Assembly (NCBI GenBank): GCA_964612945.1 | Contig: CAZTFR010000006.1 | Span: 742-64,741, forward strand | Length of the DNA: 64,000 bases | Direction: 5' to 3' | Source: an uncultured Thermoplasmatales archaeon | GTDB taxonomy: Archaea > Thermoplasmatota > E2 > DHVEG-1 | Shown: piece after piece, positions 1 through 64,000 of the stretch | Numbering within the stretch: the stretch's first letter is position 1 | How the letters are laid out: every line of letters begins with the position of its first letter | Position numbers and translations under genes: made by a program | The notes under the pieces: generated by a model | What the model was told of the DNA's origin: nothing | Seen by the model: only the letters and a program-made list of their open reading frames with translations | Databases searched by the model: none

Positions 1-1861
1 TGTTTATTTTGCCATTAGTTGGTCCTGCAAGATCTGTAGGAACTACTGGAGCCTGTGATTCTACTGCAACAACTAGAGATGGATCGATAAAGGGTTGCCA
101 TTCTTCAACAGTTTTGTAATCGACTCCGTCCATTCCTGCAAAAATATAATTAGTAATCGCACTGGTCCACATCTCCCCAAGTGTTTTTGCTCCTTCTGCT
201 CTATAGGCTTTAAACATATTCAATGCCATTTTTTCTACAAGACCTTTTGTGGCATCGTCACTGATATATGCCCATCCAAGACCGGTTGCTCCAAATGAAC
301 CAATTCCTCCACCATTAGGGTTTGCAACCCATGCCCAGGAGTAACAATTTTCAAATTCATTGTATTTTGAAACACTACATGCACCAGTTATGACAATCGG
401 AAGTTTATCCCCATTAGTGCGATCCAATACTTTGTTGTAGTCATATCGTCCAGCAGGGGTTGGCACCCAGACAAACTTACTACTATTATGAGGGTGTGTG
501 GCGTACACTTTTGGATTACCATGACCCGAAAAGTCGATAAATCCAGCACCCGATTCAACAGCAGAATTAATACTAGCGATACCGGATGGAACCACACCAT
601 TTAAAACACCATTTGAAACCCAAAGTCTTGTGGGAATAAAGCCATCCATAACCTTGAAAACCTCCTCATTTACAAATTCGCCTTCGTTCACTCCAGATTC
701 ATCACCATAGGCATTGGTAAAGGAATCTCCACCTACACCAATAATATTAGTAAACCAGCTCTTCGTATATGCACGGTTTGTTTCGTATGTAATTATTTTA
801 TCAACCGCGGTGGTCACTTGAGCCTCGTTTATACAGGCAAGACGACCGAGGTAGACATCAGGGTATAAATCCACTTCATCAGTGAGTTGTTGACTGCCCC
901 ATTGATATTCACCAAACAAATTATTTTCATTAGAATCCCATGAACTAAAATTAAAAGTATCATTATAGATATCTGCATAATATAGATCAGTAACAAAAAG
1001 CTCATCATCTTCCTCATTTGCAACTACATGTGTGGTTCGGCTTGGAAATTTACCATCGCCACCAACAAGAAGAACATATTTTATATCCCATTGTTCGATG
1101 GCATTTTTTATAAAATATTTAATTTGTTCTGCCTCATCGCGTCCTTGTACCGTAAAAAAATCACCATTATAGATTTCATCAAGTGTTACAAGCGTAGAAT
1201 TTACCCCCCGATTGTTCTTATGAGAAATAAGAGATGTAAGCTCATCGGAAAATTCCGCAGGGGTTAATACGATTAAATCGTATTTTTCCTGTGCAGATGT
1301 CGGGAGATGAGATCTTTCTGTGTATTTGATATCTACATCAAAAAATTCAGTGTAGCTAATTTTTTGCTCCAGGGGATGATATTGAACAGGATAGAACTGA
1401 ACTTTTACAATAACCTTACGAGTATCTTTTATAATCCCCATTCCCACATCATAGTCATACCAGATGTCAAGAGCCCGGTATTCATTTTTCATTGAAGAAC
1501 GCGTAGAAACAATTTGTTGCGGGTTACTCATCAATACTGGAGTTGGTGATACAGCAAGAGGCTTGGAAACTGATTTCATATGGATACTTTGTGGAGTGCA
1601 GACAACATTTTCGATATGGGTCCCGACAGGAAAAGTAAAGGTTTGGACCTTCATTGGAACCATGTAATGATCTTTTTTAATGAAAAATTCAGAGGTTTCA
1701 GCTAAAACAATCGACGTGGTATCTTCTGAGAGGTGTAGCTGAGGTTTTGAAAATGAAACAATAGCAAGTAATTTTTGATCAGCATCATCAGATAGAGCAA
1801 CTGCTTGAAATCCACTTAGGATAAGACTACAGAATATGATAATGAAAACAATCTTCTTCAT
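1..1861 (-). CDS. Secreted peptidase C25 (gingipain-like) cysteine protease, truncated by the left window edge
   Basis: Absent from the ORF track because it runs off the edge. My reverse-complement translation from ATG at 1861 stays open to position 1. It shows the signal peptide MKKIVFIIIFCSLILSGFQAVA, then YPDVYLGRL, FSGHGNP (His context) and ITGACSVSKY (Cys context), the His/Cys dyad layout of clan CD C25 peptidases. Confidence 0.7.
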   Translation of the reverse strand, partial: MKKIVFIIIFCSLILSGFQAVALSDDADQKLLAIVSFSKPQLHLSEDTTSIVLAETSEFFIKKDHYMVPMKVQTFTFPVGTHIENVVCTPQSIHMKSVSKPLAVSPTPVLMSNPQQIVSTRSSMKNEYRALDIWYDYDVGMGIIKDTRKVIVKVQFYPVQYHPLEQKISYTEFFDVDIKYTERSHLPTSAQEKYDLIVLTPAEFSDELTSLISHKNNRGVNSTLVTLDEIYNGDFFTVQGRDEAEQIKYFIKNAIEQWDIKYVLLVGGDGKFPSRTTHVVANEEDDELFVTDLYYADIYNDTFNFSSWDSNENNLFGEYQWGSQQLTDEVDLYPDVYLGRLACINEAQVTTAVDKIITYETNRAYTKSWFTNIIGVGGDSFTNAYGDESGVNEGEFVNEEVFKVMDGFIPTRLWVSNGVLNGVVPSGIASINSAVESGAGFIDFSGHGNPKVYATHPHNSSKFVWVPTPAGRYDYNKVLDRTNGDKLPIVITGACSVSKYNEFENCYSWAWVANPNGGGIGSFGATGLGWAYISDDATKGLVEKMALNMFKAYRAEGAKTLGEMWTSAITNYIFAGMDGVDYKTVEEWQPFIDPSLVVAVESQAPVVPTDLAGPTNGKIN

Positions 1862-1999
1862 ATATTTTCCCTATATATTATGTAAATATTACACTATATA
1901 AATATATCGACTAATGATAGAAGCATCCTTTCTTCTAATACTGATTTTTTATTTTAAATAACATTTTTATTGCCCAAAAATTCAAAATTAGGAAAAAAA

Positions 2000-2329
2000 T
2001 TACAAGTCATCATTCTTAAAAAACTGAAGTAACGATTTGATGGTACCTGAAATTCGCTTGGTTTCTATAGATACTGGTGTGGTAGCAATAGATGAAAGTG
2101 AATGTAAAAGTGCTATTGCTTCATCTACTATGGTATGTTTACAACGGAGAATCCCCTGAGGATGATCATACCGTATTAGATAAAAGCGACCATCTCTCCA
2201 TGAAATGGAGCTTTCATGCTGACACTGCTGACGAAGTGCATGAAGAACCTCTTTTTTTGTAAACGAGGCAGAATCTGTTGCTTTTAATAAAAAATGGATA
2301 TATCGAAAGCGAAAAGGCCGTCGTAACAT
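2000..2329 (-). CDS. rnp2: RNase P protein component 2 (Pop5/Rpp14 homolog)
   Basis: 109 aa with RFRYIHF, GILRCKH and ISGTIK, in the order seen in archaeal Pop5 proteins. Confidence 0.7.
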   Translation of the reverse strand: MLRRPFRFRYIHFLLKATDSASFTKKEVLHALRQQCQHESSISWRDGRFYLIRYDHPQGILRCKHTIVDEAIALLHSLSSIATTPVSIETKRISGTIKSLLQFFKNDDL

Positions 2330-2387
2330 GCAGTGTCACCTATATGATAAAAAGAATACTTCAGAGATATTATCCGTAGCACAAGCA

Positions 2388-3125
2388 TTATTCAGATTCG
2401 ATTCGTGGTGCCAGCAAATACGTGACATGTCCATTTTTATCAGCAATGTCAAAATCGACTCGGATAGGATTGTCATTTCCAAGATGAATGGTCACGGGAT
2501 CATCGTTTTTAACAGGTTTTATCATATTACTAAAGTAATCAATGGAGAAAAGACTTTTGAATTTACCCGAGGATTTCAGCTCAACAAGCAGTTCCTTTGG
2601 CAGTTTTAGATTCACCGTATCAGTATCGCCTTCTGCGTAGAGTTCAAAGTAATCTTTTTCCATGGTTAATGCTAAATGATCAGATACTGCTTCAGAGGCA
2701 CGAACGCCTTTGCTCAGTTCTGAGGCTTTAACAACGGTTTTTGCGGGGAGTTCCAGGTTGGGGACCTTGGAATCAGGCATCCCTGCAGTATCTATCAATC
2801 CCATTCTACGAACCAAGTTACCGATCTTTACAATCAACCGGTTGGATTCCTCATCATATTCTAAGGATACCGTATCTCCTGATCCGGCAAGCTTCATAAT
2901 ACCACTTAGTTTATCAAGATCAAGGCCAAGCTCCATGTCTTTTGCTTTGTATTCTTCAAACGCCTCTTTTTTGATATTCAGATCTACCATTGCAACATGT
3001 GCGGGATCAACAGCGCGTAGCGAAAGTCCTTTTGGAGTTATGTTAAACTTTGCTTCGTTAACTAAAGGTGATGTTACATCAATTATGCCTTTGATGATAT
3101 CTGATTTTACCTTAACTGTAAACAT
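2388..3125 (-). CDS. pcn: DNA polymerase sliding clamp PCNA
   Basis: 245 aa, typical archaeal PCNA length and two-domain pattern. GGGGAGGT Shine-Dalgarno site 9 nt upstream of the ATG at 3125. Confidence 0.9.
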   Translation of the reverse strand: MFTVKVKSDIIKGIIDVTSPLVNEAKFNITPKGLSLRAVDPAHVAMVDLNIKKEAFEEYKAKDMELGLDLDKLSGIMKLAGSGDTVSLEYDEESNRLIVKIGNLVRRMGLIDTAGMPDSKVPNLELPAKTVVKASELSKGVRASEAVSDHLALTMEKDYFELYAEGDTDTVNLKLPKELLVELKSSGKFKSLFSIDYFSNMIKPVKNDDPVTIHLGNDNPIRVDFDIADKNGHVTYLLAPRIESE

Positions 3126-3260
3126 TCCTTGTGAACCTCCCCTAGGAAAACTTACGTTTGTAAAGAATGCAACTTGGCTATTTAATGGTGACGGTATTTT
3201 TCTTCTATATTTTACCCTAAATAGATGTATAATCTAAAAAAAAGAAAGAGAAGAAGTGTC

Positions 3261-3914
3261 TTAGGATTTTAGACAATTTAATGGGGAAAAATCAAACCCT
3301 CTAATGGTACTTGTTTTCCCAAAGAAAAAGGTGTAGGAATGCTCGGTGATACTGCTATGTCGATAGATATAGAGCCCAACGAAGTTTGTCATTAATCCAA
3401 TTTGTCGGCCTTTGATCGTTTTCAGATTAAAGGGATAGGGATCGATAATGAGTGTATTGCTGTTTATCAATAAGTTGGATCGACCGGAATAGTACCAACC
3501 AGTAATGGGTCTGAATAATTGTGCTTTATTTTCTCTAAGGGGGATAAATTTTGGTCCAAATCCCCAGCTAAGCACAAAGGCATCCTTACGAAGTGGACGA
3601 AACAGATTGAAATTCGATGCAACATCCAGGATTTTGACGATGAATTGAATCAACGCCATGAGAAGCGGATGTCGTCCATATTCCTTTGTGAAACCCGTAG
3701 CAATGGAGAGAAGCTCAGGGAACGATTCAGCTTTTTCCATTTGGTTTACCAGCTCTGGTAAGAACTGGTCAAGCTCTTGTAGCTCTTGGCGTGTCATCTT
3801 TAGGTTTGACATAAAAGTCCCATCATTCGTTTGGACTGCAGTTGCGGGTTGCAGTGCTAATCCAAGAAACAGTAGAATGGTTCCAAAGACAAGTGGTATT
3901 TTTATCTTAGACAT
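3261..3914 (-). CDS. Secreted protein of unknown function, paralog 1 of a tandem pair
   Basis: Signal peptide MSKIKIPLVFGTILLFLGLALQPATA. C-terminal half aligns with the 4066..4752 product (FVLSWGFG / LVLSYGAY ... SYTFFFGK..RGFDF / SYTFFIGR..RAFDF). Start moved to the ATG at 3914, which has GAGGG upstream. Confidence 0.6.
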   Translation of the reverse strand: MSKIKIPLVFGTILLFLGLALQPATAVQTNDGTFMSNLKMTRQELQELDQFLPELVNQMEKAESFPELLSIATGFTKEYGRHPLLMALIQFIVKILDVASNFNLFRPLRKDAFVLSWGFGPKFIPLRENKAQLFRPITGWYYSGRSNLLINSNTLIIDPYPFNLKTIKGRQIGLMTNFVGLYIYRHSSITEHSYTFFFGKTSTIRGFDFSPLNCLKS

Positions 3915-4065
3915 AATACATTCCCTCATAGGTAAATCGTATTTGTTTACTTTATGTAATCTATATTATTTTGATTATTTATATAATTTTCTACGTTTTA
4001 ACATAATATTAATTTTTTCTCGCAATAAAAAGAACCGGATTATACGTTTTTATTGCTGTATATGA

Positions 4066-4752
4066 TTACCGCTGAAGAGAAAAATCAAAGTTGAAATCAA
4101 AGGCACGTACACGTTGTGCACGGCCGATAAAAAACGTATAGCTCATATCCGTCATTTTACTTTCAATATCGCAATAAAACCCACGGAATCCTTTCATGAT
4201 GCCAAATTGTATTCCATTAGTCCGCACCACTTCAAAGGGTCGAAATTTCACAACTAATGTTCGCCCAGTAAGAACTTTTGCACGAGGGCCATAATGCCAA
4301 ACGCTCAATCCCCGTTTAACCACTTGAATCTCGTTTTCTTTCAAAAGATTATATCTCTTATAAGCACCGTAGCTTAACACCAATGGATCAGACAGCCGAT
4401 TTGCAAGCGCTGTCTGGGTTCCTTGTTTTTTAGAAAGTATCTTCCCAGGTTTAGTACTGAGATAGGTCGTAAAAAGATGTAATAATTTCTCGATAACGTC
4501 CTGTACAATGGTCGTATTTGGTGGAAACGATGCATCTGCATATTCTTCGAGAATACGAACGATATCTTCTTCAGATGATGCTTCCTGCTCAATGCGATCC
4601 ATAAGCGAACCAAGAACGCGATCAATTTCAGGTTGAATTTGTTTTTGAAAAGAAGATTGCTTAATAGGTCCTGCAGTTATACATGGTGCATACACTGTAA
4701 CTATAAGTAAAAGAATACATCCAATACTCAATACTGCTTGCTTTTTTCTCAT
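4066..4752 (-). CDS. Secreted protein of unknown function, paralog 2 of a tandem pair
   Basis: Signal peptide MRKKQAVLSIGCILLLIVTVYAPCITA. Shares the C-terminal module with 3261..3914. Confidence 0.6.
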   Translation of the reverse strand: MRKKQAVLSIGCILLLIVTVYAPCITAGPIKQSSFQKQIQPEIDRVLGSLMDRIEQEASSEEDIVRILEEYADASFPPNTTIVQDVIEKLLHLFTTYLSTKPGKILSKKQGTQTALANRLSDPLVLSYGAYKRYNLLKENEIQVVKRGLSVWHYGPRAKVLTGRTLVVKFRPFEVVRTNGIQFGIMKGFRGFYCDIESKMTDMSYTFFIGRAQRVRAFDFNFDFSLQR

Positions 4753-4837
4753 ACTCTTGTCACCTGCATAGTATTATTTCTGACTAAAAAATAGATTGAT
4801 TTGAATCATTTATATATTTTTCTATAAAAAAAAATTT

Positions 4838-5137
4838 TTAATAGGCACGCCATCGATGCCCACATTTCACACAAGTGTAAATCCTGGTTTCTGGTTCGTC
4901 ACTACTTCGTGTTTGTCGCAAAACCCAATACGCCTCATTATGATCACACTTGGGACATCGGACCTTGGTTTTTGGAAGAATATCAATATTTTTCTCAAGT
5001 ACAACCGTCTCTTTTTCTTTACGTTTTGAGACCAGAACAGCGCTGCCTTCCTTTTCCTTTTCAAACCCACATTTTGTACAAATAAATTTTTCATCTTTTG
5101 GAAACATCAACGTTTTACACTTCGGACAAAACACCAT
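4838..5137 (-). CDS. tfs: Transcription factor S (TFS, RpoM-like)
   Basis: N-terminal zinc ribbon MVFCPKC...CTKCG. C-terminal ribbon CPKCDHNEAYWVLRQTRSSDEPETRIYTCVKCGHRW carries the acidic DE loop. Canonical M-x-F-C-P start chosen; the track start at 5149 would overlap the upstream gene. Confidence 0.88.
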   Translation of the reverse strand: MVFCPKCKTLMFPKDEKFICTKCGFEKEKEGSAVLVSKRKEKETVVLEKNIDILPKTKVRCPKCDHNEAYWVLRQTRSSDEPETRIYTCVKCGHRWRAY

Positions 5138-5141
5138 ACTC

Positions 5142-5537
5142 TTAATCACCTACCGCATCGTTAATAATTTTTTCATGATCAAAAGATAACTCGGGAAGAT
5201 TTTGTAAGGGAAAAAAACTAACAGCTGCTGCATCATCACCTGCTTTTTCTGAACCCGCAATGATATCAAGCTGATAAACGATGGTAATAGTGTGGCCTCT
5301 TGGATCGCGCTCAGGATCTGAATAGACACCGACTAATCGTTGAATGCGCGTCTTTAGACTGGTTTCCTCCAATACCTCTCGAATTACAGCATTTTCGGTG
5401 GTTTCTCCATACTCGACAAATCCTCCGGGTAATGCCCATTTCCCCTTGAATGGATCGTTTTTTCGTTTCACTAAAAGAACATGTTTGTTCTGAATAATGA
5501 CCGCATCGGTAGTAAGGGACGGATTTTTAAAAGCCAT
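5142..5537 (-). CDS. NUDIX hydrolase
   Basis: Nudix box GGFVEYGETTENAVIREVLEETSL (GX5EX7REUXEEXGU). Confidence 0.85.
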   Translation of the reverse strand: MAFKNPSLTTDAVIIQNKHVLLVKRKNDPFKGKWALPGGFVEYGETTENAVIREVLEETSLKTRIQRLVGVYSDPERDPRGHTITIVYQLDIIAGSEKAGDDAAAVSFFPLQNLPELSFDHEKIINDAVGD

Positions 5538-5696
5538 TGCAACCAGAAAATAGGTTGCCCTATAAAATAGTTAGGTATTATTTCTCTGATCGCAGAGAAC
5601 AAATGTAATGTTTATCATCAGAAAAAATACTTACTCAAGTAAAGCCTACCTGAAAATATCTTAACAGAATTAGAGAATAAAAGAGAAATTTTTTTA

Positions 5697-6053
5697 TTAG
5701 TTATTGCGAATTTGCATAACCCATTTACTTCTCGGCATTTTTTGATAAACAGCGTAGGGATCTTCGACAATTTGTGGTTTGCGAAATGCGTGTTCTTTAA
5801 TTGTTTGCTTGTCAAATGACCAGTAATATTTTCTAATATTTTTTCCTTTTTCTTTGAATTCTTCACGGCGAAGTTTCAGTAATTTTTTTTGGTGTAAGTC
5901 ATAAAATACCGAACGAATGTGTTTATCCACGCTCATATCTTCAATTTCTTTTCTTCCCCGGAACACTGTTTCAACTGCTTTTGCCAGCTCTTTTGCATCC
6001 TCTTTTGTCATCTCATATGCATTGATAAGCGCCCGTATAAATAAATCGTCCAT
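5697..6053 (-). CDS. Hypothetical protein, basic and helical
   Basis: 118-aa ORF with coding-like composition in a gene-sized gap. No motif recognised. Confidence 0.45.
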   Translation of the reverse strand: MDDLFIRALINAYEMTKEDAKELAKAVETVFRGRKEIEDMSVDKHIRSVFYDLHQKKLLKLRREEFKEKGKNIRKYYWSFDKQTIKEHAFRKPQIVEDPYAVYQKMPRSKWVMQIRNN

Positions 6054-6197
6054 AATTCATCACCACACATCCTACTTTGTAAGTTTAGTTTTAAACGGTT
6101 TATTGTACACTTCTTACCATGCTTCTGGACAGTTCTTATCATTCTGCTATTTTCCAACCATGAGAAATCGTAAATATTAGTGGGGAGATGTGTGGGT

Positions 6198-6866
6198 ATG
6201 ACTTATTATCGCATCCGAAATTCCTCTGATCGTCTGGCAATAGGAAAGCTTATTTGTCTTGCTCGCACGTATAAGAAACATGCAGAAGAAATGAATGCTA
6301 AAATACCCGATTTACCTCTTCTTTTTTTAAAACCAGAGAGTGCGGTTATTTTTTCCAATCAATCGGTGATATTGCCGCCACAGTCACAATCCGTTCATCA
6401 TGAAGTAGAACTGGGAGTAGTCATTGGAAAGAAGGGAAAAGATGTTTCTGTCACAAAAGCAATGGATTATGTATATGGCTATCTTGTGGGCTTGGATATT
6501 ACCGCTCGCGATATTCAAACCATTGCAAAACAAAATGGTTGGCCGTGGAGTATTGCAAAAGGATTTGATACCTTTGCACCCATCAGTGATGTTGTGCTAA
6601 AAGAGGAGATTTCTGACCCTCATAATATCGAAATTGTCTTACAGATCAATCAGATAATGAAACAACGGTCAAATACAAAACATCTGGTTTTTCCTATACC
6701 ACAACTCATTTCCTTTATCTCCTCCATTATGACGATAAAAGCTGGTGATTTAATCCTCACGGGAACTCCTGAAGGAGTCGGAAAGCTCCATCCTAATGAC
6801 TCTATTGTTGCCTCGTTAGGCCCCTATTGCGATCTCTGCGTAGACGTACAAAGATTGAAACGTTAA
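6198..6866 (+). CDS. Fumarylacetoacetate hydrolase (FAH) family protein
   Basis: LFLKPESAV, HHEVELGVVIGKKG, GLDITARD and LILTGTPEGVG, typical of FAH-family hydratases/isomerases. ATG at 6198 is preceded by GGGGAG. Confidence 0.8.
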   Translation: MTYYRIRNSSDRLAIGKLICLARTYKKHAEEMNAKIPDLPLLFLKPESAVIFSNQSVILPPQSQSVHHEVELGVVIGKKGKDVSVTKAMDYVYGYLVGLDITARDIQTIAKQNGWPWSIAKGFDTFAPISDVVLKEEISDPHNIEIVLQINQIMKQRSNTKHLVFPIPQLISFISSIMTIKAGDLILTGTPEGVGKLHPNDSIVASLGPYCDLCVDVQRLKR

Positions 6867-7783
6867 GATTGCTGTATCTTCTCTTTAAGAATGCATGTTT
6901 TACAGAGCGTCTGAGAGGTTGGTTCATTGCACAGTGTACAGGTATTCAACGAAATAGGTGGATAGAGAGTAAGAAGATGCTCTTTTAAGGCATCGTAGGA
7001 GTTAAGAATACTATGTTTCGTCCCTGGATTTTTATCTTCCAATAGGTCAAGAATATCCCGAAATTTCCCTCGAAATGCATGTGGTGCATAGGGACATTCT
7101 GCATTATGAAAGGGTATATTGTTGATAAGTGCATATAGCATGATTTCTTTCTCAGGGATACTTCGCAAAGGCATCATCCGGGGGATCAATCCCGGTTGAA
7201 CCTTATGATGGGGGCCAAGCCGTGCTAACTTCTGTAAGTCACTATTAATAAAATTCATGAGAATGGATTGTGCCATATCATCCAAGTTGTGCCCGGTAAC
7301 AAGACGGAGGAGATGATGGTGTTTTGCTTCTGTATTTAAACAAAACCGGCGAAATACCCCACAAAACGTACATTCTCCTACCTTATTGTTCTGCTGAGCA
7401 ATTTCATCCATTGTTTTTCCAATAAATTTGCGAAATGAGACAATATGATGAGGGATATCTTGTTTTAAACAGAAGTCTCGTGCGATTTCGATGCTTTTAT
7501 TTCGATATCCCTGAATTCCTTCATCAATTGTAATCGCATGAATCTGAAGATTTTTTCTTTCTGATACGAGATGATGCAGAAATGATAATGCTACAATACT
7601 ATCTTTTCCACCAGATACAGCAACGCCAATAGTTCCTTTTGCTGGAAGTTTTCCTTGCTTTTTTATCTCTTTTTTGACCCGTTTTTCAAAATATGTGTTA
7701 AAATGATCAGCACAAAGATGAGTGCCATTGTAACGAATATAGGTAACCGCTGGTTTTTTACATTTTAGACATTGGTGATGCAT
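6863..7783 (-). CDS. PP-loop ATPase, TtuA/NcsA-type tRNA 2-thiolation protein
   Basis: PP-loop SGGKDS flanked by an N-terminal CxxC...CxxH and a C-terminal CxxC...CxxC zinc finger. Confidence 0.75.
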   Translation of the reverse strand: MHHQCLKCKKPAVTYIRYNGTHLCADHFNTYFEKRVKKEIKKQGKLPAKGTIGVAVSGGKDSIVALSFLHHLVSERKNLQIHAITIDEGIQGYRNKSIEIARDFCLKQDIPHHIVSFRKFIGKTMDEIAQQNNKVGECTFCGVFRRFCLNTEAKHHHLLRLVTGHNLDDMAQSILMNFINSDLQKLARLGPHHKVQPGLIPRMMPLRSIPEKEIMLYALINNIPFHNAECPYAPHAFRGKFRDILDLLEDKNPGTKHSILNSYDALKEHLLTLYPPISLNTCTLCNEPTSQTLCKTCILKEKIQQS

Positions 7784-7792
7784 AGTGTATTC

Positions 7793-9427
7793 CTAAAAAA
7801 GAGCTGAAACTTGAAGTTCAAATCCAATAACCGGGTGATCTAAATCAAAATTAAGAATGGTTCTTGGGTGAAGCTCGCCAAAAAAACCAATTTCAGCATT
7901 GTCGCATATGAGTTGTGCACATCGGCCCGAGATGAATGCTGGATGATTTTTTTTATCTAATTTAAATGGTTTACCTAAATTTCGAAAAAGAGTTTCAACA
8001 TAGGATTTACACTCTGTGAAATTAGCTTTTGCATCGATTTTAAGAGCTGCAAGATTCCATCTATTACCAGCTTTGTTGTCAACGATAATACCGATCTCAA
8101 AGATTTGTTGGGGAAGCGGATGATGTCGATTCTGACGGAGTAATTTAAGAAGGGACGGTAAAAGACTTACTCGAAGCATTGAATAATCTTCACCAATAGG
8201 ATTTGCAAGGGATACATGAGAGAGAGGGTTCAGTCCAAGATGGTTGAATTCATCTTTTGCGTTTGATATGGAAAAGGTGGTTACTTCGTTGAATTGGAGT
8301 CCAATCATACTAGTGCGAAGATTTTGAAAAAACGGGTGTTGGGAAAGGTTCTTACCGAAGGTGAGAACGGTGGGAAGTTCCGTTGTGAAATTATCATATC
8401 CATATCCTATTGCCACGTCTTCAATGAGATCATATTCGTGAAGGATATCAGCTCGCCAGGGAGGTATTTCTACATTGATTTGATCCGAGGAGACGACTTT
8501 TGCGTTGTAGCCCATTTTATGCAAACAGTCTATTATTTGTTCAGGGGAAAATTTTGTTCCAAGTAGATTGTTAACCTCTCTAACAGAAAGCGTTTTAATA
8601 TTTGAGCTAAGATTTGGATAGGAATATGTTTTTTCTGTGTCAACCACGGTAGTTGTATAGAGCTTTGCCTTCCGTTCTGCAAGGGCTGTGGAAATAATAT
8701 TTAAGGTGTAATGAATAGCTTTTTGATCGGTTCCGGTGACGTCGATAAAAATTTCTGAGGTATAGGGGGTGACTTCAGTGAGTAAACCGTTGATGATCGG
8801 TGGAAAAGATAATACATTATTGAATTTATCAACGATAAGCGGATATGTTTCGTACTTATCAAGGATGAATGCGTATTCCTTTCCTTTTTCGTGTTTCTTC
8901 AATATATTCCGTAAGGTCATTGGATTATCTCTGGCAAGAGGGATAAAGGAGACACTATCAGGATCCACTGCCTTGTAAGTAAATGGTGGTGTTACTGGTT
9001 CAAAATTATGAACACCTATTGCTACTTTCTGGCGATTTCGCCCGATTCCATAATGCAGTTTCTCTTGTAAATCCATTAATGATGCAATAAGTTCGTCGGT
9101 CATTGTTACATTTTTAAGAAGAGCAGTAGCAACAAAAGGACGAACTGTTTTCACCGATGAATCAACATGTAATCTTACATCAGATTGGGATAGTGGATAG
9201 GTTTTCAACCCTGTTTTAAAGCCAAAAAATGCACGAGCTGCTCTGGCAATTCCTTCTACCGAAGTGAGATCGGGACGATTTGGAAAGAATTCAATAGAAA
9301 TTGTATCATTTTCTATCGAATCGAAATCTCCTCCGATCATGGGAAGATGTTCTATCAGTTTTTCTTTTGGTATCTCAAAGCCAAGTAGACTGATGAAATC
9401 ATTGTAGTCAAATGAAATTACAGGCAT
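7793..9427 (-). CDS. pheT: Phenylalanine--tRNA ligase beta subunit (archaeal type)
   Basis: 544 aa. MPVISFDYNDF...FPNRPDLTSVEGIARA N-terminus and overall length are typical of archaeal PheT. Confidence 0.88.
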   Translation of the reverse strand: MPVISFDYNDFISLLGFEIPKEKLIEHLPMIGGDFDSIENDTISIEFFPNRPDLTSVEGIARAARAFFGFKTGLKTYPLSQSDVRLHVDSSVKTVRPFVATALLKNVTMTDELIASLMDLQEKLHYGIGRNRQKVAIGVHNFEPVTPPFTYKAVDPDSVSFIPLARDNPMTLRNILKKHEKGKEYAFILDKYETYPLIVDKFNNVLSFPPIINGLLTEVTPYTSEIFIDVTGTDQKAIHYTLNIISTALAERKAKLYTTTVVDTEKTYSYPNLSSNIKTLSVREVNNLLGTKFSPEQIIDCLHKMGYNAKVVSSDQINVEIPPWRADILHEYDLIEDVAIGYGYDNFTTELPTVLTFGKNLSQHPFFQNLRTSMIGLQFNEVTTFSISNAKDEFNHLGLNPLSHVSLANPIGEDYSMLRVSLLPSLLKLLRQNRHHPLPQQIFEIGIIVDNKAGNRWNLAALKIDAKANFTECKSYVETLFRNLGKPFKLDKKNHPAFISGRCAQLICDNAEIGFFGELHPRTILNFDLDHPVIGFELQVSALF

Positions 9428-9566
9428 ACATCAAGGTGAATCATTGTTTTTAATATAACTCTTTTTGTGGTCCTTAACACTCATTTTTAATATGAGTTGT
9501 AATGGTATTAGGATTATTTTCTAATAAAGGTTTAAATAGCAGGGTGAATTTCAGAGTTGCAGGCGA

Positions 9567-10697
9567 ATGGGAAAAATACTTGTTCTAAACATCGATCGCG
9601 ATGATGATTTCGGCCGTAAAGCAAAGGTGAAAACCCCAATTGTAGGGTTGGAAAATAATCTTGAAGCTGCAAATAAACTCGGTCGTGCCGATCCGGAAGA
9701 TTCAGATTTAAATGCTATTTTTCTTGCCATCAGTACCTATGATTCCTTACAAAAAGAAGGAAAAGATGTCGCCATTGCCACTCTTTGTGGAGATATACGC
9801 GTTGGGCTTCGTTCTGATCAGAAAATTGCAGAAGAACTTAAACAGGCCATAGTGGAGACATATGCAGAAGAGGTCGTTTTAGTTAGTGATGGGGCAGAAG
9901 ATGAATACATCCTTCCTATCATTCAATCAAATATCAAAATCAGCTCTATCCAACGGGTAAGTGTGAAACAAAGCCAAGAACTTGAGGATACCTACTATCG
10001 CATCATAAAAATGCTTGATGATGACAAAGTCAAAAAACAATTTGTATTGCCTGCAGGACTAATACTTATTGTTTGGGCTTTGTTCTGGGTGATGGAAATG
10101 GCCTCTACGGGTGTAGGAGCAATTCTCTTCACCTTAGGATTGTATTTATTGATACGGGTCTTTAATTTAGAACACAGTTTATCGCACTTAGGTCATGAGA
10201 TGAAATCCGGTCTTCTCACAGGAAAATTATCCTATTATACTTATCTTATCGCCCTTGCAATTCTTGCTGCATCATTTTTTGATGCATACACCAATACCCG
10301 TAGCGAACTATACTGGGTGCTCCCTGTGCTCTCCTTTCTTAGCCGTATCGTTTGGGGTATTGTCGCAGCAGGACTTATTGCAGCTTTTGGCCGAGTCATT
10401 GATGTCTACGTGCGAGAAAACAAAGTTCCCTGGCAGTATTGGATCGTCCCATTTTCCTTGTTTGCTTTTGGCTTTATCGGATCAGCAATTCTTACCTCAT
10501 TGTATGATTCCATCGATGCCAGCTTCTCTGTTGATCCCTTCCTTGGATTCCGCTTTGTTGGCTATACCTCTGCAGGAATCATCATCGCACTTATTGGTGC
10601 TATCACCTACCATTATATTAAAGACCTCTATATTACCGAGGAACAAGAAAAAGAAATCGAGGAGCAAACTGTAAAAGCACTGGACAGTGTCCCCTGA
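9567..10697 (+). CDS. Archaeal integral membrane protein, DUF373-like
   Basis: Soluble N-domain (LVLNIDRDDDFGRKA...ADPEDSDLNA) followed by about 6 hydrophobic helices. Family assignment is from memory. Confidence 0.45.
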   Translation: MGKILVLNIDRDDDFGRKAKVKTPIVGLENNLEAANKLGRADPEDSDLNAIFLAISTYDSLQKEGKDVAIATLCGDIRVGLRSDQKIAEELKQAIVETYAEEVVLVSDGAEDEYILPIIQSNIKISSIQRVSVKQSQELEDTYYRIIKMLDDDKVKKQFVLPAGLILIVWALFWVMEMASTGVGAILFTLGLYLLIRVFNLEHSLSHLGHEMKSGLLTGKLSYYTYLIALAILAASFFDAYTNTRSELYWVLPVLSFLSRIVWGIVAAGLIAAFGRVIDVYVRENKVPWQYWIVPFSLFAFGFIGSAILTSLYDSIDASFSVDPFLGFRFVGYTSAGIIIALIGAITYHYIKDLYITEEQEKEIEEQTVKALDSVP

Positions 10698-10743
10698 AAC
10701 CGAGGGAACAAATATTTTGAAATTTAATTGAGAGCGAGTTCAC

Positions 10744-12129
10744 ATGAATGTCCTTGGATTTGAAGTATCTGATGTATTTGCAGGAATTGTAATACTCTTT
10801 ATCTTGCTTACGGTCTATGCTTTATTTGTCATTTTTTTAAAACGAAAAGGATATTTTGAAAAATATAACCTCTCGCTTATGGGCCCTGCATTAATGTGGC
10901 GTACCCATCGTGGAGTCCCCTTCCTAAAAAAAGTAGCATCGAAAGACCGTTTTTGGAAAGCCTTTGGTAGTACTGGTATCGTTCTTTGTTTCATAACAAT
11001 GATTGTAATGTCCGTATTAATTGTAATGAATTCTTGGTTAATTCTTGGATTTACCCCTGAACAAAAAGAGACAATTCCTGGAGTTGAATTTATCCTTGCA
11101 ATCCCGGGTATAAACCCCATTATGCCGTTAGATTTTATCGTCTACATTCTCATTGCTTTTATTGTTGCCATTATGGTACATGAGTTTTCTCATGGAATTT
11201 TAACCTTCGCAAGTAAACTCAAGGTGAAATCACTAGGAATATTGTATCTTATCATTCCAATAGGGGCTTTTTGTGAACCTGATGAAGAGCAACTTTTGAA
11301 AACAAAATCCGCAAATAGAATGAGAATATACTCCGCTGGACCAACTGCAAATTTTCTTGCAGTACTGGTTTCAATAGTTTTAATTTCTGTGATATTAATG
11401 TCCTCGGTTCAACCAGCTGCTGATGGTGTCTGTATTTTTACTGTATTGGAGGACTCCCCTGCAGAAGAAATAGGACTTCAACCGGGCATGATACTCTCAG
11501 AAATTAATAATACCAAAATTTCTGATTTGTTTGATTTCTTTTATGTCTTAGATAATACATCGGCTAATCAAACAGTTACCATAACGTTTTATGAAGGTAC
11601 CGTTCAAAATACACAGCAAGTAATCCTTGCAGATCGCTATCAGTATGTTCAAAACTCTTCCTATGCTGGAGTCGGCACATTAGGAATTCAACCAACTACA
11701 GTTCATAAAACATTTTTATCAGCTCTCCAAAATCCATTTGACAATCTTCCAAATGGATTCTTACTTTTTTGGTTGATTCCCTTTTTTGGTTACATCCAGG
11801 GTTATAATCCATTAGTGGAACCATTTACTGATTCATTTATAATCACTGGCCCCCTAAGTTTTATGCCACAGCAGGTGTTTTGGATGATTGTCAACACTAT
11901 CTATTGGATTTTTTGGCTGAATTTTGCTGTTGCAATATTCAATGTCATTCCCATCATACCCCTTGATGGAGGATACCTGTTCAAAGATGGTCTTCAGATT
12001 TTTGTTAAAAAAACTTTCAAACGTTTATCATTAGAAGAACAGAAAAAAAGGATTGATTACATAACGATAACTCTATCATTAACGCTTTTTTTCTTAATAA
12101 TTTTCCCAATCATTTTTAAATATCTATAA
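10744..12129 (+). CDS. Site-2 protease family (M50) membrane metalloprotease with PDZ domain
   Basis: HEFSHG (HExxH) in a TM helix, the second metal-ligand motif IIPLDGGYLF, and an intervening PDZ-like segment. Confidence 0.85.
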   Translation: MNVLGFEVSDVFAGIVILFILLTVYALFVIFLKRKGYFEKYNLSLMGPALMWRTHRGVPFLKKVASKDRFWKAFGSTGIVLCFITMIVMSVLIVMNSWLILGFTPEQKETIPGVEFILAIPGINPIMPLDFIVYILIAFIVAIMVHEFSHGILTFASKLKVKSLGILYLIIPIGAFCEPDEEQLLKTKSANRMRIYSAGPTANFLAVLVSIVLISVILMSSVQPAADGVCIFTVLEDSPAEEIGLQPGMILSEINNTKISDLFDFFYVLDNTSANQTVTITFYEGTVQNTQQVILADRYQYVQNSSYAGVGTLGIQPTTVHKTFLSALQNPFDNLPNGFLLFWLIPFFGYIQGYNPLVEPFTDSFIITGPLSFMPQQVFWMIVNTIYWIFWLNFAVAIFNVIPIIPLDGGYLFKDGLQIFVKKTFKRLSLEEQKKRIDYITITLSLTLFFLIIFPIIFKYL

Positions 12130-12136
12130 TGACATT

Positions 12137-12655
12137 TTATTGAACTAAATCGGCTCCACGTGCGACATTGATACGGCAGGGGCTGGTAATTTTCATCCCT
12201 GCTTTTCGAAGAGCAGATTTTGCTTGCTTGAAATACGCTTTTGTAGTATTAATGCGTATGATAACTTGGTTGGGATTTACTCGTGCAGCAGTACCCACAT
12301 TTTTACCATATGCAGAACGCATTCCTTGCGAAACACGATCAGCACCTGCACCTGTTGCTTGTTTATTCTCCCGAAGTATAACATGAGGAAATACACAAAC
12401 ACGCAGACGGTAGTTAGTCATCCCAGCAGTTTTATCCATGACTCTGTTCGCAGAAATCCGAGCAGCTTCCAGCGAGTTATGACGAATCTGACATTGTTCT
12501 TTTACAATAAGCTCCAACTCAAGAGGAAAATCGCCAGTGAGATTTCCCATATCAAACTGAGTAATCCGGGACGAGGGAACTCCCCCTAAGTATTCACGTC
12601 GAGTTGTCGGTTGACCACGTGGATACCGATACATACTACCTGGTTTTCTTGCCAT
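12137..12655 (-). CDS. rpl10e: Ribosomal protein uL16 (L10e)
   Basis: MARKPGSMYRY...TRREYLGGVP N-terminus; 172 aa. Confidence 0.9.
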   Translation of the reverse strand: MARKPGSMYRYPRGQPTTRREYLGGVPSSRITQFDMGNLTGDFPLELELIVKEQCQIRHNSLEAARISANRVMDKTAGMTNYRLRVCVFPHVILRENKQATGAGADRVSQGMRSAYGKNVGTAARVNPNQVIIRINTTKAYFKQAKSALRKAGMKITSPCRINVARGADLVQ

Positions 12656-12810
12656 ATATTCACCTGAACGCCTTTAAATAATCAGTTGGAAATGAATATG
12701 GTGTTTATAAGATTTATCACCAAACAATAACCAATTCGTTGAACCATAATGTTTAAAACATCGCTCAGCTTGCCATTGGTGAAAAAAAAGTAAAGGTTTG
12801 TGTTCATATT

Positions 12811-13380
12811 ATGAAAAAAAGCATGGTTCTCCCCGGAGATCAGGTATCCACTTCAGAAGAACTCCTGCCTGGAGATGGTACCTACGAAGAAGATGGTGTC
12901 ATTAAAGCATCGCGAATGGGACAATACATTGTAGATTCCCGATCACGACGCGCCACCGTACAACCTGTTACCAGCGTTCCTGTTGTCATCCATCGAAATG
13001 ACACGGTAATCGCACGGGTCGACATGGTAAAACCCTCAATGATTGTTGCAGAAGTAATTCACGTCGTTGGAAAAGACCGATCAGTCTCTGGTGATACCAA
13101 TGCAACCTTACATGTCAAAGAAATTGCCCGCGGGTATGTAAAAGATGCGTCTACTGAATTTCGTGTCGGCGATTACTTCCGAGCTCGCGTCATTCAGGTA
13201 GAACCCAGTCTTCAACTTACCACTAAAGATGACAATCTTGGGTCTATAAAAGCATTATGCGTCAACTGTCGAAACGTTTTGCAAAATAAAGGCAACAGTT
13301 TAGAATGTCCTAATTGTGGAAAAAAAGAAAGAAGACGTATCGCTCGGGATTATGGATCAGTCGATATTACAAAGCTATAA
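12811..13380 (+). CDS. csl4: Exosome complex RNA-binding protein Csl4
   Basis: N-terminal LPGD domain, central S1-like fold, and the C-terminal zinc ribbon CVNC...CPNCG. Conserved adjacency to rpoL. Confidence 0.8.
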   Translation: MKKSMVLPGDQVSTSEELLPGDGTYEEDGVIKASRMGQYIVDSRSRRATVQPVTSVPVVIHRNDTVIARVDMVKPSMIVAEVIHVVGKDRSVSGDTNATLHVKEIARGYVKDASTEFRVGDYFRARVIQVEPSLQLTTKDDNLGSIKALCVNCRNVLQNKGNSLECPNCGKKERRRIARDYGSVDITKL

Positions 13381-13412
13381 ATACAAATTATCTATGACGG
13401 AAGGTGAACGTT

Positions 13413-13676
13413 ATGCAGGTAAAAACAATACGAAATACAAAAACAGAACTTGAAATAGAAATTATTGGGGAAAATGAAACATTACTCCAACCAATCACTT
13501 TTTTTCTCTCCGAAAACAAAGATGTAGATTATGCAACCATTATCAGTGACCATCCTTTGGCACCCAGTAGACGACTATTCATCCGCATGAACAAAGGATC
13601 ACCAAAAGATGCATTAAAAAAGGCTATTAGCTTTCTTGAAACCGAAATGAAAACCTTCACCAAACAAATTAAATAA
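13413..13676 (+). CDS. rpoL: DNA-directed RNA polymerase subunit L (Rpo11)
   Basis: About 87 aa with ELEIEIIGENETLLQPI...HPL pattern. GGAAGGTGA Shine-Dalgarno site upstream of the ATG at 13413. Confidence 0.8.
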   Translation: MQVKTIRNTKTELEIEIIGENETLLQPITFFLSENKDVDYATIISDHPLAPSRRLFIRMNKGSPKDALKKAISFLETEMKTFTKQIK

Positions 13677-13700
13677 TACTCTTCTTTTTTCACTTCTACA

Positions 13701-15011
13701 ATGGATGCACAAACAATTGAACACGAAGTTGGCATCGACAGTTTTTTGACTATACAAAAAGGAATTGGTGGAAAACTCCGCATCAAACCTGAGGATTTTC
13801 AAGTTACTGAACAAACCACTATCGATACACACAACGTAAATGGAAAACATCTAATTATAAAAATTACAGCGAAAAATTGGGACACTCATCTTCTCGTTCG
13901 CGCCTTAGCAAACAAACTTCATATCTCACAAAAACGCATAAATTTTGCAGGAACAAAGGATAAACGTGCGCTCTCTACCCAATACATGTCTCTCTATAAT
14001 ATCTCTGAAGAACACCTTTCCACAATACATATCTCAGACACACAGATAACACCGATTTGTAGAAGCACGTCACCACTACGAATCGGTCAGCTCGTTGGAA
14101 ATCAGTTCAACATTATCATTCGGGATCTTCCCTCAACCCTCACAAACCAAACAATACAACATCTCATCGAACCAATACAATCACTTGGTGGTTTCCCAAA
14201 TTATTATGGCATACAACGGTTTGGAATCATTCGTCCCGTTACCCATCTCATTGGGTATCACATTATACGTGGGAAGTTCAAAAATGCGGTGATGAGCTAT
14301 ATTGCAAATCCTCACTCATCAGAATCAGAAAAGATTTACTCCCTTCGCAAACAACTCCAGGTCACACATGATTTCTCTTCTGCATTAAAAACCTATCCAC
14401 GAACCCTCAGCTTCGAACGATCCATGCTCCACCACCTTGTTAACCACCCTGATGATTACATAGGAGCACTGCAAACCCTGCCTAAAAACCTCCTTACATT
14501 ATTTGTTAACGCTTATCAATCCTATTTGTTCAATAAAATTCTTAGCCTGCGACTCAGCAACAACCAACCGCTGAATCAGGCACTCAAAGGAGACATTATC
14601 TATCCTATACGAAATCATGCTATTGAAAAAACATCAATACGAGCAACATCCTCTAATATCGATAAAATTAATACCCAACTGAAGAAACATAACGCTGTCG
14701 TCACTGGGCTTCTTGTTGGATACAATACCGACTATGCAACCGGAGAGATGGGAAAACTTGAACAACACATCATTAAGCAAGAACATTTACATCCCAACGA
14801 TTTTATCATCCCTGAGGTACCCTCTCTCTCCTCACAAGGAACCAGACGACCATTGCTGAGTTTCATCTCTAACATATCCTGGTCGCTTGAGGAATATACT
14901 GAACAGAAAAAAAGCAAACTACTCGATCTTTTCTTCACATTACCCAAAGGGAGCTATGCAACCGTCTTTCTTAGAGAACTTATGAAATCAAACGATATCA
15001 CCGATTATTAA
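13701..15011 (+). CDS. truD: tRNA pseudouridine synthase D
   Basis: IGGKLR..PEDFQV N-terminus and the catalytic-Asp motif FAGTKDKRALSTQ. Confidence 0.88.
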   Translation: MDAQTIEHEVGIDSFLTIQKGIGGKLRIKPEDFQVTEQTTIDTHNVNGKHLIIKITAKNWDTHLLVRALANKLHISQKRINFAGTKDKRALSTQYMSLYNISEEHLSTIHISDTQITPICRSTSPLRIGQLVGNQFNIIIRDLPSTLTNQTIQHLIEPIQSLGGFPNYYGIQRFGIIRPVTHLIGYHIIRGKFKNAVMSYIANPHSSESEKIYSLRKQLQVTHDFSSALKTYPRTLSFERSMLHHLVNHPDDYIGALQTLPKNLLTLFVNAYQSYLFNKILSLRLSNNQPLNQALKGDIIYPIRNHAIEKTSIRATSSNIDKINTQLKKHNAVVTGLLVGYNTDYATGEMGKLEQHIIKQEHLHPNDFIIPEVPSLSSQGTRRPLLSFISNISWSLEEYTEQKKSKLLDLFFTLPKGSYATVFLRELMKSNDITDY

Positions 15012-15400
15012 AATTCTAAGTAAAAGAAAGCAAATATCATTTATTTTCTAAACTGGTTTAAATACTCAAAAAAATAAGCTACACAAAAAAAAATTACACT
15101 AGGAGGAATATTTTCCAATAGTATATACAACTACCTCAAATTAAAAAGACCGGTAACCCCTTAAAGATACTGTTTTTTGTACCAAAAATAGGATTCTTTT
15201 TGCACATTCTCAGAATGCAATCGATGATATCGAATAGCGTCTTCATACAACTGATGAGTCTTTCGTTGTTCTTTTAATGCTACCATAATCCACACCAAGG
15301 ATATCCTTTCTCTTTTTCACTTAAATACCTTTATTGTACAACTGTTATCCACCATCTTTACAATTAGTACCCGAAAAAAAAGAAGAGGGGGAGAAAGAGA

Positions 15401-16201
15401 CTAAATTTCTTGTATACTACCTCGATAAATTCCAAAAATAAACGTAAATGAACCTAACGGTCCGATAGTGTATTTGCGATCCAAACCTGTATCTCGTATG
15501 CGGCATTTTTGAAATTTAATCACACCTGTTGATCTACTACTTGGTGTAAACTCTGTATAGCGTAATCGAATCGCGTTAAATGTCACATCTCTACCTGCAC
15601 TCTTCATATTAAAGACAGTCCCTCGAATAATTGTATGACCAAGTAAAGAATCTCCTAAAAGCCGTGAGAGAATCTTTATTCCAACAGCACTTGCGGTTAT
15701 GAGAAAAATTGGATGCACTCGCCATTTGAATACTTGTATTGAATCGTTACTTGAATTATCCGTGCTATCAAATGCAACAACCCTTATTGTATGACGTAGA
15801 CTTTTAATGGCTCTCCATTTGTAGCTATATGGAGCTTCATTATCAGTATGTTTTAATCTATTGTTTACATAAAATTCAACGCGATCGACTGATTTTGTTG
15901 AACTAACGTTTGCGGTAATATCAATGCTGCCATATACAATTATACCATTTGGCAAAGAGAGTATCTTAGTATTTGCAAGATAAAACGAGTTTGGTAATGG
16001 ATTGGTAATGTTTACATTGATTGATGAAATCGGCTCTAAGGGCTCCGATGTATCACTTTGAAAGGAGTTTTTGGATTGATTGTATTTTTTTGTTGCAGAA
16101 CTTGAGCCATTGGTATATGCTAAACAACAACTCATGCTCGCTTGAATAATGAGGAGTCCTACAGATATTATTACAATTTTTTGTAAGTATTTTCGGGTCA
16201 T
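15401..16201 (-). CDS. Secreted protein with Ig-like domain
   Basis: Signal peptide/TM KIVIISVGLLIIQASMSCCLA. VDRVEFYVNNRLKHTDNEAPYSYKW resembles bacterial Ig-like surface domains. Confidence 0.5.
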   Translation of the reverse strand: MTRKYLQKIVIISVGLLIIQASMSCCLAYTNGSSSATKKYNQSKNSFQSDTSEPLEPISSINVNITNPLPNSFYLANTKILSLPNGIIVYGSIDITANVSSTKSVDRVEFYVNNRLKHTDNEAPYSYKWRAIKSLRHTIRVVAFDSTDNSSNDSIQVFKWRVHPIFLITASAVGIKILSRLLGDSLLGHTIIRGTVFNMKSAGRDVTFNAIRLRYTEFTPSSRSTGVIKFQKCRIRDTGLDRKYTIGPLGSFTFIFGIYRGSIQEI

Positions 16202-16352
16202 AATTTTGATAACCTCCCTATTATAACAAGTTAATGCATCAAATCATTTAAATGTTTGTATTAAAATAATTTTAGAGTCAATTGTCTCAAGTATAAAAAT
16301 ATTGCTCCCGCCTATTGAATTTTATTGGGCGTGTTTGTTTTAGATTGGGGCT

Positions 16353-16940
16353 CTATTTTTGTTTTTTCATCGTAAACAGATGAGTATTGTTTTGAATAAA
16401 GGTAGATACTTTCTCCAATGCCTTTCCTCTGTGAGAGAACTGATTTTTTTCCTCAATAGACATTTGAGCAAATGTTTTTTTGCTTCCATTTGCAATAAAC
16501 AAGGGGTCATAGCCAAAGCCTTGCAATCCTTTGCATTCTTTTGCAATCGTACCTTTTGTTTCACCGATAAAGAGCATTGCTGATTTTTTGGGATGGCTCA
16601 GGCCATAAACCGAGCGGAATACTGCTCTGCGATCACTAGCGTTTTCGAGAAGTTGTAGAATTCCTTTTAGACCAATCGTATAATATGCGTATTTTGAATA
16701 GACTCCCGGAAATCCCTTTAGTGAATCAATAAATAATCCAGCATCTTCGATTATGAATGGTTGTGTGATACTTTGTTGAAGCATTTTGAGTCCAAAACGC
16801 ACAACTTCTTCTAATGAATCAGCTTGTATCTCAGGGTAGTCAATGGGATGATGATCAACAGTGATATTAAATTTTTGTAGTACTCGTTTGCATTCCCTTA
16901 CTTTCCCTTTATTTCCTGTAACAAACCATATAGTGGTCAT
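16353..16940 (-). CDS. rdgB: Non-canonical purine NTP pyrophosphatase (RdgB/HAM1 family)
   Basis: FVTGNKGKVRE, EDAGLFIDSLKGFPGVYS, GYDPLF. Confidence 0.88.
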   Translation of the reverse strand: MTTIWFVTGNKGKVRECKRVLQKFNITVDHHPIDYPEIQADSLEEVVRFGLKMLQQSITQPFIIEDAGLFIDSLKGFPGVYSKYAYYTIGLKGILQLLENASDRRAVFRSVYGLSHPKKSAMLFIGETKGTIAKECKGLQGFGYDPLFIANGSKKTFAQMSIEEKNQFSHRGKALEKVSTFIQNNTHLFTMKKQK

Positions 16941-17560
16941 CGATAACGACCTCTTTTTATGATTTCATCAATTTTTGTTATAACTTTTTTGCTATCTTGC
17001 GGAGCCTTTTTTTGGTATCCCTCTAGAGCATACTTGAAACAATCAGAGTGTTGCGAATGTGTCGATTCAAAGGCTTGCATGAGCACATGAAGATCGACTC
17101 CTTTTGTTTCAATTTCGGAGGATTTCATGCCTAATCCAAAGTCAATAAAGTAGAGACGATCATCTTGTAGGATCATATTTGAGGTGGTGATATCACCGTG
17201 TATTAGATCATTGGTATGAAGACGTGCAATGCGTTCACCGATGAGTGTGCAGAGTTTTTTTCGTTTTTGGCTGCTGATAGTATTGAGGATATCTTTGATG
17301 CGATCTCCAGCGAGGTATTCCATTATGATGCGACCCCGAGTTAGATCGACATCATAGATAATGGGTACTGATACTGCATAGCTTCGTGCTTCACTGATGA
17401 GTTTGGCTTCACTTTTTGTCCGTGATGCAATAAGAGGATTATCAATTTCTTTGATTCGATAGGACTTTGAAATTCGTTGCTTTATGACGACAATTTTTCC
17501 GAGATAACGTGTCTTGTAGATAATTGCCTCAGCTCCTTGATAGAGGACCTTTTTATTCAC
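16937..17560 (-). CDS. bud32: KEOPS kinase/ATPase Bud32
   Basis: Small RIO-like kinase (207 aa) with LIHGDITTSN and FIDFGL. Overlaps kae1 by 8 nt. Confidence 0.85.
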   Translation of the reverse strand: MNKKVLYQGAEAIIYKTRYLGKIVVIKQRISKSYRIKEIDNPLIASRTKSEAKLISEARSYAVSVPIIYDVDLTRGRIIMEYLAGDRIKDILNTISSQKRKKLCTLIGERIARLHTNDLIHGDITTSNMILQDDRLYFIDFGLGMKSSEIETKGVDLHVLMQAFESTHSQHSDCFKYALEGYQKKAPQDSKKVITKIDEIIKRGRYR

Positions 17561-18551
17561 GCCATGTTACCTCCACCATCTCTGTTCGAAATCGCTGATT
17601 AATAGTACTGTGATCCACTGGCATCCGAATGCCGCTTTGATACATGAGATAGCCTAACCAGGCGATCATGGCACCATTATCAATGCAGAGGCTTTTCTTA
17701 GGGACATACCAAGCAGCATTTCTCTCTTTTGCCATAGAGGCGACCATCTCTCGTAATCGAGTATTGCTGGCAACTCCGCCCCCTAATAAGATCTCGTTTT
17801 TCTCGGTATGCGCAACTGCTCGTTCCGTTACCTCAACTAAGGCGGCAAATGCAGTCTCCTGCAGTGAATAACAGAGATCAGATACTGCAACCCCTTTTTG
17901 ATAGAGTTGTTCTGCAGCAGTAAGAAGCCCTGAAAAGGCAATATCCATGCCCTTCACCGTATACGGCAGTGATTGATAGTTGGTTGATGCTAATGCTTCC
18001 TGCTCAATTTTTGGACCTGCTGGAAACTCAAATCCAACTGTTCGGCCAAACTTGTCGAGACAATTTCCAATACCAATATCCAATGTTTCTCCAAATACAC
18101 GATATTTTCCCTCTGCAAATGAAATAATCTGTGTATTTGCACCGGATACATATAATAAAACAGGATCCTTACATGCAGGTATCGTTCCTCGACCAATTTC
18201 TAAATGCGCAACGCAATGATTTACCCCTATGAGTGGTACATCCAGCCGCAGAGAGAGTGAACGAGCTGCAGTTGCTGCTGTTCGTAAACAGGGACCAAGC
18301 CCGGGTCCTTGAGAGAATGCTACTAAGTCAATATCATCAAATGACACGTTTGCTTGAGCAAGACTCTGTTGTATTAATGATGCCACATGTGTCGTATGAT
18401 GATTTGCAGCCTCCCGAGGGTGGATACCTCCTTTTTCCGGATGATAGGTTTTAACAATATTCGAACGAACCGTGCAAAAATTCTTATCGTTTTGAATCAC
18501 TCCTACTGCAATGCTATGAGCGGTTCCTTCAATTCCCAGAACAATCATCAT
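17553..18551 (-). CDS. kae1: tRNA N6-adenosine threonylcarbamoyltransferase Kae1
   Basis: MMIVLGIEGTAHS start and NHCVAHLE metal-binding region; ASKHA fold length. The track N-terminal extension to 18662 overlaps the upstream gene and looks non-coding. Confidence 0.88.
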   Translation of the reverse strand: MMIVLGIEGTAHSIAVGVIQNDKNFCTVRSNIVKTYHPEKGGIHPREAANHHTTHVASLIQQSLAQANVSFDDIDLVAFSQGPGLGPCLRTAATAARSLSLRLDVPLIGVNHCVAHLEIGRGTIPACKDPVLLYVSGANTQIISFAEGKYRVFGETLDIGIGNCLDKFGRTVGFEFPAGPKIEQEALASTNYQSLPYTVKGMDIAFSGLLTAAEQLYQKGVAVSDLCYSLQETAFAALVEVTERAVAHTEKNEILLGGGVASNTRLREMVASMAKERNAAWYVPKKSLCIDNGAMIAWLGYLMYQSGIRMPVDHSTINQRFRTEMVEVTWRE

Positions 18552-18615
18552 CGTGTAATACCTCTCCTCAAATAAAAAGTAGTTCGTTTCTACGATAATA
18601 AAAAAGAAAACCACG

Positions 18616-19752
18616 TTAGGATTTTTCAACGATGACTTCCTTATAAACACAAATGATGCCAAATTTCATAAGAAGCAAAAATATGGAAAGCACTAATCCG
18701 ACTAAGACGAAAAAGAGAAGCATGTGAAATATACCTACGGCCATTTGAGAGGGTTCAGTGGAGATCGTGGCAGCTACTACTGTATCTTGTTGCGGATAAT
18801 AGAAATAATCCATCACTTCATCTTGATCAAGATCGATGCTATAGTATCCTTTGCTAGTTAATAAAATTGGAAAAACATTTCTGTTTGTCATATCATACAG
18901 CAGATCATTGTTTTTGGTTTTTAGAATATAATATCGATTTGTGTTGATTTTGAACGTCAGGATATCATTTGGATCTGATTGATCTGATCCAAGACTTCTC
19001 TCAAGAGGGTCAGATAGCATATCCCTATCTTCGTCAGGGAAAATTGAAATAAACAATGGATCTGACCATTCAGATAATAGATTATGTTCATCTTTGGCTT
19101 GACAAATAACCGAGTACGTATAAGCCTTTTTCCAGGTATGAGTTATTAGAACAGAGGTATCTGAAGCAAAGAAAGAGGTCCAGTTTGACGTGTTGTGATT
19201 GTTCCATCTGTATCGATATTGAACGTTATCACCATCAGTATCCTCAGAACAGCTAAAAAAACTGAATTCAACAAAAACACAACCCTGCTGAGTATCACTT
19301 TCAATCGTCGGTTTTTGAGGAGGGACATTGTTAGTTTTATCGTAAATACTTACACTAAGAGGTTGCGACCAAATTCCGTTAGGCGCAAACTCATTTTTGA
19401 ATTGCACTTGGACTTTATATGTTCCGGGTGTATTCCATGAATGAGTTGCTGAAATATATGATTGACCATCATCAAGCTGTAGCCAGCTGGTGCTAAGCCC
19501 GTCATCCCAGCAGAAACGCCAATATGCATCAGTATTGATACTGAAAATTTTGTATTCATATTCAAAATCACAAAATCCATAGTCTGGCCCATGAGGTGCT
19601 TCAGGAATATACGATGCCTTTCTACATTGAGACAGTGGACAACAAATAAAGAAAAAAATCATAATGAAGCTGCAAAAAAGATATAATATTCTATAATTGC
19701 CATTCTTCTTCCTGCTATCGCTAACGAAACAGCTCATTACTTTGCATCCCAT
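18616..19752 (-). CDS. Membrane-anchored surface protein with two PKD-like repeats
   Basis: Two repeats share the pattern W..G.S.W......H.W...GTY.V...K.E......WS.PL.(V/I)SI. C-terminal TM anchor. Confidence 0.55.
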   Translation of the reverse strand: MGCKVMSCFVSDSRKKNGNYRILYLFCSFIMIFFFICCPLSQCRKASYIPEAPHGPDYGFCDFEYEYKIFSINTDAYWRFCWDDGLSTSWLQLDDGQSYISATHSWNTPGTYKVQVQFKNEFAPNGIWSQPLSVSIYDKTNNVPPQKPTIESDTQQGCVFVEFSFFSCSEDTDGDNVQYRYRWNNHNTSNWTSFFASDTSVLITHTWKKAYTYSVICQAKDEHNLLSEWSDPLFISIFPDEDRDMLSDPLERSLGSDQSDPNDILTFKINTNRYYILKTKNNDLLYDMTNRNVFPILLTSKGYYSIDLDQDEVMDYFYYPQQDTVVAATISTEPSQMAVGIFHMLLFFVLVGLVLSIFLLLMKFGIICVYKEVIVEKS

Positions 19753-19802
19753 TCCATTTACGGATTATTTTGTATTTGGAACAGAGAAAAATCTGCTTTG
19801 CC

Positions 19803-22800
19803 CTATTTATAGTTTTGGAGTTTTTTACCTGGCTGTCTTTTAGGTTTCTGCGAAATCCCAATATGAACTTGTTCTTTATCAATGGTCCATTCTTTTACTA
19901 AATCACCTGAGGGATGATCGGTAAATGACAAGAGCTTCGAGCGTGTTTCCTCTTTTATAAATTCTGTCCAGGGTTTCAGAAGGTTCTGGTGGAATGAATC
20001 TAAATCTATCTGCGTTTGGATTTTTTCCTCAACGTCCAAGGCGAGATCTTTTCTCATAGATTGAATGCGGCGGATTACTTCTCGAGCCAGTCCTTCTGCT
20101 TTGAGTTCTTCAGTCAGTGTTGTTTCTATGAAAAGGGTGGTATCATCTACTGTTTCTTTGACATATTGTGATTTTACCTCTTCGATGATGGTGAAATCGT
20201 CAGCATTTAGCGTTATTGATTGGTTGTCAACTCGCAGAGTAATCGTTTTATCTTTTTGAAGTTGATTGTATAGATTTTTCTTATCTAATCCTTCAAGTGT
20301 CTGTACAATTTTTTTGGCTTGTTGCTTAAATCGAGGCCCTAAAACCGAGTGGTTGGGTTTTATTGTTGTAGTCATCAACGCTTTTGCATCTCGAGTAAAT
20401 GTAATTGTTTTTACATTCAGTTCTTCTTGAAGTAGGTCAATTAGTGGTTTCATCAATGTTTCTTGTTGATTAGAACAGATAATGATTGCTTGTTGTAATG
20501 GATATCTTCCTTTGATTTGAACCTTGGAGCGCACTGCTCGTCCTGCTTCTACAAGTTCTCGAATTTGATGCATGCCTTGTTCTAATTTCTTGTTTATATG
20601 CCGAGGGTTTTCTTTCGGGTAGCGGCAAAGATGGACGCTTTCGGGGTGATCAGTGGATCTGATATTTTGATAGATTTCCTCTGTGATGAAGGGGATAAAC
20701 GGTGCAAGGAGTTGGGTAAGGCCAAGGAAAATTTCATACATGGTTTCGTATGCAGATTGTTTATCCTGAGATTCTTCTTCGTTCCAGAGACGTTTCCGAG
20801 ATCGCCTGAGATACCAATTACTAAAATCGTCGATAACAAATTCTTCCAGCTCGCGGGTTGCTTTGTGAATGTCAAATGTTTCCATATTTGTTCTTACTGA
20901 CTTAATTAGTTGATGAAATGTGCTGGTAATCCATTGGTCTAAAACCGGTTGTTTTTTCTGAGGAATCTTGTTTGTAGTGGGTGTATAGTTATCAAGGGCG
21001 GCATAAGTAACAAAGAAATTATATGAATTCCAGAGGGTAAGAAGGAATTTTCCGAGACTTTCCTTGACTGCTTCTTCGTAAAATCTTGTGGATATCCATG
21101 GCGCATTTGCGGAAAACAGATACCAGCGTAATGCATCTGCGCCTTCGTTATCTATGATTATGTTTGGATCGACATAATTTTTTTTGCTTTTACTCATTTT
21201 TTGATTATCTTTATCAAGGACCAGACCGAGTGTTAGTACGGTTTTGTAGGATGTGCTATCGAAAAGAAAGGTAGAAATAGCAAGAAGCGAGTAAAACCAC
21301 CCACGGGTTTGATCAAGTGCTTCGCAAATAAAATCTACAGGGAAATTATGGGTAAATTTCTCTTTATTTTCAAAGGGGTAATGCCATTGAGCAAAAAAGG
21401 CACTTCCAGAGTCATACCAGCAATCAATTACTGCTGATTCTCGAGTCATTGAGCTTTTGCATTTTGGGCAAGTAACGTTGAGTTCGTCTACAAAGGGTTT
21501 ATGTAAATCATAGTCCTTGGGAAATGTTGTGCTACGATCTTTGAGTTCCTGAACACTTCCTACGCAGAGCATATGGTTGCAGTTCTTGTTATCGCAGGTC
21601 CAAATCGGCAGCGGGGTGCCCCAATACCGATCTCGGGAGAGGGCCCAATCTTTTACATCCTGGATGAAATCACCAAATCGGCCTTGTTGGAGGTGTTTTG
21701 GAAACCATCGTATTTGGTTATTGTTTTTAGTTAGCGATTGTTGGACTTTTGACATGGCGATAAACCAGGATTCCATTGCGTAATACAATAAGGGGGAATC
21801 GCATCGCCAGCAGAAGGGGTATTCGTGTGTGTAGGTGTGAACTCCGGAGAGATGTCCTCGTTCTTCAAGGTAGTCAATAATTAGGGGATCTGCATCTTTG
21901 ACAAATTGCCCTTTCCATGGTTCTACCTCGGGTGGAAAGGTTCCATCGAGTTTTACAAGTTGTACCACCGGGAGATCATACTTACGTCCAATGGTATAAT
22001 CATCTTCTCCAAAGGCAGGAGCAATATGAACAATTCCGGTTCCATCTTCCATGGTGACAAAATCGGCAAGGATGATATACCATGCTTTTTTGTCAGGTTT
22101 TGCGTAAGAAAATAAGGGCTCATATTCAATGTTTTTCAGATCTCTTCCTTTGTATGAATTGATGAGCTCGTATTCTTGTCCCTTTAACAGATGAGCTGCT
22201 CGCTCTTCAGCAAGAATGAGGGTTTCTCCTTGATGGGTAATGCGTATGTAGGTTTCATCAGGATGGACTGCAAGAGCGACATTGGAAATCAGAGTCCAGG
22301 GTGTCGTAGTCCATGCTAAAAAGTATGCATCCTCCTTTTTTAGTTTAAATTTGACAAAAATTGATGGATCCTCAACAGTTTTGTATCCCTGTGAGATCTC
22401 ATGGGCGGAGAGCGCGGTACCACATCGGGGACAATAGGGTACAACTTTGTGTCCCTTGTAGAGAAGATTTTTTTCAAATGCTTGTTTTAACGACCACCAA
22501 ACCGATTCGATATACTCATTTTTTAGAGTAATATAGGGATGGTCCATATCAAGCCAGAAACCAATTCTTTGGGTTATATCTACCCATGCCTGTTCATATT
22601 TGAATACTGATTTTTTGCATTCATCATTGAACTTTTTGATTCCATACTGTTCTACAGATTGTTTGTCATGAAGCCCAAGTTTTTTTTCAACCTCAATCTC
22701 AACAGGTAGACCATGAGTGTCCCAACCTGCTTTTCGGAGAATATAATGTCCCTGCATGGTCTGATATCTGAGAACACAATCTTTCATAACACGTGTGAGA

Positions 22801-22988
22801 ATATGTCCGGGGTGGGGCAGACCATTTGCGGTCGGAGGGCCTTCTAAGAAAAGAAAGGGCAGCGCCTGTGATCTTTCTTCAATAGATTTTTTAAAGATAT
22901 TTTTTTTCTCCCAGAATTGCTGTATATTATTTTCAACAGCTTGTGGATTATATTTTGATGAAAGGGGTTGAAACATAGAGTTGTTCAC
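19803..22988 (-). CDS. ileS: Isoleucine--tRNA ligase
   Basis: 1061 aa with HIGH-type PHPGH, KMSKS (KMSKSKKNYVDP) and a CP1 editing insertion. Confidence 0.92.
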   Translation of the reverse strand: MNNSMFQPLSSKYNPQAVENNIQQFWEKKNIFKKSIEERSQALPFLFLEGPPTANGLPHPGHILTRVMKDCVLRYQTMQGHYILRKAGWDTHGLPVEIEVEKKLGLHDKQSVEQYGIKKFNDECKKSVFKYEQAWVDITQRIGFWLDMDHPYITLKNEYIESVWWSLKQAFEKNLLYKGHKVVPYCPRCGTALSAHEISQGYKTVEDPSIFVKFKLKKEDAYFLAWTTTPWTLISNVALAVHPDETYIRITHQGETLILAEERAAHLLKGQEYELINSYKGRDLKNIEYEPLFSYAKPDKKAWYIILADFVTMEDGTGIVHIAPAFGEDDYTIGRKYDLPVVQLVKLDGTFPPEVEPWKGQFVKDADPLIIDYLEERGHLSGVHTYTHEYPFCWRCDSPLLYYAMESWFIAMSKVQQSLTKNNNQIRWFPKHLQQGRFGDFIQDVKDWALSRDRYWGTPLPIWTCDNKNCNHMLCVGSVQELKDRSTTFPKDYDLHKPFVDELNVTCPKCKSSMTRESAVIDCWYDSGSAFFAQWHYPFENKEKFTHNFPVDFICEALDQTRGWFYSLLAISTFLFDSTSYKTVLTLGLVLDKDNQKMSKSKKNYVDPNIIIDNEGADALRWYLFSANAPWISTRFYEEAVKESLGKFLLTLWNSYNFFVTYAALDNYTPTTNKIPQKKQPVLDQWITSTFHQLIKSVRTNMETFDIHKATRELEEFVIDDFSNWYLRRSRKRLWNEEESQDKQSAYETMYEIFLGLTQLLAPFIPFITEEIYQNIRSTDHPESVHLCRYPKENPRHINKKLEQGMHQIRELVEAGRAVRSKVQIKGRYPLQQAIIICSNQQETLMKPLIDLLQEELNVKTITFTRDAKALMTTTIKPNHSVLGPRFKQQAKKIVQTLEGLDKKNLYNQLQKDKTITLRVDNQSITLNADDFTIIEEVKSQYVKETVDDTTLFIETTLTEELKAEGLAREVIRRIQSMRKDLALDVEEKIQTQIDLDSFHQNLLKPWTEFIKEETRSKLLSFTDHPSGDLVKEWTIDKEQVHIGISQKPKRQPGKKLQNYK

Positions 22989-23216
22989 CAGAATGCTGCT
23001 TTATTGCCGGGTTGTTTTTATTGAGTGAGTTAGATGGGGAAGTTCTCCTTTTGGCTTGGCTGTATTTCAGCTTTCGCTTAATAATGTTTCTATCTTACAT
23101 CAGTGCAGTTGTATACTGTTTTTTTTCAATCTGACATTCTACCAGGATACCTTTATATATAGAAAGTGCTAAAAATCAACATGCTATGAATTAACATAAA
23201 ACGAGAGGTGAGAAAA

Positions 23217-23603
23217 ATGAATAATGATGTCATCAACGAGGCACTTGATTGGCTTGAAAATGAGATTCAATCTCTTCGAAAAGAAATAAACACCCGCTCA
23301 GAAACGATAAGTTCTCTTGAAAAGCTGGTCAATGATTTGAAAAGCTACGAAGATAATGTGGAATACAAGGAAAAATATGCTGAAACAAAAAAGAAATATG
23401 AACAAGAAAAGAATCAAATTGAAACGTTAGAGAAAGAACGGAATGATCTTCGTTTTGAGATTAAAACCTGGCAAGACTGGTTTGATTCCAACAAGGAACT
23501 CTTTGACCGCTTACTAAATGCTGGCCCTCCTAACACAAATGGGAAAAAGGATACTTTCAAACAAACACCAGTTAAACTCCCTAAAATTAAAATTAAACGC
23601 TAA
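23217..23603 (+). CDS. Coiled-coil hypothetical protein
   Basis: Heptad-rich E/K sequence. GAGGTGA Shine-Dalgarno site 6 nt upstream of the ATG at 23217. Confidence 0.5.
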   Translation: MNNDVINEALDWLENEIQSLRKEINTRSETISSLEKLVNDLKSYEDNVEYKEKYAETKKKYEQEKNQIETLEKERNDLRFEIKTWQDWFDSNKELFDRLLNAGPPNTNGKKDTFKQTPVKLPKIKIKR

Positions 23604-23892
23604 TTCTCTTTTTTTTCCTTATTTTTGCTTTACCAACAGTATATTCCCTTTTTTCATTTCATTTTTTATATATTTTTTTATGAAAAGTGCCTAATAATAC
23701 GCAGCTTAGAAAAACAAATGTTGCATTTATACAAGAGGGCAAGTTTTATATAACATAATTGCATAATTAGCAGTGATGTTGGATTGGAGGAAGGGTTTGA
23801 TTTTTCTTCTTCATATTTTCCCCTAAGAGAATCCCCTTCCTTCTCAATTCTACAATGTTCTCCCATGAATAATTGTTATTCTAAAGGATTTT

Positions 23893-25122
23893 TTAGCTGT
23901 TAAGAACACAGACGGGTCCAAGAAAAATCCCTGTGACTTGTTCATGAATGTTTCCGGCCCACACTGAAACAGTAAAGGATCCAACACTCAGCAGTCGTGG
24001 GTTAGAGAGATGGATCTGTCGGTGTCCCTGTGTAGGAATAGTCCCCGATTCTTCGACAAGCTGTTCAGAACGAAATAAATAGAGATACGAATTTGTAATT
24101 TCAAAATCAAGATCATCTGAACCATTTTTCCGAGTGTCATGTAAGTCAATAGTCAGACCAAATCCACCCTGAATCAGTATCAAACAATAAGGTTCTTTTG
24201 TAGGATATGGATACATCAAGGGGTACTGATCTTGTGTATTCCCCTCAGCGACCACATACGGTACATCCCCAATTGAATCATTATCTGTGTCATTTCCTTC
24301 ATAATCATCCCAATAGTTTCCTCCGGAAGGATACCCATCATCCCAACTATTGCCGTTAGGATCATACGCATTACTCAATTGATTTGAAAGAAAATTGTTA
24401 TGATACAGCTGATTGTTGGTGCAATATGCGCCAAGCATGATACCGTTTTGCTGATTGTTTGCAATGATATTTTCAGATAAAATTGAATTTTTTGTTTCCC
24501 AGAGATACATGCCATTTCCATCATTAGAAGACACGGTGTTATTTCGTATGATAATCTCTGACGAAAATTCTACTCGGATGCCGTGATAGCCATTTAAAAC
24601 AATACGATTATCTGAAAAAGTATTATTTGCTGTTGATTCTGCAAAAATACCATTTCGTGCTTGGGTGATAATATTATTGTAAATCTTGTTGTTATTACTA
24701 AGCACTCGCACTCCTGCTGTCGACCACGTTCCTCCACAAAATCGTACAGTAAATCCGTAGAATTGACAGTCATCTGCCACTATCGTAACCACATCACCAG
24801 AGTTTTCACCATCAATCACTGTAGTAGTCTGGTTTTCCCCTTGAATGGTTAATGCCTTATTTATATTAATTCGTTCTAAATACGGTGATGAGTACGAAAA
24901 AACAAAGATGTGATCACCCGGAGTTGACGCATCAATAGCTTCTTGAATCTGTGAAAAATTTTCTGGCCCTGATCCGCCAACGTATAACTTGTTACCTTCA
25001 ACATACAATGCAACAACTATCTTATCCTCCGAGTAGCCGGGCAATGCCAGCAAGAGGAAAACGCTAAAAACTAAAGAGAAAAGTATTACTTTCTTCAAGA
25101 AATATCTCCAACAAAGAACCAT
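23893..25122 (-). CDS. Secreted right-handed parallel beta-helix repeat protein (NosD/pectin-lyase fold)
   Basis: Signal peptide, then tandem repeats of about 22 aa such as NNIITQARNGIFAESTANNTFSDNRIVLNGYHGIRVEFSSEIIIRNNTVSSNDGNGMYLW. Confidence 0.7.
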   Translation of the reverse strand: MVLCWRYFLKKVILFSLVFSVFLLLALPGYSEDKIVVALYVEGNKLYVGGSGPENFSQIQEAIDASTPGDHIFVFSYSSPYLERININKALTIQGENQTTTVIDGENSGDVVTIVADDCQFYGFTVRFCGGTWSTAGVRVLSNNNKIYNNIITQARNGIFAESTANNTFSDNRIVLNGYHGIRVEFSSEIIIRNNTVSSNDGNGMYLWETKNSILSENIIANNQQNGIMLGAYCTNNQLYHNNFLSNQLSNAYDPNGNSWDDGYPSGGNYWDDYEGNDTDNDSIGDVPYVVAEGNTQDQYPLMYPYPTKEPYCLILIQGGFGLTIDLHDTRKNGSDDLDFEITNSYLYLFRSEQLVEESGTIPTQGHRQIHLSNPRLLSVGSFTVSVWAGNIHEQVTGIFLGPVCVLNS

Positions 25123-25183
25123 AGAAACACAGCGGTATATAAATTTATTGACGGTAAAAAATCAATTTATCTAAAAAAATATT

Positions 25184-25197
25184 AACATACAGTAGTT
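25184..25197. repeat. Left IS end: target-site duplication AACATA plus terminal inverted repeat CAGTAGTT
   Basis: Read directly. Mirror image of 26556-26569. Confidence 0.65.
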
Positions 25198-26563
25198 AGG
25201 CAAGTACGGGAGAAAACATCGACATTGGTTGCTTTATCGTCAATATCTTTGGATAGTTCTAATGATTGTCCAGTTAACCGTTCCATGATGCACAAACAAT
25301 TTCTCCTTAAAGAACACCTGATTTTTAATCTAGCTACCGCTAACTATGCTTTCTGTTATCGACCAGAAAGTTGATCTGAAATGATATCTTTGAACTCAGG
25401 TAAGATCACAACATATTTTCTCTTATACCCGTGGAGTTTCACACGTAGTATTAGGTTGCATAACTGCCACAAATTATACAAGAAGATGGATAGCAGTTGG
25501 AAAAGTAATCGTACCGAGTACTGTTGTGAACAGGTTTTTCCCCTGACTTCTTCTTTGACGCGTTATCCAGTTTCTATCCCCCAGCGGTTTCGGTAGCTTT
25601 CTGCAAGTTCCAATGCATTTTCCAGGGTGACAGGAATGTTGGTGACGTAGGCAAACTCATCAAGAGATTCTCCAGGTTTCTTTGATGGATAGAGAATCAC
25701 GACAAGGGTGGTAGAGACTGTCTTTTTTCCCGTCTTCATCGTATATGATCTAATCAGTGCATACGATTTTGTCTCAGGGATATTTACCCCTTGATGATGT
25801 GCTGAGATGATAAATTCTTTGATTTTGCTATTGTGATCTGCTGGGATGACAAACTGAATTGGGAGGCTGAGAAGGGTGGTTAAAGATTCTACGTCAAAGA
25901 ACTCAATATCCAAAAACAATCTGCTGATAACAACATGGATTCTCGCTTCGGTAACAAGATACGTGAGTATCTGTTTCTTAGCGGTGAATTGGTGTAGGGG
26001 AAGTACTGCAAGAGTGAACCGTCCGTTGGTGTTTACACATTCGACGCTGGCGTATCCCTGTCCGAAATTCGTTCCCCGCACCCTCTCCATTGCAAGGACA
26101 TGGAGATCTCTGATTTTCCCATACCATGGTATTTTATGAATATCCAAACCACATTGGATAGGATTGGTGAAGATACCTTGTTGTGCTGCTTGGACTAACA
26201 AATAGTTGTTCACCTGGTTGAAGGTAGAAAATACTTGTTTGGTGTTGAGTTTGTTCAAATGATAAAACACATCGTCGTCGGATGGACATTTCTGTTTTTG
26301 TTCCTGAAGTCTCTTTGATCCATAAGCAACATAGACATTGTGTGTTATAGAGAATAACACATTTTTCAGGATGTCCTCCTTTGTAAAAGTACAGTTATTT
26401 GCCATGTGCAATGGCAAAGTAGTGGTGAAATCATTTTTGAGAGATTTATTAAGAAGCTTGCTTATGTCTTTATGTGTATATTTTGGTGAGTGCATAATCA
26501 TCCCAAATATGAATATCACTCACTCATATATACACTATTTAGTGTACGCTTTCGGAACTACTG
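25190..26563. mobile_element. Insertion sequence (IS4/ISH3-type), structurally complete but with an inactivated transposase
   Basis: Terminal inverted repeats CAGTAGTT (25190-25197) and AACTACTG (26556-26563). Directly flanked by identical AACATA hexamers (25184-25189 and 26564-26569). Single transposase reading frame inside. Confidence 0.7.
25356..26519 (-). pseudogene. DDE transposase (IS4/ISH3-like) interrupted by an in-frame TAA
   Basis: The 318-aa track ORF ends ...YRNRWGIETG-TAA at 25563-25565. The same frame continues RVKEEVRGKT...LYNLWQLCNLIL... for 68 more codons to a TAA at 25356-25358. The stop sits where the Y/F of the Y-x-x-R-x-x-x-E signature region (RWxIETxYR) is expected. Confidence 0.7.
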
Positions 26564-26569
26564 AACATA
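26556..26569. repeat. Right IS end: terminal inverted repeat AACTACTG plus target-site duplication AACATA
   Basis: Read directly. Mirror image of 25184-25197. Confidence 0.65.
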
Positions 26570-26621
26570 AGAAAAACCTTAAAGAAGACACAACTGATAA
26601 GGGATTGAGAAGGAATCTGAT

Positions 26622-27065
26622 ATGCCTCGTGTTCAGCAACAATTTAATACAGATAAATACAGACGACGGTACCTTCGTTTTTCCCTCATTATCTTTCTAC
26701 TCGCCATTATTTTTATCATCTGGATTGCAATTCTTATAGGAAGTATCTATTATTTAGGCTATGGATATAAATATGCCGGGCTTACCATGAATCAATGGAT
26801 TATTAGTATCACCGGAATTATTAGTTTTTTTGTAATTGTAGAGCTTATTTTTATTATCCATTACCATCATATCAAACAAAGAGCAACTCCTAAGATTCAC
26901 CCAAAACAACGATATTTCAAGGGAAAACGGTTGCATCGTTATAGCCTTCCATCTGATGCGAAAGGGGGCTTATTTAGTAACACCTATGTTGTTATTGATG
27001 ATCGAAATATCTTAAATCTGCGTTATCAAGTACTTGCTCCTGAGAAACTTTGGAATCCGAAATAA
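26622..27065 (+). CDS. Hypothetical membrane protein
   Basis: 147 aa with two or three hydrophobic helices and a basic tail. No motif recognised. Confidence 0.4.
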   Translation: MPRVQQQFNTDKYRRRYLRFSLIIFLLAIIFIIWIAILIGSIYYLGYGYKYAGLTMNQWIISITGIISFFVIVELIFIIHYHHIKQRATPKIHPKQRYFKGKRLHRYSLPSDAKGGLFSNTYVVIDDRNILNLRYQVLAPEKLWNPK

Positions 27066-27077
27066 TATGTATTTTTT

Positions 27078-28175
27078 TTACTTTTTTAGTAATCCCATTT
27101 GCGCATACTTTTCAGGTAGATAGGTATCAGTTACATAATCAAGCCCATATTTGGCGAGTGCCTGTTGCTCTGATTTTTTTCCTAACTTGATCTGCAGTTT
27201 AATCTCTTGTTTCCAAAAACGATCTTGAAACCGTGGATCAGAAAGCTCACTTTTCAATGCATGAATATCTTCTTTTGTTAGGGTATCGGTGGGAAGCTTG
27301 TAATTTTCAATATCTGAAGGGGTCACTCCAAGATATTGAGCTGCAGGTGTTGCCAGATACTCAGAAATATGAGCGGTTTTAATTGCACCATAGGCTACAC
27401 TTCCGTAAATCCGGTAACTCCAAGGGTCACAATCTGTAAAAACCATCACCGGAATTTTTTTTTCTTCATGTAATCGTTTGATAAACCTACGAGTTGATCG
27501 AGCAGGTTGCCCTTTTAAATGCACAAGAATAGTACGAAATTGGGTGTCGAATCTGTTTTCGACAAGCCGATCAAACATACCACCTGTTTCTACTGCAAGG
27601 ATACAGTCAGCATCACAGGTTTTGAATCGAATTTTCTCCGGTTCCATATTATAGGGAATTGAATAGCCGGAATCTCCGACATCATCCTGACAGTGAATTC
27701 TTTTTTTAGTCTTATTGCGTGTGGTTTCTTCGATGATTACATTTCCCATTACTCGGGCGCCGTCTTCTTCAGGTCGCAGTTTAAAATCCTCCCGCATGCA
27801 CCCAGTGATTACTTCTAAATCTTCAGCAAGTGAATCCGATTCAGGCTGCGAGTGAAACTTTGCCATGTCCCATCCTTCCGAGATATAATACATTTCTCGA
27901 AGCGTTGAGGATTTTTTTGCATTGATCATCCCTTTGATAAAATCAACCATGTACATGGTACGAAGCAGCATATATGCTCCATCAAGAGATTTTGCAGTCC
28001 GCTCAGATACATTAGTGCCATATTTCCACACATTGAGTTTGGTGTCAAAGGTGATGTTTGACTTTGTTCTCGTGGGGAGCTGAAGCGAAGGAATATTTGC
28101 ATTTTGTAAATCGGAATGTAATTTTGAAGCAATTGTATCAATTTTTTTAATTACTTCAGAATAATCTTTAGGCAT
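27078..28175 (-). CDS. top6A: DNA topoisomerase VI subunit A (Spo11-like)
   Basis: LREMYYISEGW (catalytic Tyr region) and Toprim FTDCDPWSYRIY. GGGAGGGAG Shine-Dalgarno site upstream of the ATG at 28175. The track start at 28205 is a GTG lying upstream of that SD. Confidence 0.9.
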   Translation of the reverse strand: MPKDYSEVIKKIDTIASKLHSDLQNANIPSLQLPTRTKSNITFDTKLNVWKYGTNVSERTAKSLDGAYMLLRTMYMVDFIKGMINAKKSSTLREMYYISEGWDMAKFHSQPESDSLAEDLEVITGCMREDFKLRPEEDGARVMGNVIIEETTRNKTKKRIHCQDDVGDSGYSIPYNMEPEKIRFKTCDADCILAVETGGMFDRLVENRFDTQFRTILVHLKGQPARSTRRFIKRLHEEKKIPVMVFTDCDPWSYRIYGSVAYGAIKTAHISEYLATPAAQYLGVTPSDIENYKLPTDTLTKEDIHALKSELSDPRFQDRFWKQEIKLQIKLGKKSEQQALAKYGLDYVTDTYLPEKYAQMGLLKK

Positions 28176-28179
28176 GTGT

Positions 28180-30126
28180 TTAGTCTCCCTCCCATTTATT
28201 AGCACCTATCACATATGAGGGGTTGATTTGTTCAACGTATAAATCATTTTCATCAAAATCTCCTTTTTGAAGTCCTGCTAGTTCAAAACACAAATCTATC
28301 TTACCAACAGGAGGGATTTCTTTCAGATTCCATTTTAAAAATCGGCTTGTTTGCTTCACCGGTTTTGGCGAAACAGATCCCACCACAGCATCCTCAGGTA
28401 TTAGAGCATACAAATTAAAGTTCTGAGGTTTATTTTTATAATTTGCAATGAGAATATTACTTTTAGTAATCCACCCGTGATCTATTTCATCAGATTCTGC
28501 TTGAAATAGTGTAGCCTGCTTTGGTGCTCTGTCAATTTGTTCATATTCGATGACATCTTCAATCCAGACAACATCCATGATTTTTGTGATAACGGCATCA
28601 AGATCAGGAACAGGTTTCTTGATCATAGATGATGATTTCTTTGCAATCTCGGGAAGAATCTTGGTGATCAACTCAAATTTTTCCCGTGTTTTTTTTCTTC
28701 GTACCTTTTTGTGTATATGCCGTTGGACTTTTCGTGCACATTCTCTGAAGGCAAGCTTGATTTCATTCTCAATTTCTTCAATATCGGCAATTGCCTCCTT
28801 GCTTTCCGAAGTAAATGGTATCATGGTTGATGAGATATGCGTTAAAAAAATTGCAGGGCCTGAGGGAACTCCTTTACCAGAAGGTTGATCAAATCCATAT
28901 CTACGCCAGTCAATAGTGGTAATTGCTTTAGTGGAGACACAATCTCCTTGCTGATATAGAAGCGGCACACGATTGGCAAATCGAAGAAGCCGTACCGAGG
29001 TGTCCTTTGGTAGTTTTCCTCCATAGACAATCCCCACTTCTACCTGAAACGGATTACCGGAATGCACCGAAGTAGGTCGTGAGGCAGTAACAATAAACTC
29101 GGGTGATATTTCCTGTGTTTCATGTTTGAGACTTCGTTTGATTAACATTTCTCCAATCGGGGATAAACACTCAGTTGGTGGGGCCATGATTTTCACTTTT
29201 TGAAAAGCCCGATGAAGTTGTAGAAATTGTTCCCGGCTCATTTGCTTTGGATTTAATGTGAGATCAAGTTGTGCTTTCTGACACACGGCATTAGTGGTAC
29301 GATCACCCATGCTGCTAAACTCTGTTTTTAAAAATGAAGACAACCGTCTTGCTTTTGAGGTTTTGGCAAGTTTAATAAGCGTTCCCAATTCGACACCATA
29401 CGGATGAGGCTTGATTTCTAGACTCTTTTTTGGCAATACTTCAGTGGTACGCTCAAACAGATGTGTTGTACCCTCCGCATCACGATACTCTATTTGGGCA
29501 TGCGGATTAACTATGGAAATGCTTTGCAGATAATCATAGACAAAGCGTTTCCCACGAATGTAATTTCCAATAATATGTATTGTAATACGAGTGCCTGAAG
29601 GCTTGTCCCATTGCTTGGTAGCCCTGCTGATGACTTCTGATCGATTCTTATTGGTATCAATGGCTATTTCCTGTACTGCTGCCGGGCGATCCTCCTGAAT
29701 CTTTGACATAATCGAAGCATGTTTGCCCGTGGTCAACTGTCCATAGAGTACCACTGCAGAAATTCCGATTCCTTGCTGTCCACGGCTCTGTCGTATCGTA
29801 TGAAACCGGGATCCATACAACAAGCGTCCAAAAATATGCGGAATCTGGCGACTCACAATCCCTGGTCCGTTATCCTCGATAGTTAGAGTAACCTCATCAT
29901 CGGAATGATTATTGATTTTCACAAAGATATCAGGCAAAATCCCTGCCTCTTCACAGGCGTCCAGCGCGTTATCAACACCCTCTTTTACACCTGTTACAAG
30001 AGCACGGGTGGGATTGCCAAATCCAAGGATGTGTTTATTCCGCTCAAAGAATTCCGCAACCGATATTTCCTTTTGTTTTTTCGCCAGTTGATGTGCTATT
30101 GGTGCAGCCAAAATAGGTCCCTCCAC
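28180..30126 (-). CDS. top6B: DNA topoisomerase VI subunit B
   Basis: GHKL ATPase motifs EGVDNALDA and EDNGPGI, transducer domain; 648 aa, immediately upstream of top6A. Confidence 0.9.
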
Positions 30127-30272
30127 AAGATTAACCTAGTTTTGCATCCATGGAGGTAATTAGAAAATACATTATAAAAGTATCTTAGAGCCGTGAAAGT
30201 ATTCGAGAAGAATATTTATAAACAAAAATCCTCTTTGCCATAAAAAAAACCATTCTCCTTATGAGGATTGCA

Positions 30273-32981
30273 ATGCCCAAATACGATCAAAAAAAACTGG
30301 AACACAAATGGCAGAAACGATGGCAAGAAATGACACTATTTCACTTTGATCCAAAAAGTGACAACCCCGTCTTCAGCATCGATGTTCCCCCACGGTATGC
30401 CTCAGGCCCTCTTCACGCGGGCCACGCTGTCCATTATACTCATATTGATTTTGCTGCACGATACAAACGAATGCAGGGATACAATGTCTTTTTTCCGCTC
30501 TGCTTTGATGTTAACGGAATACCTATCGAAGAACGCGTCGAACGGAAGCTCAACATCACTAGAAAAGACATCGATCGTCATGAATTTATCAAACACTGCT
30601 CCGATTTTGCTGAAAAAAACATTAACACCATGATCCATCAATTCATCCGTCTTGGAGAAAGCATGGATCCCACGGTGTATTATCAAACTAATGCAGAATA
30701 TTATCGACGCATCACTCAAATTTCTTTTATCGAACTCTATAAAAAAGGACTAATCTACAAAGGGAAATTCCCAGTGAACTGGTGTCCACGGTGCATGACT
30801 GCAATGGCTGATGCAGAAGTCACCTACAGCGACCGAGAGACCAAACTCAACACCGTCAAATTCTATTTTACTAAAGAACAACCCAAACAACTCCTTAAAT
30901 ACCCGGGTATCGGAAAAGATGACAAAGGGATGTACATAGAAATTGCAACCACACGACCAGAAATGTTTGCATCCTGCCAGATCATCGCAGTGCATCCAAA
31001 TGATGAACGCGCACCATGGCTTGCCGATAAAGAAGTTACTGTACCTCTCTATAAAAAAACTGTAAAAATTGTCCAAGATGAAGCCGTCGATCCCGACTTT
31101 GGAACCGGCATTGTTATGATCTGTACCATCGGCGACAAAGAAGATCTTAACTGGGTTTTCAAATACAAACTTCCCTTAGAGATGTGCATTGATGAAGAAG
31201 GACATATGACTGATCTTTGCGGGAAATATAACGGCCTAAGTATCTCTGAAGCAAAAAAACAGGTAATTTCAGATCTCAAAAAACAAAATCTCATACTCCA
31301 TCAAGAACTCCTTGCACAAAGTGTTGGTGTTTGCTGGCGATGCAAAACACCAGTAGAATTTATAAACGCTGAACAATGGTTCCTCAAAACAATAAAATTC
31401 AAACAGCTTGTCCTCGACCAAAGCAATGCTATGAACTGGTACCCTCAGTACATGAAAATACGACTCGAAGACTGGGTAAACTCCCTTGAATGGGACTGGG
31501 TAATCAGTAGGCAACGCTACTTTGCGACCCCTATACCTCTCTGGGAATGCATTAACTGTCATGAAATCATACTTGCAAAAGCCGAGGACTGCTATATTGA
31601 TCCCACCATTAACAAACCACCCATGAAAACGTGTCCCCGCTGTGGAGGACCTCTAAAAGGAAGTGAAGATGTGTTTGACACCTGGATGGACTCCTCCATT
31701 TCACCACTCTACAACACCTTCTGGCACCGTGATGAACAACAATTCAAGAAACTATACCCCATGTCCGTCCGCCCTCAATCTCATGATATCATCAGAACAT
31801 GGGCCTTCTACACCATTCTCCGCTGCACCCTTCTAACTGGAAAAAAACCATTCACCAACATTATGATGGGAGGGTTCATACTCTCAGAGGATGGAACGCC
31901 CATGCATGCCAGCCTCGGAAATGTAATTGACCCTCTCAAAATCATCGATGAATATGGTACAGATGCATTCCGTTGTTACGCTGCTAGTTGTGCACTTGGT
32001 GAAGATAATCCGTTTCGGAAGAAAGATGTCATACGCGGGGGAAAACTTCTGCGAAAACTCTGGAATGTCCAACAATTCATCCATCACACTATTGAAGACA
32101 AAAAACCAAACCAACCAAAACAGTTCACCACCATCGACCAATGGATTCTCTCCAAATACAGCAGACTCGTCGACTCAGCAACAAAACTCATGGACACCTA
32201 CGATTACAACCAAGCAATGAAAGAAACCGAATATTTCCTCTGGCATGAATTTGCAGACCACTACCTTGAAATGATCAAAACAAGTCTTTACAGTAACCAA
32301 AATACTCAAAGCATCCACTACACCCTGTATACCATAGGTTTAGGAATACTCAAACTCTTTGCCCCTATCTTTCCTCATATTACTGAGGAGCTCTATCATT
32401 TAATGTACCAAGCAAACGAACAGGATCCCAGCATCCATATTGCATCCTGGCCTGAACCATATAAGATTAATAAAGAACATGAACGCCAAGGAGAAATTGT
32501 AAAACAATACATCGCAAAAGTTAGAGCCTACAAAAGTGAGCACGCAATACCTCTCAACGCACCGCTTCATGCAGTTGCTACTTACGCATCTTCTGAAACA
32601 GCTCGCCATTTAAAAGATAACAAAGATATTATTATAACAACCCTTAAATATCCTAAAAATCATCAATTTATCCCTAAAAAACCAGATGTGGAACGAAAAA
32701 TCACAGATATACAACCGATTCACTCACAAATAGGCCCCATTTTCAAGAATGACAGCAAGAGACTTGTAAAATGGATCGCCGAAAACAAAGAAGAAATAAT
32801 ACAAACCATCGACGAAACTGGAGATTACTCTATGGAAACGATACCCATATTACATGAGAACACAGATAAAAAATTAGTCAAGGACGGATTTATAAAAGTA
32901 CAAAAAGAAACACGGTTAAAAACAAAAAAGCAAAACATTTTAGTAGATTTTAATAGATTTTATTTAGAGATACGCTCATGA
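30273..32981 (+). CDS. valS: Valine--tRNA ligase with a degenerate KMSKS loop
   Basis: PPRYASGPLHAGH (HIGH-type), FAARYKRMQGYNVFFP...NGIPIE, editing-domain TTRPEMF and GTGIVMICTIGD. The KMSKS position reads PMHASLGNVIDP. GAGGAT Shine-Dalgarno site before the ATG at 30273. Confidence 0.8.
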   Translation: MPKYDQKKLEHKWQKRWQEMTLFHFDPKSDNPVFSIDVPPRYASGPLHAGHAVHYTHIDFAARYKRMQGYNVFFPLCFDVNGIPIEERVERKLNITRKDIDRHEFIKHCSDFAEKNINTMIHQFIRLGESMDPTVYYQTNAEYYRRITQISFIELYKKGLIYKGKFPVNWCPRCMTAMADAEVTYSDRETKLNTVKFYFTKEQPKQLLKYPGIGKDDKGMYIEIATTRPEMFASCQIIAVHPNDERAPWLADKEVTVPLYKKTVKIVQDEAVDPDFGTGIVMICTIGDKEDLNWVFKYKLPLEMCIDEEGHMTDLCGKYNGLSISEAKKQVISDLKKQNLILHQELLAQSVGVCWRCKTPVEFINAEQWFLKTIKFKQLVLDQSNAMNWYPQYMKIRLEDWVNSLEWDWVISRQRYFATPIPLWECINCHEIILAKAEDCYIDPTINKPPMKTCPRCGGPLKGSEDVFDTWMDSSISPLYNTFWHRDEQQFKKLYPMSVRPQSHDIIRTWAFYTILRCTLLTGKKPFTNIMMGGFILSEDGTPMHASLGNVIDPLKIIDEYGTDAFRCYAASCALGEDNPFRKKDVIRGGKLLRKLWNVQQFIHHTIEDKKPNQPKQFTTIDQWILSKYSRLVDSATKLMDTYDYNQAMKETEYFLWHEFADHYLEMIKTSLYSNQNTQSIHYTLYTIGLGILKLFAPIFPHITEELYHLMYQANEQDPSIHIASWPEPYKINKEHERQGEIVKQYIAKVRAYKSEHAIPLNAPLHAVATYASSETARHLKDNKDIIITTLKYPKNHQFIPKKPDVERKITDIQPIHSQIGPIFKNDSKRLVKWIAENKEEIIQTIDETGDYSMETIPILHENTDKKLVKDGFIKVQKETRLKTKKQNILVDFNRFYLEIRS

Positions 32982-33076
32982 AAGCAAAAATAAAACTTCT
33001 TCTCTACCGGATACTTATCATTTTTATTATCTTATCCTTAATTTTTTCAGGATTTGTCGTCATATTTTGGAAATAA
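32978..33076 (+). CDS. Possible 32-aa hydrophobic miniprotein coupled to the valS stop
   Basis: The ATG overlaps the valS TGA as ATGA. Sequence MKAKIKLLLYRILIIFIILSLIFSGFVVIFWK forms one TM helix. Below the ORF-track cutoff. Confidence 0.25.
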   Translation: MKAKIKLLLYRILIIFIILSLIFSGFVVIFWK

Positions 33077-33206
33077 GATTACATTTTTTGGTGACAGATT
33101 TTAAACGATGTTATCGTAATTGTTGAGAAAATTAAGCGATATGATTTCACTTAAATGCGATAGATTTTTAAATAACATTTTTATTCGGCAGCCACGTGAT
33201 GCATTA

Positions 33207-33794
33207 ATGGCTGAAAAAAGCATGTTAGCAAATCCAGCCCCCCTTGGTCTTATGGGTTTTGGGATGACCACAGTGCTTCTCAATATTCATAACACGGACC
33301 CAGTTATGTTTCCCGTTTCATCGATGATACTTGCGATGGGAATTTTTTATGGGGGGCTTGCACAGATTATCGCAGGGATTCTTGAATTTCGAAAAAATAA
33401 CACGTTTGGCGTTACCGCATTTACATCCTATGGTCTCTTCTGGATATCATTAGTTGCTCTTTGGCTTATCCCGGAGATTATCAGCGATGGCACACGGACA
33501 ACTGCAACTGATCCTACATTCATGGGCTGGTACCTGTTCATGTGGGGGCTATTTACCATGTTTATGTTTGTAAGTGCCTTAAAAAAGAACATTGCCTTGT
33601 CTGTTGTGTTTCTGACACTGTTTATCCTCTTCTACTTGCTTGCCTTAAAAGATTGGGGTATCATCAGCGGAGGATGGATAGGAATCGAAGGAATAATCTG
33701 TGGATTTAGCGCGATTTACCTTGCGATGGCAGAAGTAATCAACGAAACATATGGTAAAACACTCCTACCTATCGGTCGACCACCAATAAAATAA
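33207..33794 (+). CDS. GPR1/FUN34/YaaH (SatP) family acetate/succinate channel
   Basis: Family signature NPAPLGLMGFGMTTVLLN near the N-terminus and six TM helices. Start set at MAEKSMLANPAPLG. Confidence 0.8.
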   Translation: MAEKSMLANPAPLGLMGFGMTTVLLNIHNTDPVMFPVSSMILAMGIFYGGLAQIIAGILEFRKNNTFGVTAFTSYGLFWISLVALWLIPEIISDGTRTTATDPTFMGWYLFMWGLFTMFMFVSALKKNIALSVVFLTLFILFYLLALKDWGIISGGWIGIEGIICGFSAIYLAMAEVINETYGKTLLPIGRPPIK

Positions 33795-33805
33795 AAAAAA
33801 GAGAG

Positions 33806-34792
33806 TTATAACTCGATCAATTGGTACTTTGAGGATCCTAACCCAATTTGCTCGCCGTAGTGGATCTGTTTTGATGGATCCACCTTATTTTCTTTTTCAA
33901 ATACTTGTGGCCTTACTTCATTAATTAAATCAAGTGACCCTTGATCAACAGCAACCGGATCATCACCAACGATATATCCTATATCTGGGCAGATAAGAGG
34001 ACCTGCATCCGGATCACAATCACAGCTTTTTGATATTCGTTTTAACTCATTAAGGTAAAGAACAGATTTTTCCTGCACACATGCTTTTGCGGCGCAGGCT
34101 AACACAAATTGTAGGTCGGCATCCCGGTAGGATAAAGCTTGAGATGCACAGTTTTCCACGCAGACGCCACATCCAAAACAGGTTTTGTTATCTCGATGCC
34201 ATTGAGTTTGATTGATTTCAATAGCATTAAAAGGACAAACCTCTGCACAGATGCCACAAAACGTACAGGAATCCTTATTATACTCTGGGCGACTTCCATG
34301 ATGCATTTGAATTTTTGTATCCTTTGTTACACCACCCATACCAAAATTCTTAATTGCACCACCCATTCCCGCTGCAATATGTCCTTTCACATGAGATACA
34401 GCAAAGATATATTTCGAATAATAAATATGATCCACAACATTGTAAACTCGATTCTCAACCTCTCGGCGTATTCCCGAGTCATCAATAACAACTGGGCATC
34501 CTATCGTATCTTCGGTGAAGTGATGCTCTCTTGCAAGTTTGAGATACCCTTTTTTTGTATGCCGTAAACCGGGATAGGCTACGGTTGAATCTAATAGGTA
34601 TGGTGAAGAGGGCAGATTCTTTAATATTTTCACCACATAGGCAATAAACGATGGTCGAACAAAATGTTTGTTGTGTTTTTCACCCATATGTAGTTTTAAA
34701 GGAAAGGTTTTGTTGATAAAATCTTCGATGTCAAAAAAAGCAAGCGCTTTGGGAAGCTTAATTAGGTCATTGAAAAAAACAATTTTTTTCAT
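33806..34792 (-). CDS. DUF362-domain protein with two [4Fe-4S] ferredoxin motifs
   Basis: CTFCGICAEVCP and CFGCGVCVENC clusters embedded in a DUF362-like frame. The ATG at 34792 overlaps the upstream stop as ATGA. Confidence 0.55.
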   Translation of the reverse strand: MKKIVFFNDLIKLPKALAFFDIEDFINKTFPLKLHMGEKHNKHFVRPSFIAYVVKILKNLPSSPYLLDSTVAYPGLRHTKKGYLKLAREHHFTEDTIGCPVVIDDSGIRREVENRVYNVVDHIYYSKYIFAVSHVKGHIAAGMGGAIKNFGMGGVTKDTKIQMHHGSRPEYNKDSCTFCGICAEVCPFNAIEINQTQWHRDNKTCFGCGVCVENCASQALSYRDADLQFVLACAAKACVQEKSVLYLNELKRISKSCDCDPDAGPLICPDIGYIVGDDPVAVDQGSLDLINEVRPQVFEKENKVDPSKQIHYGEQIGLGSSKYQLIEL

Positions 34793-36081
34793 CCGATGAC
34801 TTTCTCCCATTTCTTTAGTTTAAGTACAGAATTTAAGGATCCTCCGTTTTTGATTTCCTCCCGTATTCTATTCTCATGTTCTTTAACATCTAACGCACGA
34901 TTTGCAATCTCCTGCGCTTGTTTTTGAGGAACAACTACCACTCCAGAATCATCACCAATAATCCAGTCTCCTGTTTGAACGAGTTGTTCGCCACAAGTGA
35001 TCTCAATGCCGATTTCTCCAAGACCTTTTGGATCTCCTGCATTTGCGGTGACGCTGCGACTAAAAATGGGAACGTTCATATCGATGAGATCATCAAAATC
35101 ACGAACTGCTCCATCAACAACAACACCGGCCAGCTTTTTTATTTTCGCACTCCAAGTTGCAAGTTCTCCCCATACCGCGATGTTTCCTCCAGAGACGTCA
35201 ATGACGACAACCTGTCCCGGTTGTGCCTGATCGATGGCTTGAATGGGTTTTGCCCAGTCTCCATTCATGGTTCGTACGGTAAATGCTTGTCCAACCATAT
35301 GAAAGCCAGTTCTGATAGGTCGAATATGTTGCATTACTCCTTTCTTATGCATGGCATCTGATATGTTTGGAGTAGATACCATCGAAAAAGCTTTTGTTAA
35401 ATCATTACGGCTATATTTCTTATAAAGTGTAGTGGGTACACTTTTTTGCTGAATGATTGCTTTTTTTATAGTTTTTGTTGCCGAGTTAACATCTGGTGCC
35501 TTAGTAATTGCTCCTCCAACAATAATTATTGAAGCTCCTGCTTTGATGGTGGGAACAACGGTCTCACTATTAAGCCCCCCTGCAACAGCGATAGGTAGAG
35601 ATATTTTTTTTGCCAACAGAGTAACCGTTTCAACGGGCGATTGCCCCATCATTTGTTGATCGATACCAACATGTGTGCAGAGATAATCAACTCCGATTTT
35701 TTCTAGTTGTTGTGCTCGTTTGATCTTATTTTTAACATTGATAAGATCAACCATAATTTTTGCGCCGAAGCGACGTGCTGCTTTTACTGCTTCTTGTATC
35801 GTTGAATCTTCTGCGGCACCAAGAATACAGATGACATCAGCACCTGCCTTTGCTGCGATTTCTGTTTCAACAGCTCCCGTATCCATTGTTTTCATATCGG
35901 CAACGATTGTAGTGTCGGTAAACTGCTGTTTGAGACTGCGCACAATATCTAACCCTTCGCTTTTGATAAGTGGGGTCCCTGCTTCAAGCCAATCTGCACC
36001 ACCCTCAATAGCTTCAGAGGCAATTTGTAATGCCCGATGGCGATTTAGAAGATCAAGAGCTACCTGGAGTATTGCTGTCAT
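34789..36081 (-). CDS. Fusion of a 3-hexulose-6-phosphate synthase-like (OMPdecase fold) domain and an RraA-like domain
   Basis: N-terminal half ILQVALDLL...ADWLEAGTPLIK...VADMKTMD...HVGIDQQ is HPS/KGPDC-like. C-terminal half ISDAMHKKG...GELATWSAKIKKLAGVVVDGAVRD is RraA/DlpA-like. Confidence 0.7.
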   Translation of the reverse strand: MTAILQVALDLLNRHRALQIASEAIEGGADWLEAGTPLIKSEGLDIVRSLKQQFTDTTIVADMKTMDTGAVETEIAAKAGADVICILGAAEDSTIQEAVKAARRFGAKIMVDLINVKNKIKRAQQLEKIGVDYLCTHVGIDQQMMGQSPVETVTLLAKKISLPIAVAGGLNSETVVPTIKAGASIIIVGGAITKAPDVNSATKTIKKAIIQQKSVPTTLYKKYSRNDLTKAFSMVSTPNISDAMHKKGVMQHIRPIRTGFHMVGQAFTVRTMNGDWAKPIQAIDQAQPGQVVVIDVSGGNIAVWGELATWSAKIKKLAGVVVDGAVRDFDDLIDMNVPIFSRSVTANAGDPKGLGEIGIEITCGEQLVQTGDWIIGDDSGVVVVPQKQAQEIANRALDVKEHENRIREEIKNGGSLNSVLKLKKWEKVIG

Positions 36082-36233
36082 CAGCCCTTGACATTATCAT
36101 TGGTTTATAAAAGCATTTGTTTAGCTAGGCTCATCACCAATAGATCTGTAAGCGAAATGTTTATATTACCTAATGACTTAAGACATCTTACACCATTTAC
36201 TAATATGGCATACGCCTCAAGTGGGGGAATAAT

Positions 36234-37244
36234 ATGAAAACAAAAATTATTGTAGTTTTAATAACGACGCTGTTGCTTGCAACCTTTTTCTCTGTTGCTC
36301 AACCACCTCTACAATTTAAAAAACAGAATATTCAAAATCAATCAATGCAAACATTATTTGATGATGATGTCCCACTCTGGGAGATTGGTGATTACTGGAC
36401 GTATCGTATCAACGATTATATCATCAATATAGAGGAAGGCAATAGAAGTATTATTGCGATCATTCAAATATCAGATTTAACACTAGAAGTTGTCGATGAC
36501 AGTGGAGACTACTACAACCTATCGGTTGATGCAACCGTGAGTGGAAACTGCGATATCTATGCGGATATGGGAGATGGACCCATCAATGTCACTGTGGAGC
36601 TGCCACCCTCTGAGCTAACAGGTTCAATGTTGATTCAGAAGACAAATCTTGGATTCAAACATATCGATCTCTTTATTGAAGGGCGATTAATGGTATACGT
36701 CTGGGAGCAACCCTACTTTGATCTACCCTTCGAACTCAAAGATATTCCAATTCCCGGAGACGTCAGCTTGGAAGTAGAATTTGAGGAACCACTTGCATTT
36801 CTTGACTTTCCTTTAATGGAAAATAAAACCTGGAATCTTAGCGAAAATATCTTTACTATCAGCGGACAAGTCAGATCATTTTGGTTGTATGTAATTGATA
36901 TCATTAACCGCATCTTGGAAATCGTCGGATATGATCTTCTTCCACCTGAAGTTGATATACTCTTACCTATACTAGATCTTGAGGATGCAATGAAAGTTAT
37001 TGGAATTAATAACACCTTTAAGATTCTTAGCGTCCCGTATGCGTTTTTCTGTAATTCAACTGAACAAATAACGGTGGATGCAGGAACGTTCTCTGCTTAT
37101 AATATATCTGTTATCGGTGGACTCGGTCGCTATTACTATGCACCTGATGCCGGTTTTATCGTAAAAATGCAAGGTAACTTCGAGGAAATTACACCAAATC
37201 TCAAAAACATAGATTTGGAACTTATCGATACTAACTACAGCTAA
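36234..37244 (+). CDS. Secreted hypothetical protein
   Basis: Signal peptide MKTKIIVVLITTLLLATFFSVAQP. Acidic, beta-rich, with several N-x-S/T sequons. Confidence 0.5.
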   Translation: MKTKIIVVLITTLLLATFFSVAQPPLQFKKQNIQNQSMQTLFDDDVPLWEIGDYWTYRINDYIINIEEGNRSIIAIIQISDLTLEVVDDSGDYYNLSVDATVSGNCDIYADMGDGPINVTVELPPSELTGSMLIQKTNLGFKHIDLFIEGRLMVYVWEQPYFDLPFELKDIPIPGDVSLEVEFEEPLAFLDFPLMENKTWNLSENIFTISGQVRSFWLYVIDIINRILEIVGYDLLPPEVDILLPILDLEDAMKVIGINNTFKILSVPYAFFCNSTEQITVDAGTFSAYNISVIGGLGRYYYAPDAGFIVKMQGNFEEITPNLKNIDLELIDTNYS

Positions 37245-37355
37245 CCTTCCTCACCTCTTTTTCTTTTTTTTCCAGCCTATTTTTTGTGAAATTATTTATA
37301 GTGAAAACGAGATTACTACATTGAATTTTTCTAAAAAAAAAATCAAAAAAACAGG

Positions 37356-38030
37356 ATGGGATACACAATGAATTATTGTCCAGAATGTGGAAAACAAATC
37401 CAAGCAGATCACACGTTTTGTCCATACTGTGGTAATGAAAAACTTGCAGGATATCGGTTTTGTCCTTTGTGTGGGAATAACCTTTCAGATGGTACCTTTT
37501 ATTGCTCTAAGTGTACCTCGCAGAATACCCCCGCACAAACAAAGGAAACCAAAGAACAAATCAATAAACAATGGACCCGAATTCGTCTTCCGGTTTCATT
37601 GAAAAAAATTTCGAGAAGAACCGCCGTCATGGGGCTCCTACTTATTTGTTTGGTTGCTATTATTGGCGCTGCAGTATTTGTCGTTCAACCCCTGGACTTG
37701 TTTGGAACAATTGGAAAGCAGGCGACGAAAGGACGAGATATTTCGATATCAATAGAAAATACGAATACGCTTGACGCAACCTGCGAATTGAAAATTGGAG
37801 ATTTAAAACATGGAGAATCCTTCCTTGTAATTAGTTCAGAAATACTTGAATATCCGGTGAATGAAAATGATTTGTATATGCAGCAACCTACCTATGCAGT
37901 CACACTTTATGTCACCATAAAGGATCTTACGTTGGAGGCAAAAGCTGAGGGAGTGACAACATCTGCTTCATTTAGGATTTCTCCATCTGACGATGATGAT
38001 TTTACTGTTGAATGTCTATCGTTTACATAA
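37356..38030 (+). CDS. Double zinc-ribbon membrane protein
   Basis: CPECG..CPYCG..CPLCG..CSKC array, then one TM helix and an extracytoplasmic domain. The start may instead be the ATG at 37368. Confidence 0.55.
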   Translation: MGYTMNYCPECGKQIQADHTFCPYCGNEKLAGYRFCPLCGNNLSDGTFYCSKCTSQNTPAQTKETKEQINKQWTRIRLPVSLKKISRRTAVMGLLLICLVAIIGAAVFVVQPLDLFGTIGKQATKGRDISISIENTNTLDATCELKIGDLKHGESFLVISSEILEYPVNENDLYMQQPTYAVTLYVTIKDLTLEAKAEGVTTSASFRISPSDDDDFTVECLSFT

Positions 38031-38176
38031 CTCTTGAAGTTCGATTGCAATACATACAATTTACGATGGGGCGTTTTTTCCCCAGATTTTTTTTGTTTAA
38101 AATATATTCTTTATTTCATAATAAAAATAAGATGCTACCTACAGATTTTTATAATATTATTAAATGCAGGGATACT

Positions 38177-38695
38177 ATGAATCAAGCAGATTTTCTTGAT
38201 TTTCTTCTTACAAGGAGAAGTATTCGAACCTATACTGCTCAGTCTATTGAAATAGCTGTTTTATATGAGCTTATCCGTGCTGCTTGCAGTGCGCCTTCTG
38301 CGGGTAATCAACAACCCTGGGATTTTGTTATTCTTGATGACAAACAGCTTTTTCGAAAAATTCCTGCATTTCATCCAAACGCAAAACTTATAGAAGATGC
38401 TGACAAGGCCATTTTGATTTGTGCAAATAAAAAACGGGAGCGCTACAAACAGTATTCACCAATTGATTGTGCTGCGGCAACACAAAACTTATTACTTGCG
38501 GCTCATGCGTATGGTCTTGGTGCCTGTTGGCTTGGTATCTATCCTCGGGAGGACAGGATGGAGCAGATGCGTACGTTGCTTGCTATTCCAAAACATATTC
38601 TTCCCTTTTCGCTTATCGCATTAGGATACCCTGCAGAGAAGAGTAGAAAGCTGGATCGTTTCGATCCGCAAAGGATTCATATAAATACTTGGTGA
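38177..38695 (+). CDS. Nitroreductase family protein
   Basis: LLTRRSIRTYT, APSAGNQQPW and GLGACWLG. The track N-terminal extension back to 38012 overlaps the previous gene and looks non-coding. Confidence 0.8.
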   Translation: MNQADFLDFLLTRRSIRTYTAQSIEIAVLYELIRAACSAPSAGNQQPWDFVILDDKQLFRKIPAFHPNAKLIEDADKAILICANKKRERYKQYSPIDCAAATQNLLLAAHAYGLGACWLGIYPREDRMEQMRTLLAIPKHILPFSLIALGYPAEKSRKLDRFDPQRIHINTW

Positions 38696-38706
38696 ACAAC
38701 TCCAGT

Positions 38707-39126
38707 TTATTCGCCAATAATGTGTACAATTAATGAACGTGTTCGAGGCCGGGTGTCCAATTCAACAAAAACAATCTGCTGCCAGGTTCCATGAATGATT
38801 TTCTTTTTCTGAAAAGGAATAGTGATACTTGGACCCATGAGACTAGCTCGTACGTGGGAATGACCGTTGTCATCATGCCAAGTTTCATGATGATGATAGT
38901 ATTGATTTTTTGGTGCAACTTTTTCTAAAACTTCAGGAAAATCCCTCTGAAGACCAGGTTCAAATTCAATTGTGGTCAGACTCCCTGTTGAACCTGGAAC
39001 ATAGATACAAACAATTCCTTTTTTTAACCCTGATTTTTCAACGCATTTTTGTATCTTTTTAGTAATATCAATCAATTCAACTTCGTCCGCGGACTCAACA
39101 TGGATTTCGTCACAATAAACCGTCAT
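38707..39126 (-). CDS. YjbQ/UPF0047 family protein (secondary thiamine-phosphate synthase-like)
   Basis: HHHETWHDDNGHSHVRASLMGPS...GTWQQIVFVELD, characteristic of the YjbQ family. Confidence 0.8.
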   Translation of the reverse strand: MTVYCDEIHVESADEVELIDITKKIQKCVEKSGLKKGIVCIYVPGSTGSLTTIEFEPGLQRDFPEVLEKVAPKNQYYHHHETWHDDNGHSHVRASLMGPSITIPFQKKKIIHGTWQQIVFVELDTRPRTRSLIVHIIGE

Positions 39127-39142
39127 ATAACGCTCACCATGA

Positions 39143-40219
39143 TTAGGTATACTCTCCTAGCATTTTATATGCTTCATATGCTTGGATTAGCCCATATCCA
39201 ACGCGATCATCATGACTGTAAAGTGTAGTTTGATCTTGAAGACTATCGATTTTTTTTGCAGATTCCGCAAGAATTTGTTTGAATAACAAAACGGTTGATT
39301 CATTAGCTGTGCTTCTGTTTTTAGTTTGATATTGTGGATACGCTTCAAGAAGAAGAGAGATAATTCCTGCGACATAGCATGCTGCTTGCGATGTTCCACT
39401 TAGTGAAGCATATGCCCCATTTGGATATGTGGAGAGAATTGAATCGCCTGGTGCTACGAGTTCTGGTTTTTTATGCGGGTGGTTGCTGCTGGGATATTGG
39501 TGACCTCGTGAGCTAAATGGTGAGATGGTTTGTGTTGAAGAAACTGAACCCACAGTGATGATCTCGGGGATTCTACCCGGCAGACATACATCACCATCAT
39601 CGTCTTCACCATCGTTTCCCGCAGGAACTACGACGTAGACACCTTTTTGAGTTGCCTTTAATAGGCTATTTGAGGTCATTTTTAGGTCCTGAAAATTTAT
39701 CTGTTCCGGAGCAATCCCAAGTGAGAGGAGAATGATATCTGCTTGAGAGTCAAGGCAAAAGGTAACCGCAGAAGCAATGTTTGCATCAGAACTTCCTTTG
39801 TAGAAATAGAGATTTGGAGGGACTACTTTTGCTATAATTAATTGTGCATCAGGGGCGATCCCTCTCATGTGTATCCCTGAGAGCAGACCGGTGAATGAAG
39901 GTTCTGAGACGAGTAATCCTGAAAGATGAGTACCATATCCATCTGCATCACAAAATGAGGATGAATTGGTGACTTGATCTTGCCATTCAATAAACGAGTT
40001 TTGATTGAAGTCGTGATGTGTGTTGTCCAAACCCGTGTCGATGATACCAATGCGTACGCCAGATCCACCAAGGCCTAATTGATGAAGTTTGTCTATCTGT
40101 GTGAGGCTAAGAGCCCATTTGTTTGCAGGAGGGGTTGTTAGAGGTGCTATAGCAAAAAAACTAAGAAATATGCAAAGAATGACAAGACCACCAAAGAGAT
40201 ATACTCTGTTGAATCTCAT
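39143..40219 (-). CDS. Secreted subtilisin-like serine protease (S8)
   Basis: Catalytic triad contexts GIIDTGLD (Asp), GYGTHLSG (His) and LSGTSQAACYVAG (Ser), plus an N-terminal TM/signal. The ATG at 40219 overlaps the pyrK TGA as ATGA. Confidence 0.85.
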   Translation of the reverse strand: MRFNRVYLFGGLVILCIFLSFFAIAPLTTPPANKWALSLTQIDKLHQLGLGGSGVRIGIIDTGLDNTHHDFNQNSFIEWQDQVTNSSSFCDADGYGTHLSGLLVSEPSFTGLLSGIHMRGIAPDAQLIIAKVVPPNLYFYKGSSDANIASAVTFCLDSQADIILLSLGIAPEQINFQDLKMTSNSLLKATQKGVYVVVPAGNDGEDDDGDVCLPGRIPEIITVGSVSSTQTISPFSSRGHQYPSSNHPHKKPELVAPGDSILSTYPNGAYASLSGTSQAACYVAGIISLLLEAYPQYQTKNRSTANESTVLLFKQILAESAKKIDSLQDQTTLYSHDDRVGYGLIQAYEAYKMLGEYT

Positions 40220-41007
40220 TGTTTCCTCAACCATATTTTCTGTCCTGAGGCATCACGAGTATATCGTCCAAAATCTTCAAAGCTCTGTAGTTGATCTCGT
40301 GTGAAAATTGTTCCTTCCTTACAGACGCGCATACCCTTTCCAACGCAGCATTGACCACAAAGACCGATTGCGCATTTCATATATCGTTCAAGTGAAGCCT
40401 GAAAAGGAATATCGGAAATCTGCTGCAGGAGTTGATGCATCATTAATTCTGGACCACAGGTAATAATAGACTCAAAATGAGAATTTTTCTTTAAGAGTTT
40501 GACCACATAGGATGATGCATTTCCATGAAATCCTTCTGATCCATCATCGGTGGCCACATGAACAGTGGCACCTGTTTTTTTCAATCGTTTTATAAAAATC
40601 AGCTCTTTTTTTGTTTTTGCTCCTAAAACAACTGTTGCTTTTTTGTTCTGTTGTCGTGCCAGTTCAATTGCGGGTGCAAGCATCGCAGCCCCGGATCCAC
40701 CTCCAACAAATAAGATATTTTGTGTAGAGAGATCAAAGGTGTTTCCGTATGGTCCTCGAACTCCTATTTTTGCATTTTTATCTAAATCAAATAATGCTTT
40801 TGTTGCTTCACCAATACGTTTGACGGTGATACCAAACTCTTTTTTTGAAATAGAAGAAACACTCATGGGAATTTCATCAACCCCTGGTATCCATATCATA
40901 AAAAATTGTCCTGGTTCAACTGATGAAGAGTAGGAAAAAAATAGTGTTTTTATATCTGGAGTTTCCATTTGTGTTTGTATGATTTTGCAGATAGTAGGAC
41001 TGTTCAT
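40216..41007 (-). CDS. pyrK: Dihydroorotate dehydrogenase electron-transfer subunit
   Basis: FNR-like FAD/NAD fold and C-terminal 2Fe-2S cysteines CAIGLCGQCCVGKGMRVCKEG. 4-nt overlap with pyrD. Confidence 0.88.
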   Translation of the reverse strand: MNSPTICKIIQTQMETPDIKTLFFSYSSSVEPGQFFMIWIPGVDEIPMSVSSISKKEFGITVKRIGEATKALFDLDKNAKIGVRGPYGNTFDLSTQNILFVGGGSGAAMLAPAIELARQQNKKATVVLGAKTKKELIFIKRLKKTGATVHVATDDGSEGFHGNASSYVVKLLKKNSHFESIITCGPELMMHQLLQQISDIPFQASLERYMKCAIGLCGQCCVGKGMRVCKEGTIFTRDQLQSFEDFGRYTRDASGQKIWLRKQ

Positions 41008-41933
41008 TGATGTGACGCTCCTATTATTTCTGAGAGCGTAGAAATATGATGTGTTTTCATATAGGATAAGAGATCTTTTGTGATTGTGGAAAATACCTCT
41101 ATTTCTTGTGTGTAGAGTGCGGTTCCAATTTGAACCGCCGATGCCCCTGCAAGAAGATATTCTACTACATCCTCTGCAGATTCAATCCCGCCTACGCCAA
41201 TAAGGGGAATGGTCAGTGCTTTTTTAAGTTCGTAAATACATCGAATGCCAACTGGTTTGATTGCCCGACCTGAATACCCGCCGATTTTATTTGAAAGTAG
41301 AGGAATTCTTGTTTCAATGTCAATTTTCATTGCTTTTATTGTATTGATGGCTACGACCCCATCAGCTCCGGCTTTTTCAGCTGCTATTCCAATTGCAGTG
41401 ATATCGGTAACATTGGGAGAAAGTTTTACAAAAACAGGGAGGTCAACGGCCTGTTTTACAGTGTGCGTGATCTGTCGAACAAGTGTTGGATCCGATCCGA
41501 TCTCAAGCCCGTATCCTTTAGCGTGGGGGCAGCTAAGGTTAAGTTCGAGGGCGTGAACACCTGCTTTTTGCATATCCACCCCGAGGATCCGAAATTCTTT
41601 CGCATTTCTGCCGTAGATGCTTCCAATAATTGGTGTCTTTGATGAGGATAGATTCTTCAGTTCTTCTTGATACTGTTTAATCCCCGGGTTTGGTAGACCC
41701 ATTGCATTAATGATGCCCCCAAAAACCTCTATAACAGTAGGATTTGCATATCCGGTTCGTGCTTTCAGACCGATAGATTTTGTCACGATTGCTCCTGCAC
41801 CAGCAGTCATCATCCGCATCAGACTTCCCCGGTCTTCATCCATAATTCCAGAGGCAAGCATTAAAGGATTAGCAAGCGGTATTCCAGCTAGGTCTGTACG
41901 GATGCTTGGCATCAGGTTCACCGTAGTTTGCAA
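41004..41933 (-). CDS. pyrD: Dihydroorotate dehydrogenase 1B catalytic subunit
   Basis: LELNLSCPHAKG (active-site Cys), TIKAMKID and GVGGIESAEDV. Confidence 0.9.
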   Translation of the reverse strand: MQTTVNLMPSIRTDLAGIPLANPLMLASGIMDEDRGSLMRMMTAGAGAIVTKSIGLKARTGYANPTVIEVFGGIINAMGLPNPGIKQYQEELKNLSSSKTPIIGSIYGRNAKEFRILGVDMQKAGVHALELNLSCPHAKGYGLEIGSDPTLVRQITHTVKQAVDLPVFVKLSPNVTDITAIGIAAEKAGADGVVAINTIKAMKIDIETRIPLLSNKIGGYSGRAIKPVGIRCIYELKKALTIPLIGVGGIESAEDVVEYLLAGASAVQIGTALYTQEIEVFSTITKDLLSYMKTHHISTLSEIIGASHQ

Positions 41934-42033
41934 TCAGTGATCTCTATTAAAGTTATTTTGTTTTCCATAGCAATCCGGGCCCTTAATCATTACCAGTCGT
42001 TAAACTTAAGTAGGCATATTCGAAAAAACCTTC

Positions 42034-42342
42034 ATGCAACACACGTCCTGCGAACAGATCACCTGGAAATTACTTCCGGCCATACGAAAAGAAATTGCAC
42101 GTACCATGATTACTAAATTTGGACTGACACAACGAGACGCAGCAAAAAAATTAGGAGTTACTCCAGCTGCAATCTGTCAATATCTTTCGCAGAAGCGAGG
42201 ACATGTAGATATAAAAAATCAAAAGATACAACAAGAAATTCTTATCTCAACACAAAAAATTATCCATTTTGAAAAACAAGTAGTCTTCGAAACATGTCGA
42301 CTGTGTAGATTAGTACAGAAAGAAACACAGATCAAACACTAA
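42034..42342 (+). CDS. HTH-type transcriptional regulator with C-terminal Cys pair
   Basis: GLTQRDAAKKLGVTPAAICQYLSQKRG helix-turn-helix; C-terminal CRLCRL. Confidence 0.6.
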   Translation: MQHTSCEQITWKLLPAIRKEIARTMITKFGLTQRDAAKKLGVTPAAICQYLSQKRGHVDIKNQKIQQEILISTQKIIHFEKQVVFETCRLCRLVQKETQIKH

Positions 42343-42364
42343 AAAAAGTAGTAACATAGTTTGT

Positions 42365-43159
42365 TTAAAAAATAATATCTCTTCGTCTTACATGAAAGAT
42401 TTCAATTAGATGATGTGGCCGATAGGATTGTTTTGCTTTTCGTAGCCCAGGAACACCCATATCCTCCTGTCGATTTATAAATCGAAAGTCGTTTCGTACT
42501 CTTTCGGCGGTTTCTTTATTAATCGCCTTATAAATCCCATCAAAATATGGAGATGCTTTTTCATAATGTACCACAGCAGTATCTTCATTCATCCTTTCAA
42601 AGACAGCAACCGCTTCAATCTTGTCGTCAATACGAAGCACAACACCTGAAAGACCCAACTCAAAAAAATGATCAATTGAATAAAAAACTGCCTTTTTTTC
42701 ATGACGAAGCAGCTCATCGGATGAACAACCCTTCCAGAGACACCACCGATGCAGAAAGTGTTTTGTTTCATCTGCGTTCTCTTCTCTAAGAGGTTCAGCT
42801 GTGTAGGAATAGTTTCGGTTAAATTTATTCAATCGATTGCGAATTTTGCTATATTTTGATCCAGAAAGTGCGGCCAGATCAGAGGAAAGATACACATAAT
42901 CAAAATAATCACGATGACTACTAAAGCTGAATTTAGGAAAGGTTTTTTCCATTCGCTTCTTCATTGGCGATTCAATAACACCCATTGGGTAGGGACCTCC
43001 GACCTTTTTTGCAAACATCGCCACTTCTTTAAGCAATGAGGAATCATATTTTCCTATAGGTGGTCTTAACGTGATATTTCCATCTTTTTTTGTATAGATA
43101 AGAAGATGGTCCTTGATTTCCATGAAGTAATAATTAATATATTGCATCCAGCTGATCAT
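42365..43159 (-). CDS. DUF2156 / LPG-synthase-C-like acyltransferase-fold protein
   Basis: DYFDYVYLSSDLAALSGSKYSKIRNRLNKFNRNY resembles the DUF2156 core. Assignment is from memory. Confidence 0.45.
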   Translation of the reverse strand: MISWMQYINYYFMEIKDHLLIYTKKDGNITLRPPIGKYDSSLLKEVAMFAKKVGGPYPMGVIESPMKKRMEKTFPKFSFSSHRDYFDYVYLSSDLAALSGSKYSKIRNRLNKFNRNYSYTAEPLREENADETKHFLHRWCLWKGCSSDELLRHEKKAVFYSIDHFFELGLSGVVLRIDDKIEAVAVFERMNEDTAVVHYEKASPYFDGIYKAINKETAERVRNDFRFINRQEDMGVPGLRKAKQSYRPHHLIEIFHVRRRDIIF

Positions 43160-43272
43160 AGTGGTAAATCTATAATCACTGTGTAGTGGTGGATAGGATT
43201 CAAAATATTTGTAAAATAAGAATCGATCATCCAGGGTAATTTTTTGAAAATCAGATAACTGTATCGAAATGA

Positions 43273-43704
43273 TTATCCCTCAAAGTGATACTGCATAGGC
43301 GTGTGATCTTTCATCTCAGAAAAGCCATTTTTTCTATAAAAGGTGTGACTATTGGGTTCAGCAATGATTGCTATCCAGGTAATCTTGTGTTGATGACAAT
43401 AATCGATAAGCATGGTAAGTAGTTCTTTTCCGAGTCCCTTTCGACGATGATCAGGATGGATGACAAAATCTTGTATGTATGCATCTGACATACCATCCGA
43501 AAGTACTCGACCCATTCCCACTGCTTTTTTTTCTCGAGTATCATAAACAATTGCAAACACAAAACTTTGAGCAATTAGTTGCAAAAGGTGTGATGAACTA
43601 TAGGATTTTTTCCACCATCCACCTATCTTATAAAGATCAACAATCTCATCTGTTGGCCAGGTAGATACAAACCGTATCTTGTACCGGGGTATGTTTGCTT
43701 TCAA
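43273..43704 (-). CDS. GNAT family N-acetyltransferase
   Basis: Acetyl-CoA site IHPDHRRKGLGKELL; 143 aa. Confidence 0.8.
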   Translation of the reverse strand: MKANIPRYKIRFVSTWPTDEIVDLYKIGGWWKKSYSSSHLLQLIAQSFVFAIVYDTREKKAVGMGRVLSDGMSDAYIQDFVIHPDHRRKGLGKELLTMLIDYCHQHKITWIAIIAEPNSHTFYRKNGFSEMKDHTPMQYHFEG

Positions 43705-43760
43705 GATATCACAAAAAATATGAAACGGAGGGATCCTCTTATAAAAAGAGAATTTTTTTT

Positions 43761-43970
43761 TTAGCAGGAACTGTGCTCAATGGCATCATGTGGGCAAGCA
43801 CTCACACAGGCACAACATTCAATGCACTCACCGATGTTTTTTGCGACAGCTTTGCCATCTGAAAGTTCAAATATTTCCACAGGACAAGCGGTGACACATT
43901 CACCAGCTCCTGTGCATTTATCATAATCAACAATAATAACAATGTTGCCTTCTTTGAATTCTTTTTTCAT
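43761..43970 (-). CDS. 2x[4Fe-4S] ferredoxin
   Basis: CTGAGECVTACP and CIECCACVSACP; 69 aa. Confidence 0.85.
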   Translation of the reverse strand: MKKEFKEGNIVIIVDYDKCTGAGECVTACPVEIFELSDGKAVAKNIGECIECCACVSACPHDAIEHSSC

Positions 43971-44045
43971 ATGAGATCATACCTCCCAATACTTGCCGGG
44001 TGCTATACCATTAGGTCTATTTTAGAATTTCTTTTTCTATTTAGT

Positions 44046-46142
44046 TTATTGAAACAGAATAAACAACGGAAGAAATACTAATGATACAATTGACATTAAT
44101 TTAATTAGTATATTTAATGAGGGTCCGGAGGTGTCTTTGCAGGGATCACCAACGGTATCACCGATCACTGTTGCTTTATGGTTATCTGATCCTTTTCCGC
44201 CAAGATTTCCGGATTCAATATATTTTTTTGCATTATCCCATGCACCGCCAGAATTTGCAAGAAAAACCGCAAGAAGGAACCCTGTTGCAATAGATCCAAT
44301 TAAAAGCCCTCCTAAGCCTTCGGGTTTTAAAATGAGACCTACAACGATGGGGCTTACTACCGCAAGAAGACTTGGCAGTATCATCTCTTTTAATGCTTGT
44401 TTTGTACTAATCGCCACGCAGCCCTTGTAATCTGGTTTGTTCTTGTCGCTTTTTAACAGGTTGAGTTCTTTGAATTGTCTGCGTACCTCTTCAACCATTT
44501 GATAGGCAGCTCGTCCCACTGCGCCTATGGTAAGTGCGGTGAAAACAAACGGCAGCATTGCACCCAAAAAGATACCTACAACGACGTTTGGATTTGACAG
44601 ATCTAAGGCTATCGGATATCCCATTGCCCCCGCCGTTGTAATATAGGTAAAAATCAACGCAAGAGCAGTAATTGCTGCAGATCCAATGGCAAAACCTTTA
44701 CCCATAGCAGCTGTTGTATTTCCCACTGCGTCAAGTTGCTCTGTTTTTTCCCGAACTTCTTGACCCATTCCGGCCATCTCAGATATGCCTTGTGCGTTAT
44801 CCGCAACAGGGCCGTAACAATCTGTTGCAAGGGATACACCAAGGATGGAAAGCATACCCACTGCCGAAATAGCAACACCATAGAAATCAGCGAAATAATA
44901 GGCTGCAAGCATAGCTGAAACCACAGCGATAACAGGTATGATCGTACTTATCATTCCTACCTGTAATCCCTGAATTATTACCGTTGCTGGTCCTGTTTCA
45001 GCGGCTTTAGCAATGCTTTGAGCAGGTTTCCGTTTTTCAGATGTATAATATTCTGTACTAAAACCAATAATTAGCCCCGCTGCAAGACCTGCAAGAATGG
45101 CATAAAATGGATTAAGATCACCGAGCAGAAACCATGTGGCAAGAGCAGTGAGAATTGCGGTGAGCACAGCTGCAAGATATAAGGAGTTCCGAAGCGCACC
45201 ATAGATATTTGATCCCCCACCAACTAATACAAGAAGGATTCCTGCAATGGATGAAAAAATTCCAATAGTTGCAAGAACAAGCGGAAGCCATAATGCAGCA
45301 TCAACGGTTGCCTCCGTCAAAATCAATTGACCAAGTGTCTCCGAAGCACCTGTTTGTAACACAACAGCCATGCTTACCGCAGCAAGTGCCATAGTAGCAA
45401 TCAGTGAATCCACATAGGACTCAAATAAATCAGCTCCCATTCCTGCAACATCACCGACGTTATCTCCCACTTGATCAGCGATAACTGCAGGATTCCGCGG
45501 ATCATCCTCAGGGATACCAGCTTCTACCTTGCCTACAAGATCAGCGCCAACATCTGCTGCTTTCGTATAAATGCCGCCACCAACTCGGGCAAAGAGCGCA
45601 ATAGATGATGCGCCAAACCCAAAACCAAATAACATATTTGTTGCAGTAACCACATCAAAAGAGAAAAATTGAGTAAAGCTAAAAAAAAGACCAAAAACAC
45701 CTAGTACTCCAAGACCGACAACACACATGCCCATGACCGCGCCACTTGAAAAAGCAATAGAGAATCCTTTAGCAAGGCTTTTTTGAGTCCCAGCAGCGGT
45801 ACGAGCATTTGCCATGGTGGCAATACGCATTCCGATATTTCCGGACAGTGCAGAAAAAATAGCTCCTATTAGAAATGCAACGGAAAGCCCTATTTCGATA
45901 TTACTTCCCTCAATAAACGATGCAATAAAAAGAAGCGCCGTCACAACAGCAACAAAAATAGTAAGTACTTTATATTCACTATTTAAGAAAGCCATTGCTC
46001 CTTCTCGTATAGCGCAATTTAATTCTTTCATTTTTTCAGTTCCTGCATCCTGTCGACGAATCACGAAATAGAGAATAAATGCAAAAAGTAATGCGACGGC
46101 TGCTCCAATTGGTATAGAAAGAGTAAACAGATTTAGCTCCAT
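44046..46142 (-). CDS. hppA: Membrane-integral ion-pumping pyrophosphatase (probably K+-dependent type)
   Basis: 698 aa and highly hydrophobic, with GDNVGDVAGMGADLFESY and DNAKKYIE. GNTTAAMGKG has Ala where K+-independent enzymes carry Lys. Confidence 0.9.
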   Translation of the reverse strand: MELNLFTLSIPIGAAVALLFAFILYFVIRRQDAGTEKMKELNCAIREGAMAFLNSEYKVLTIFVAVVTALLFIASFIEGSNIEIGLSVAFLIGAIFSALSGNIGMRIATMANARTAAGTQKSLAKGFSIAFSSGAVMGMCVVGLGVLGVFGLFFSFTQFFSFDVVTATNMLFGFGFGASSIALFARVGGGIYTKAADVGADLVGKVEAGIPEDDPRNPAVIADQVGDNVGDVAGMGADLFESYVDSLIATMALAAVSMAVVLQTGASETLGQLILTEATVDAALWLPLVLATIGIFSSIAGILLVLVGGGSNIYGALRNSLYLAAVLTAILTALATWFLLGDLNPFYAILAGLAAGLIIGFSTEYYTSEKRKPAQSIAKAAETGPATVIIQGLQVGMISTIIPVIAVVSAMLAAYYFADFYGVAISAVGMLSILGVSLATDCYGPVADNAQGISEMAGMGQEVREKTEQLDAVGNTTAAMGKGFAIGSAAITALALIFTYITTAGAMGYPIALDLSNPNVVVGIFLGAMLPFVFTALTIGAVGRAAYQMVEEVRRQFKELNLLKSDKNKPDYKGCVAISTKQALKEMILPSLLAVVSPIVVGLILKPEGLGGLLIGSIATGFLLAVFLANSGGAWDNAKKYIESGNLGGKGSDNHKATVIGDTVGDPCKDTSGPSLNILIKLMSIVSLVFLPLFILFQ

Positions 46143-46278
46143 AGTTTCTCCTCTTAGGGATCAATCTGCGAATAGTTTTTAAAAATTATGTAATAAACAA
46201 AAGGTATCCAAATATTTATGTAGGGGTCTTGCTTACCCGTGTGTGATTATCTCTACTATATTATATACGATATAATAA

Positions 46279-49842
<3,564 letters not shown>

Positions 49843-49910
49843 CGCGTTATAGATAAACCACAACACATATCACCTCAATTCGTTATACCCATTGCGTTAA
49901 GGGGTGTATT

Positions 49911-51284
49911 TTGCAGACTCGTGCAGAAGAAATAAAACAAATTATCACACAAGCACAAGATATTCATATCATAACACACATTGATGCTGATGGGATTGCA
50001 GCAGGAGCAATTGCATCTCGAACGTTAGATCGTCTTGGTAAACAATATAGCTTAGAGTTTGTAAAACAACTCGATGAATCAATAATGAAAAATGTCGCTG
50101 ATGCAAACCATGAGCTTGTTTGGTTTACTGATCTTGGAAGTAGCATATGCACACAATACCCGGATATCTCGAAAATCATTACAGATCATCATCATTGTCC
50201 TCCTGATTCAAATTTTGAATTTCATCTCAACCCTCATCTATTTGGCTATGATGGGTCCATTGAAATTAGCGGCTCAGGTGTTACATATCTAATCGCAAGA
50301 GCAATAAATTCAGTTAATAAGGATCTCTCTGCCTTAGCTATCGTTGGTGCCTGTGGAGATCTACAAGACAAACGTTTCGGGCGATTACAAGGTATGAATC
50401 AACAGATTCTAAAAGATGGAAAATCCCTACAAATTCTTGATTCTCACCTCGACATTTGTTACTTTGGAAGAGAAACACGACCGCTCCCAAAATTTTTCCA
50501 GTTCGCTAATAATCCATTGATACCTGGTGTCTCTGGTCGTGAATATGCAAGTATCGCTTATCTTGAGGAATTAGAAGTTCCATTAAAAGATGGTGATGTA
50601 TGGCGTCATTGGATTGATTTAGCTCATCAGGAAAAACAACATATTTTATCATCAATAGCTCAACGTTTATTACAAAGAGGATTTGGAGCTGCTTATGTCC
50701 GTCGTCTTATTTCAGAAGTGTATATTCTTCCTCAGGAATCTCTCGGCTCAGAGCTTCATGATGCAAAAGAATATGCAACGCTTTTGAACTCAACTGCGCG
50801 ATATGGACAATATGAAGTTGGCATGCAAGTGTGTTTAGGAGATCGAGATGATTGGTTAGAAAAAGCGCGAAATCTATTACGTGGTCATAGACAAAATCTT
50901 GTGGAAGCATTGCAGTTTGTCCGTGAGGAACCATTGATTAAAAAGGACTATGTTCAATATTTTCATGCAAAAAACGGAGTTCGAGATACGATACTTGGCA
51001 TTGTTACGAATATGTTGCTGAATTCTGAAGACATTGACAAAAACCTTCCATTAATTGGTTTTGCCTACACGGAAACAGGAGCCGTAAAGGTATCTGCTCG
51101 TGCTGATCAGTATCTTGTCGATCGTGGATTGAATCTCTCAAAGGCGTTAAAACAGGCGGCAAAACAGATAGACGGCGTAGGTGGTGGGCATAGCATTGCT
51201 GCAGGTGCAACTATACCTAACGGTAAAGAAGATGATTTTATTCAACTAGTCGAGCAAAATATACAAGATCAATTTTCCAAATAG
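49911..51284 (+). CDS. DHH-family RecJ/GAN (Cdc45-like) nuclease
   Basis: DHH motifs HIDADG, FTDLG, ITDHHH and the DHHA1 motif GGGHSIAAG. TTG start preceded by GGGGTG. Confidence 0.75.
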   Translation: MQTRAEEIKQIITQAQDIHIITHIDADGIAAGAIASRTLDRLGKQYSLEFVKQLDESIMKNVADANHELVWFTDLGSSICTQYPDISKIITDHHHCPPDSNFEFHLNPHLFGYDGSIEISGSGVTYLIARAINSVNKDLSALAIVGACGDLQDKRFGRLQGMNQQILKDGKSLQILDSHLDICYFGRETRPLPKFFQFANNPLIPGVSGREYASIAYLEELEVPLKDGDVWRHWIDLAHQEKQHILSSIAQRLLQRGFGAAYVRRLISEVYILPQESLGSELHDAKEYATLLNSTARYGQYEVGMQVCLGDRDDWLEKARNLLRGHRQNLVEALQFVREEPLIKKDYVQYFHAKNGVRDTILGIVTNMLLNSEDIDKNLPLIGFAYTETGAVKVSARADQYLVDRGLNLSKALKQAAKQIDGVGGGHSIAAGATIPNGKEDDFIQLVEQNIQDQFSK

Positions 51285-52402
51285 ACTTCCTGAACATCTA
51301 CCACAAAATAGATTGTTTCATCAGCTAAGGGATGAAGGCTAATATTGAAATCAGGATCAATGGTTTTCATAGCCGGTATCAACTGTGATTCAAAAATTAT
51401 TTCGGGAAACGTACTCGTAATATTTCTTGTTTCATTTCTGAGAATAGTTGTACTTTTATCAAAATCTAAATATTGTTTTTCCCCGGTTTCTTGATCTGAA
51501 ATATACGATGTATTAATGGTAGTTGCATTTATTGATTCAACGGTAAACGTAGCTTGTTGCCCGTAGAGTCCTATTACCGAAATTGTATCGTTAATGTCCA
51601 GTTCATGAGTTATAATAATTTCAGTGTCATTAATGCTTCCAATTGTGTTTTTATCGTCAGGGAAAATAATTTGCTCTCCAACATTTTGATCAATTGTTAT
51701 CCAATCAAAGTATTCATCTAAATCATCAGGAGGCGTCGTATACATCCATATCAATGTTTCATTCACCTTAGTTATCGTTGTTGAATTTGACCAGGCAGGA
51801 TATTTTTCTTGTACGGTTTCCCCTACATAATGCCAGTCTTCTCGAATTTCATATAAGGTAACGGTACCATTACCTAAAAAGGGTATAAAATCTTCAGGCA
51901 TAGGTGCATCTTTTTGAATGTCCGTTATTTTAAGAATGTATCGAGTTCCTACAATTTCTGTGAGATTAAATGTTGTTCCTATCTGAGGGCTTACTCCATA
52001 GGCGTTTTCTGGATCTAAGGGGCCTATCGTCACTGATTCGTCACCTTCCTTTAACCCCATCAATCCGTTAATCAAACCAGGGATGTATTCATTAGTAATC
52101 GTATTTGAGTACCCATTATATCCTTCTGGTGGGGATTCAGATTTATTAGTAGTTACAAATAGTTTTACTGGTATTCCACCTTGACGGTTGGTTGGATCCT
52201 CATACGAAGAATTATAGATGGTGTCATTTGACGCATAATAAATTATATAATGCACATCCGCAAGACTTCCTTCAGATATCGTTTTTTGTTGAGGAAAGAT
52301 ATTCTCTAAAATATCAGGATAATTGGATGCAGTTAAAAAAACGGTAAAGGCACCTACGATAATAAGTACTAGAGCAACTGCCGCAATTTTTTCGGATTTC
52401 AT
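51269..52402 (-). CDS. Membrane-anchored protein with FKBP-type PPIase-like domain
   Basis: N-terminal TM, then VHYIIYYASNDTIYNSSYE...PVKLFV...IPGLINGLMGLKEGDESVTIGPLDPENAYG, which follows the FKBP pattern. Confidence 0.5.
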   Translation of the reverse strand: MKSEKIAAVALVLIIVGAFTVFLTASNYPDILENIFPQQKTISEGSLADVHYIIYYASNDTIYNSSYEDPTNRQGGIPVKLFVTTNKSESPPEGYNGYSNTITNEYIPGLINGLMGLKEGDESVTIGPLDPENAYGVSPQIGTTFNLTEIVGTRYILKITDIQKDAPMPEDFIPFLGNGTVTLYEIREDWHYVGETVQEKYPAWSNSTTITKVNETLIWMYTTPPDDLDEYFDWITIDQNVGEQIIFPDDKNTIGSINDTEIIITHELDINDTISVIGLYGQQATFTVESINATTINTSYISDQETGEKQYLDFDKSTTILRNETRNITSTFPEIIFESQLIPAMKTIDPDFNISLHPLADETIYFVVDVQEVYLEN

Positions 52403-52423
52403 GAGCGTGTTGAATGATTTTTT

Positions 52424-52434
52424 CCTATATTAAA
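52424..52434. repeat. Left copy of the border 11-mer CCTATATTAAA (att candidate or TATA box)
   Basis: Identical to 56553-56563. The reverse complement TTTAATATAGG is TATA-box-like and lies about 25-30 nt upstream of the ATG at 52402. Confidence 0.35.
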
Positions 52435-52726
52435 TTATGGCTGACCGAATGATAAAATAACAGAAGAAGGAGTCATAAGATATTTTTTTTATGATATATA
52501 AAACTAACCCCTAAATTATGTTACTGTGTGACAAGGTGTGAGGAGTCAGAATCTTTGGACAAGATTGAGGTGATATAATCACACTGCTTGACTCCCCAAT
52601 TAATGACAATTGATCATTAGGATTAAGGTTTTTCCCTTGTAAAGTAGGGAGTTTCACCTTACATATGGTGTTATAATGGATTCTTCAACAGGAAAAAAAG
52701 AAAAAAAGAGGGTTTTAGATGTGTGT

Positions 52727-53032
52727 TTATCGCTGTCTTAGCAGTAACAATGCGGAGATCGCGATTGCCAGGATGAAAATAGTCATCGCGACCAAGATAA
52801 GGTTTACAGCCGAGTCAAAACCACCCGTGACATTGATTAGCGTGTTGTTGCTTTGTGTCGTGAGGAAACTGCCGTTGGGCGTCGACGGACTGTCGAGCAA
52901 ATCATTCAATTCCGACACAACAATCCACATGACGAGCCCCATCACCAGCATGCCAGCAAACGCAATACCGATCATCAGAATGACACCGAGATCAATCATC
53001 CCTTCGACATTCTCGCAAAGCTTTCGCAACAT
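52727..53032 (-). CDS. Two-hydrophobic-helix small membrane protein, paralog B (spindle-virus capsid-like architecture)
   Basis: 101 aa: MLRKLCENVEGMIDLGVILMIGIAFAGMLVMGLVMWIVV - linker with NNT and NVT sequons - GFDSAVNLILVAMTIFILAIAISALLLLRQR. Its ATG lies 1 nt after the paralog A stop. The track start at 53083 would overlap paralog A. Confidence 0.6.
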   Translation of the reverse strand: MLRKLCENVEGMIDLGVILMIGIAFAGMLVMGLVMWIVVSELNDLLDSPSTPNGSFLTTQSNNTLINVTGGFDSAVNLILVAMTIFILAIAISALLLLRQR

Positions 53033-53033
53033 A

Positions 53034-53318
53034 TTACACCCGTCTGAGGAGCAACAATGCCGAGATTGCAAGGGCAAGAACAAAGATCGTGATAGCCACT
53101 AAGATAAGATTTACTGCCGAGTCAAAACCCGCGGTAACATTACCCATCGTATTGTTGGCCTGACCGAAATATCCCGTACCAGATAGCTCGGAACCCAAAT
53201 TGTCCCTGATCACCCAAATGATGAAACCGACAACAGCCATACCGACAAACGCAATACCGATCATCAGCACGACAGAGAGATCAATCACCGCACGGGCATC
53301 GTCTTTTAAAGATTTCAT
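53034..53318 (-). CDS. Two-hydrophobic-helix small membrane protein, paralog A (spindle-virus capsid-like architecture)
   Basis: 94 aa: MKSLKDDARAVIDLSVVLMIGIAFVGMAVVGFIIWVI - RDNLGSELSGTGYFGQANNTMGNVTAGFDS - AVNLILVAITIFVLALAISALLLLRRV. A perfect AGGAGG lies 9 nt upstream of the ATG at 53318. Confidence 0.65.
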   Translation of the reverse strand: MKSLKDDARAVIDLSVVLMIGIAFVGMAVVGFIIWVIRDNLGSELSGTGYFGQANNTMGNVTAGFDSAVNLILVAITIFVLALAISALLLLRRV

Positions 53319-53627
53319 TGAAAAAATCCTCCTATTATTTATTTCAGCCCCGGTAGAGCCGCATTTGTTTTCCCTCGAGTTTGACATATTTTGTACCAGC
53401 CTAACCCTGGGGGGCAAAATAAATAGGGAGGAGATATGCCAGGGAAATTCAGGACAAATCTCCCTGATCCATTATGTTACACACTGTTAATAGTGTATTC
53501 AATATATAACAGTTACTACAGAAATGTATATACATTATTTTGTAAACCTATTTATTTAACAGTTAATAATTATTCTATATTTAAAATATTACTCTATCCA
53601 ATGTATATGTATGGTATGAATGAGTTT

Positions 53628-53789
53628 TCAGTCAACATCTCTCGTTTTTGTGCCTGGTTTTTTTGGAAAAATCCTGCGTATTTTCGTTTGATGGCAACGT
53701 GGACAGCGTCCCGAGCCGGGATTTTCAGGAGTGATCCTTTTGCTGAAACGTTGGTTGCATATTTCGCACCAATACATTATTACTGGCAT
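53628..53789 (-). CDS. Zinc-ribbon miniprotein (53 aa), not in the ORF track
   Basis: My translation is MPVIMYWCEICNQRFSKRITPENPGSGRCPRCHQTKIRRIFPKKPGTKTRDVD, with a CxxC...CxxC pattern and a basic tail. GGTG lies 9 nt upstream. Confidence 0.5.
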   Translation of the reverse strand: MPVIMYWCEICNQRFSKRITPENPGSGRCPRCHQTKIRRIFPKKPGTKTRDVD

Positions 53790-53802
53790 CGTTTTGCACC
53801 AT

Positions 53803-53994
53803 TTATGAAACCGTATCTAAGATTCTTTCGACATCCGCTTTATCAAAAAAGCGGTCAGCATCATACCAATTACACGTTTTGCAATGCAGCCTGAAACCGA
53901 ATCTTTCACCAGCGTCATCGAATGCTGGACTTATCGGCCTGAATACAAGAAGGCCAGTGCACCGAGGACAAGCCTGATGGGACAGATCAGTCAA
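53803..53994 (-). CDS. Zinc-ribbon miniprotein (63 aa)
   Basis: CPRC...CKTC. The ATG overlaps the upstream stop as ATGA. Confidence 0.55.
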   Translation of the reverse strand: MTDLSHQACPRCTGLLVFRPISPAFDDAGERFGFRLHCKTCNWYDADRFFDKADVERILDTVS

Positions 53995-54401
53995 CCTGAG
54001 TCCTCCCTATTTTTCCAATATTCAAAGACTTGATCTACAGTAAAACCAGAAATTTTCCTTTTCTTTAATTGATACTGAACAATTTTTGAATCATCAATAT
54101 TTGGATTAGATATGCTTCGTCTTAACCCATGTCCTAAGTCAATCGTCTTATACCATTCTAAAAGTTTGTCAAGTTTTTCGTAATTTTTCTTTTCATCCGC
54201 ATCTAATCGTATATACATTTGTTCAAATTGTATATACAATTCTTTGTGTTTTTGAGCGGATTCTTTGAGCTCTTGTTTCGTTTTGGGGATTTTCACGTCA
54301 TAACCGGCATTCCATATTTCTGGATATTTGATACCTAATTCCTTACAAGTTTCCTTCTGTTGAGATTCAATCCAAAGGGAGATCATCACTTTAGTTGGCA
54401 A
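53991..54401 (-). CDS. Hypothetical protein of the island (136 aa)
   Basis: Helical and lysine-rich, with no motif recognised. TTG start at 54401 preceded by GGGGGGATTAGGA; alternative ATG at 54386. Confidence 0.45.
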   Translation of the reverse strand: MPTKVMISLWIESQQKETCKELGIKYPEIWNAGYDVKIPKTKQELKESAQKHKELYIQFEQMYIRLDADEKKNYEKLDKLLEWYKTIDLGHGLRRSISNPNIDDSKIVQYQLKKRKISGFTVDQVFEYWKNREDSG

Positions 54402-54490
54402 ATCCTAATCCCCCCCAAAAAGACAATACAAATTGGTGAAGTATGGAAAAAAACGTATATATATATACTATATATATACATAGGTCTATA

Positions 54491-54649
54491 CTATACACCT
54501 TTTCTCTCACCTCGCATCGCCGATTCAGATGTGATGTAGAGCCGATCGTTCGAACTCATTTTTTGGTAAATCAATCGAACATTCGATAAATTTTCAATAA
54601 AAGTAACTATTTCGTAAAAATCCCGTACATCGTCAAAACGAAAAATCAT
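54491..54649 (-). CDS. Possible 52-aa protein, not in the ORF track
   Basis: MIFRFDDVRDFYEIVTFIENLSNVRLIYQKMSSNDRLYITSESAMRGERKGV. Overlaps the upstream HTH ORF by 17 nt. Confidence 0.3.
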   Translation of the reverse strand: MIFRFDDVRDFYEIVTFIENLSNVRLIYQKMSSNDRLYITSESAMRGERKGV

Positions 54650-54785
54650 CGCTCCGGATTGTGTCATCCTTTTTTCCTTCCTTTAATTCTTGAATTTCAC
54701 GATCCACAAGTTGAATTGCTTGTTTCACAGTGAGTCCTGTCGCATTGAACAATTCTCTCGGCGTTTTGTATTGGAGAAAATTCAT
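54633..54785 (-). CDS. Possible 50-aa HTH (excisionase/AlpA-like) protein, not in the ORF track
   Basis: MNFLQYKTPRELFNATGLTVKQAIQLVDREIQELKEGKKDDTIRSDDFSF. TPRELFNATGLTVKQAIQLV looks like a helix-turn-helix. Confidence 0.35.
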   Translation of the reverse strand: MNFLQYKTPRELFNATGLTVKQAIQLVDREIQELKEGKKDDTIRSDDFSF

Positions 54786-54791
54786 ACAATA

Positions 54792-54938
54792 TCACTTAAC
54801 TCCCGAACGATCAAGTTCGTTCCTGATGCTTTGTTTTACAAAATCCGCCCTACTCACGAATCCTAATCGCTCTTTATTTTCGTCGATTTTTTGTACAAGA
54901 TTTCTTGGTAGACAAACACACAGGTACTTGCGATTCAT
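54792..54938 (-). CDS. Ribbon-helix-helix (CopG-like) protein of 48 aa, not in the ORF track
   Basis: MNRKYLCVCLPRNLVQKIDENKERLGFVSRADFVKQSIRNELDRSGVK has a beta-strand, helix, helix pattern. GGGGAG lies 8-9 nt upstream of the ATG. Confidence 0.55.
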   Translation of the reverse strand: MNRKYLCVCLPRNLVQKIDENKERLGFVSRADFVKQSIRNELDRSGVK

Positions 54939-54961
54939 ACAAAAACTCCCCACATAAACAT

Positions 54962-55057
54962 ACGATACTTGTATCGTTCACGTATATTTAAAACTTTGCG
55001 ATATGCGTATCGTAACTTATTTTAACCCGTTAGCAATATAGGTATTGTAGGCGATAC
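54962..55057. promoter_or_regulatory. Divergent control region with three CGATAC/GTATCG palindromic operators and a TATA element
   Basis: ACGATAC-TT-GTATCGT (54962-54977), TATATTTAAAA (54983-54993), CGATAT-GC-GTATCG (54999-55012) and GTATTG-TAGG-CGATAC (55042-55057, abutting the ATG at 55059). Confidence 0.5.
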
Positions 55058-55058
55058 A

Positions 55059-55427
55059 ATGGCATCTACGAAACCCAGGGGGAAATATCAAGGCGTTTCG
55101 CTACCGAAAGAATTCTTACGCGAAGTACAAAGAATTGTGTTGAACGATAATAGGTACAAATCAATTGCTGCCTACATCCAGGAGGCTATTAGGGAAAAAA
55201 TGAAAAAGGATCGCTTCTGGGAAACAGATAAACCCCCAGAAAACGAATCAGATTTTAAACGGTTTTCAGATGCTTATTTTCCCGATATGCCCGAAGAAAC
55301 TCGAAAATATTTTGCTGCAAAGCTAATTCTCGATAAACCGTTGATAATAATGGATGAGACTGAAATTAAAAAAATGCTGCAAAAAACAATCAAAGCGGCT
55401 ATAAAAAAAAATAGAGATTTATTTTGA
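55059..55427 (+). CDS. Ribbon-helix-helix domain protein (122 aa)
   Basis: KYQGVSLPKEFLREVQRIVLNDNRYKSIAAYIQEAIREKM forms an RHH N-domain. The 3' end overlaps the integrase 3' end convergently by 9 nt. Confidence 0.6.
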   Translation: MASTKPRGKYQGVSLPKEFLREVQRIVLNDNRYKSIAAYIQEAIREKMKKDRFWETDKPPENESDFKRFSDAYFPDMPEETRKYFAAKLILDKPLIIMDETEIKKMLQKTIKAAIKKNRDLF

Positions 55428-56489
55428 ACCGTTTTTTATCATTCCTTGATACATCGTAAGAAGATGCTCCTTGTCATTTAATAATCGTTCCATTTGTTGC
55501 ATTTTATCTTCGAGTTTGTGAATTCTTTGTTCTTTCTCGGTCATTTCTTTATTGATTTCCTGTAGGTCTGGTGACTGCTCAATAACTGCTATATTGCGAA
55601 CGTATTTGTTGTATTCCTCTGCAAGTTTTCGCTCAGGATATTTTCTGTACGTGCTAAGGTAGCCGCTATGTCCCATTAGATGCTCTGCAAGGTCAGCATT
55701 ACCGAAATAGGTTCGGAAGTATTTTCGGAAACAATGAAAATGTAATTTCATTCTTCCGGTGGTTGGATCTCGTTCAGTATATCCGGCTTTGGACATAGCA
55801 CGATAAAGCGATTCTCTAAGCGTTTTTTGATCATAAGGAAAAACTCTGATGTCGTCCTTTTTTTTGGTGTGTAGGTTGCCGCTGCGTCTCCTTGATGTCT
55901 CGTAATAGGTATCTCTTACTTGCAGCCATGCATTCAATGCTTTTTTTGCCTCATTTGAGATGAAAGTAGTTCGTTTTTTCTTTCGTCCTTTTACGATTTC
56001 TGCTCGAAGATTTATCCGCACCGGATTTTCATCTAAATGTATATCATTCGGCTGCAGTAGCATGAGTTCTTCAATCCTCATACCACTGGATGTACCCATG
56101 AGAACAACAGCACGCCCTCTCACGTCAAGATGCTGCAATATCTTTGCGATGTCCTCTGGTTCAGGTATAAAGTCCTCTGAGACCGGCTCTGCACCTTTTA
56201 ACCGTAAGGATATAGTATCCCAGAGGTCAAGCTCTTTTATTTTTTTATCATGATAGCAGAGAAATTGTTTTACCGCACTTACTGTCGTCTGCGTTGATTT
56301 CAATGGTCTGCCTCGTAGGGAATTATAAAATCTGATGATGTCGGCTTGATAGTCTCGGTCAGGTTGAAAATATGTCCTTATATCAGCATTGATGATCTGG
56401 AAATATTTCCGAATATGATGTCGATAGAGTTTCCGGGTGTTTTTATTTGATACCAATCTATTGGTGAGATATTCCTCAATCTTGTCCAT
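55419..56489 (-). CDS. Tyrosine recombinase / phage-type integrase
   Basis: Catalytic set in order: SSGMRIEEL (Arg), VKGRKKKRT (Lys), HFHCFRKYF (His-x-x-Arg), LMGHS (His) and YLSTYRKY (Tyr). C-terminal coiled-coil tail. First ATG is at 56489; the track start at 56498 is a TTG. Confidence 0.85.
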   Translation of the reverse strand: MDKIEEYLTNRLVSNKNTRKLYRHHIRKYFQIINADIRTYFQPDRDYQADIIRFYNSLRGRPLKSTQTTVSAVKQFLCYHDKKIKELDLWDTISLRLKGAEPVSEDFIPEPEDIAKILQHLDVRGRAVVLMGTSSGMRIEELMLLQPNDIHLDENPVRINLRAEIVKGRKKKRTTFISNEAKKALNAWLQVRDTYYETSRRRSGNLHTKKKDDIRVFPYDQKTLRESLYRAMSKAGYTERDPTTGRMKLHFHCFRKYFRTYFGNADLAEHLMGHSGYLSTYRKYPERKLAEEYNKYVRNIAVIEQSPDLQEINKEMTEKEQRIHKLEDKMQQMERLLNDKEHLLTMYQGMIKNGSK

Positions 56490-56552
56490 AATTATCAATA
56501 AATCTAATGCAAAAATGGTATAAATAGTTTTTCTTGGTCAATCCATAATTAA

Positions 56553-56563
56553 CCTATATTAAA
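56553..56563. repeat. Right copy of the border 11-mer CCTATATTAAA (att candidate or TATA box)
   Basis: Overlaps the agmatinase stop codon. On the minus strand it lies about 64 nt upstream of the integrase ATG. Confidence 0.35.
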
Positions 56564-57431
56564 CTACGCCTTTTCTTCTTATATCGCTTACAAAGCGTCG
56601 AATAAGTTTTGCAGCAAGAAGAGCGGTTTGGCCATGATCATAGGGTGGACAGACTTCGGTAAGATCAAATCCCATGCAGCGGGGGGCAAAGCTGTCTAAG
56701 AAAGTAAGAAGGTCAAAAGAGGTAATACCAAAAGGTTCAGGGGTACTTGTAGCGGGTGCAAAGCTGGGATCAAGAACATCAATATCTACTGAGAGATATA
56801 TTTTTTTGTCAGAAACGTGTTGTAATATATCTTTAATGACGGTATTTATTCCTTGTTTTTGTATATGAAATGCATCTTTAAAGTAGAGACCTGCTTTTTT
56901 TGCCTCAATCAGTTCTTGTTTTTCAGCAGATCGAACACCTATAACAAAAAGGTTATTTATCCCTACATGGTCACTGATTCTTCTATTTACACAAGCGTGA
57001 TTGTATGCTTGTTGTTCATAGGTATTGCGGAAATCAAGATGCGCATCGCAGACGATAACTGCGGAATTTTTTGGAAAAGCTTGAATTATTCCTGGTGTAA
57101 CGGAGTGTTCTCCCCCGAGGGCGATGGGTATTTTTTTCTCGGTAAGTATTTTCTTTGTAAAAGATTTTGTGTGCTGAATCATTTTATTGACCGGCATTGT
57201 TTCTACAGGGATATTTCCATAGTCATGAATGCGTTGACTGTCGAGATTTTTTCCTGTTTGGAAATCATAGGTTTCAAAATTCCAACTTGCTTGTCTGATT
57301 GCATTAGGTGCGGTGGCAGCTCCTTTTCGAAACGATGATGTTTTATCATAGGGAACGCCAAAAATGATATAGTCTGCTGATGTGAAATCTGCTTCTGCAT
57401 CTGCAAAATAGGGGGGGAAATCCAGTGTCAT
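56559..57431 (-). CDS. speB: Agmatinase (arginase family)
   Basis: Mn-binding motifs GGEHSVT, CDAHLDF and SVDIDVLDP. Adjacent to aIF5A, as in many archaea. Confidence 0.88.
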   Translation of the reverse strand: MTLDFPPYFADAEADFTSADYIIFGVPYDKTSSFRKGAATAPNAIRQASWNFETYDFQTGKNLDSQRIHDYGNIPVETMPVNKMIQHTKSFTKKILTEKKIPIALGGEHSVTPGIIQAFPKNSAVIVCDAHLDFRNTYEQQAYNHACVNRRISDHVGINNLFVIGVRSAEKQELIEAKKAGLYFKDAFHIQKQGINTVIKDILQHVSDKKIYLSVDIDVLDPSFAPATSTPEPFGITSFDLLTFLDSFAPRCMGFDLTEVCPPYDHGQTALLAAKLIRRFVSDIRRKGVV

Positions 57432-57452
57432 ACGTAGAGAATCTACAATACA

Positions 57453-57839
57453 TTACACGCGGGTGATTTTCTTTTTCCCGAGGGCTTGAAGATATAATAC
57501 TTCTTTTCCGGGTTCGAGTTGTCCTTTGAATTCGTTGGGTATGGGCATTTCAAATGTTTCATAGGTTTCAAGATCCATAAGTTGTACGATGTCCTCACCC
57601 ATGAGGGAAAGTACCTGGGCATTCCGTTTATCGATGATGGGGACATGGATTTTATGTTTTACGGGGTGGACGATGCTGCGTTTCTGTCCGTCGAAGATGC
57701 CAATTGCCTCAATGCGTGCCTTTGCTTCTCCGTGTTTGCCTGGTTTAGAGGTTGTTATACTTACGATTTTACATGGTTCATCATCGATAATCATGTATCG
57801 ATTTACCTTCAAGGTTCGAACTTCTGCTAATTCCTTCAT
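57453..57839 (-). CDS. eif5a: Translation initiation factor 5A
   Basis: Hypusination loop [12 protein letters not shown]; 128 aa. Confidence 0.92.
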
Positions 57840-57845
57840 GTTTTT

Positions 57846-58121
57846 TTATTCTCCTTTAGGAACTTTATAGACAAGGTCGTGTTCTCGAACTCGTTCTTTG
57901 GTTTTGATGCCGATAGCCTCTCCTGCATGTGCGGTTTCAATTAGTTTTTGATTAATTTCCATACGGTCCACTTGTTGAGTGAAATCGGTGGTTGCGCCCA
58001 CGATATGAATAGTATCGCCAACACGGAGTTCTCCACTTGTGATCTGTATGGCAGCAACGTTTATGTTGGTGAAAAAGTGATCAATTACTCCTATCTTTTC
58101 CTCGACCATCGTTCTTATCAC
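57846..58121 (-). CDS. Small EF-Tu domain-2-like beta-barrel protein
   Basis: GVIDHFFTNINVAAIQITSGELRVGDTIHIVG...AGEAIGIK resembles the translation-GTPase domain II barrel. Confidence 0.5.
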   Translation of the reverse strand: MIRTMVEEKIGVIDHFFTNINVAAIQITSGELRVGDTIHIVGATTDFTQQVDRMEINQKLIETAHAGEAIGIKTKERVREHDLVYKVPKGE

Positions 58122-58163
58122 CAGCAGGTAATTACAGAAGATGTACTTATAAGTACGTGATTG

Positions 58164-58490
58164 TTATCGAGACGGAACAATTTCATAAATTGCCTTTTTT
58201 CCATGTTTTTCACAGGTAAATGCCTCCCAGTTGGAATCCCATTTCATAGGGTTGCCGCAGACCGGACAGGCAAGACTATCAATGATTTCTCGGTGGCTTT
58301 TCACTTTTATTTTTAGGATTTCTGCTTTTATCTTTTTTTTTGGATTCATTGAGTCCATTACATACACTTCACGATCTGGTGGTACATAGGGGATGGTATC
58401 ATGTTGCATGCGTTTTTTTCTATATGCTTTCATTTGTTGTTTGTATTTTTCCATCATGGTTTGTCTTCGGCCCATAAATGCATTCTCCAT
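58164..58490 (-). CDS. Basic zinc-ribbon protein, unknown function
   Basis: CPVCGNPMKW...CEKHG. Start set at MENAFMG to avoid an 80-nt overlap with the divergent hel308. Confidence 0.45.
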   Translation of the reverse strand: MENAFMGRRQTMMEKYKQQMKAYRKKRMQHDTIPYVPPDREVYVMDSMNPKKKIKAEILKIKVKSHREIIDSLACPVCGNPMKWDSNWEAFTCEKHGKKAIYEIVPSR

Positions 58491-58553
58491 GTCTTGTTTT
58501 TTAAACTTTAATGGATAATATTTATTTTTACTTATGTCTTTCCCTGTTTCATT

Positions 58554-60716
58554 ATGCAGGTTTCTGATCTCCCAAAAAACATTCAGTTTATTCTTTCGTC
58601 GATGAATATTTCGACATTGTATCCTCCACAGCAAGAAGCACTTCCTAAGGTACTGAATGGGCAGAACGTAGTCTTATCAATTCCAACTGCTGCTGGAAAA
58701 AGCCTCGTTGCGTATCTTGCGATTGTAAATCGGTTATCTCAACAGGGTGGAAAAGCATTATATGTGGTGCCGTTACGTGCACTTGCTCGTGAAAAGTATG
58801 AGGAATTAAAGCGGTTTGAGCAATTAGGCTTTCGAGTGGGGATTACCACCGGTGAATTGGATGAGGTGGATCGACGGGTGTTTCGTGCAGATATAATTGT
58901 GTGTACTTCAGAAAAAGCAGATTCCTTGATGCGTCATGATCGAAGTTGGATAGAAAAGATTCAAGTGCTTGTTATTGATGAAATTCATTTGATCCATGAT
59001 GCAGGTCGCGGCCCAACTCTTGAAGTCATTATTTCACATTTTCGAGCGATGAATCCAAAGACACAGATTGTTGCGTTATCTGCAACGATTGCAAATGCAT
59101 TAGAGCTTTCTGATTGGTTAGATGCACAATTAATTCAATCAGATTGGCGGCCCGTCACACTACGGGAGGGTGTCTATTTCCAGAAACATATATCCTATGA
59201 TGATGGCTCTGATCGTGAGTTTTCTGGGGCGAAGACGCGAATTTTGGAGGCTTTAGTCGTTGAACCACTTTCTGATGGCGGCCAATCCCTTGTTTTTGTC
59301 AATAATCGGCGATCAACAGTGTCAGTGGCGCAGAAGATAGCACCTGTAATTGCTGAGATTCTTTCAAAAGATGAGTTGCAGGCATTGAAAAAACTAGCTC
59401 ATACTATCAAGAAGGAACGACTGGATAATATGAGTATACAGGAAAAACTGTGCACCTGTGTTTCTCAAGGAGTTGCCTTTCACAATGCGGGTTTAAGTAG
59501 TACGCAAAGACGGACTGTTGAGACGGGCTTTAAAGATCGATTGATTAAATGTATTGTTGCCACACCCACACTTGCAGCAGGGGTAAATATTCCCGCACGA
59601 CGCGTGATTGTGCGTGATCTTTGGCGATATGATTCGAATTTTGGAATGGTTCCTATCCCAATTCTTGAATACAAACAACAAGCTGGTCGTGCAGGACGAC
59701 CCGGATACGATACTAAAGGCGAAGCCATCACCATTGCAAAAAATCAAAATCAACGTGATCAAATCTTTTATAATTATATCCTTGCCGATACTGAGCCAAT
59801 TCTTTCTAAGTTTGGAAATCAGGCATCATTACGTATGCATCTTCTTGCCGCAATCGCATCCCATTTCGTCCATGATATGCAGCAGATCAAACAGTTTGTC
59901 GAAAGTACATTTTATGCCTATCAATCCGAAGGATACTCTCTTGAGCATGAACTTGAAACAACTGTTGATTTTCTTAAACAACATGAATTTATTGAAGAAG
60001 CAAACGATAGTCTAATTGCGACCCAGTTTGGTGCCCGCACCTCAGCACTGTATATTGATCCTCTCTCTGCTGTACAACTTAAGATTTCTTTAGAGGAATC
60101 CTGCAGAAAACCAACGACCTCGCTCTCTTTTCTTCATGCTGTTTGTGCGACTCCTGATATCCGTTCACTATATCTTCGGGGGAGTGATACCTGGATTGAG
60201 GAACAAGCAGAACACAATAAAAAACATCTTTTGCTGAAAGTTCCAGATCCAACAGATAAAGAACATGAATGGTTTCTCAGTGATTTGAAAACCGCTATGC
60301 TTCTACAAGACTGGATCGACGAACTTCCCTATGATCAAATGGTTACAAAATACAATATTTGGCCAGGGGACATTCATAATTTGGTTGAAAACTCAGAGTG
60401 GTTGCTTCATGCTACACGAGAATTTGCACGGATGTACAACAATACCTGTCTCTCAGAAATTAATGATCTCGTCTTGCGAGTACATAATGGAATTAAACAT
60501 GAATTACTCAATCTTATCAAACTCAAAGGAATTGGACGGGTTCGCGCACGGGCCCTTTACAAAGAAGAGTTTAAAACCATAAATGATCTGCGTGGTGTTC
60601 CACTTGAAAGAATTGCCCAGGTGAAAACCATCGGAAAAGCAGTTGCAACATCAATTAAAAAACAACTCAACGAATACGATGAAGAAAAAACACAAGAACT
60701 GGTGGATAAAAAATGA
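58554..60716 (+). CDS. hel308: Ski2-like DNA helicase Hel308
   Basis: PTAAGKS (Walker A), VIDEIH (DEIH box), LSATIAN, QQAGRAGR and a C-terminal HhH domain; 720 aa. Confidence 0.9.
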   Translation: MQVSDLPKNIQFILSSMNISTLYPPQQEALPKVLNGQNVVLSIPTAAGKSLVAYLAIVNRLSQQGGKALYVVPLRALAREKYEELKRFEQLGFRVGITTGELDEVDRRVFRADIIVCTSEKADSLMRHDRSWIEKIQVLVIDEIHLIHDAGRGPTLEVIISHFRAMNPKTQIVALSATIANALELSDWLDAQLIQSDWRPVTLREGVYFQKHISYDDGSDREFSGAKTRILEALVVEPLSDGGQSLVFVNNRRSTVSVAQKIAPVIAEILSKDELQALKKLAHTIKKERLDNMSIQEKLCTCVSQGVAFHNAGLSSTQRRTVETGFKDRLIKCIVATPTLAAGVNIPARRVIVRDLWRYDSNFGMVPIPILEYKQQAGRAGRPGYDTKGEAITIAKNQNQRDQIFYNYILADTEPILSKFGNQASLRMHLLAAIASHFVHDMQQIKQFVESTFYAYQSEGYSLEHELETTVDFLKQHEFIEEANDSLIATQFGARTSALYIDPLSAVQLKISLEESCRKPTTSLSFLHAVCATPDIRSLYLRGSDTWIEEQAEHNKKHLLLKVPDPTDKEHEWFLSDLKTAMLLQDWIDELPYDQMVTKYNIWPGDIHNLVENSEWLLHATREFARMYNNTCLSEINDLVLRVHNGIKHELLNLIKLKGIGRVRARALYKEEFKTINDLRGVPLERIAQVKTIGKAVATSIKKQLNEYDEEKTQELVDKK

Positions 60717-61228
60717 ATGCAACATTTATTGGTGCAATAGGAATAATTACCGATATCAACAAGTATATTTCCCATCTTGAGCAAGTCTCAAAACGTTACC
60801 AAATTGAGCTGCAGATCATCAATGCAGCTTATGTCTATGGTAAAGATCATCTTCAATCAGCGGTAACCCATGCACAACGTGCATTCAAGCAAAAACGAAA
60901 TAGCTGCAAGACCTTGGCCATGGAAATAATGCTCTATGCATCAGGGGAACGGCAAATACAAAAAGCTCTTCCAAAAATCGGGATTGCCCAAACCACGAAA
61001 GAATTTGCGATTATCATTTTACATAAAAAGAAAATTGATATTAATAAATTGAAAAAAGAAATCGCTGATACTACGAATTTATTGTTTACAGATGCAGTTC
61101 TTGGAGGATCAAAAGAGACAATCAACCGATGGGGATTTACTCAGAAAGAAATGCAGACGGTCCCAGAATATAAATATGGGGATCTTATTCTGGAAAAAGT
61201 CGCATTAGTTGATGTAATAAAAAAATAA
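60713..61228 (+). CDS. cgi121: KEOPS subunit Cgi121
   Basis: GKDHLQSAVTHAQRAFKQKRNSCKTLAMEIMLYASGERQIQKAL matches the Cgi121 core pattern. The ATG overlaps the hel308 TGA as ATGA. Confidence 0.7.
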   Translation: MNATFIGAIGIITDINKYISHLEQVSKRYQIELQIINAAYVYGKDHLQSAVTHAQRAFKQKRNSCKTLAMEIMLYASGERQIQKALPKIGIAQTTKEFAIIILHKKKIDINKLKKEIADTTNLLFTDAVLGGSKETINRWGFTQKEMQTVPEYKYGDLILEKVALVDVIKK

Positions 61229-61235
61229 AACTGCT

Positions 61236-61309
61236 GCCCGCATGAGGTAGTTTGGATATCCTAGAGCCCTGCGGAGGCTCTTACTCGGGTTCGAATCCCG
61301 ATGCGGGCA
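61236..61309 (+). tRNA. tRNA-Arg (anticodon GCG)
   Basis: Folded by hand. Acceptor stem GCCCGCA/TGCGGGC (7 bp), anticodon stem GAGCC/GGCTC with loop CTGCGGA, T arm TCGGG-TTCGAAT-CCCGA, discriminator A. No encoded CCA and no intron. Confidence 0.9.
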
Positions 61310-61405
61310 TGCCTAATATTTGCACAGTTTATTCATAAGGAGAAAACCATTGTTTTTTTACCATTAAATTATTGTTCAAATCTTGTCCACTATTTTTTTT
61401 TAAAA

Positions 61406-61789
61406 TTATGGAACAATTAATTTTACAATATCCATTTTTTTATTTGTGTTAAATAATCTGTGCATCTCTTTAATTCTCCCGGCTTTGCCTTGTAAGACAA
61501 ATATTTCAAGGCATTTTTCTTTTTCAAAATGGTTATGTAACTGTGTTTTAGTGATATCTTTAAAATCATGTTTAATCTCTGAAACAGCATTTTCTGAATC
61601 GTGATGATGAATAACAAGAAGTATGGAATTTATTTCTCCATATAATTTTTCAGAATCTTTACTTTCTGAAATCAAAAGTCTAATGCCGGCTCTTATAACT
61701 TCTGATCTACCTGAGTATCCATGATCATTTTGTATCTTCTCAATATCTTTTAGAATATTATCATTTAATGATATACTTATAATCGTCAT
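61406..61789 (-). CDS. nikR: NikR-like metal-responsive regulator (RHH plus ACT-like metal-binding domain)
   Basis: MTIISISLNDNILKDIEKI...YSGRSEVIRAGIR forms the RHH domain. C-domain has VIHHHD...HNHFEKEKCLEIFVLQG, a His/Cys ligand pattern. Confidence 0.7.
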   Translation of the reverse strand: MTIISISLNDNILKDIEKIQNDHGYSGRSEVIRAGIRLLISESKDSEKLYGEINSILLVIHHHDSENAVSEIKHDFKDITKTQLHNHFEKEKCLEIFVLQGKAGRIKEMHRLFNTNKKMDIVKLIVP

Positions 61790-61893
61790 GAAATACAATA
61801 ATTAATAACATGTTTATATACTTGACCATAAAAGTTAATAACAAATTATATAAATATTAATAATATCTGTAGATTCAATGGAGAGAAAATAGT

Positions 61894-62808
61894 ATGATGA
61901 ATAAAAAAATATTGCTTTCATGTATAATAATATGTTTAGGCATGTTGACTGTTTCGCTAACCGGTTGTGTTGATAATTCAGATGAAAAAATAGGTGTTTT
62001 AGTAACTATTGTACCACAGGTCGAAATGGTAGAATTCATTGCTGGAGAATATGTTGATGTCACTATTATGGTTCCACCGGGTGAAAGTCCTCATTCTTTT
62101 GAACCAACACCAGATCAGATGAAAAAAGTAGCCAAAGCAACAGCATATTTCAAGGTTGGTTCAGGTGTTGAATTTGAAGATGCTCATATGGATACAATAT
62201 TTGAGCAAAATTCAGATTTACAAGTGTTTGACGGCTCAGAAGACATATCTGTTATTTCTTTTGATCAACATTATGGAAACGAAGATTATCAAGAAGATGG
62301 TGAACATGATCATGAAGGAAATGATCCCCATATATGGACATCACCAGAAAATTTCAAAAAAATGGCAGAGGTAGTTTATACTGGCCTTGTTGAAATAGAT
62401 CCTGATCATCAAGAGGAATATTATGCAAACTATCAAGTATACATTTCTAAACTTGAAAACCTTCATACTAATGTTAGTAATTTATTAAATCCATATGAGG
62501 AGGAATCTTTTATGGTATATCATCCTGCGTGGGGTTATTTTGGTGATACTTATAATCTAAAAATGATTGCGATTGAAGATGAAGGAAAACAACCTGGTAC
62601 AGCTGGAATTGCTGCGATAATAGATCAAGCCAAAGAGGAAAATATAACAGTTATTTTTGTAGCACCACAATTTGATACATCAAGTGCAGAAACAATTGCT
62701 GATGAAATCGATGGAAATGTTGTTTTTGCAAATCCTTTGATGACAAATTATGAAGAAACAATTACAAAACTTGCAGAAGATATTGTAACTGGATTTGAAA
62801 ATAGTTAA
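61894..62808 (+). CDS. Metal ABC transporter substrate-binding lipoprotein (ZnuA/TroA-like)
   Basis: Lipobox LTGC, ligand contexts ESPHSFEP and DPHIW, and an acidic/His-rich loop HYGNEDYQEDGEHDHEGNDPH typical of zinc-specific members. Confidence 0.8.
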   Translation: MMNKKILLSCIIICLGMLTVSLTGCVDNSDEKIGVLVTIVPQVEMVEFIAGEYVDVTIMVPPGESPHSFEPTPDQMKKVAKATAYFKVGSGVEFEDAHMDTIFEQNSDLQVFDGSEDISVISFDQHYGNEDYQEDGEHDHEGNDPHIWTSPENFKKMAEVVYTGLVEIDPDHQEEYYANYQVYISKLENLHTNVSNLLNPYEEESFMVYHPAWGYFGDTYNLKMIAIEDEGKQPGTAGIAAIIDQAKEENITVIFVAPQFDTSSAETIADEIDGNVVFANPLMTNYEETITKLAEDIVTGFENS

Positions 62809-62874
62809 ACACAATAATTAATTATATTAATAATCTATTTTCATATAAAAAATGTGAGGTGCCATTTTTTTTAA

Positions 62875-63660
62875 ATGAATAAAAAAGTTGCAATTGAGTT
62901 AAAAAATATATCTGCCGGATATGGAAATGATATTGTAATTGAAAATATAACTTGTAATATTTATGATAAAGATTTCTTTGGAATAATTGGTCCTAATGGT
63001 GGAGGAAAATCTACTCTTTTAAAAATAATACTTGGTTTACTAAACCCATTTAAAGGATATATAAGGATCTATGGAAAACCACCTAAAATTGGACGTAAAA
63101 ATATCGGTTATGTTCCACAATATTCAGAGTATGATAAACATTATCCAATATCTGTGTGGGATGTTGTGTTAATGGGTCGTAGAAGTATACGAGGTTTTCA
63201 TCCTTTGTATTCCTCAGATGATAAAAAAGCAACAGTTGAAACTTTAAAAAAAGTAAGTATGTTAGAATATAAGAAACGGCATATTAGTGAACTTTCTGGT
63301 GGGCAAAGACAGAGGGTTTTTATTGCCCGTGCTCTTGTATCAAATCCTAAAATTCTTCTTCTTGATGAACCAACAGCAAGTATTGATAAAGATTTACAGA
63401 TAAATTTTTATAATCTTTTAAAGGAATTGAATAAATCTGTTACAATTCTTCTTGTCACTCATGACATAGGTGTAATTTCATCATATGTTAATCGTGTCGC
63501 TTGTCTTAATCATTTTATGTTTACTCATGATGATGAAAAAATGATAAGTAAAGAAATGCTTGAGAAAACATATAGTTGCCCGGTAGACTTGATTGCTCAT
63601 GGTGTGCCTCATAGAGTTCTTGATGAGCATAAAAAAAAGGATAAAAAAGGTGTAAAATAG
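62875..63660 (+). CDS. Metal ABC transporter ATP-binding protein (ZnuC-like)
   Basis: Walker A GPNGGGKST, signature LSGGQRQR, Walker B LLLDEP. Confidence 0.88.
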   Translation: MNKKVAIELKNISAGYGNDIVIENITCNIYDKDFFGIIGPNGGGKSTLLKIILGLLNPFKGYIRIYGKPPKIGRKNIGYVPQYSEYDKHYPISVWDVVLMGRRSIRGFHPLYSSDDKKATVETLKKVSMLEYKKRHISELSGGQRQRVFIARALVSNPKILLLDEPTASIDKDLQINFYNLLKELNKSVTILLVTHDIGVISSYVNRVACLNHFMFTHDDEKMISKEMLEKTYSCPVDLIAHGVPHRVLDEHKKKDKKGVK

Positions 63661-63682
63661 TTTGGTTGCTGATATTTTTGAG

Positions 63683-64000
63683 ATGTTTCAGTATCCTTTT
63701 GTTCAAAGGATGTTTATAGCAGGTCTGCTGGCAAGTTTTGCCTGTGGAATTATTGGAACTTATGTTGTTGTTAAACGTGTTGTTTTTATTAGTGGTGGTA
63801 TTGCTCATACTACTTTTGGGGGTATCGGATTTGCTTATTATCTTCAGTTTTTGGGTATAGTCTTTATTGACCCTTTGGTTGGTGCTTTGATTTTTGCACT
63901 TATTGCCGCACTTATTATGGGTCTGCCTTTTATCCGAACTCGTCTGCGTGAGGATTCAACAATTGGTATTTTATGGGTTGTTGGTATGGCTCTTGGAGTG
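63683..64000 (+). CDS. Metal ABC transporter permease (ZnuB-like), truncated by the right window edge
   Basis: Not in the ORF track (no stop in the window). MFQYPFVQRMFIAGLLASFACGIIGTYVVVKRVVFISGGIAHTTFGG is a typical ABC-3 permease N-terminus. It may start at the TTG at 63662. Confidence 0.75.
   Translation, partial: MFQYPFVQRMFIAGLLASFACGIIGTYVVVKRVVFISGGIAHTTFGGIGFAYYLQFLGIVFIDPLVGALIFALIAALIMGLPFIRTRLREDSTIGILWVVGMALGV

Follow-up and report, generated by a model that had tools for sequence, protein, structure and literature searches.

A small integrated element with capsid-like genes in a Thermoplasmatota chromosome, a candidate satellite of spindle-type viruses

A block of 4,129 bp that separates an FKBP-like gene from speB (52435-56563, one repeat copy counted) is well supported as a mobile element that has integrated into the chromosome of a Thermoplasmatota archaeon. 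We lean towards regarding it as a satellite-like, integrative element that bears capsid genes of an undescribed spindle-type virus group. From its gene content and relatives we infer that it is probably not a complete virus but a satellite of one. Features are collected in Table 1; the window is the whole 64-kb stretch of DNA that was analysed.

Table 1. Features of the island and its edges, with positions in the window (dot, no strand assigned)
Feature	Position	Strand	Basis or remark
Left (FKBP-side) att core copy	52424..52434	.	exact 11-mer; one of only two in window; minus-strand reading TTTAATATAGG is the predicted FKBP-like TATA box
attP inner arm, left element end	52435..52446	.	TTATGGCTGACC; inverted match to 56536-56552 once ends are joined
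15-nt inverted copy of int start	52556..52570	.	perfect match to 56474-56488
T-rich tract, putative archaeal transcription terminator	52691..52716	-	just past TM1 stop; from sequence only
TM1, second capsid-like protein, 101 aa	52727..53032	-	TM2 paralogue, 56% identity
TM2, first capsid-like protein, two-helix hydrophobic, 94 aa	53034..53318	-	NxT sequon in loop; GGAGG before ATG
Zn53, FmdB-type zinc-ribbon miniprotein	53628..53789	-	TIGR02605 31.5 bits, cut-off 31.3 (NCBIfam); Pfam Zn_ribbon_8 E 6e-7
Zn63, CxxC...CxxC zinc-ribbon miniprotein	53803..53994	-	translation
orf136, orphan family	53991..54401	-	probable start 54386
orf58, putative small ORF	54491..54667	-	ORF call
orf50, small protein	54633..54785	-	one homologue, in related integrase locus L024
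RHH53, CopG-family ribbon-helix-helix regulator	54792..54953	-	Pfam RHH_1 25.2 bits, cut-off 20.5
Two operator-like palindromes, ACGATAC-NN-GTATCGT	54962..55013	.	54962-54977 perfect; 54998-55013 with 2 mismatches
RHH122, ribbon-helix-helix-type regulator	55059..55427	+	weak NikR-type RHH match; divergent from RHH53
Tyrosine integrase (int), 356 aa	55419..56489	-	Pfam PF00589 Phage_integrase E 2e-13; PHROG integrase 2e-22
TATA-like box, putative int promoter	56519..56526	-	TATTTATA; ~30 nt before ATG
attP inner arm, right element end	56536..56552	.	GGTCAATCCATAATTAA
Right (speB-side) att core copy	56553..56563	.	includes speB stop codon (56559-56561)

In a Thermoplasmatota relative (L030), speB is followed after 39 nt by the FKBP-like gene without the island, which makes this locus an empty site. 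Synteny with the window is kept on both sides, through CGI-121, Hel308, eIF5A and speB on one and the FKBP-like and RecJ-like genes on the other; this is the arrangement that the initial annotation had proposed to look for in relatives. The relative that provides the empty site is a distant one, with identities of 58% for speB and 33% for the FKBP-like protein.

The edges of the island are marked by CCTATATTAAA, of which the window holds two exact copies on the same strand (0.04 expected; two matches in 0 of 100 shuffles), the right one lying over the speB stop codon as had been described before. Likeness between the edges continues beyond the 11-mer, at 13/14 and then 16/19 positions. The repeat had been read as either a pair of att sites or two promoters, and we found that the choice is not exclusive. 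The left copy is found 22 nt upstream of the FKBP-like start codon (52402), and TTAATATA followed by 23 nt and the ATG is common to the window genome and L030. Judged from its sequence, the left copy serves the FKBP-like gene as its conserved TATA box and is the putative crossover core as well. With the speB stop contained in the right copy, insertion would therefore spare both the FKBP-like promoter and the speB stop.

When the island ends were joined, they formed a near-palindrome, GGTCAATCCATAATTAA-CCTATA-TTAAATTATGGCTGACC, with a score of 42, compared with a score of 14 at each junction and 13 at attB; this places it in the top 0.75% among windows of equal length. A near-palindrome that emerges on end-joining and is present at neither junction is what an integrase core site should look like. 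In addition, the 15-mer at 52556-52570 is a perfect inverted match to the first int codons, occurs exactly at these two sites only (0.23 matches expected at ≤2 mismatches) and is possibly an accessory recombinase site.

The integrase ORF remains intact after integration, in a pNOB8-type geometry, with its start 64 nt from the att core. In agreement with the full R-K-HxxR-H-Y set noted initially, residues R138, K167, H252, R255, H274 and Y281 show no or almost no variation over 38 family members. The family is small and metagenomic, with only 44 homologues, the nearest named one being 36% identical, and a circular contig of 10 kb (L013) also carries a member. Clustering with chromosomal Xer recombinases had been named among the outcomes that would speak against mobility; with 58.9 bits against a cut-off of 220 for the XerA model, we ruled out that the integrase is a chromosomal XerA orthologue. 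The TATTTATA box aligns with GGAAAAnTT-TAAATA, an element conserved in front of six related integrase genes, so int has a conserved promoter of its own and the right repeat is not required as one.

These results bear on the alternative that the block is native, non-mobile DNA and the 11-mer merely two similar archaeal promoters. The left copy is truly the FKBP-like TATA box and the composition of the block is host-like, both as this alternative predicts. However, at the equivalent syntenic position in L030 the block is missing entirely, the right copy is not the int promoter, two independent promoters would not be expected to yield the end-joined palindrome, and relatives of the block genes are found on circular and virus-like contigs. 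We therefore consider this alternative largely refuted and very improbable.

In the case of composition, the island has 38.4% G+C and the window 38.7%, and its tetranucleotide distance is unremarkable, 37 of 120 windows being as far or further. The spot counts that had suggested a contrast (28/60 and 29/60 against 21/60) are exact, but they are due to the TM1 and TM2 genes only (47.2% G+C), whereas the island as a whole is host-like. This composition fits a long-resident or well-adapted element and gives no independent support for integration.

Translations and profile searches bore out the gene inventory of the initial annotation, namely regulators, zinc ribbons, a 136-aa ORF and a pair of two-helix proteins. 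The module of int, a divergent RHH gene and a second RHH gene is found again beside related integrases: homologues of RHH122, whose 3' end overlaps that of int, occupy the equivalent position in L009, L028 and L029, and homologues of RHH53 adjoin integrases in L028, L023, L018 and L006. Both operator-like palindromes lie within the 105-nt divergent promoter region between the two regulator genes. The remaining small ORFs are poorly connected. No family was found for orf50 in Pfam or PHROGs or, above threshold, for Zn63; orf58 matched no family and had no homologue in the loci fetched. In turn, orf136 had no match in Pfam or PDB, 8 homologues among 1.84 billion representatives, and a poor single-sequence AF2 model (pLDDT 48.7). 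As had been stated for the block, no island ORF matched a replication, packaging or partition family in Pfam, PHROGs or NCBIfam, and one of the four ORFs without assigned function could be an unrecognised replication protein.

TM1 and TM2 are members of a large family without annotation (629 hits of ~90-110 aa), usually encoded as tandem pairs and with a conserved NxT glycosylation sequon. The AF2 model of TM2 is a helical hairpin (pLDDT 75.8). Homology of the family to SSV1 VP1/VP3 or His1 VP21 was undetected by sequence or profile comparison (hhalign probability 1-10%). Since the family is absent from IMG/VR, its viral nature is argued wholly from gene context. The closest copies, 85% identical in the case of TM2, are on a circular 4.6-kb element with a 99-bp terminal overlap (L033), on which an integrase and a Prim-Pol are encoded as well. 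The pair is also present in virus-like contigs of 15-39 kb that encode an AAA+ ATPase of the SSV1 B251 type; in two of these, L035 and L045, the assignment is supported by phrog_5484 (1e-17 and 4e-14), BLASTP (2e-13) and tblastn (1e-10). There the pair is embedded in long arrays of small, unannotated ORFs oriented one way, together with proteins of ~660-920 aa, among them a beta-helix/NosD protein (L045; at least 917 aa) and, in L038, proteins for which C-terminal membrane anchors are predicted. Spindle viruses have as their signature an AAA+ ATPase and a capsid protein that is hydrophobic and alpha-helical, and circular elements of 2.7-9 kb with one or both signature genes are regarded as putative satellites (bioRxiv 10.1101/2025.02.15.638363); several spindle-type viruses are reported to have two capsid-protein copies (PMC10541130; PMC12451623). 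From the association of the pair with B251-type ATPases and with the circular Prim-Pol element, we infer that TM1 and TM2 serve as capsid proteins in an undescribed group of spindle-type (or related pleomorphic) viruses.

Alternatively, the island may be a cryptic integrative plasmid-like element whose TM proteins are non-structural and act, for example, in superinfection exclusion, as a channel or toxin, in vesicle formation or as a pilin. The undetected capsid homology and the absence from IMG/VR fit this explanation, as do a weak MscL match and the best PDB match in Foldseek, an archaeal (Ced) conjugation pilin. However, MscL scored 17.6 bits against a Pfam cut-off of 27.4, Foldseek returned nothing significant (E 2.7 for the pilin), no VirB4/HerA/CedB-type genes were found near the pair in the larger contigs, and the ORF arrays, large proteins and fusellovirus-type ATPase of these contigs give a virus-like morphogenetic context. 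We regard non-structural cargo as quite unlikely.

The initial annotation had left open whether the element is defective or a satellite. Internal deletion could have stripped a larger spindle-type provirus of its genes for the ATPase, replication and adsorption, leaving the integrase, regulators and capsid genes. This is unlikely, though credible enough to be weighed: full-size relatives with the TM pair encode large structural proteins besides an ATPase and an integrase, no replication gene is recognisable in the island, and its host-like composition is consistent with long residence. In contrast to what decay would leave, the two att copies are identical, the attP palindrome has been kept, and all ORFs are intact and tightly packed. 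TM1 and TM2 keep every family-invariant residue, with dN/dS of 0.19 and 0.07, respectively (0.07-0.24 for the capsid-like genes overall), which indicates purifying selection. Moreover, the equally small L033 argues that small size is natural for carriers of the pair, and the integrase module of the island sits on a different backbone from the large genomes, with no hits between them. The satellite option is thus the better supported of the two, as the pair ties the island to spindle-virus-like genomes.

As a satellite-like element, the island would integrate by binding of the integrase to both inverted arms in its circular form and strand exchange inside the AT-rich core TTTAATATAGG, the host target being the point where the speB stop codon meets the FKBP-like TATA box. 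Duplication of the core would keep both signals and make the cost to the host low. RHH122 and RHH53, with the two palindromic operators, may form a maintenance/induction switch. While integrated, the element most likely replicates passively; after excision, it might spread through a co-infecting helper virus of the same group that supplies the missing functions, as no replication, ATPase or adsorption genes were recognised in the island. A search for the excised form did not find it, and there is no helper virus within the 64-kb window.

Among known systems, the 2.7-9-kb putative satellites of larger spindle-shaped viruses resemble the island in being very small and in carrying part of the spindle-virus signature module only, and L033, with its capsid-like pair and Prim-Pol, fits them closely. 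Unlike them, the window element is integrated via a tyrosine integrase, has no recognisable plasmid-type replication protein and resides in a Thermoplasmatota host rather than a halophile, and capsid homology of its TM proteins is undetected. The fusellovirus satellite plasmids pSSVi and pSSVx of Sulfolobus/Saccharolobus (~5-6 kb), which spread in helper-virus particles, share CopG-type RHH regulators with the island; unlike the island, they have a pRN-type Prim-Pol replicase and lack a capsid protein, and pSSVx carries the ATPase. pSSVi has its own integrase and integrates into the host chromosome, but this integrase is of the SSV type and is split upon integration into a tRNA gene, whereas the island integrase stays intact and targets an intergenic TATA box/stop codon. 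As in pNOB8-type archaeal integrases and cryptic integrated elements, the integrase gene adjoins the att site, is undisrupted by integration, and short direct repeats surround a small, mostly ORFan element; the island differs from pNOB8-type elements in its small integrase family, its non-tRNA target and a cargo tied to a virus group. Finally, the TM pair resembles SSV1 VP1/VP3 and His1 VP21 in size (~70-100 aa), in having two hydrophobic helices with a sequon-bearing (N-x-S/T) loop between them and in a basic C-terminus, without detectable sequence or profile similarity or a significant structural match, and it resembles spindle-virus capsid genes in the side-by-side paralogues and the B251-type ATPase encoded in the same genomes.

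The 11-mer CCTATATTAAA, which the initial annotation had placed at both edges of the island between the agmatinase gene speB and an FKBP-like gene, was found exactly twice in the 64-kb window, once at each border. Its chance expectation is about 0.04 matches, no shuffled sequence contained two copies, and the similarity between the borders extends to 16 of 19 bases. Joining the right and left ends of the island gave a candidate attP, GGTCAATCCATAATTAA-CCTATA-TTAAATTATGGCTGACC, in which two imperfect 17-nt inverted arms surround a 6-nt centre. Tyrosine recombinase core sites are typically built in this way, with inverted recombinase-binding arms on either side of a short crossover segment. The palindrome score of the joined attP was 42, compared with 14 at each integrated junction and 13 for the reconstructed host site (attB), a score reached by only 0.75% of the windows of equal length in the sequence; the inverted arms appear only when two sequences lying 4.1 kb apart are joined. 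The attP junction 27-mer, which would mark an excised or circular form, was absent from IMG/VR.

The search for an empty site, proposed at the outset, also succeeded. In L030, a distant relative, speB is followed by the FKBP-like gene at a distance of 39 nt with no island between them. The gene order around this site is that of the window (CGI-121, Hel308, a 103-aa ORF, an 86-aa ORF, eIF5A, speB, the FKBP-like membrane protein and a convergent RecJ-like gene), and both the FKBP-like proteins (33% identity, E 1e-59) and the RecJ-like C-termini (61% over 57 aa) are homologous. Two further loci, L031 and L032, were uninformative as site comparisons, as different genes follow speB there. The island is a genuine, intact integrated element, and the attP palindrome and the empty site together make us highly confident that it was integrated site-specifically. 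The best homologues of speB are 57-60% identical, the named ones coming from Thermoplasmatales or Thermoplasmatota metagenome-assembled genomes (MAGs), and from the flanking genes the host is an uncultured member of the archaeal Thermoplasmatota. Scanning genome contigs with speB for a close host relative gave no match, and exact-protein look-ups of speB and the integrase returned no record.

A caveat of the initial annotation, that the two repeats could simply be promoters, turned out to be right on one side. On the minus strand the left copy reads TTTAATATAGG, followed by about 21-23 nt to the FKBP-like ATG, and in L030 the FKBP-like ATG is preceded, equally far away (23 nt), by TTAATATA. 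Since the box, the spacing and the intervening sequence (attcaacacNgtcATG) are all conserved in L030, the left copy serves the host gene as its native TATA box. On the other side, the repeat includes the speB stop codon and is not needed as integrase promoter, because a separate element, GAAAAACTATTTATA, lies about 30 nt before the integrase ATG and aligns with a GGAAAAnTT-TAAATA box conserved upstream of six related integrase genes. Composition does not set the island apart either, with 38.4% G+C compared with 38.7% for the window and an ordinary tetranucleotide profile; the G+C contrast noted initially relied on spot counts that were exact but had sampled just the two hydrophobic-protein genes (47.2% G+C). 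That the block is native DNA with two similar promoters would agree with this composition and with the left TATA box, and is highly improbable beside the attP arms and the empty site. Elsewhere in the window, G+C falls to 25-33% beside a tRNA-Arg(GCG) gene, over genes that from their translations encode a NikR-like ribbon-helix-helix (RHH) regulator, a ZnuA-like metal-binding protein and a ZnuC-like ABC ATPase; judging from these names, this is an ordinary metal-uptake operon of unusually low G+C.

Removing the island in silico yields speB-TAA-TATAGG-21 nt-ATG, a plausible spacer that is compact compared with the 39 nt of L030. As the core is duplicated, both host signals are preserved, which may be the reason why the site was tolerated: insertion into a 27-39-nt intergenic spacer would do no harm where the core is at once the stop codon of the upstream gene and the TATA box of the downstream gene. 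The integrase would drive integration and excision at this TATA/stop-codon core, steps that are visible in part, and strand exchange would be expected to occur with a stagger of 6-8 bp inside CCTATATT. About 60-75 nt upstream of the integrase ATG, relatives carry a TTGGAyTTyAATGA motif that aligns with the att core of the window (TAGTTTAATATAGG). This alignment suggests that the position of the core site is common to the whole integrase family; a second copy of the motif was not found in the related loci. A 17-nt direct repeat around a related integrase element (L021) was considered as a second example and dropped, as its reconstructed attP was not palindromic. We also observed a perfect 15-nt inverted repeat, TGGACAAGATTGAGG, with one arm formed by the opening codons of the integrase and the other in non-coding DNA, 121 nt inside the left end of the island. 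In the circular form these arms would flank the att core at 64 and 121 nt, and they may serve as an accessory site for a recombinase or excisionase, or be due to chance.

Coordinates of features in the window and in related loci
Feature	Sequence	Position	Strand	Remark
Element, one repeat copy counted	window	52435-56563		4,129 bp
Left repeat copy (attL core)	window	52424-52434
Right repeat copy (attR core)	window	56553-56563
Integrase	window	55419-56489	minus	Pfam PF00589 Phage_integrase, 50.9 bits (cut-off 27.1), E 2e-13
TM1	window	52727-53032		101 aa; paralogue of TM2, 56% identical
TM2	window	53034-53318		94 aa
TGGACAAGATTGAGG arms	window	52556-52570; 56474-56488
TGTATATACA matches in the island	window	53525-53534; 54208-54217; 54229-54238; 54471-54480		two adjacent copies inside orf136
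Motif upstream of integrase, att core	window	56553-56566
Motif upstream of integrase	L017	56-69
Motif upstream of integrase	L019	6922-6935
Motif upstream of integrase	L020	1039-1052
Motif upstream of integrase	L026	154-167
DDE_Tnp_1 transposase	L045	9214-10428
DDE_Tnp_1 transposase	L046	3603-4817
Low-G+C region	window	61235-63700
tRNA-Arg(GCG)	window	61235-61310

The integrase is, as first annotated, a tyrosine recombinase with a full catalytic set, with R138, K167, H252, R255, H274 and Y281 each either invariant or conserved in at least 90% of 38 family members. It also matches the PHROG integrase family (2e-22). Its ORF is full length (356 aa) and uninterrupted, and the att core lies outside it, 64 nt upstream of the ATG. 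The geometry is thus of the pNOB8 type, with the integrase gene intact after integration, and not of the SSV type, where attP lies inside the gene and splits it in the provirus. An orthologue of XerA was also rejected, since the integrase scored 58.9 bits with the archaeal XerA model (NCBIfam NF040815; equivalog cut-off 220); XerA in the PDB matched only at E 2.7e-4, over the N-terminal half. Homologues are rare, only 44 in 5.8 billion proteins and almost all of them metagenomic, and the nearest named one, from a Thermoplasmatales MAG, is 36% identical. PLSDB contained no match to the integrase. In related loci the three-gene module of the island recurs, with the integrase gene, an oppositely oriented RHH gene that overlaps its 3' end, and then a CopG-type RHH gene; the module is whole in L028 and present in part in L009, L029, L023, L018 and L006. 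Another relative, L013 (Ga0272442_10012735), encodes a same-family integrase (39% identity) on a contig with a 117-bp terminal overlap, that is, a circle of about 10.0-10.1 kb, and probably represents a related integrative element in its episomal state. Because L013 is circular and other loci adjoin host genes, the family belongs to integrative episomes. L013 also encodes 497-aa and 980-aa proteins of unassigned function.

Translation placed the remaining island ORFs where they had been annotated. Among them, the regulator RHH53 passes the RHH_1 threshold and the zinc-ribbon miniprotein Zn53 just passes the FmdB zinc-ribbon model. In the 105 nt that separate the divergent RHH genes lies a perfect palindrome, ACGATACTTGTATCGT, and 36 nt away a second copy with two mismatches. 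We infer from this arrangement a two-regulator switch, which would hold the element in place. The four middle ORFs (orf58, orf136, Zn63 and Zn53) had no homologue in any fetched locus. For orf136 there were only eight relatives among 1.84 billion representative proteins and no match in Pfam or the PDB, and its single-sequence AF2 model was too poor for a structure search. A short palindrome, TGTATATACA, has four of its six matches in the window (at most one mismatch) inside the 4.1-kb island, and these copies may be regulator-binding or origin-like sites. An Rfam scan of the island gave no match, and a sigma-70 promoter scan was set aside as irrelevant to an archaeal host.

The remaining genes encode the tandem hydrophobic proteins TM1 and TM2. 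A profile built from this pair found 629 proteins of about 90-110 aa, none of which carries a Pfam domain or an informative name; many share their contig with a second copy. In the layout of the family, charged residues at the N-terminus precede the first hydrophobic helix, and a variable loop, which closes with a conserved N-[IV]-T-x-G-F-D, leads into a second helix that hardly varies (AVNLILVAITIFILAIAISALLMLRGR) and a basic C-terminus. AlphaFold (AF2) modelled a helical hairpin (helices 14-44 and 51-92, pLDDT 75.8), so that the predicted fold has the two hydrophobic helices and the short loop with an N-x-S/T sequon expected of spindle-virus capsid proteins. Two capsid-protein copies with such sequons are typical of these viruses (PMC10541130; PMC12451623). 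With dN/dS values of 0.07-0.24 relative to the closest relatives, at synonymous sites near saturation, the TM genes have been kept functional. AT-rich sequence lies upstream of TM2-TM1, with GGAGG before TM2 and a T-tract after TM1, and the operon would be expressed from this region of its own.

Profile and structure searches gave no homology support for placing the pair in a known spindle-virus capsid family. In hhalign, His1 VP21, SSV1 VP1 and a VP1/VP3/VP21 alignment of only three sequences reached probabilities of 2.9%, 1.1% and 10%, respectively, and Foldseek searches of the PDB and BFVD returned nothing below E = 0.85. The top PDB match listed for the hairpin under the alternative of a Ced/VirB2-type conjugative pilin, 8dfu (the helical-hairpin Ced pilin of Aeropyrum), had E 2.7 and TM 0.47-0.52, and this candidate was rejected; no transfer ATPase or channel genes lie near the pair in the island or the related loci. 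The MscL channel was rejected too (PF01741, 17.6 bits for TM1 alone, gathering score 27.4), as was a PsbY transmembrane artefact, the sole match in a PDB sequence search of the family. The family was absent from IMG/VR, gave only spurious matches at E = 3 by tblastn against a phage and virus collection, and occurred in the GTDB representative genomes on a single contig (L038), which had been assigned to an Omnitrophota bacterium.

The closest copies of the pair (85% and 66% identical) are carried by L033 (JGI 3300017813, Ga0188953_10572), a contig of 4,733 bp whose 99-bp terminal overlap makes it a circle of about 4.63 kb. Besides the pair it encodes a Prim-Pol, some small ORFs and a tyrosine recombinase of 460 aa from a different family, and L033 resembles an SRCE-type mini-replicon, here outside haloarchaea. 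In larger contigs (L034, L035, L038 and L045, 9-39 kb) and in fragments (L039-L044) the pair lies inside long one-directional ORF arrays without Pfam match. Two of these contigs, L038 and L045, have genes for proteins of about 660-920 aa as well, with C-terminal membrane anchors or FN3-like repeats in L038 and a beta-helix/NosD domain in L045. A protein of L035 and L045 matches the 'DnaA-like' AAA+ ATPase PHROG (1e-17 and 4e-14) and SSV1 B251 itself (BLASTP 2e-13, tblastn 1e-10), so that pair and B251-type ATPase share a genome in these two contigs, and not in the window itself. Spindle-shaped viruses are characterised by a signature module that pairs a hydrophobic alpha-helical capsid protein with this ATPase (bioRxiv 10.1101/2025.02.15.638363). 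The architecture of the proteins, their duplication in tandem and the presence of the ATPase in the same genomes point, with moderate confidence, to a pair that works like spindle-virus capsid proteins. As none of the loci sharing the window's integrase family has the pair, the island is a mosaic that joins a capsid-like cassette to an integrase backbone. Two side observations concern these contigs. L038 (WJKZ01000017.1, from a Candidatus Omnitrophota MAG; 14 kb), with the pair, proteins of 658, 778 and 724 aa and a number of multi-TM miniproteins, probably comes from an archaeal virus and was binned wrongly. L045 and L046 carry a transposase gene between the early small-ORF block and the module normally found after the capsid-like pair, as if an IS element had inserted into a viral genome.

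As initially reported, the island has no recognisable gene for replication, packaging or partition; none of its ORFs matched such a family in Pfam, PHROGs or NCBIfam, and the same searches gave no plasmid-type replication protein (RCR Rep or primase-helicase). The island has the putative capsid pair and lacks a recognisable replicase, ATPase or large adsorption protein. Our tentative reading, which we hold to be slightly less than an even chance, is a virus satellite; in the simplest model it would supply its own capsid subunits and depend for everything else on a virus of the L035/L045 type infecting the same cell. A full provirus reduced by deletion would show the same gene losses, and seems unlikely for an element with an intact integrase and TM genes under constraint. 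A cryptic integrative plasmid, its membrane cargo non-structural, would agree with the failure to detect homology to known capsid proteins; with a capsid-like pair that recurs in virus-like genomes, it appears somewhat less probable still. We consider it very unlikely that the island and L033, small as both are, are complete and self-sufficient minimal agents, in which the membrane/capsid pair, the integrase and a few DNA-binding proteins would wrap and export the DNA without a helper, in a tiny spindle-like or vesicle-like particle. If true, this would be the smallest known archaeal dsDNA virus-like replicator, below the 5.3-kb clavavirus APBV1, and integrative.

The main value of the satellite candidate is a link. 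Its physical integration ties a large unannotated family (629 matches; absent from Pfam, PHROGs and IMG/VR) to Thermoplasmatota, and with it the virus-like genomes that carry this family, a widespread group that had gone unrecognised. The defined attP/attB pair and the 356-aa integrase are directly testable and might become a genetic tool for the poorly tractable Thermoplasmatota. The findings also suggest that capsid-bearing mini-satellites, so far proposed for halophiles only, occur in sediment archaea too and can be integrative. L033 has its Prim-Pol, and the island differs from SRCE- or pSSVx-like satellites in having no recognisable replication protein. As a satellite, it would have its counterparts in the SRCEs that have been proposed for spindle viruses of haloarchaea and in pSSVi and pSSVx of Sulfolobus.

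Follow-up and report, generated by a model that had tools for sequence, protein, structure and literature searches.

Two adjacent genes for small proteins, each with two hydrophobic helices, lie on the minus strand of the 64-kb stretch of archaeal DNA analysed here (the window). The upstream gene, copy 1, runs from 53318 to 53034, starts with ATG and ends with a TAA stop codon at 53034-53036; the downstream gene, copy 2, also starts with ATG and runs from 53032 to 52727. These coordinates bear out the arrangement described in a sequence-only reading of the same DNA, which had placed genes of 94 and 101 aa 1 nt apart: the gap consists of the single nucleotide 53033. The AGGAGG Shine-Dalgarno sequence described in front of the first gene is found at 53333..53328 on the minus strand. 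The pair and its expression signals are the following:

53034..53318, minus strand: capsid-like hairpin protein, copy 1 (94 aa), from the open reading frame and its translation; founding member of the family
52727..53032, minus strand: copy 2 of the capsid-like hairpin protein (101 aa), with a longer loop and 56% identity to copy 1
53328..53333, minus strand: AGGAGG ribosome-binding site of copy 1, read from the sequence, 9 nt ahead of the ATG
52693..52707, minus strand: oligo-T run (T7 C T7), read from the sequence, 20-34 nt past the copy 2 stop codon

The identity between the two proteins extends over their full length (BLASTP E 8e-34), in agreement with their earlier description as paralogs, and the DNA repeats D1 and D2 of the window are its nucleotide-level trace. 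The oligo-T run is likely an archaeal terminator. Because this run lies downstream of the copy 2 stop codon, the pair looks like a two-gene operon.

The previously noted hydrophobic stretches, as well as the sequons NNT and NVT, appear in both translations, which hence display the proposed helix-linker-helix plan with two N-x-T sequons. In the AlphaFold2 model of copy 1 (mean pLDDT 80), helices at residues 2-42, 50-62 and 65-93 form a helical hairpin. Translations and model, the latter with a short loop helix, thus reveal the small protein with a hairpin of two hydrophobic helices that characterises the major capsid proteins of spindle-shaped viruses.

We identified 112 homologues of copy 1, none of which carries a Pfam domain. 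The family is conserved and compact: among 1.84 billion representative proteins, it makes up only 58 clusters at a 50% identity cut-off. Of the 162 full-length members, 150 retain a sequon that immediately precedes helix 2 and reads N-x-S/T and then G-[FYW]-[DNG]; loop sequons of this kind are a trait of spindle-virus capsid proteins, and glycosylation of the family is predicted from them at the sequence level. VP1 and VP3 of SSV1 are glycosylated (as cited in PMC10541130). A C-terminal transmembrane helix is present in all members, and helix 1 is preceded across the family by a small residue, G or A. Two motifs are family-specific, N-[IV]-T-x-G-F-D in the loop and V-[VI]-D-L at the N terminus.

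Tandem organization is widespread and, like the number of homologues and the retained sequon, argues against a chance resemblance. Among 91 metagenomic loci fetched with the hairpin family as query, in which its presence is by construction, 74 feature two or three copies in tandem. Where both copies are complete (61 loci), the downstream gene exceeds the upstream one in length in 55. In 97 of 122 cases, a copy has its closest relative from a different locus at the same tandem position, suggesting that the duplication is old, as with VP1 and VP3 of SSV1. However, copies within a locus are more similar to each other (71% identity) than are same-position copies of different loci (67%), which leaves the age of the duplication uncertain. 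The tandem arrangement and the synteny recur in a distant sister subfamily, linked to the family at an hhalign probability of 98.6%.

Cellular genomes almost entirely lack the family: a single weak match, on a 14-kb contig, was obtained in 185,579 species reference genomes. No match was found by tblastn of the hairpin protein against 50,697 phage and archaeal virus records, and scanning IMG/VR with the family alignment confirmed no relative.

At most loci, the pair resides within a conserved virus-like module that also includes genes for large, adhesin-like glycoproteins. The module comprises about 15 conserved genes in related loci, ordered as follows: a large, N-glycan-rich protein that resembles adhesins and has an anchor at its C-terminus, multi-transmembrane proteins, a basic 89-aa protein, the pair, six to seven further genes and a P-loop ATPase. 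Four to five genes separate the adhesin-like gene from the pair, and the ATPase is encoded about 2.7 kb downstream of the pair. The ATPase matches phrog_5484 (E 2.5e-35), the PHROG that includes SSV1 B251 and His1 ORF16, and is 28% identical to SSV1 B251 (BLASTP E 2e-25). When searched by tblastn among the 50,697 phage records, it retrieved 29 records, all of which are spindle-shaped viruses; in IMG/VR, the ATPase alignment retrieved APSV1 only. The ATPase is present in 15 of the 18 loci that extend 4.2 kb or more past the pair on its downstream side. The family is therefore co-encoded with a B251-type AAA+ ATPase, while the copy in the window is not. No other gene of the module shows the pattern of the hairpin pair; the other small multi-transmembrane proteins fall into clusters c10, c11 and c14.

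In the window, the pair is part of a 4.1-kb integrated element, the features of which are listed below:

52424..56552, unstranded: integrated element, 4,129 bp (one repeat counted), absent from the syntenic relative L099
52424..52442, unstranded: left direct repeat (attL candidate) CCTATATTAAATTATGGCT, repeat family D7, at the agmatinase 3'-end position of the L099 empty site
56553..56571, unstranded: right direct repeat (attR candidate) CCTATATTAAACTACGCCT, overlapping the agmatinase stop and last codons
55419..56498, minus strand: tyrosine integrase (359 aa), intact, adjoining attR (PF00589 E 2e-13; phrog_1 E 2e-22)
55059..55427, plus strand: 122-aa protein, possibly with a ribbon-helix-helix (RHH)-like N-terminus (weak matches only; RHH from reading the sequence)
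54792..54953, minus strand: RHH (CopG-like) protein, 53 aa (PF01402 E 1.6e-5, above the gathering score)
53991..54401, minus strand: 136-aa protein, no significant Pfam or PHROG match and no BLASTP match among the ORFs of the 91 loci
53803..53994, minus strand: CxxC zinc-finger-like protein, 63 aa (two CxxC pairs; weak Pfam matches only)
53628..53789, minus strand: zinc-ribbon protein, 53 aa (PF09723 E 6e-7, below the gathering score)

The integrase context described in the sequence-only reading is supported by the PF00589 match at 55419..56498. Together with this integrase, the flanking repeats and the empty site in L099 identify an integrative element of the tyrosine-recombinase type. In L099, the orthologous flanking genes are about 27 nt apart and the insertion is missing; in a three-way alignment, the empty site corresponds to left flank, core and right flank. 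The att repeats are short (19 nt) and imperfect, being identical at 16 of 19 positions, and no match to the att core was found in the other loci. A tRNA-Arg gene at 61235, the sole tRNA gene of the window and 4.7 kb away from the insertion, was considered as the integration target and rejected because the direct repeats and the empty site mark the agmatinase 3' end. An Rfam scan of the element returned no match, and an inverted-repeat scan revealed nothing notable.

Pfam and PHROG scans recognised no replication protein in the element. It also lacks a B251-like ATPase, an adhesin or any other viral core gene, and neither a further viral core gene nor a helper virus was found in the 64-kb window. 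Aside from the pair, the proteins of the element match no ORF of the 91 fetched loci, which are mostly full-size virus contigs. The window's own proteins had no entry in the contig index. Judged from Hel308, which shares 64-68% identity with proteins from Thermoplasmatota MAGs such as SM1-50 and M11B2D, the host is a Thermoplasmatota archaeon and appears to be MBG-D/Thermoprofundales-like.

The same pair occurs in two small circular relatives. L010 is a complete circle of about 4.6 kb (4.7-kb contig with a 99-bp terminal repeat) carrying the pair, an integrase and a Prim-Pol. L054 is a complete circle of about 4.1 kb (4.2-kb contig with a 55-bp terminal repeat) in which the pair is accompanied by a rolling-circle Rep (PF23343) and by what may be an RHH protein, read from the sequence and matching no family. 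Hence, the window element, L010 and L054 feature the same pair on different, unrelated backbones. A plasmid-type replication protein is found in L054 (Rep) and L010 (Prim-Pol), and none was recognised in the window element, which at 4,129 bp is similarly small and holds only the pair from the morphogenetic module.

Small elements that carry capsid and/or ATPase genes, such as SRCEs and pSSVx, are interpreted as satellites of spindle-shaped viruses, although pSSVx is without a capsid gene (bioRxiv 10.1101/2025.02.15.638363). Satellites of the SRCE, pSSVx and pSSVi types range from 2.7 to 9 kb, hold nothing of a spindle virus but its capsid and/or ATPase gene, and are built on plasmid-type backbones encoding either a primase or a rolling-circle Rep, a description that L054 and L010 fit. 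The window element differs in several respects: it was found integrated, has its own tyrosine integrase and no recognised replication protein, carries two capsid-like genes and no ATPase, resides in a Thermoplasmatota host, and encodes a capsid-like family unrelated in sequence. Like the window element, pSSVi is integrative. The window element also resembles the pNOB8-type class, which we take to comprise integrative elements whose tyrosine integrase gene remains intact after integration. An intact integrase near one end, short direct repeats and insertion overlapping the 3' end of a host gene are shared features; in contrast to pNOB8-type elements, the insertion lies at the 3' end of the agmatinase gene, which codes for a protein, and not in a tRNA gene.

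The hairpin proteins share several features with VP1 and VP3 of SSV1 (Fuselloviridae) and VP21 of His1 (Halspiviridae, PF25665), namely a length of 70-100 aa, two hydrophobic helices, a basic C-terminus and a loop with N-x-S/T sequons. As with VP1 and VP3, the genes are tandem paralogues, and the module that contains them in related contigs also encodes a large adhesin and a B251-type ATPase, as in spindle-shaped viruses. Unlike VP1 of SSV1, the hairpin proteins have no long cleaved N-terminal propeptide.

Profile searches against known capsid families were negative. Neither protein has a Pfam or PHROG match; the pair does not match PF25665 (His1 capsid protein) at E<=1, nor phrog_5402 and phrog_11172, the PHROGs of SSV VP1 and VP3. 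Alignments of the core family, the distant subfamily and the two merged were compared by hhalign, in local, global and low-mact modes, with a 27-sequence His1-like alignment and with SSV1 VP1/VP3, and the three queries yielded probabilities of 0.2-3.5%. New spindle-virus families described in the literature, unlike the hairpin family, were recognised by HHsearch at 95-99% probability. Searching PDB sequences with profiles returned spurious matches to designed repeats only. Comparison of the predicted model with capsid structures was no more successful: Foldseek returned nothing at E<=0.001 from PDB and BFVD, and 7xdi (SSV19 VP1), which is in the PDB library, was not returned, although hairpins discriminate poorly in such searches. 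Since profile and fold similarity to the capsid proteins of His1 or SSV is lacking, homology to known spindle-virus capsids is not demonstrated. The match to SSV1 and His1 capsids asserted in the sequence-only reading consequently holds for architecture and genomic role, but not for sequence, profile or Foldseek comparisons.

Wyrdviruses resemble the related loci in several ways: they too were recovered from sediment metagenomes, their genomes measure about 15 kb, they have one capsid paralogue or two, and they encode both an AAA+ ATPase and an adhesin. Their capsid proteins match His1 at 99.3-99.4% HHsearch probability, their genes are ordered as capsid, one gene, propeller adhesin, five genes and pI-like ATPase, and their hosts are Asgard archaea. 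In contrast, the hairpin family shows no similarity to His1, and the order is adhesin-like gene, four to five genes, pair, six to seven genes and B251-like ATPase. Assignment of the family to wyrdvirus capsids was rejected on the basis of gene order, lack of His1 similarity and the Thermoplasmatota host, with wyrdviruses compared by their description. Fylgjavirus of Lokiarchaeum was rejected as a relative because its capsid protein is a double jelly-roll.

Taken as a whole, genomic context and protein architecture suggest that the pair encodes the capsid proteins of an undescribed, fusellovirus-like group of spindle-shaped archaeal viruses from sediments, and that the 4.1-kb element is a probable satellite of this group; we regard this reading as likely. 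With the remainder of the virus missing from it, the element is probably a satellite, and haloarchaeal SRCEs and pSSVi are comparable systems. The earlier proposal of a virus-derived capsid-type module in a tiny element is thus upheld by the genomic context, but not by homology.

Other readings have to be weighed against this one. It seems rather unlikely that the element is the defective remnant of a full-size provirus, in which the capsid genes would be leftovers with no current role. Retention of the pair alone out of a conserved module of about 15 genes, the failure to recognise a replication gene and the divergence of the att repeats at 3 of 19 positions could all be explained in this way. 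However, all ORFs are intact, including those of the integrase and the two capsid-like proteins, expression signals have been kept, and the boundaries are clean and fit the empty site exactly. Moreover, because the remaining proteins of the element have no counterpart among the ORFs of the 91 loci, the backbone does not look like a truncated virus, and the pair recurs on independent circular elements that are complete and of the same size. The hairpins may alternatively be viral membrane proteins other than capsid proteins (minor virion components, assembly or egress factors, or superinfection-exclusion proteins), carried by small elements for defence or interference. Interference genes are common cargo of satellites, no homology with known capsid proteins emerged, and the other small multi-transmembrane proteins of the module (c10, c11 and c14) are possibly structural. 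We nevertheless consider all these options, taken jointly, unlikely. Size, two-helix plan, basic tail, loop sequon and tandem paralogy all fit the spindle-capsid pattern, which is seen in no other gene of the module, and known satellites of spindle-shaped viruses specifically carry a capsid and/or an ATPase gene.

That three unrelated small backbones retain exactly the pair and nothing else of the module would make sense if the pair alone were sufficient. The element would then be a self-sufficient minimal virus or a vesicle-forming plasmid, packaged and transferred by the two hairpin proteins without a helper. In that very improbable case, the 4.1-kb element and its circular relatives, with no ATPase, adhesin or helper, would be the smallest self-transmissible capsid-encoding dsDNA replicons known and a living intermediate between plasmids and spindle viruses. 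Yet all known spindle viruses, as well as 15 of the 18 loci with enough flanking sequence, also encode an ATPase and an adhesin-type protein, and we found no experimental precedent for such a system. A cellular role of the pair, as proteins that are pilin-like or anchored at the surface and begin with a class III signal peptide, was also suggested and is largely refuted. The G or A residue before helix 1 and a weak, non-significant match to the Pilin_N chain 8fj5 (E 0.13) are in line with it. In contrast, none of the 162 members fits the FlaFind-type motif, the pattern of which we take to be a [KRDE][GA]-hydrophobic cleavage site at the N-terminus, and no pilin Pfam family is matched. Every member has a second, C-terminal transmembrane helix, whereas pilin-like proteins of this type have one hydrophobic helix, at the N-terminus, and lack a membrane anchor at the C-terminus. 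A family of cellular proteins would also be hard to reconcile with its virtual lack from the 185,579 genomes and its location in virus-like modules.

If the pair indeed encodes the capsid proteins of a satellite, a plausible life cycle can be outlined. Each protein would consist of a charged N-terminus, a first transmembrane helix, an outward, sequon-bearing loop, a second transmembrane helix and a basic tail at the C-terminus. If SSV1 and His1 are a guide, the proteins would be inserted in the host membrane such that the N- and C-termini are cytoplasmic and the loop is exposed outside, open to glycosylation. The hairpins may then pack side by side into a membrane-like capsid lattice, the basic tails facing the DNA. 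The pair would be the sole morphogenetic cargo of the element, alongside the integrase, RHH and zinc-ribbon regulators and one protein of no assigned function. After excision, the element would be packaged and spread by a co-infecting helper virus of the same group, supplying its own capsid subunits to the helper-driven process. A candidate type of helper is represented by L011, whose two capsid-like proteins show 75% and 66% identity to copy 1.

If this interpretation is correct, a capsid-like family and a virus group have been missed by Pfam, by PHROG and in 50,697 phage and archaeal virus records. The integrated copy would provide a direct physical link to a host among sediment Thermoplasmatota (MBG-D/Thermoprofundales-like), an abundant lineage for which no spindle-shaped virus is described in the literature that we searched. 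Satellites of spindle viruses that carry capsid genes would extend beyond hypersaline archaea, and an integrative form would be added to them. Finally, the spindle-type capsid hairpin would be seen to diverge past profile detection while the partner ATPase can still be recognised, which would be useful in discovering viruses.

The pair of capsid-like genes lies on the minus strand of the window, where coordinates and translations agree with the two adjacent genes of 94 and 101 aa, 1 nt apart, described in the sequence-only reading. The Shine-Dalgarno site claimed for the first gene is present 9 nt upstream of its ATG, and a T7-C-T7 run follows the stop codon of the second, both being read directly from the sequence; together with the pair, these signals look like a two-gene archaeal operon. 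The pair is located within a 4.1-kb block with the following features.

52424-52442 and 56553-56571: direct repeats (CCTATATTAAAYTAYGSCT, 19 nt, imperfect, 16/19 positions identical) bracketing the block
52707..52693, minus strand: T7-C-T7 run
53032..52727, minus strand: gene 2, 101 aa
53318..53034, minus strand: gene 1, 94 aa
53333..53328, minus strand: AGGAGG
53991-54401: 136-aa protein with no assigned function
55419..56498: tyrosine integrase (PF00589)
Elsewhere in the block: an RHH protein, a 122-aa protein that may be RHH-like, and two zinc-ribbon or CxxC proteins

The proteins encoded by genes 1 and 2 are 56% identical (E 8e-34) and have a common layout, in which a charged N-terminus and a hydrophobic helix of ~25 residues precede a Gly/Ser/Asn/Thr-rich loop containing NNT and NVT; after the loop come a further hydrophobic helix and, at the end, a basic tail. 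The helix-linker-helix plan proposed earlier, with its sequons and tail, is seen in both translations, and the AlphaFold2 model (77-sequence alignment; mean pLDDT 80) is a helical hairpin. The G+C content of the pair (52727-53318) is 47.6%, whereas the remainder of the element has 37.2% and the window 38.7%. Ala/Gly/Val-rich hydrophobic coding may be the cause, and a foreign origin need not be invoked.

The integrase context attributed to the pair is borne out by the PF00589 integrase of the same block, the right repeat of which overlaps the end of the agmatinase gene, stop and last codons included. In L099, a syntenic relative lacking the insertion, the gene order is DHH phosphoesterase, 385-aa surface protein, agmatinase, eIF5A and Hel308. 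Both flanking genes have orthologues in L099, whose proteins share 28% and 55% identity with their window counterparts; these orthologues are ~27 nt apart, and a three-way alignment resolves the empty site into the window left flank, the core and the window right flank. The repeats and the empty site therefore identify the block as a clean, integrase-mediated and site-specific insertion of 4,129 bp into a Thermoplasmatota chromosome, its integrase gene being intact. Hel308 of the host has its best named matches (64-68% identity) exclusively among MAG proteins labelled Thermoplasmatota, Thermoplasmatales or 'Euryarchaeota', including SM1-50 and M11B2D, which we take to be genomes of Marine Benthic Group D. 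The host belongs to the Thermoplasmatota, and the virus group is linked to it through one integrated copy.

In another genome (L097:4173-8000; CAZUBH010000006.1), a 1,275-aa PKD-domain protein occupies the same intergenic site beside agmatinase, which therefore varies between genomes. A 152-aa plus-strand ORF (window 53436-53894) overlapping the two minus-strand zinc-ribbon genes is probably spurious. Exact look-up in a collection of 15 billion proteins returned no match to the integrase, the 136-aa protein or copy 1. Host genes of the same contig are present there as NCBI entries from a 64,824-bp contig, and the element proteins may be missing through different gene calls, or because the genes were never called.

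The family is real as well as compact: a word-seeded search yielded 112 homologues of 63-140 aa, and an exhaustive HMMER search with the family profile only 58 clusters (50% identity; 1.84 billion representative proteins). Of the 91 metagenomic loci fetched with the family itself as query, 74 have two or three copies in tandem, single copies being mostly at contig ends. In the 61 loci with two full copies, median lengths are 89 aa upstream and 97 aa downstream, and the downstream copy is the longer in 55. The nearest relative in another locus holds the same position in 97/122 cases, and 150 of 162 members conserve a loop sequon followed by G-[FYW]-[DNG]. The tandem pair and the synteny, ATPase included, recur in a distant sister subfamily, which hhalign relates to the core family at a probability of 98.6%. 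Three of its members (P0201, P0206 and P0207; alignment A3), 221-222 aa long, carry a ~120-residue N-x-S/T-dense insert in the inter-helix loop and would be hairpins with a large glycosylated ectodomain. Reference genomes, scanned at one genome per species for 185,579 species of bacteria and archaea, gave a single weak match. The matching contig, L092 (WJKZ01000017.1), is 14 kb long and was assigned to a Candidatus Omnitrophota MAG; because a bacterial host seems unlikely, it is probably a mis-binned archaeal virus contig. An IMG/VR scan with the family alignment gave no confirmed relative.

Clustering of all ORFs of the fetched loci defined a conserved module, the genes of which are all co-directional.

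Large adhesin-like protein, 650-1,970 aa, N-x-S/T-rich with a C-terminal anchor; beta-helix domains in locus L005
Three multi-TM proteins
Basic protein, 89 aa
Tandem pair
Six or seven small genes after the pair
P-loop ATPase, ~240 aa

The ATPase is the key marker. It matches phrog_5484 over its full length (E 2.5e-35), a family that also holds SSV1 B251 (E 5e-101) and His1 ORF16 (E 3e-62), and is 28% identical to B251 (E 2e-25). All 29 records retrieved by tblastn from the phage collection are spindle-shaped viruses (SSVs, Aeropyrum pernix spindle-shaped virus 1 and a betafusellovirus), and an IMG/VR scan with the ATPase alignment found APSV1 only. Of the 18 loci whose sequence continues for 4.2 kb or more on the downstream side of the pair, 15 have the gene, with a median of 2.7 kb between it and the pair. 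The signature module of spindle viruses consists of a hydrophobic alpha-helical hairpin capsid protein and an AAA+ ATPase (bioRxiv 10.1101/2025.02.15.638363); the related contigs therefore bear this signature, and the conserved tandem hairpin family sits in the capsid slot of a fusellovirus-type module. Within the 64-kb window, neither a B251-like ATPase nor any other viral-module gene beyond the pair was found.

Adhesin-like proteins beside the pair (L095:3-1526; L085:3677-9583; L046:788-6256), up to 1,968 aa long, end in a membrane anchor and owe their extreme sequon richness to many short I-N-G-S-Y-S-N-x-T-type repeats. Some larger contigs carry accessory genes typical of viruses, namely a 5-hmdU DNA kinase (PF18723, E 4e-51), a DNA methylase and an Asn-synthase/QueC-like enzyme. 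The DNA-modification genes of full-size virus-like contigs (L050:12556-13428, L066:11257-12270, L066:13189-14073 and L080:11153-12130), where a radical-SAM match is weak and below the Pfam cut-off, suggest that genomes of the virus group may be hypermodified. The virus-like contig L001 contains mobile elements within the virus genome (L001:4609-5301 and L001:9214-10428): a NUMOD3 homing-endonuclease-type gene, which lies immediately upstream of the pair, and a DDE transposase.

Wyrdviruses of Asgard archaea have capsid proteins matching His1 at 99.3-99.4% HHsearch probability, and the order capsid, one gene, propeller adhesin, five genes, pI-like ATPase (bioRxiv 10.1101/2021.07.29.453957). Compared indirectly, through these published descriptions, the present group does not look like a wyrdvirus, as its module has a different gene order and no His1 similarity was seen. 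The six spindle families listed by ICTV in 2025 (Fuselloviridae, Halspiviridae, Thaspiviridae, Nipumfusiviridae, Huangdiviridae and Eurekaviridae) include none assigned to sediment lineages of the Thermoplasmatota (PMC12451623), and we found no description of such viruses there in the searchable literature, which is incomplete.

The spindle-virus capsid identity proposed for the pair stands in part: architecture and genomic role fit, but the searches detected no homology with known capsid proteins. Pfam-A and PHROG gave no convincing family match for either protein. PF25665, the His1 capsid family, present in every retrieved His1-like protein, was not matched at E<=1, nor were PHROGs 5402 and 11172, to which SSV1 VP1 and VP3 belong. 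In hhalign runs, which are less sensitive than full HHpred, the family, distant-subfamily and merged (Neff 3.3) alignments scored probabilities of 0.2%-3.5% against a 27-member His1-like alignment and SSV1 VP1/VP3. A PDB-sequence profile search returned spurious designed-repeat matches only, Foldseek against PDB (including SSV19 VP1, 7xdi) and BFVD gave no E below 0.07, and a tblastn search of deposited phage and archaeal-virus genomes (50,697) gave no match to the pair family. That the pair encodes a viral membrane protein other than a capsid protein is second in likelihood among four rival explanations. A cellular pilin-like protein, the alternative raised by the sequence-only reading from the N-terminus, is the least likely, the motif test, the C-terminal helix and the family distribution all being against it. 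Genomic role and fit of architecture partly support the reading of the pair as capsid proteins.

Two relatives are complete circles, because they have direct terminal repeats. L010 (4,733-bp contig, 99-bp repeat), the first copy of which is 84% identical to window gene 1, also encodes a 460-aa integrase and a Prim-Pol. In L054 (4,157-bp contig, 55-bp repeat), the pair is accompanied by a rolling-circle Rep, whose PF23343 match exceeds the gathering score, and by a possibly RHH-like protein of 79 aa that has no family match. BLASTP against the 91 loci matched no protein of the window element other than the pair; the pair is thus the one part of the viral module borne by three small backbones that are unrelated to each other. 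The same pattern is seen in SRCEs, circular elements of 2.7-9 kb from haloarchaea and nanohaloarchaea that join plasmid replication genes with a spindle-virus capsid and/or ATPase gene and are interpreted as satellites, with pSSVx as experimental precedent (bioRxiv 10.1101/2025.02.15.638363). The likeliest rival, a decayed provirus remnant, is opposed by the intact genes, by a backbone unrelated to the viruses and by relatives of equal size that are complete circles. Third in rank is a helper-independent mini-virus or vesicle plasmid.

If the element is a satellite, as we favour, it would excise and be packaged upon infection by a full-size relative, candidate helpers being contigs like L011, whose proteins are 75% and 66% identical to copy 1. 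The hairpins would enter the membrane so that the two termini stay inside and the loop is exposed on the outer side, its conserved sequon being open to N-glycosylation there, and would assemble into a capsid lattice in the manner of SSV1 and His1, the basic tails facing the DNA. The element would supply its own capsid subunits.
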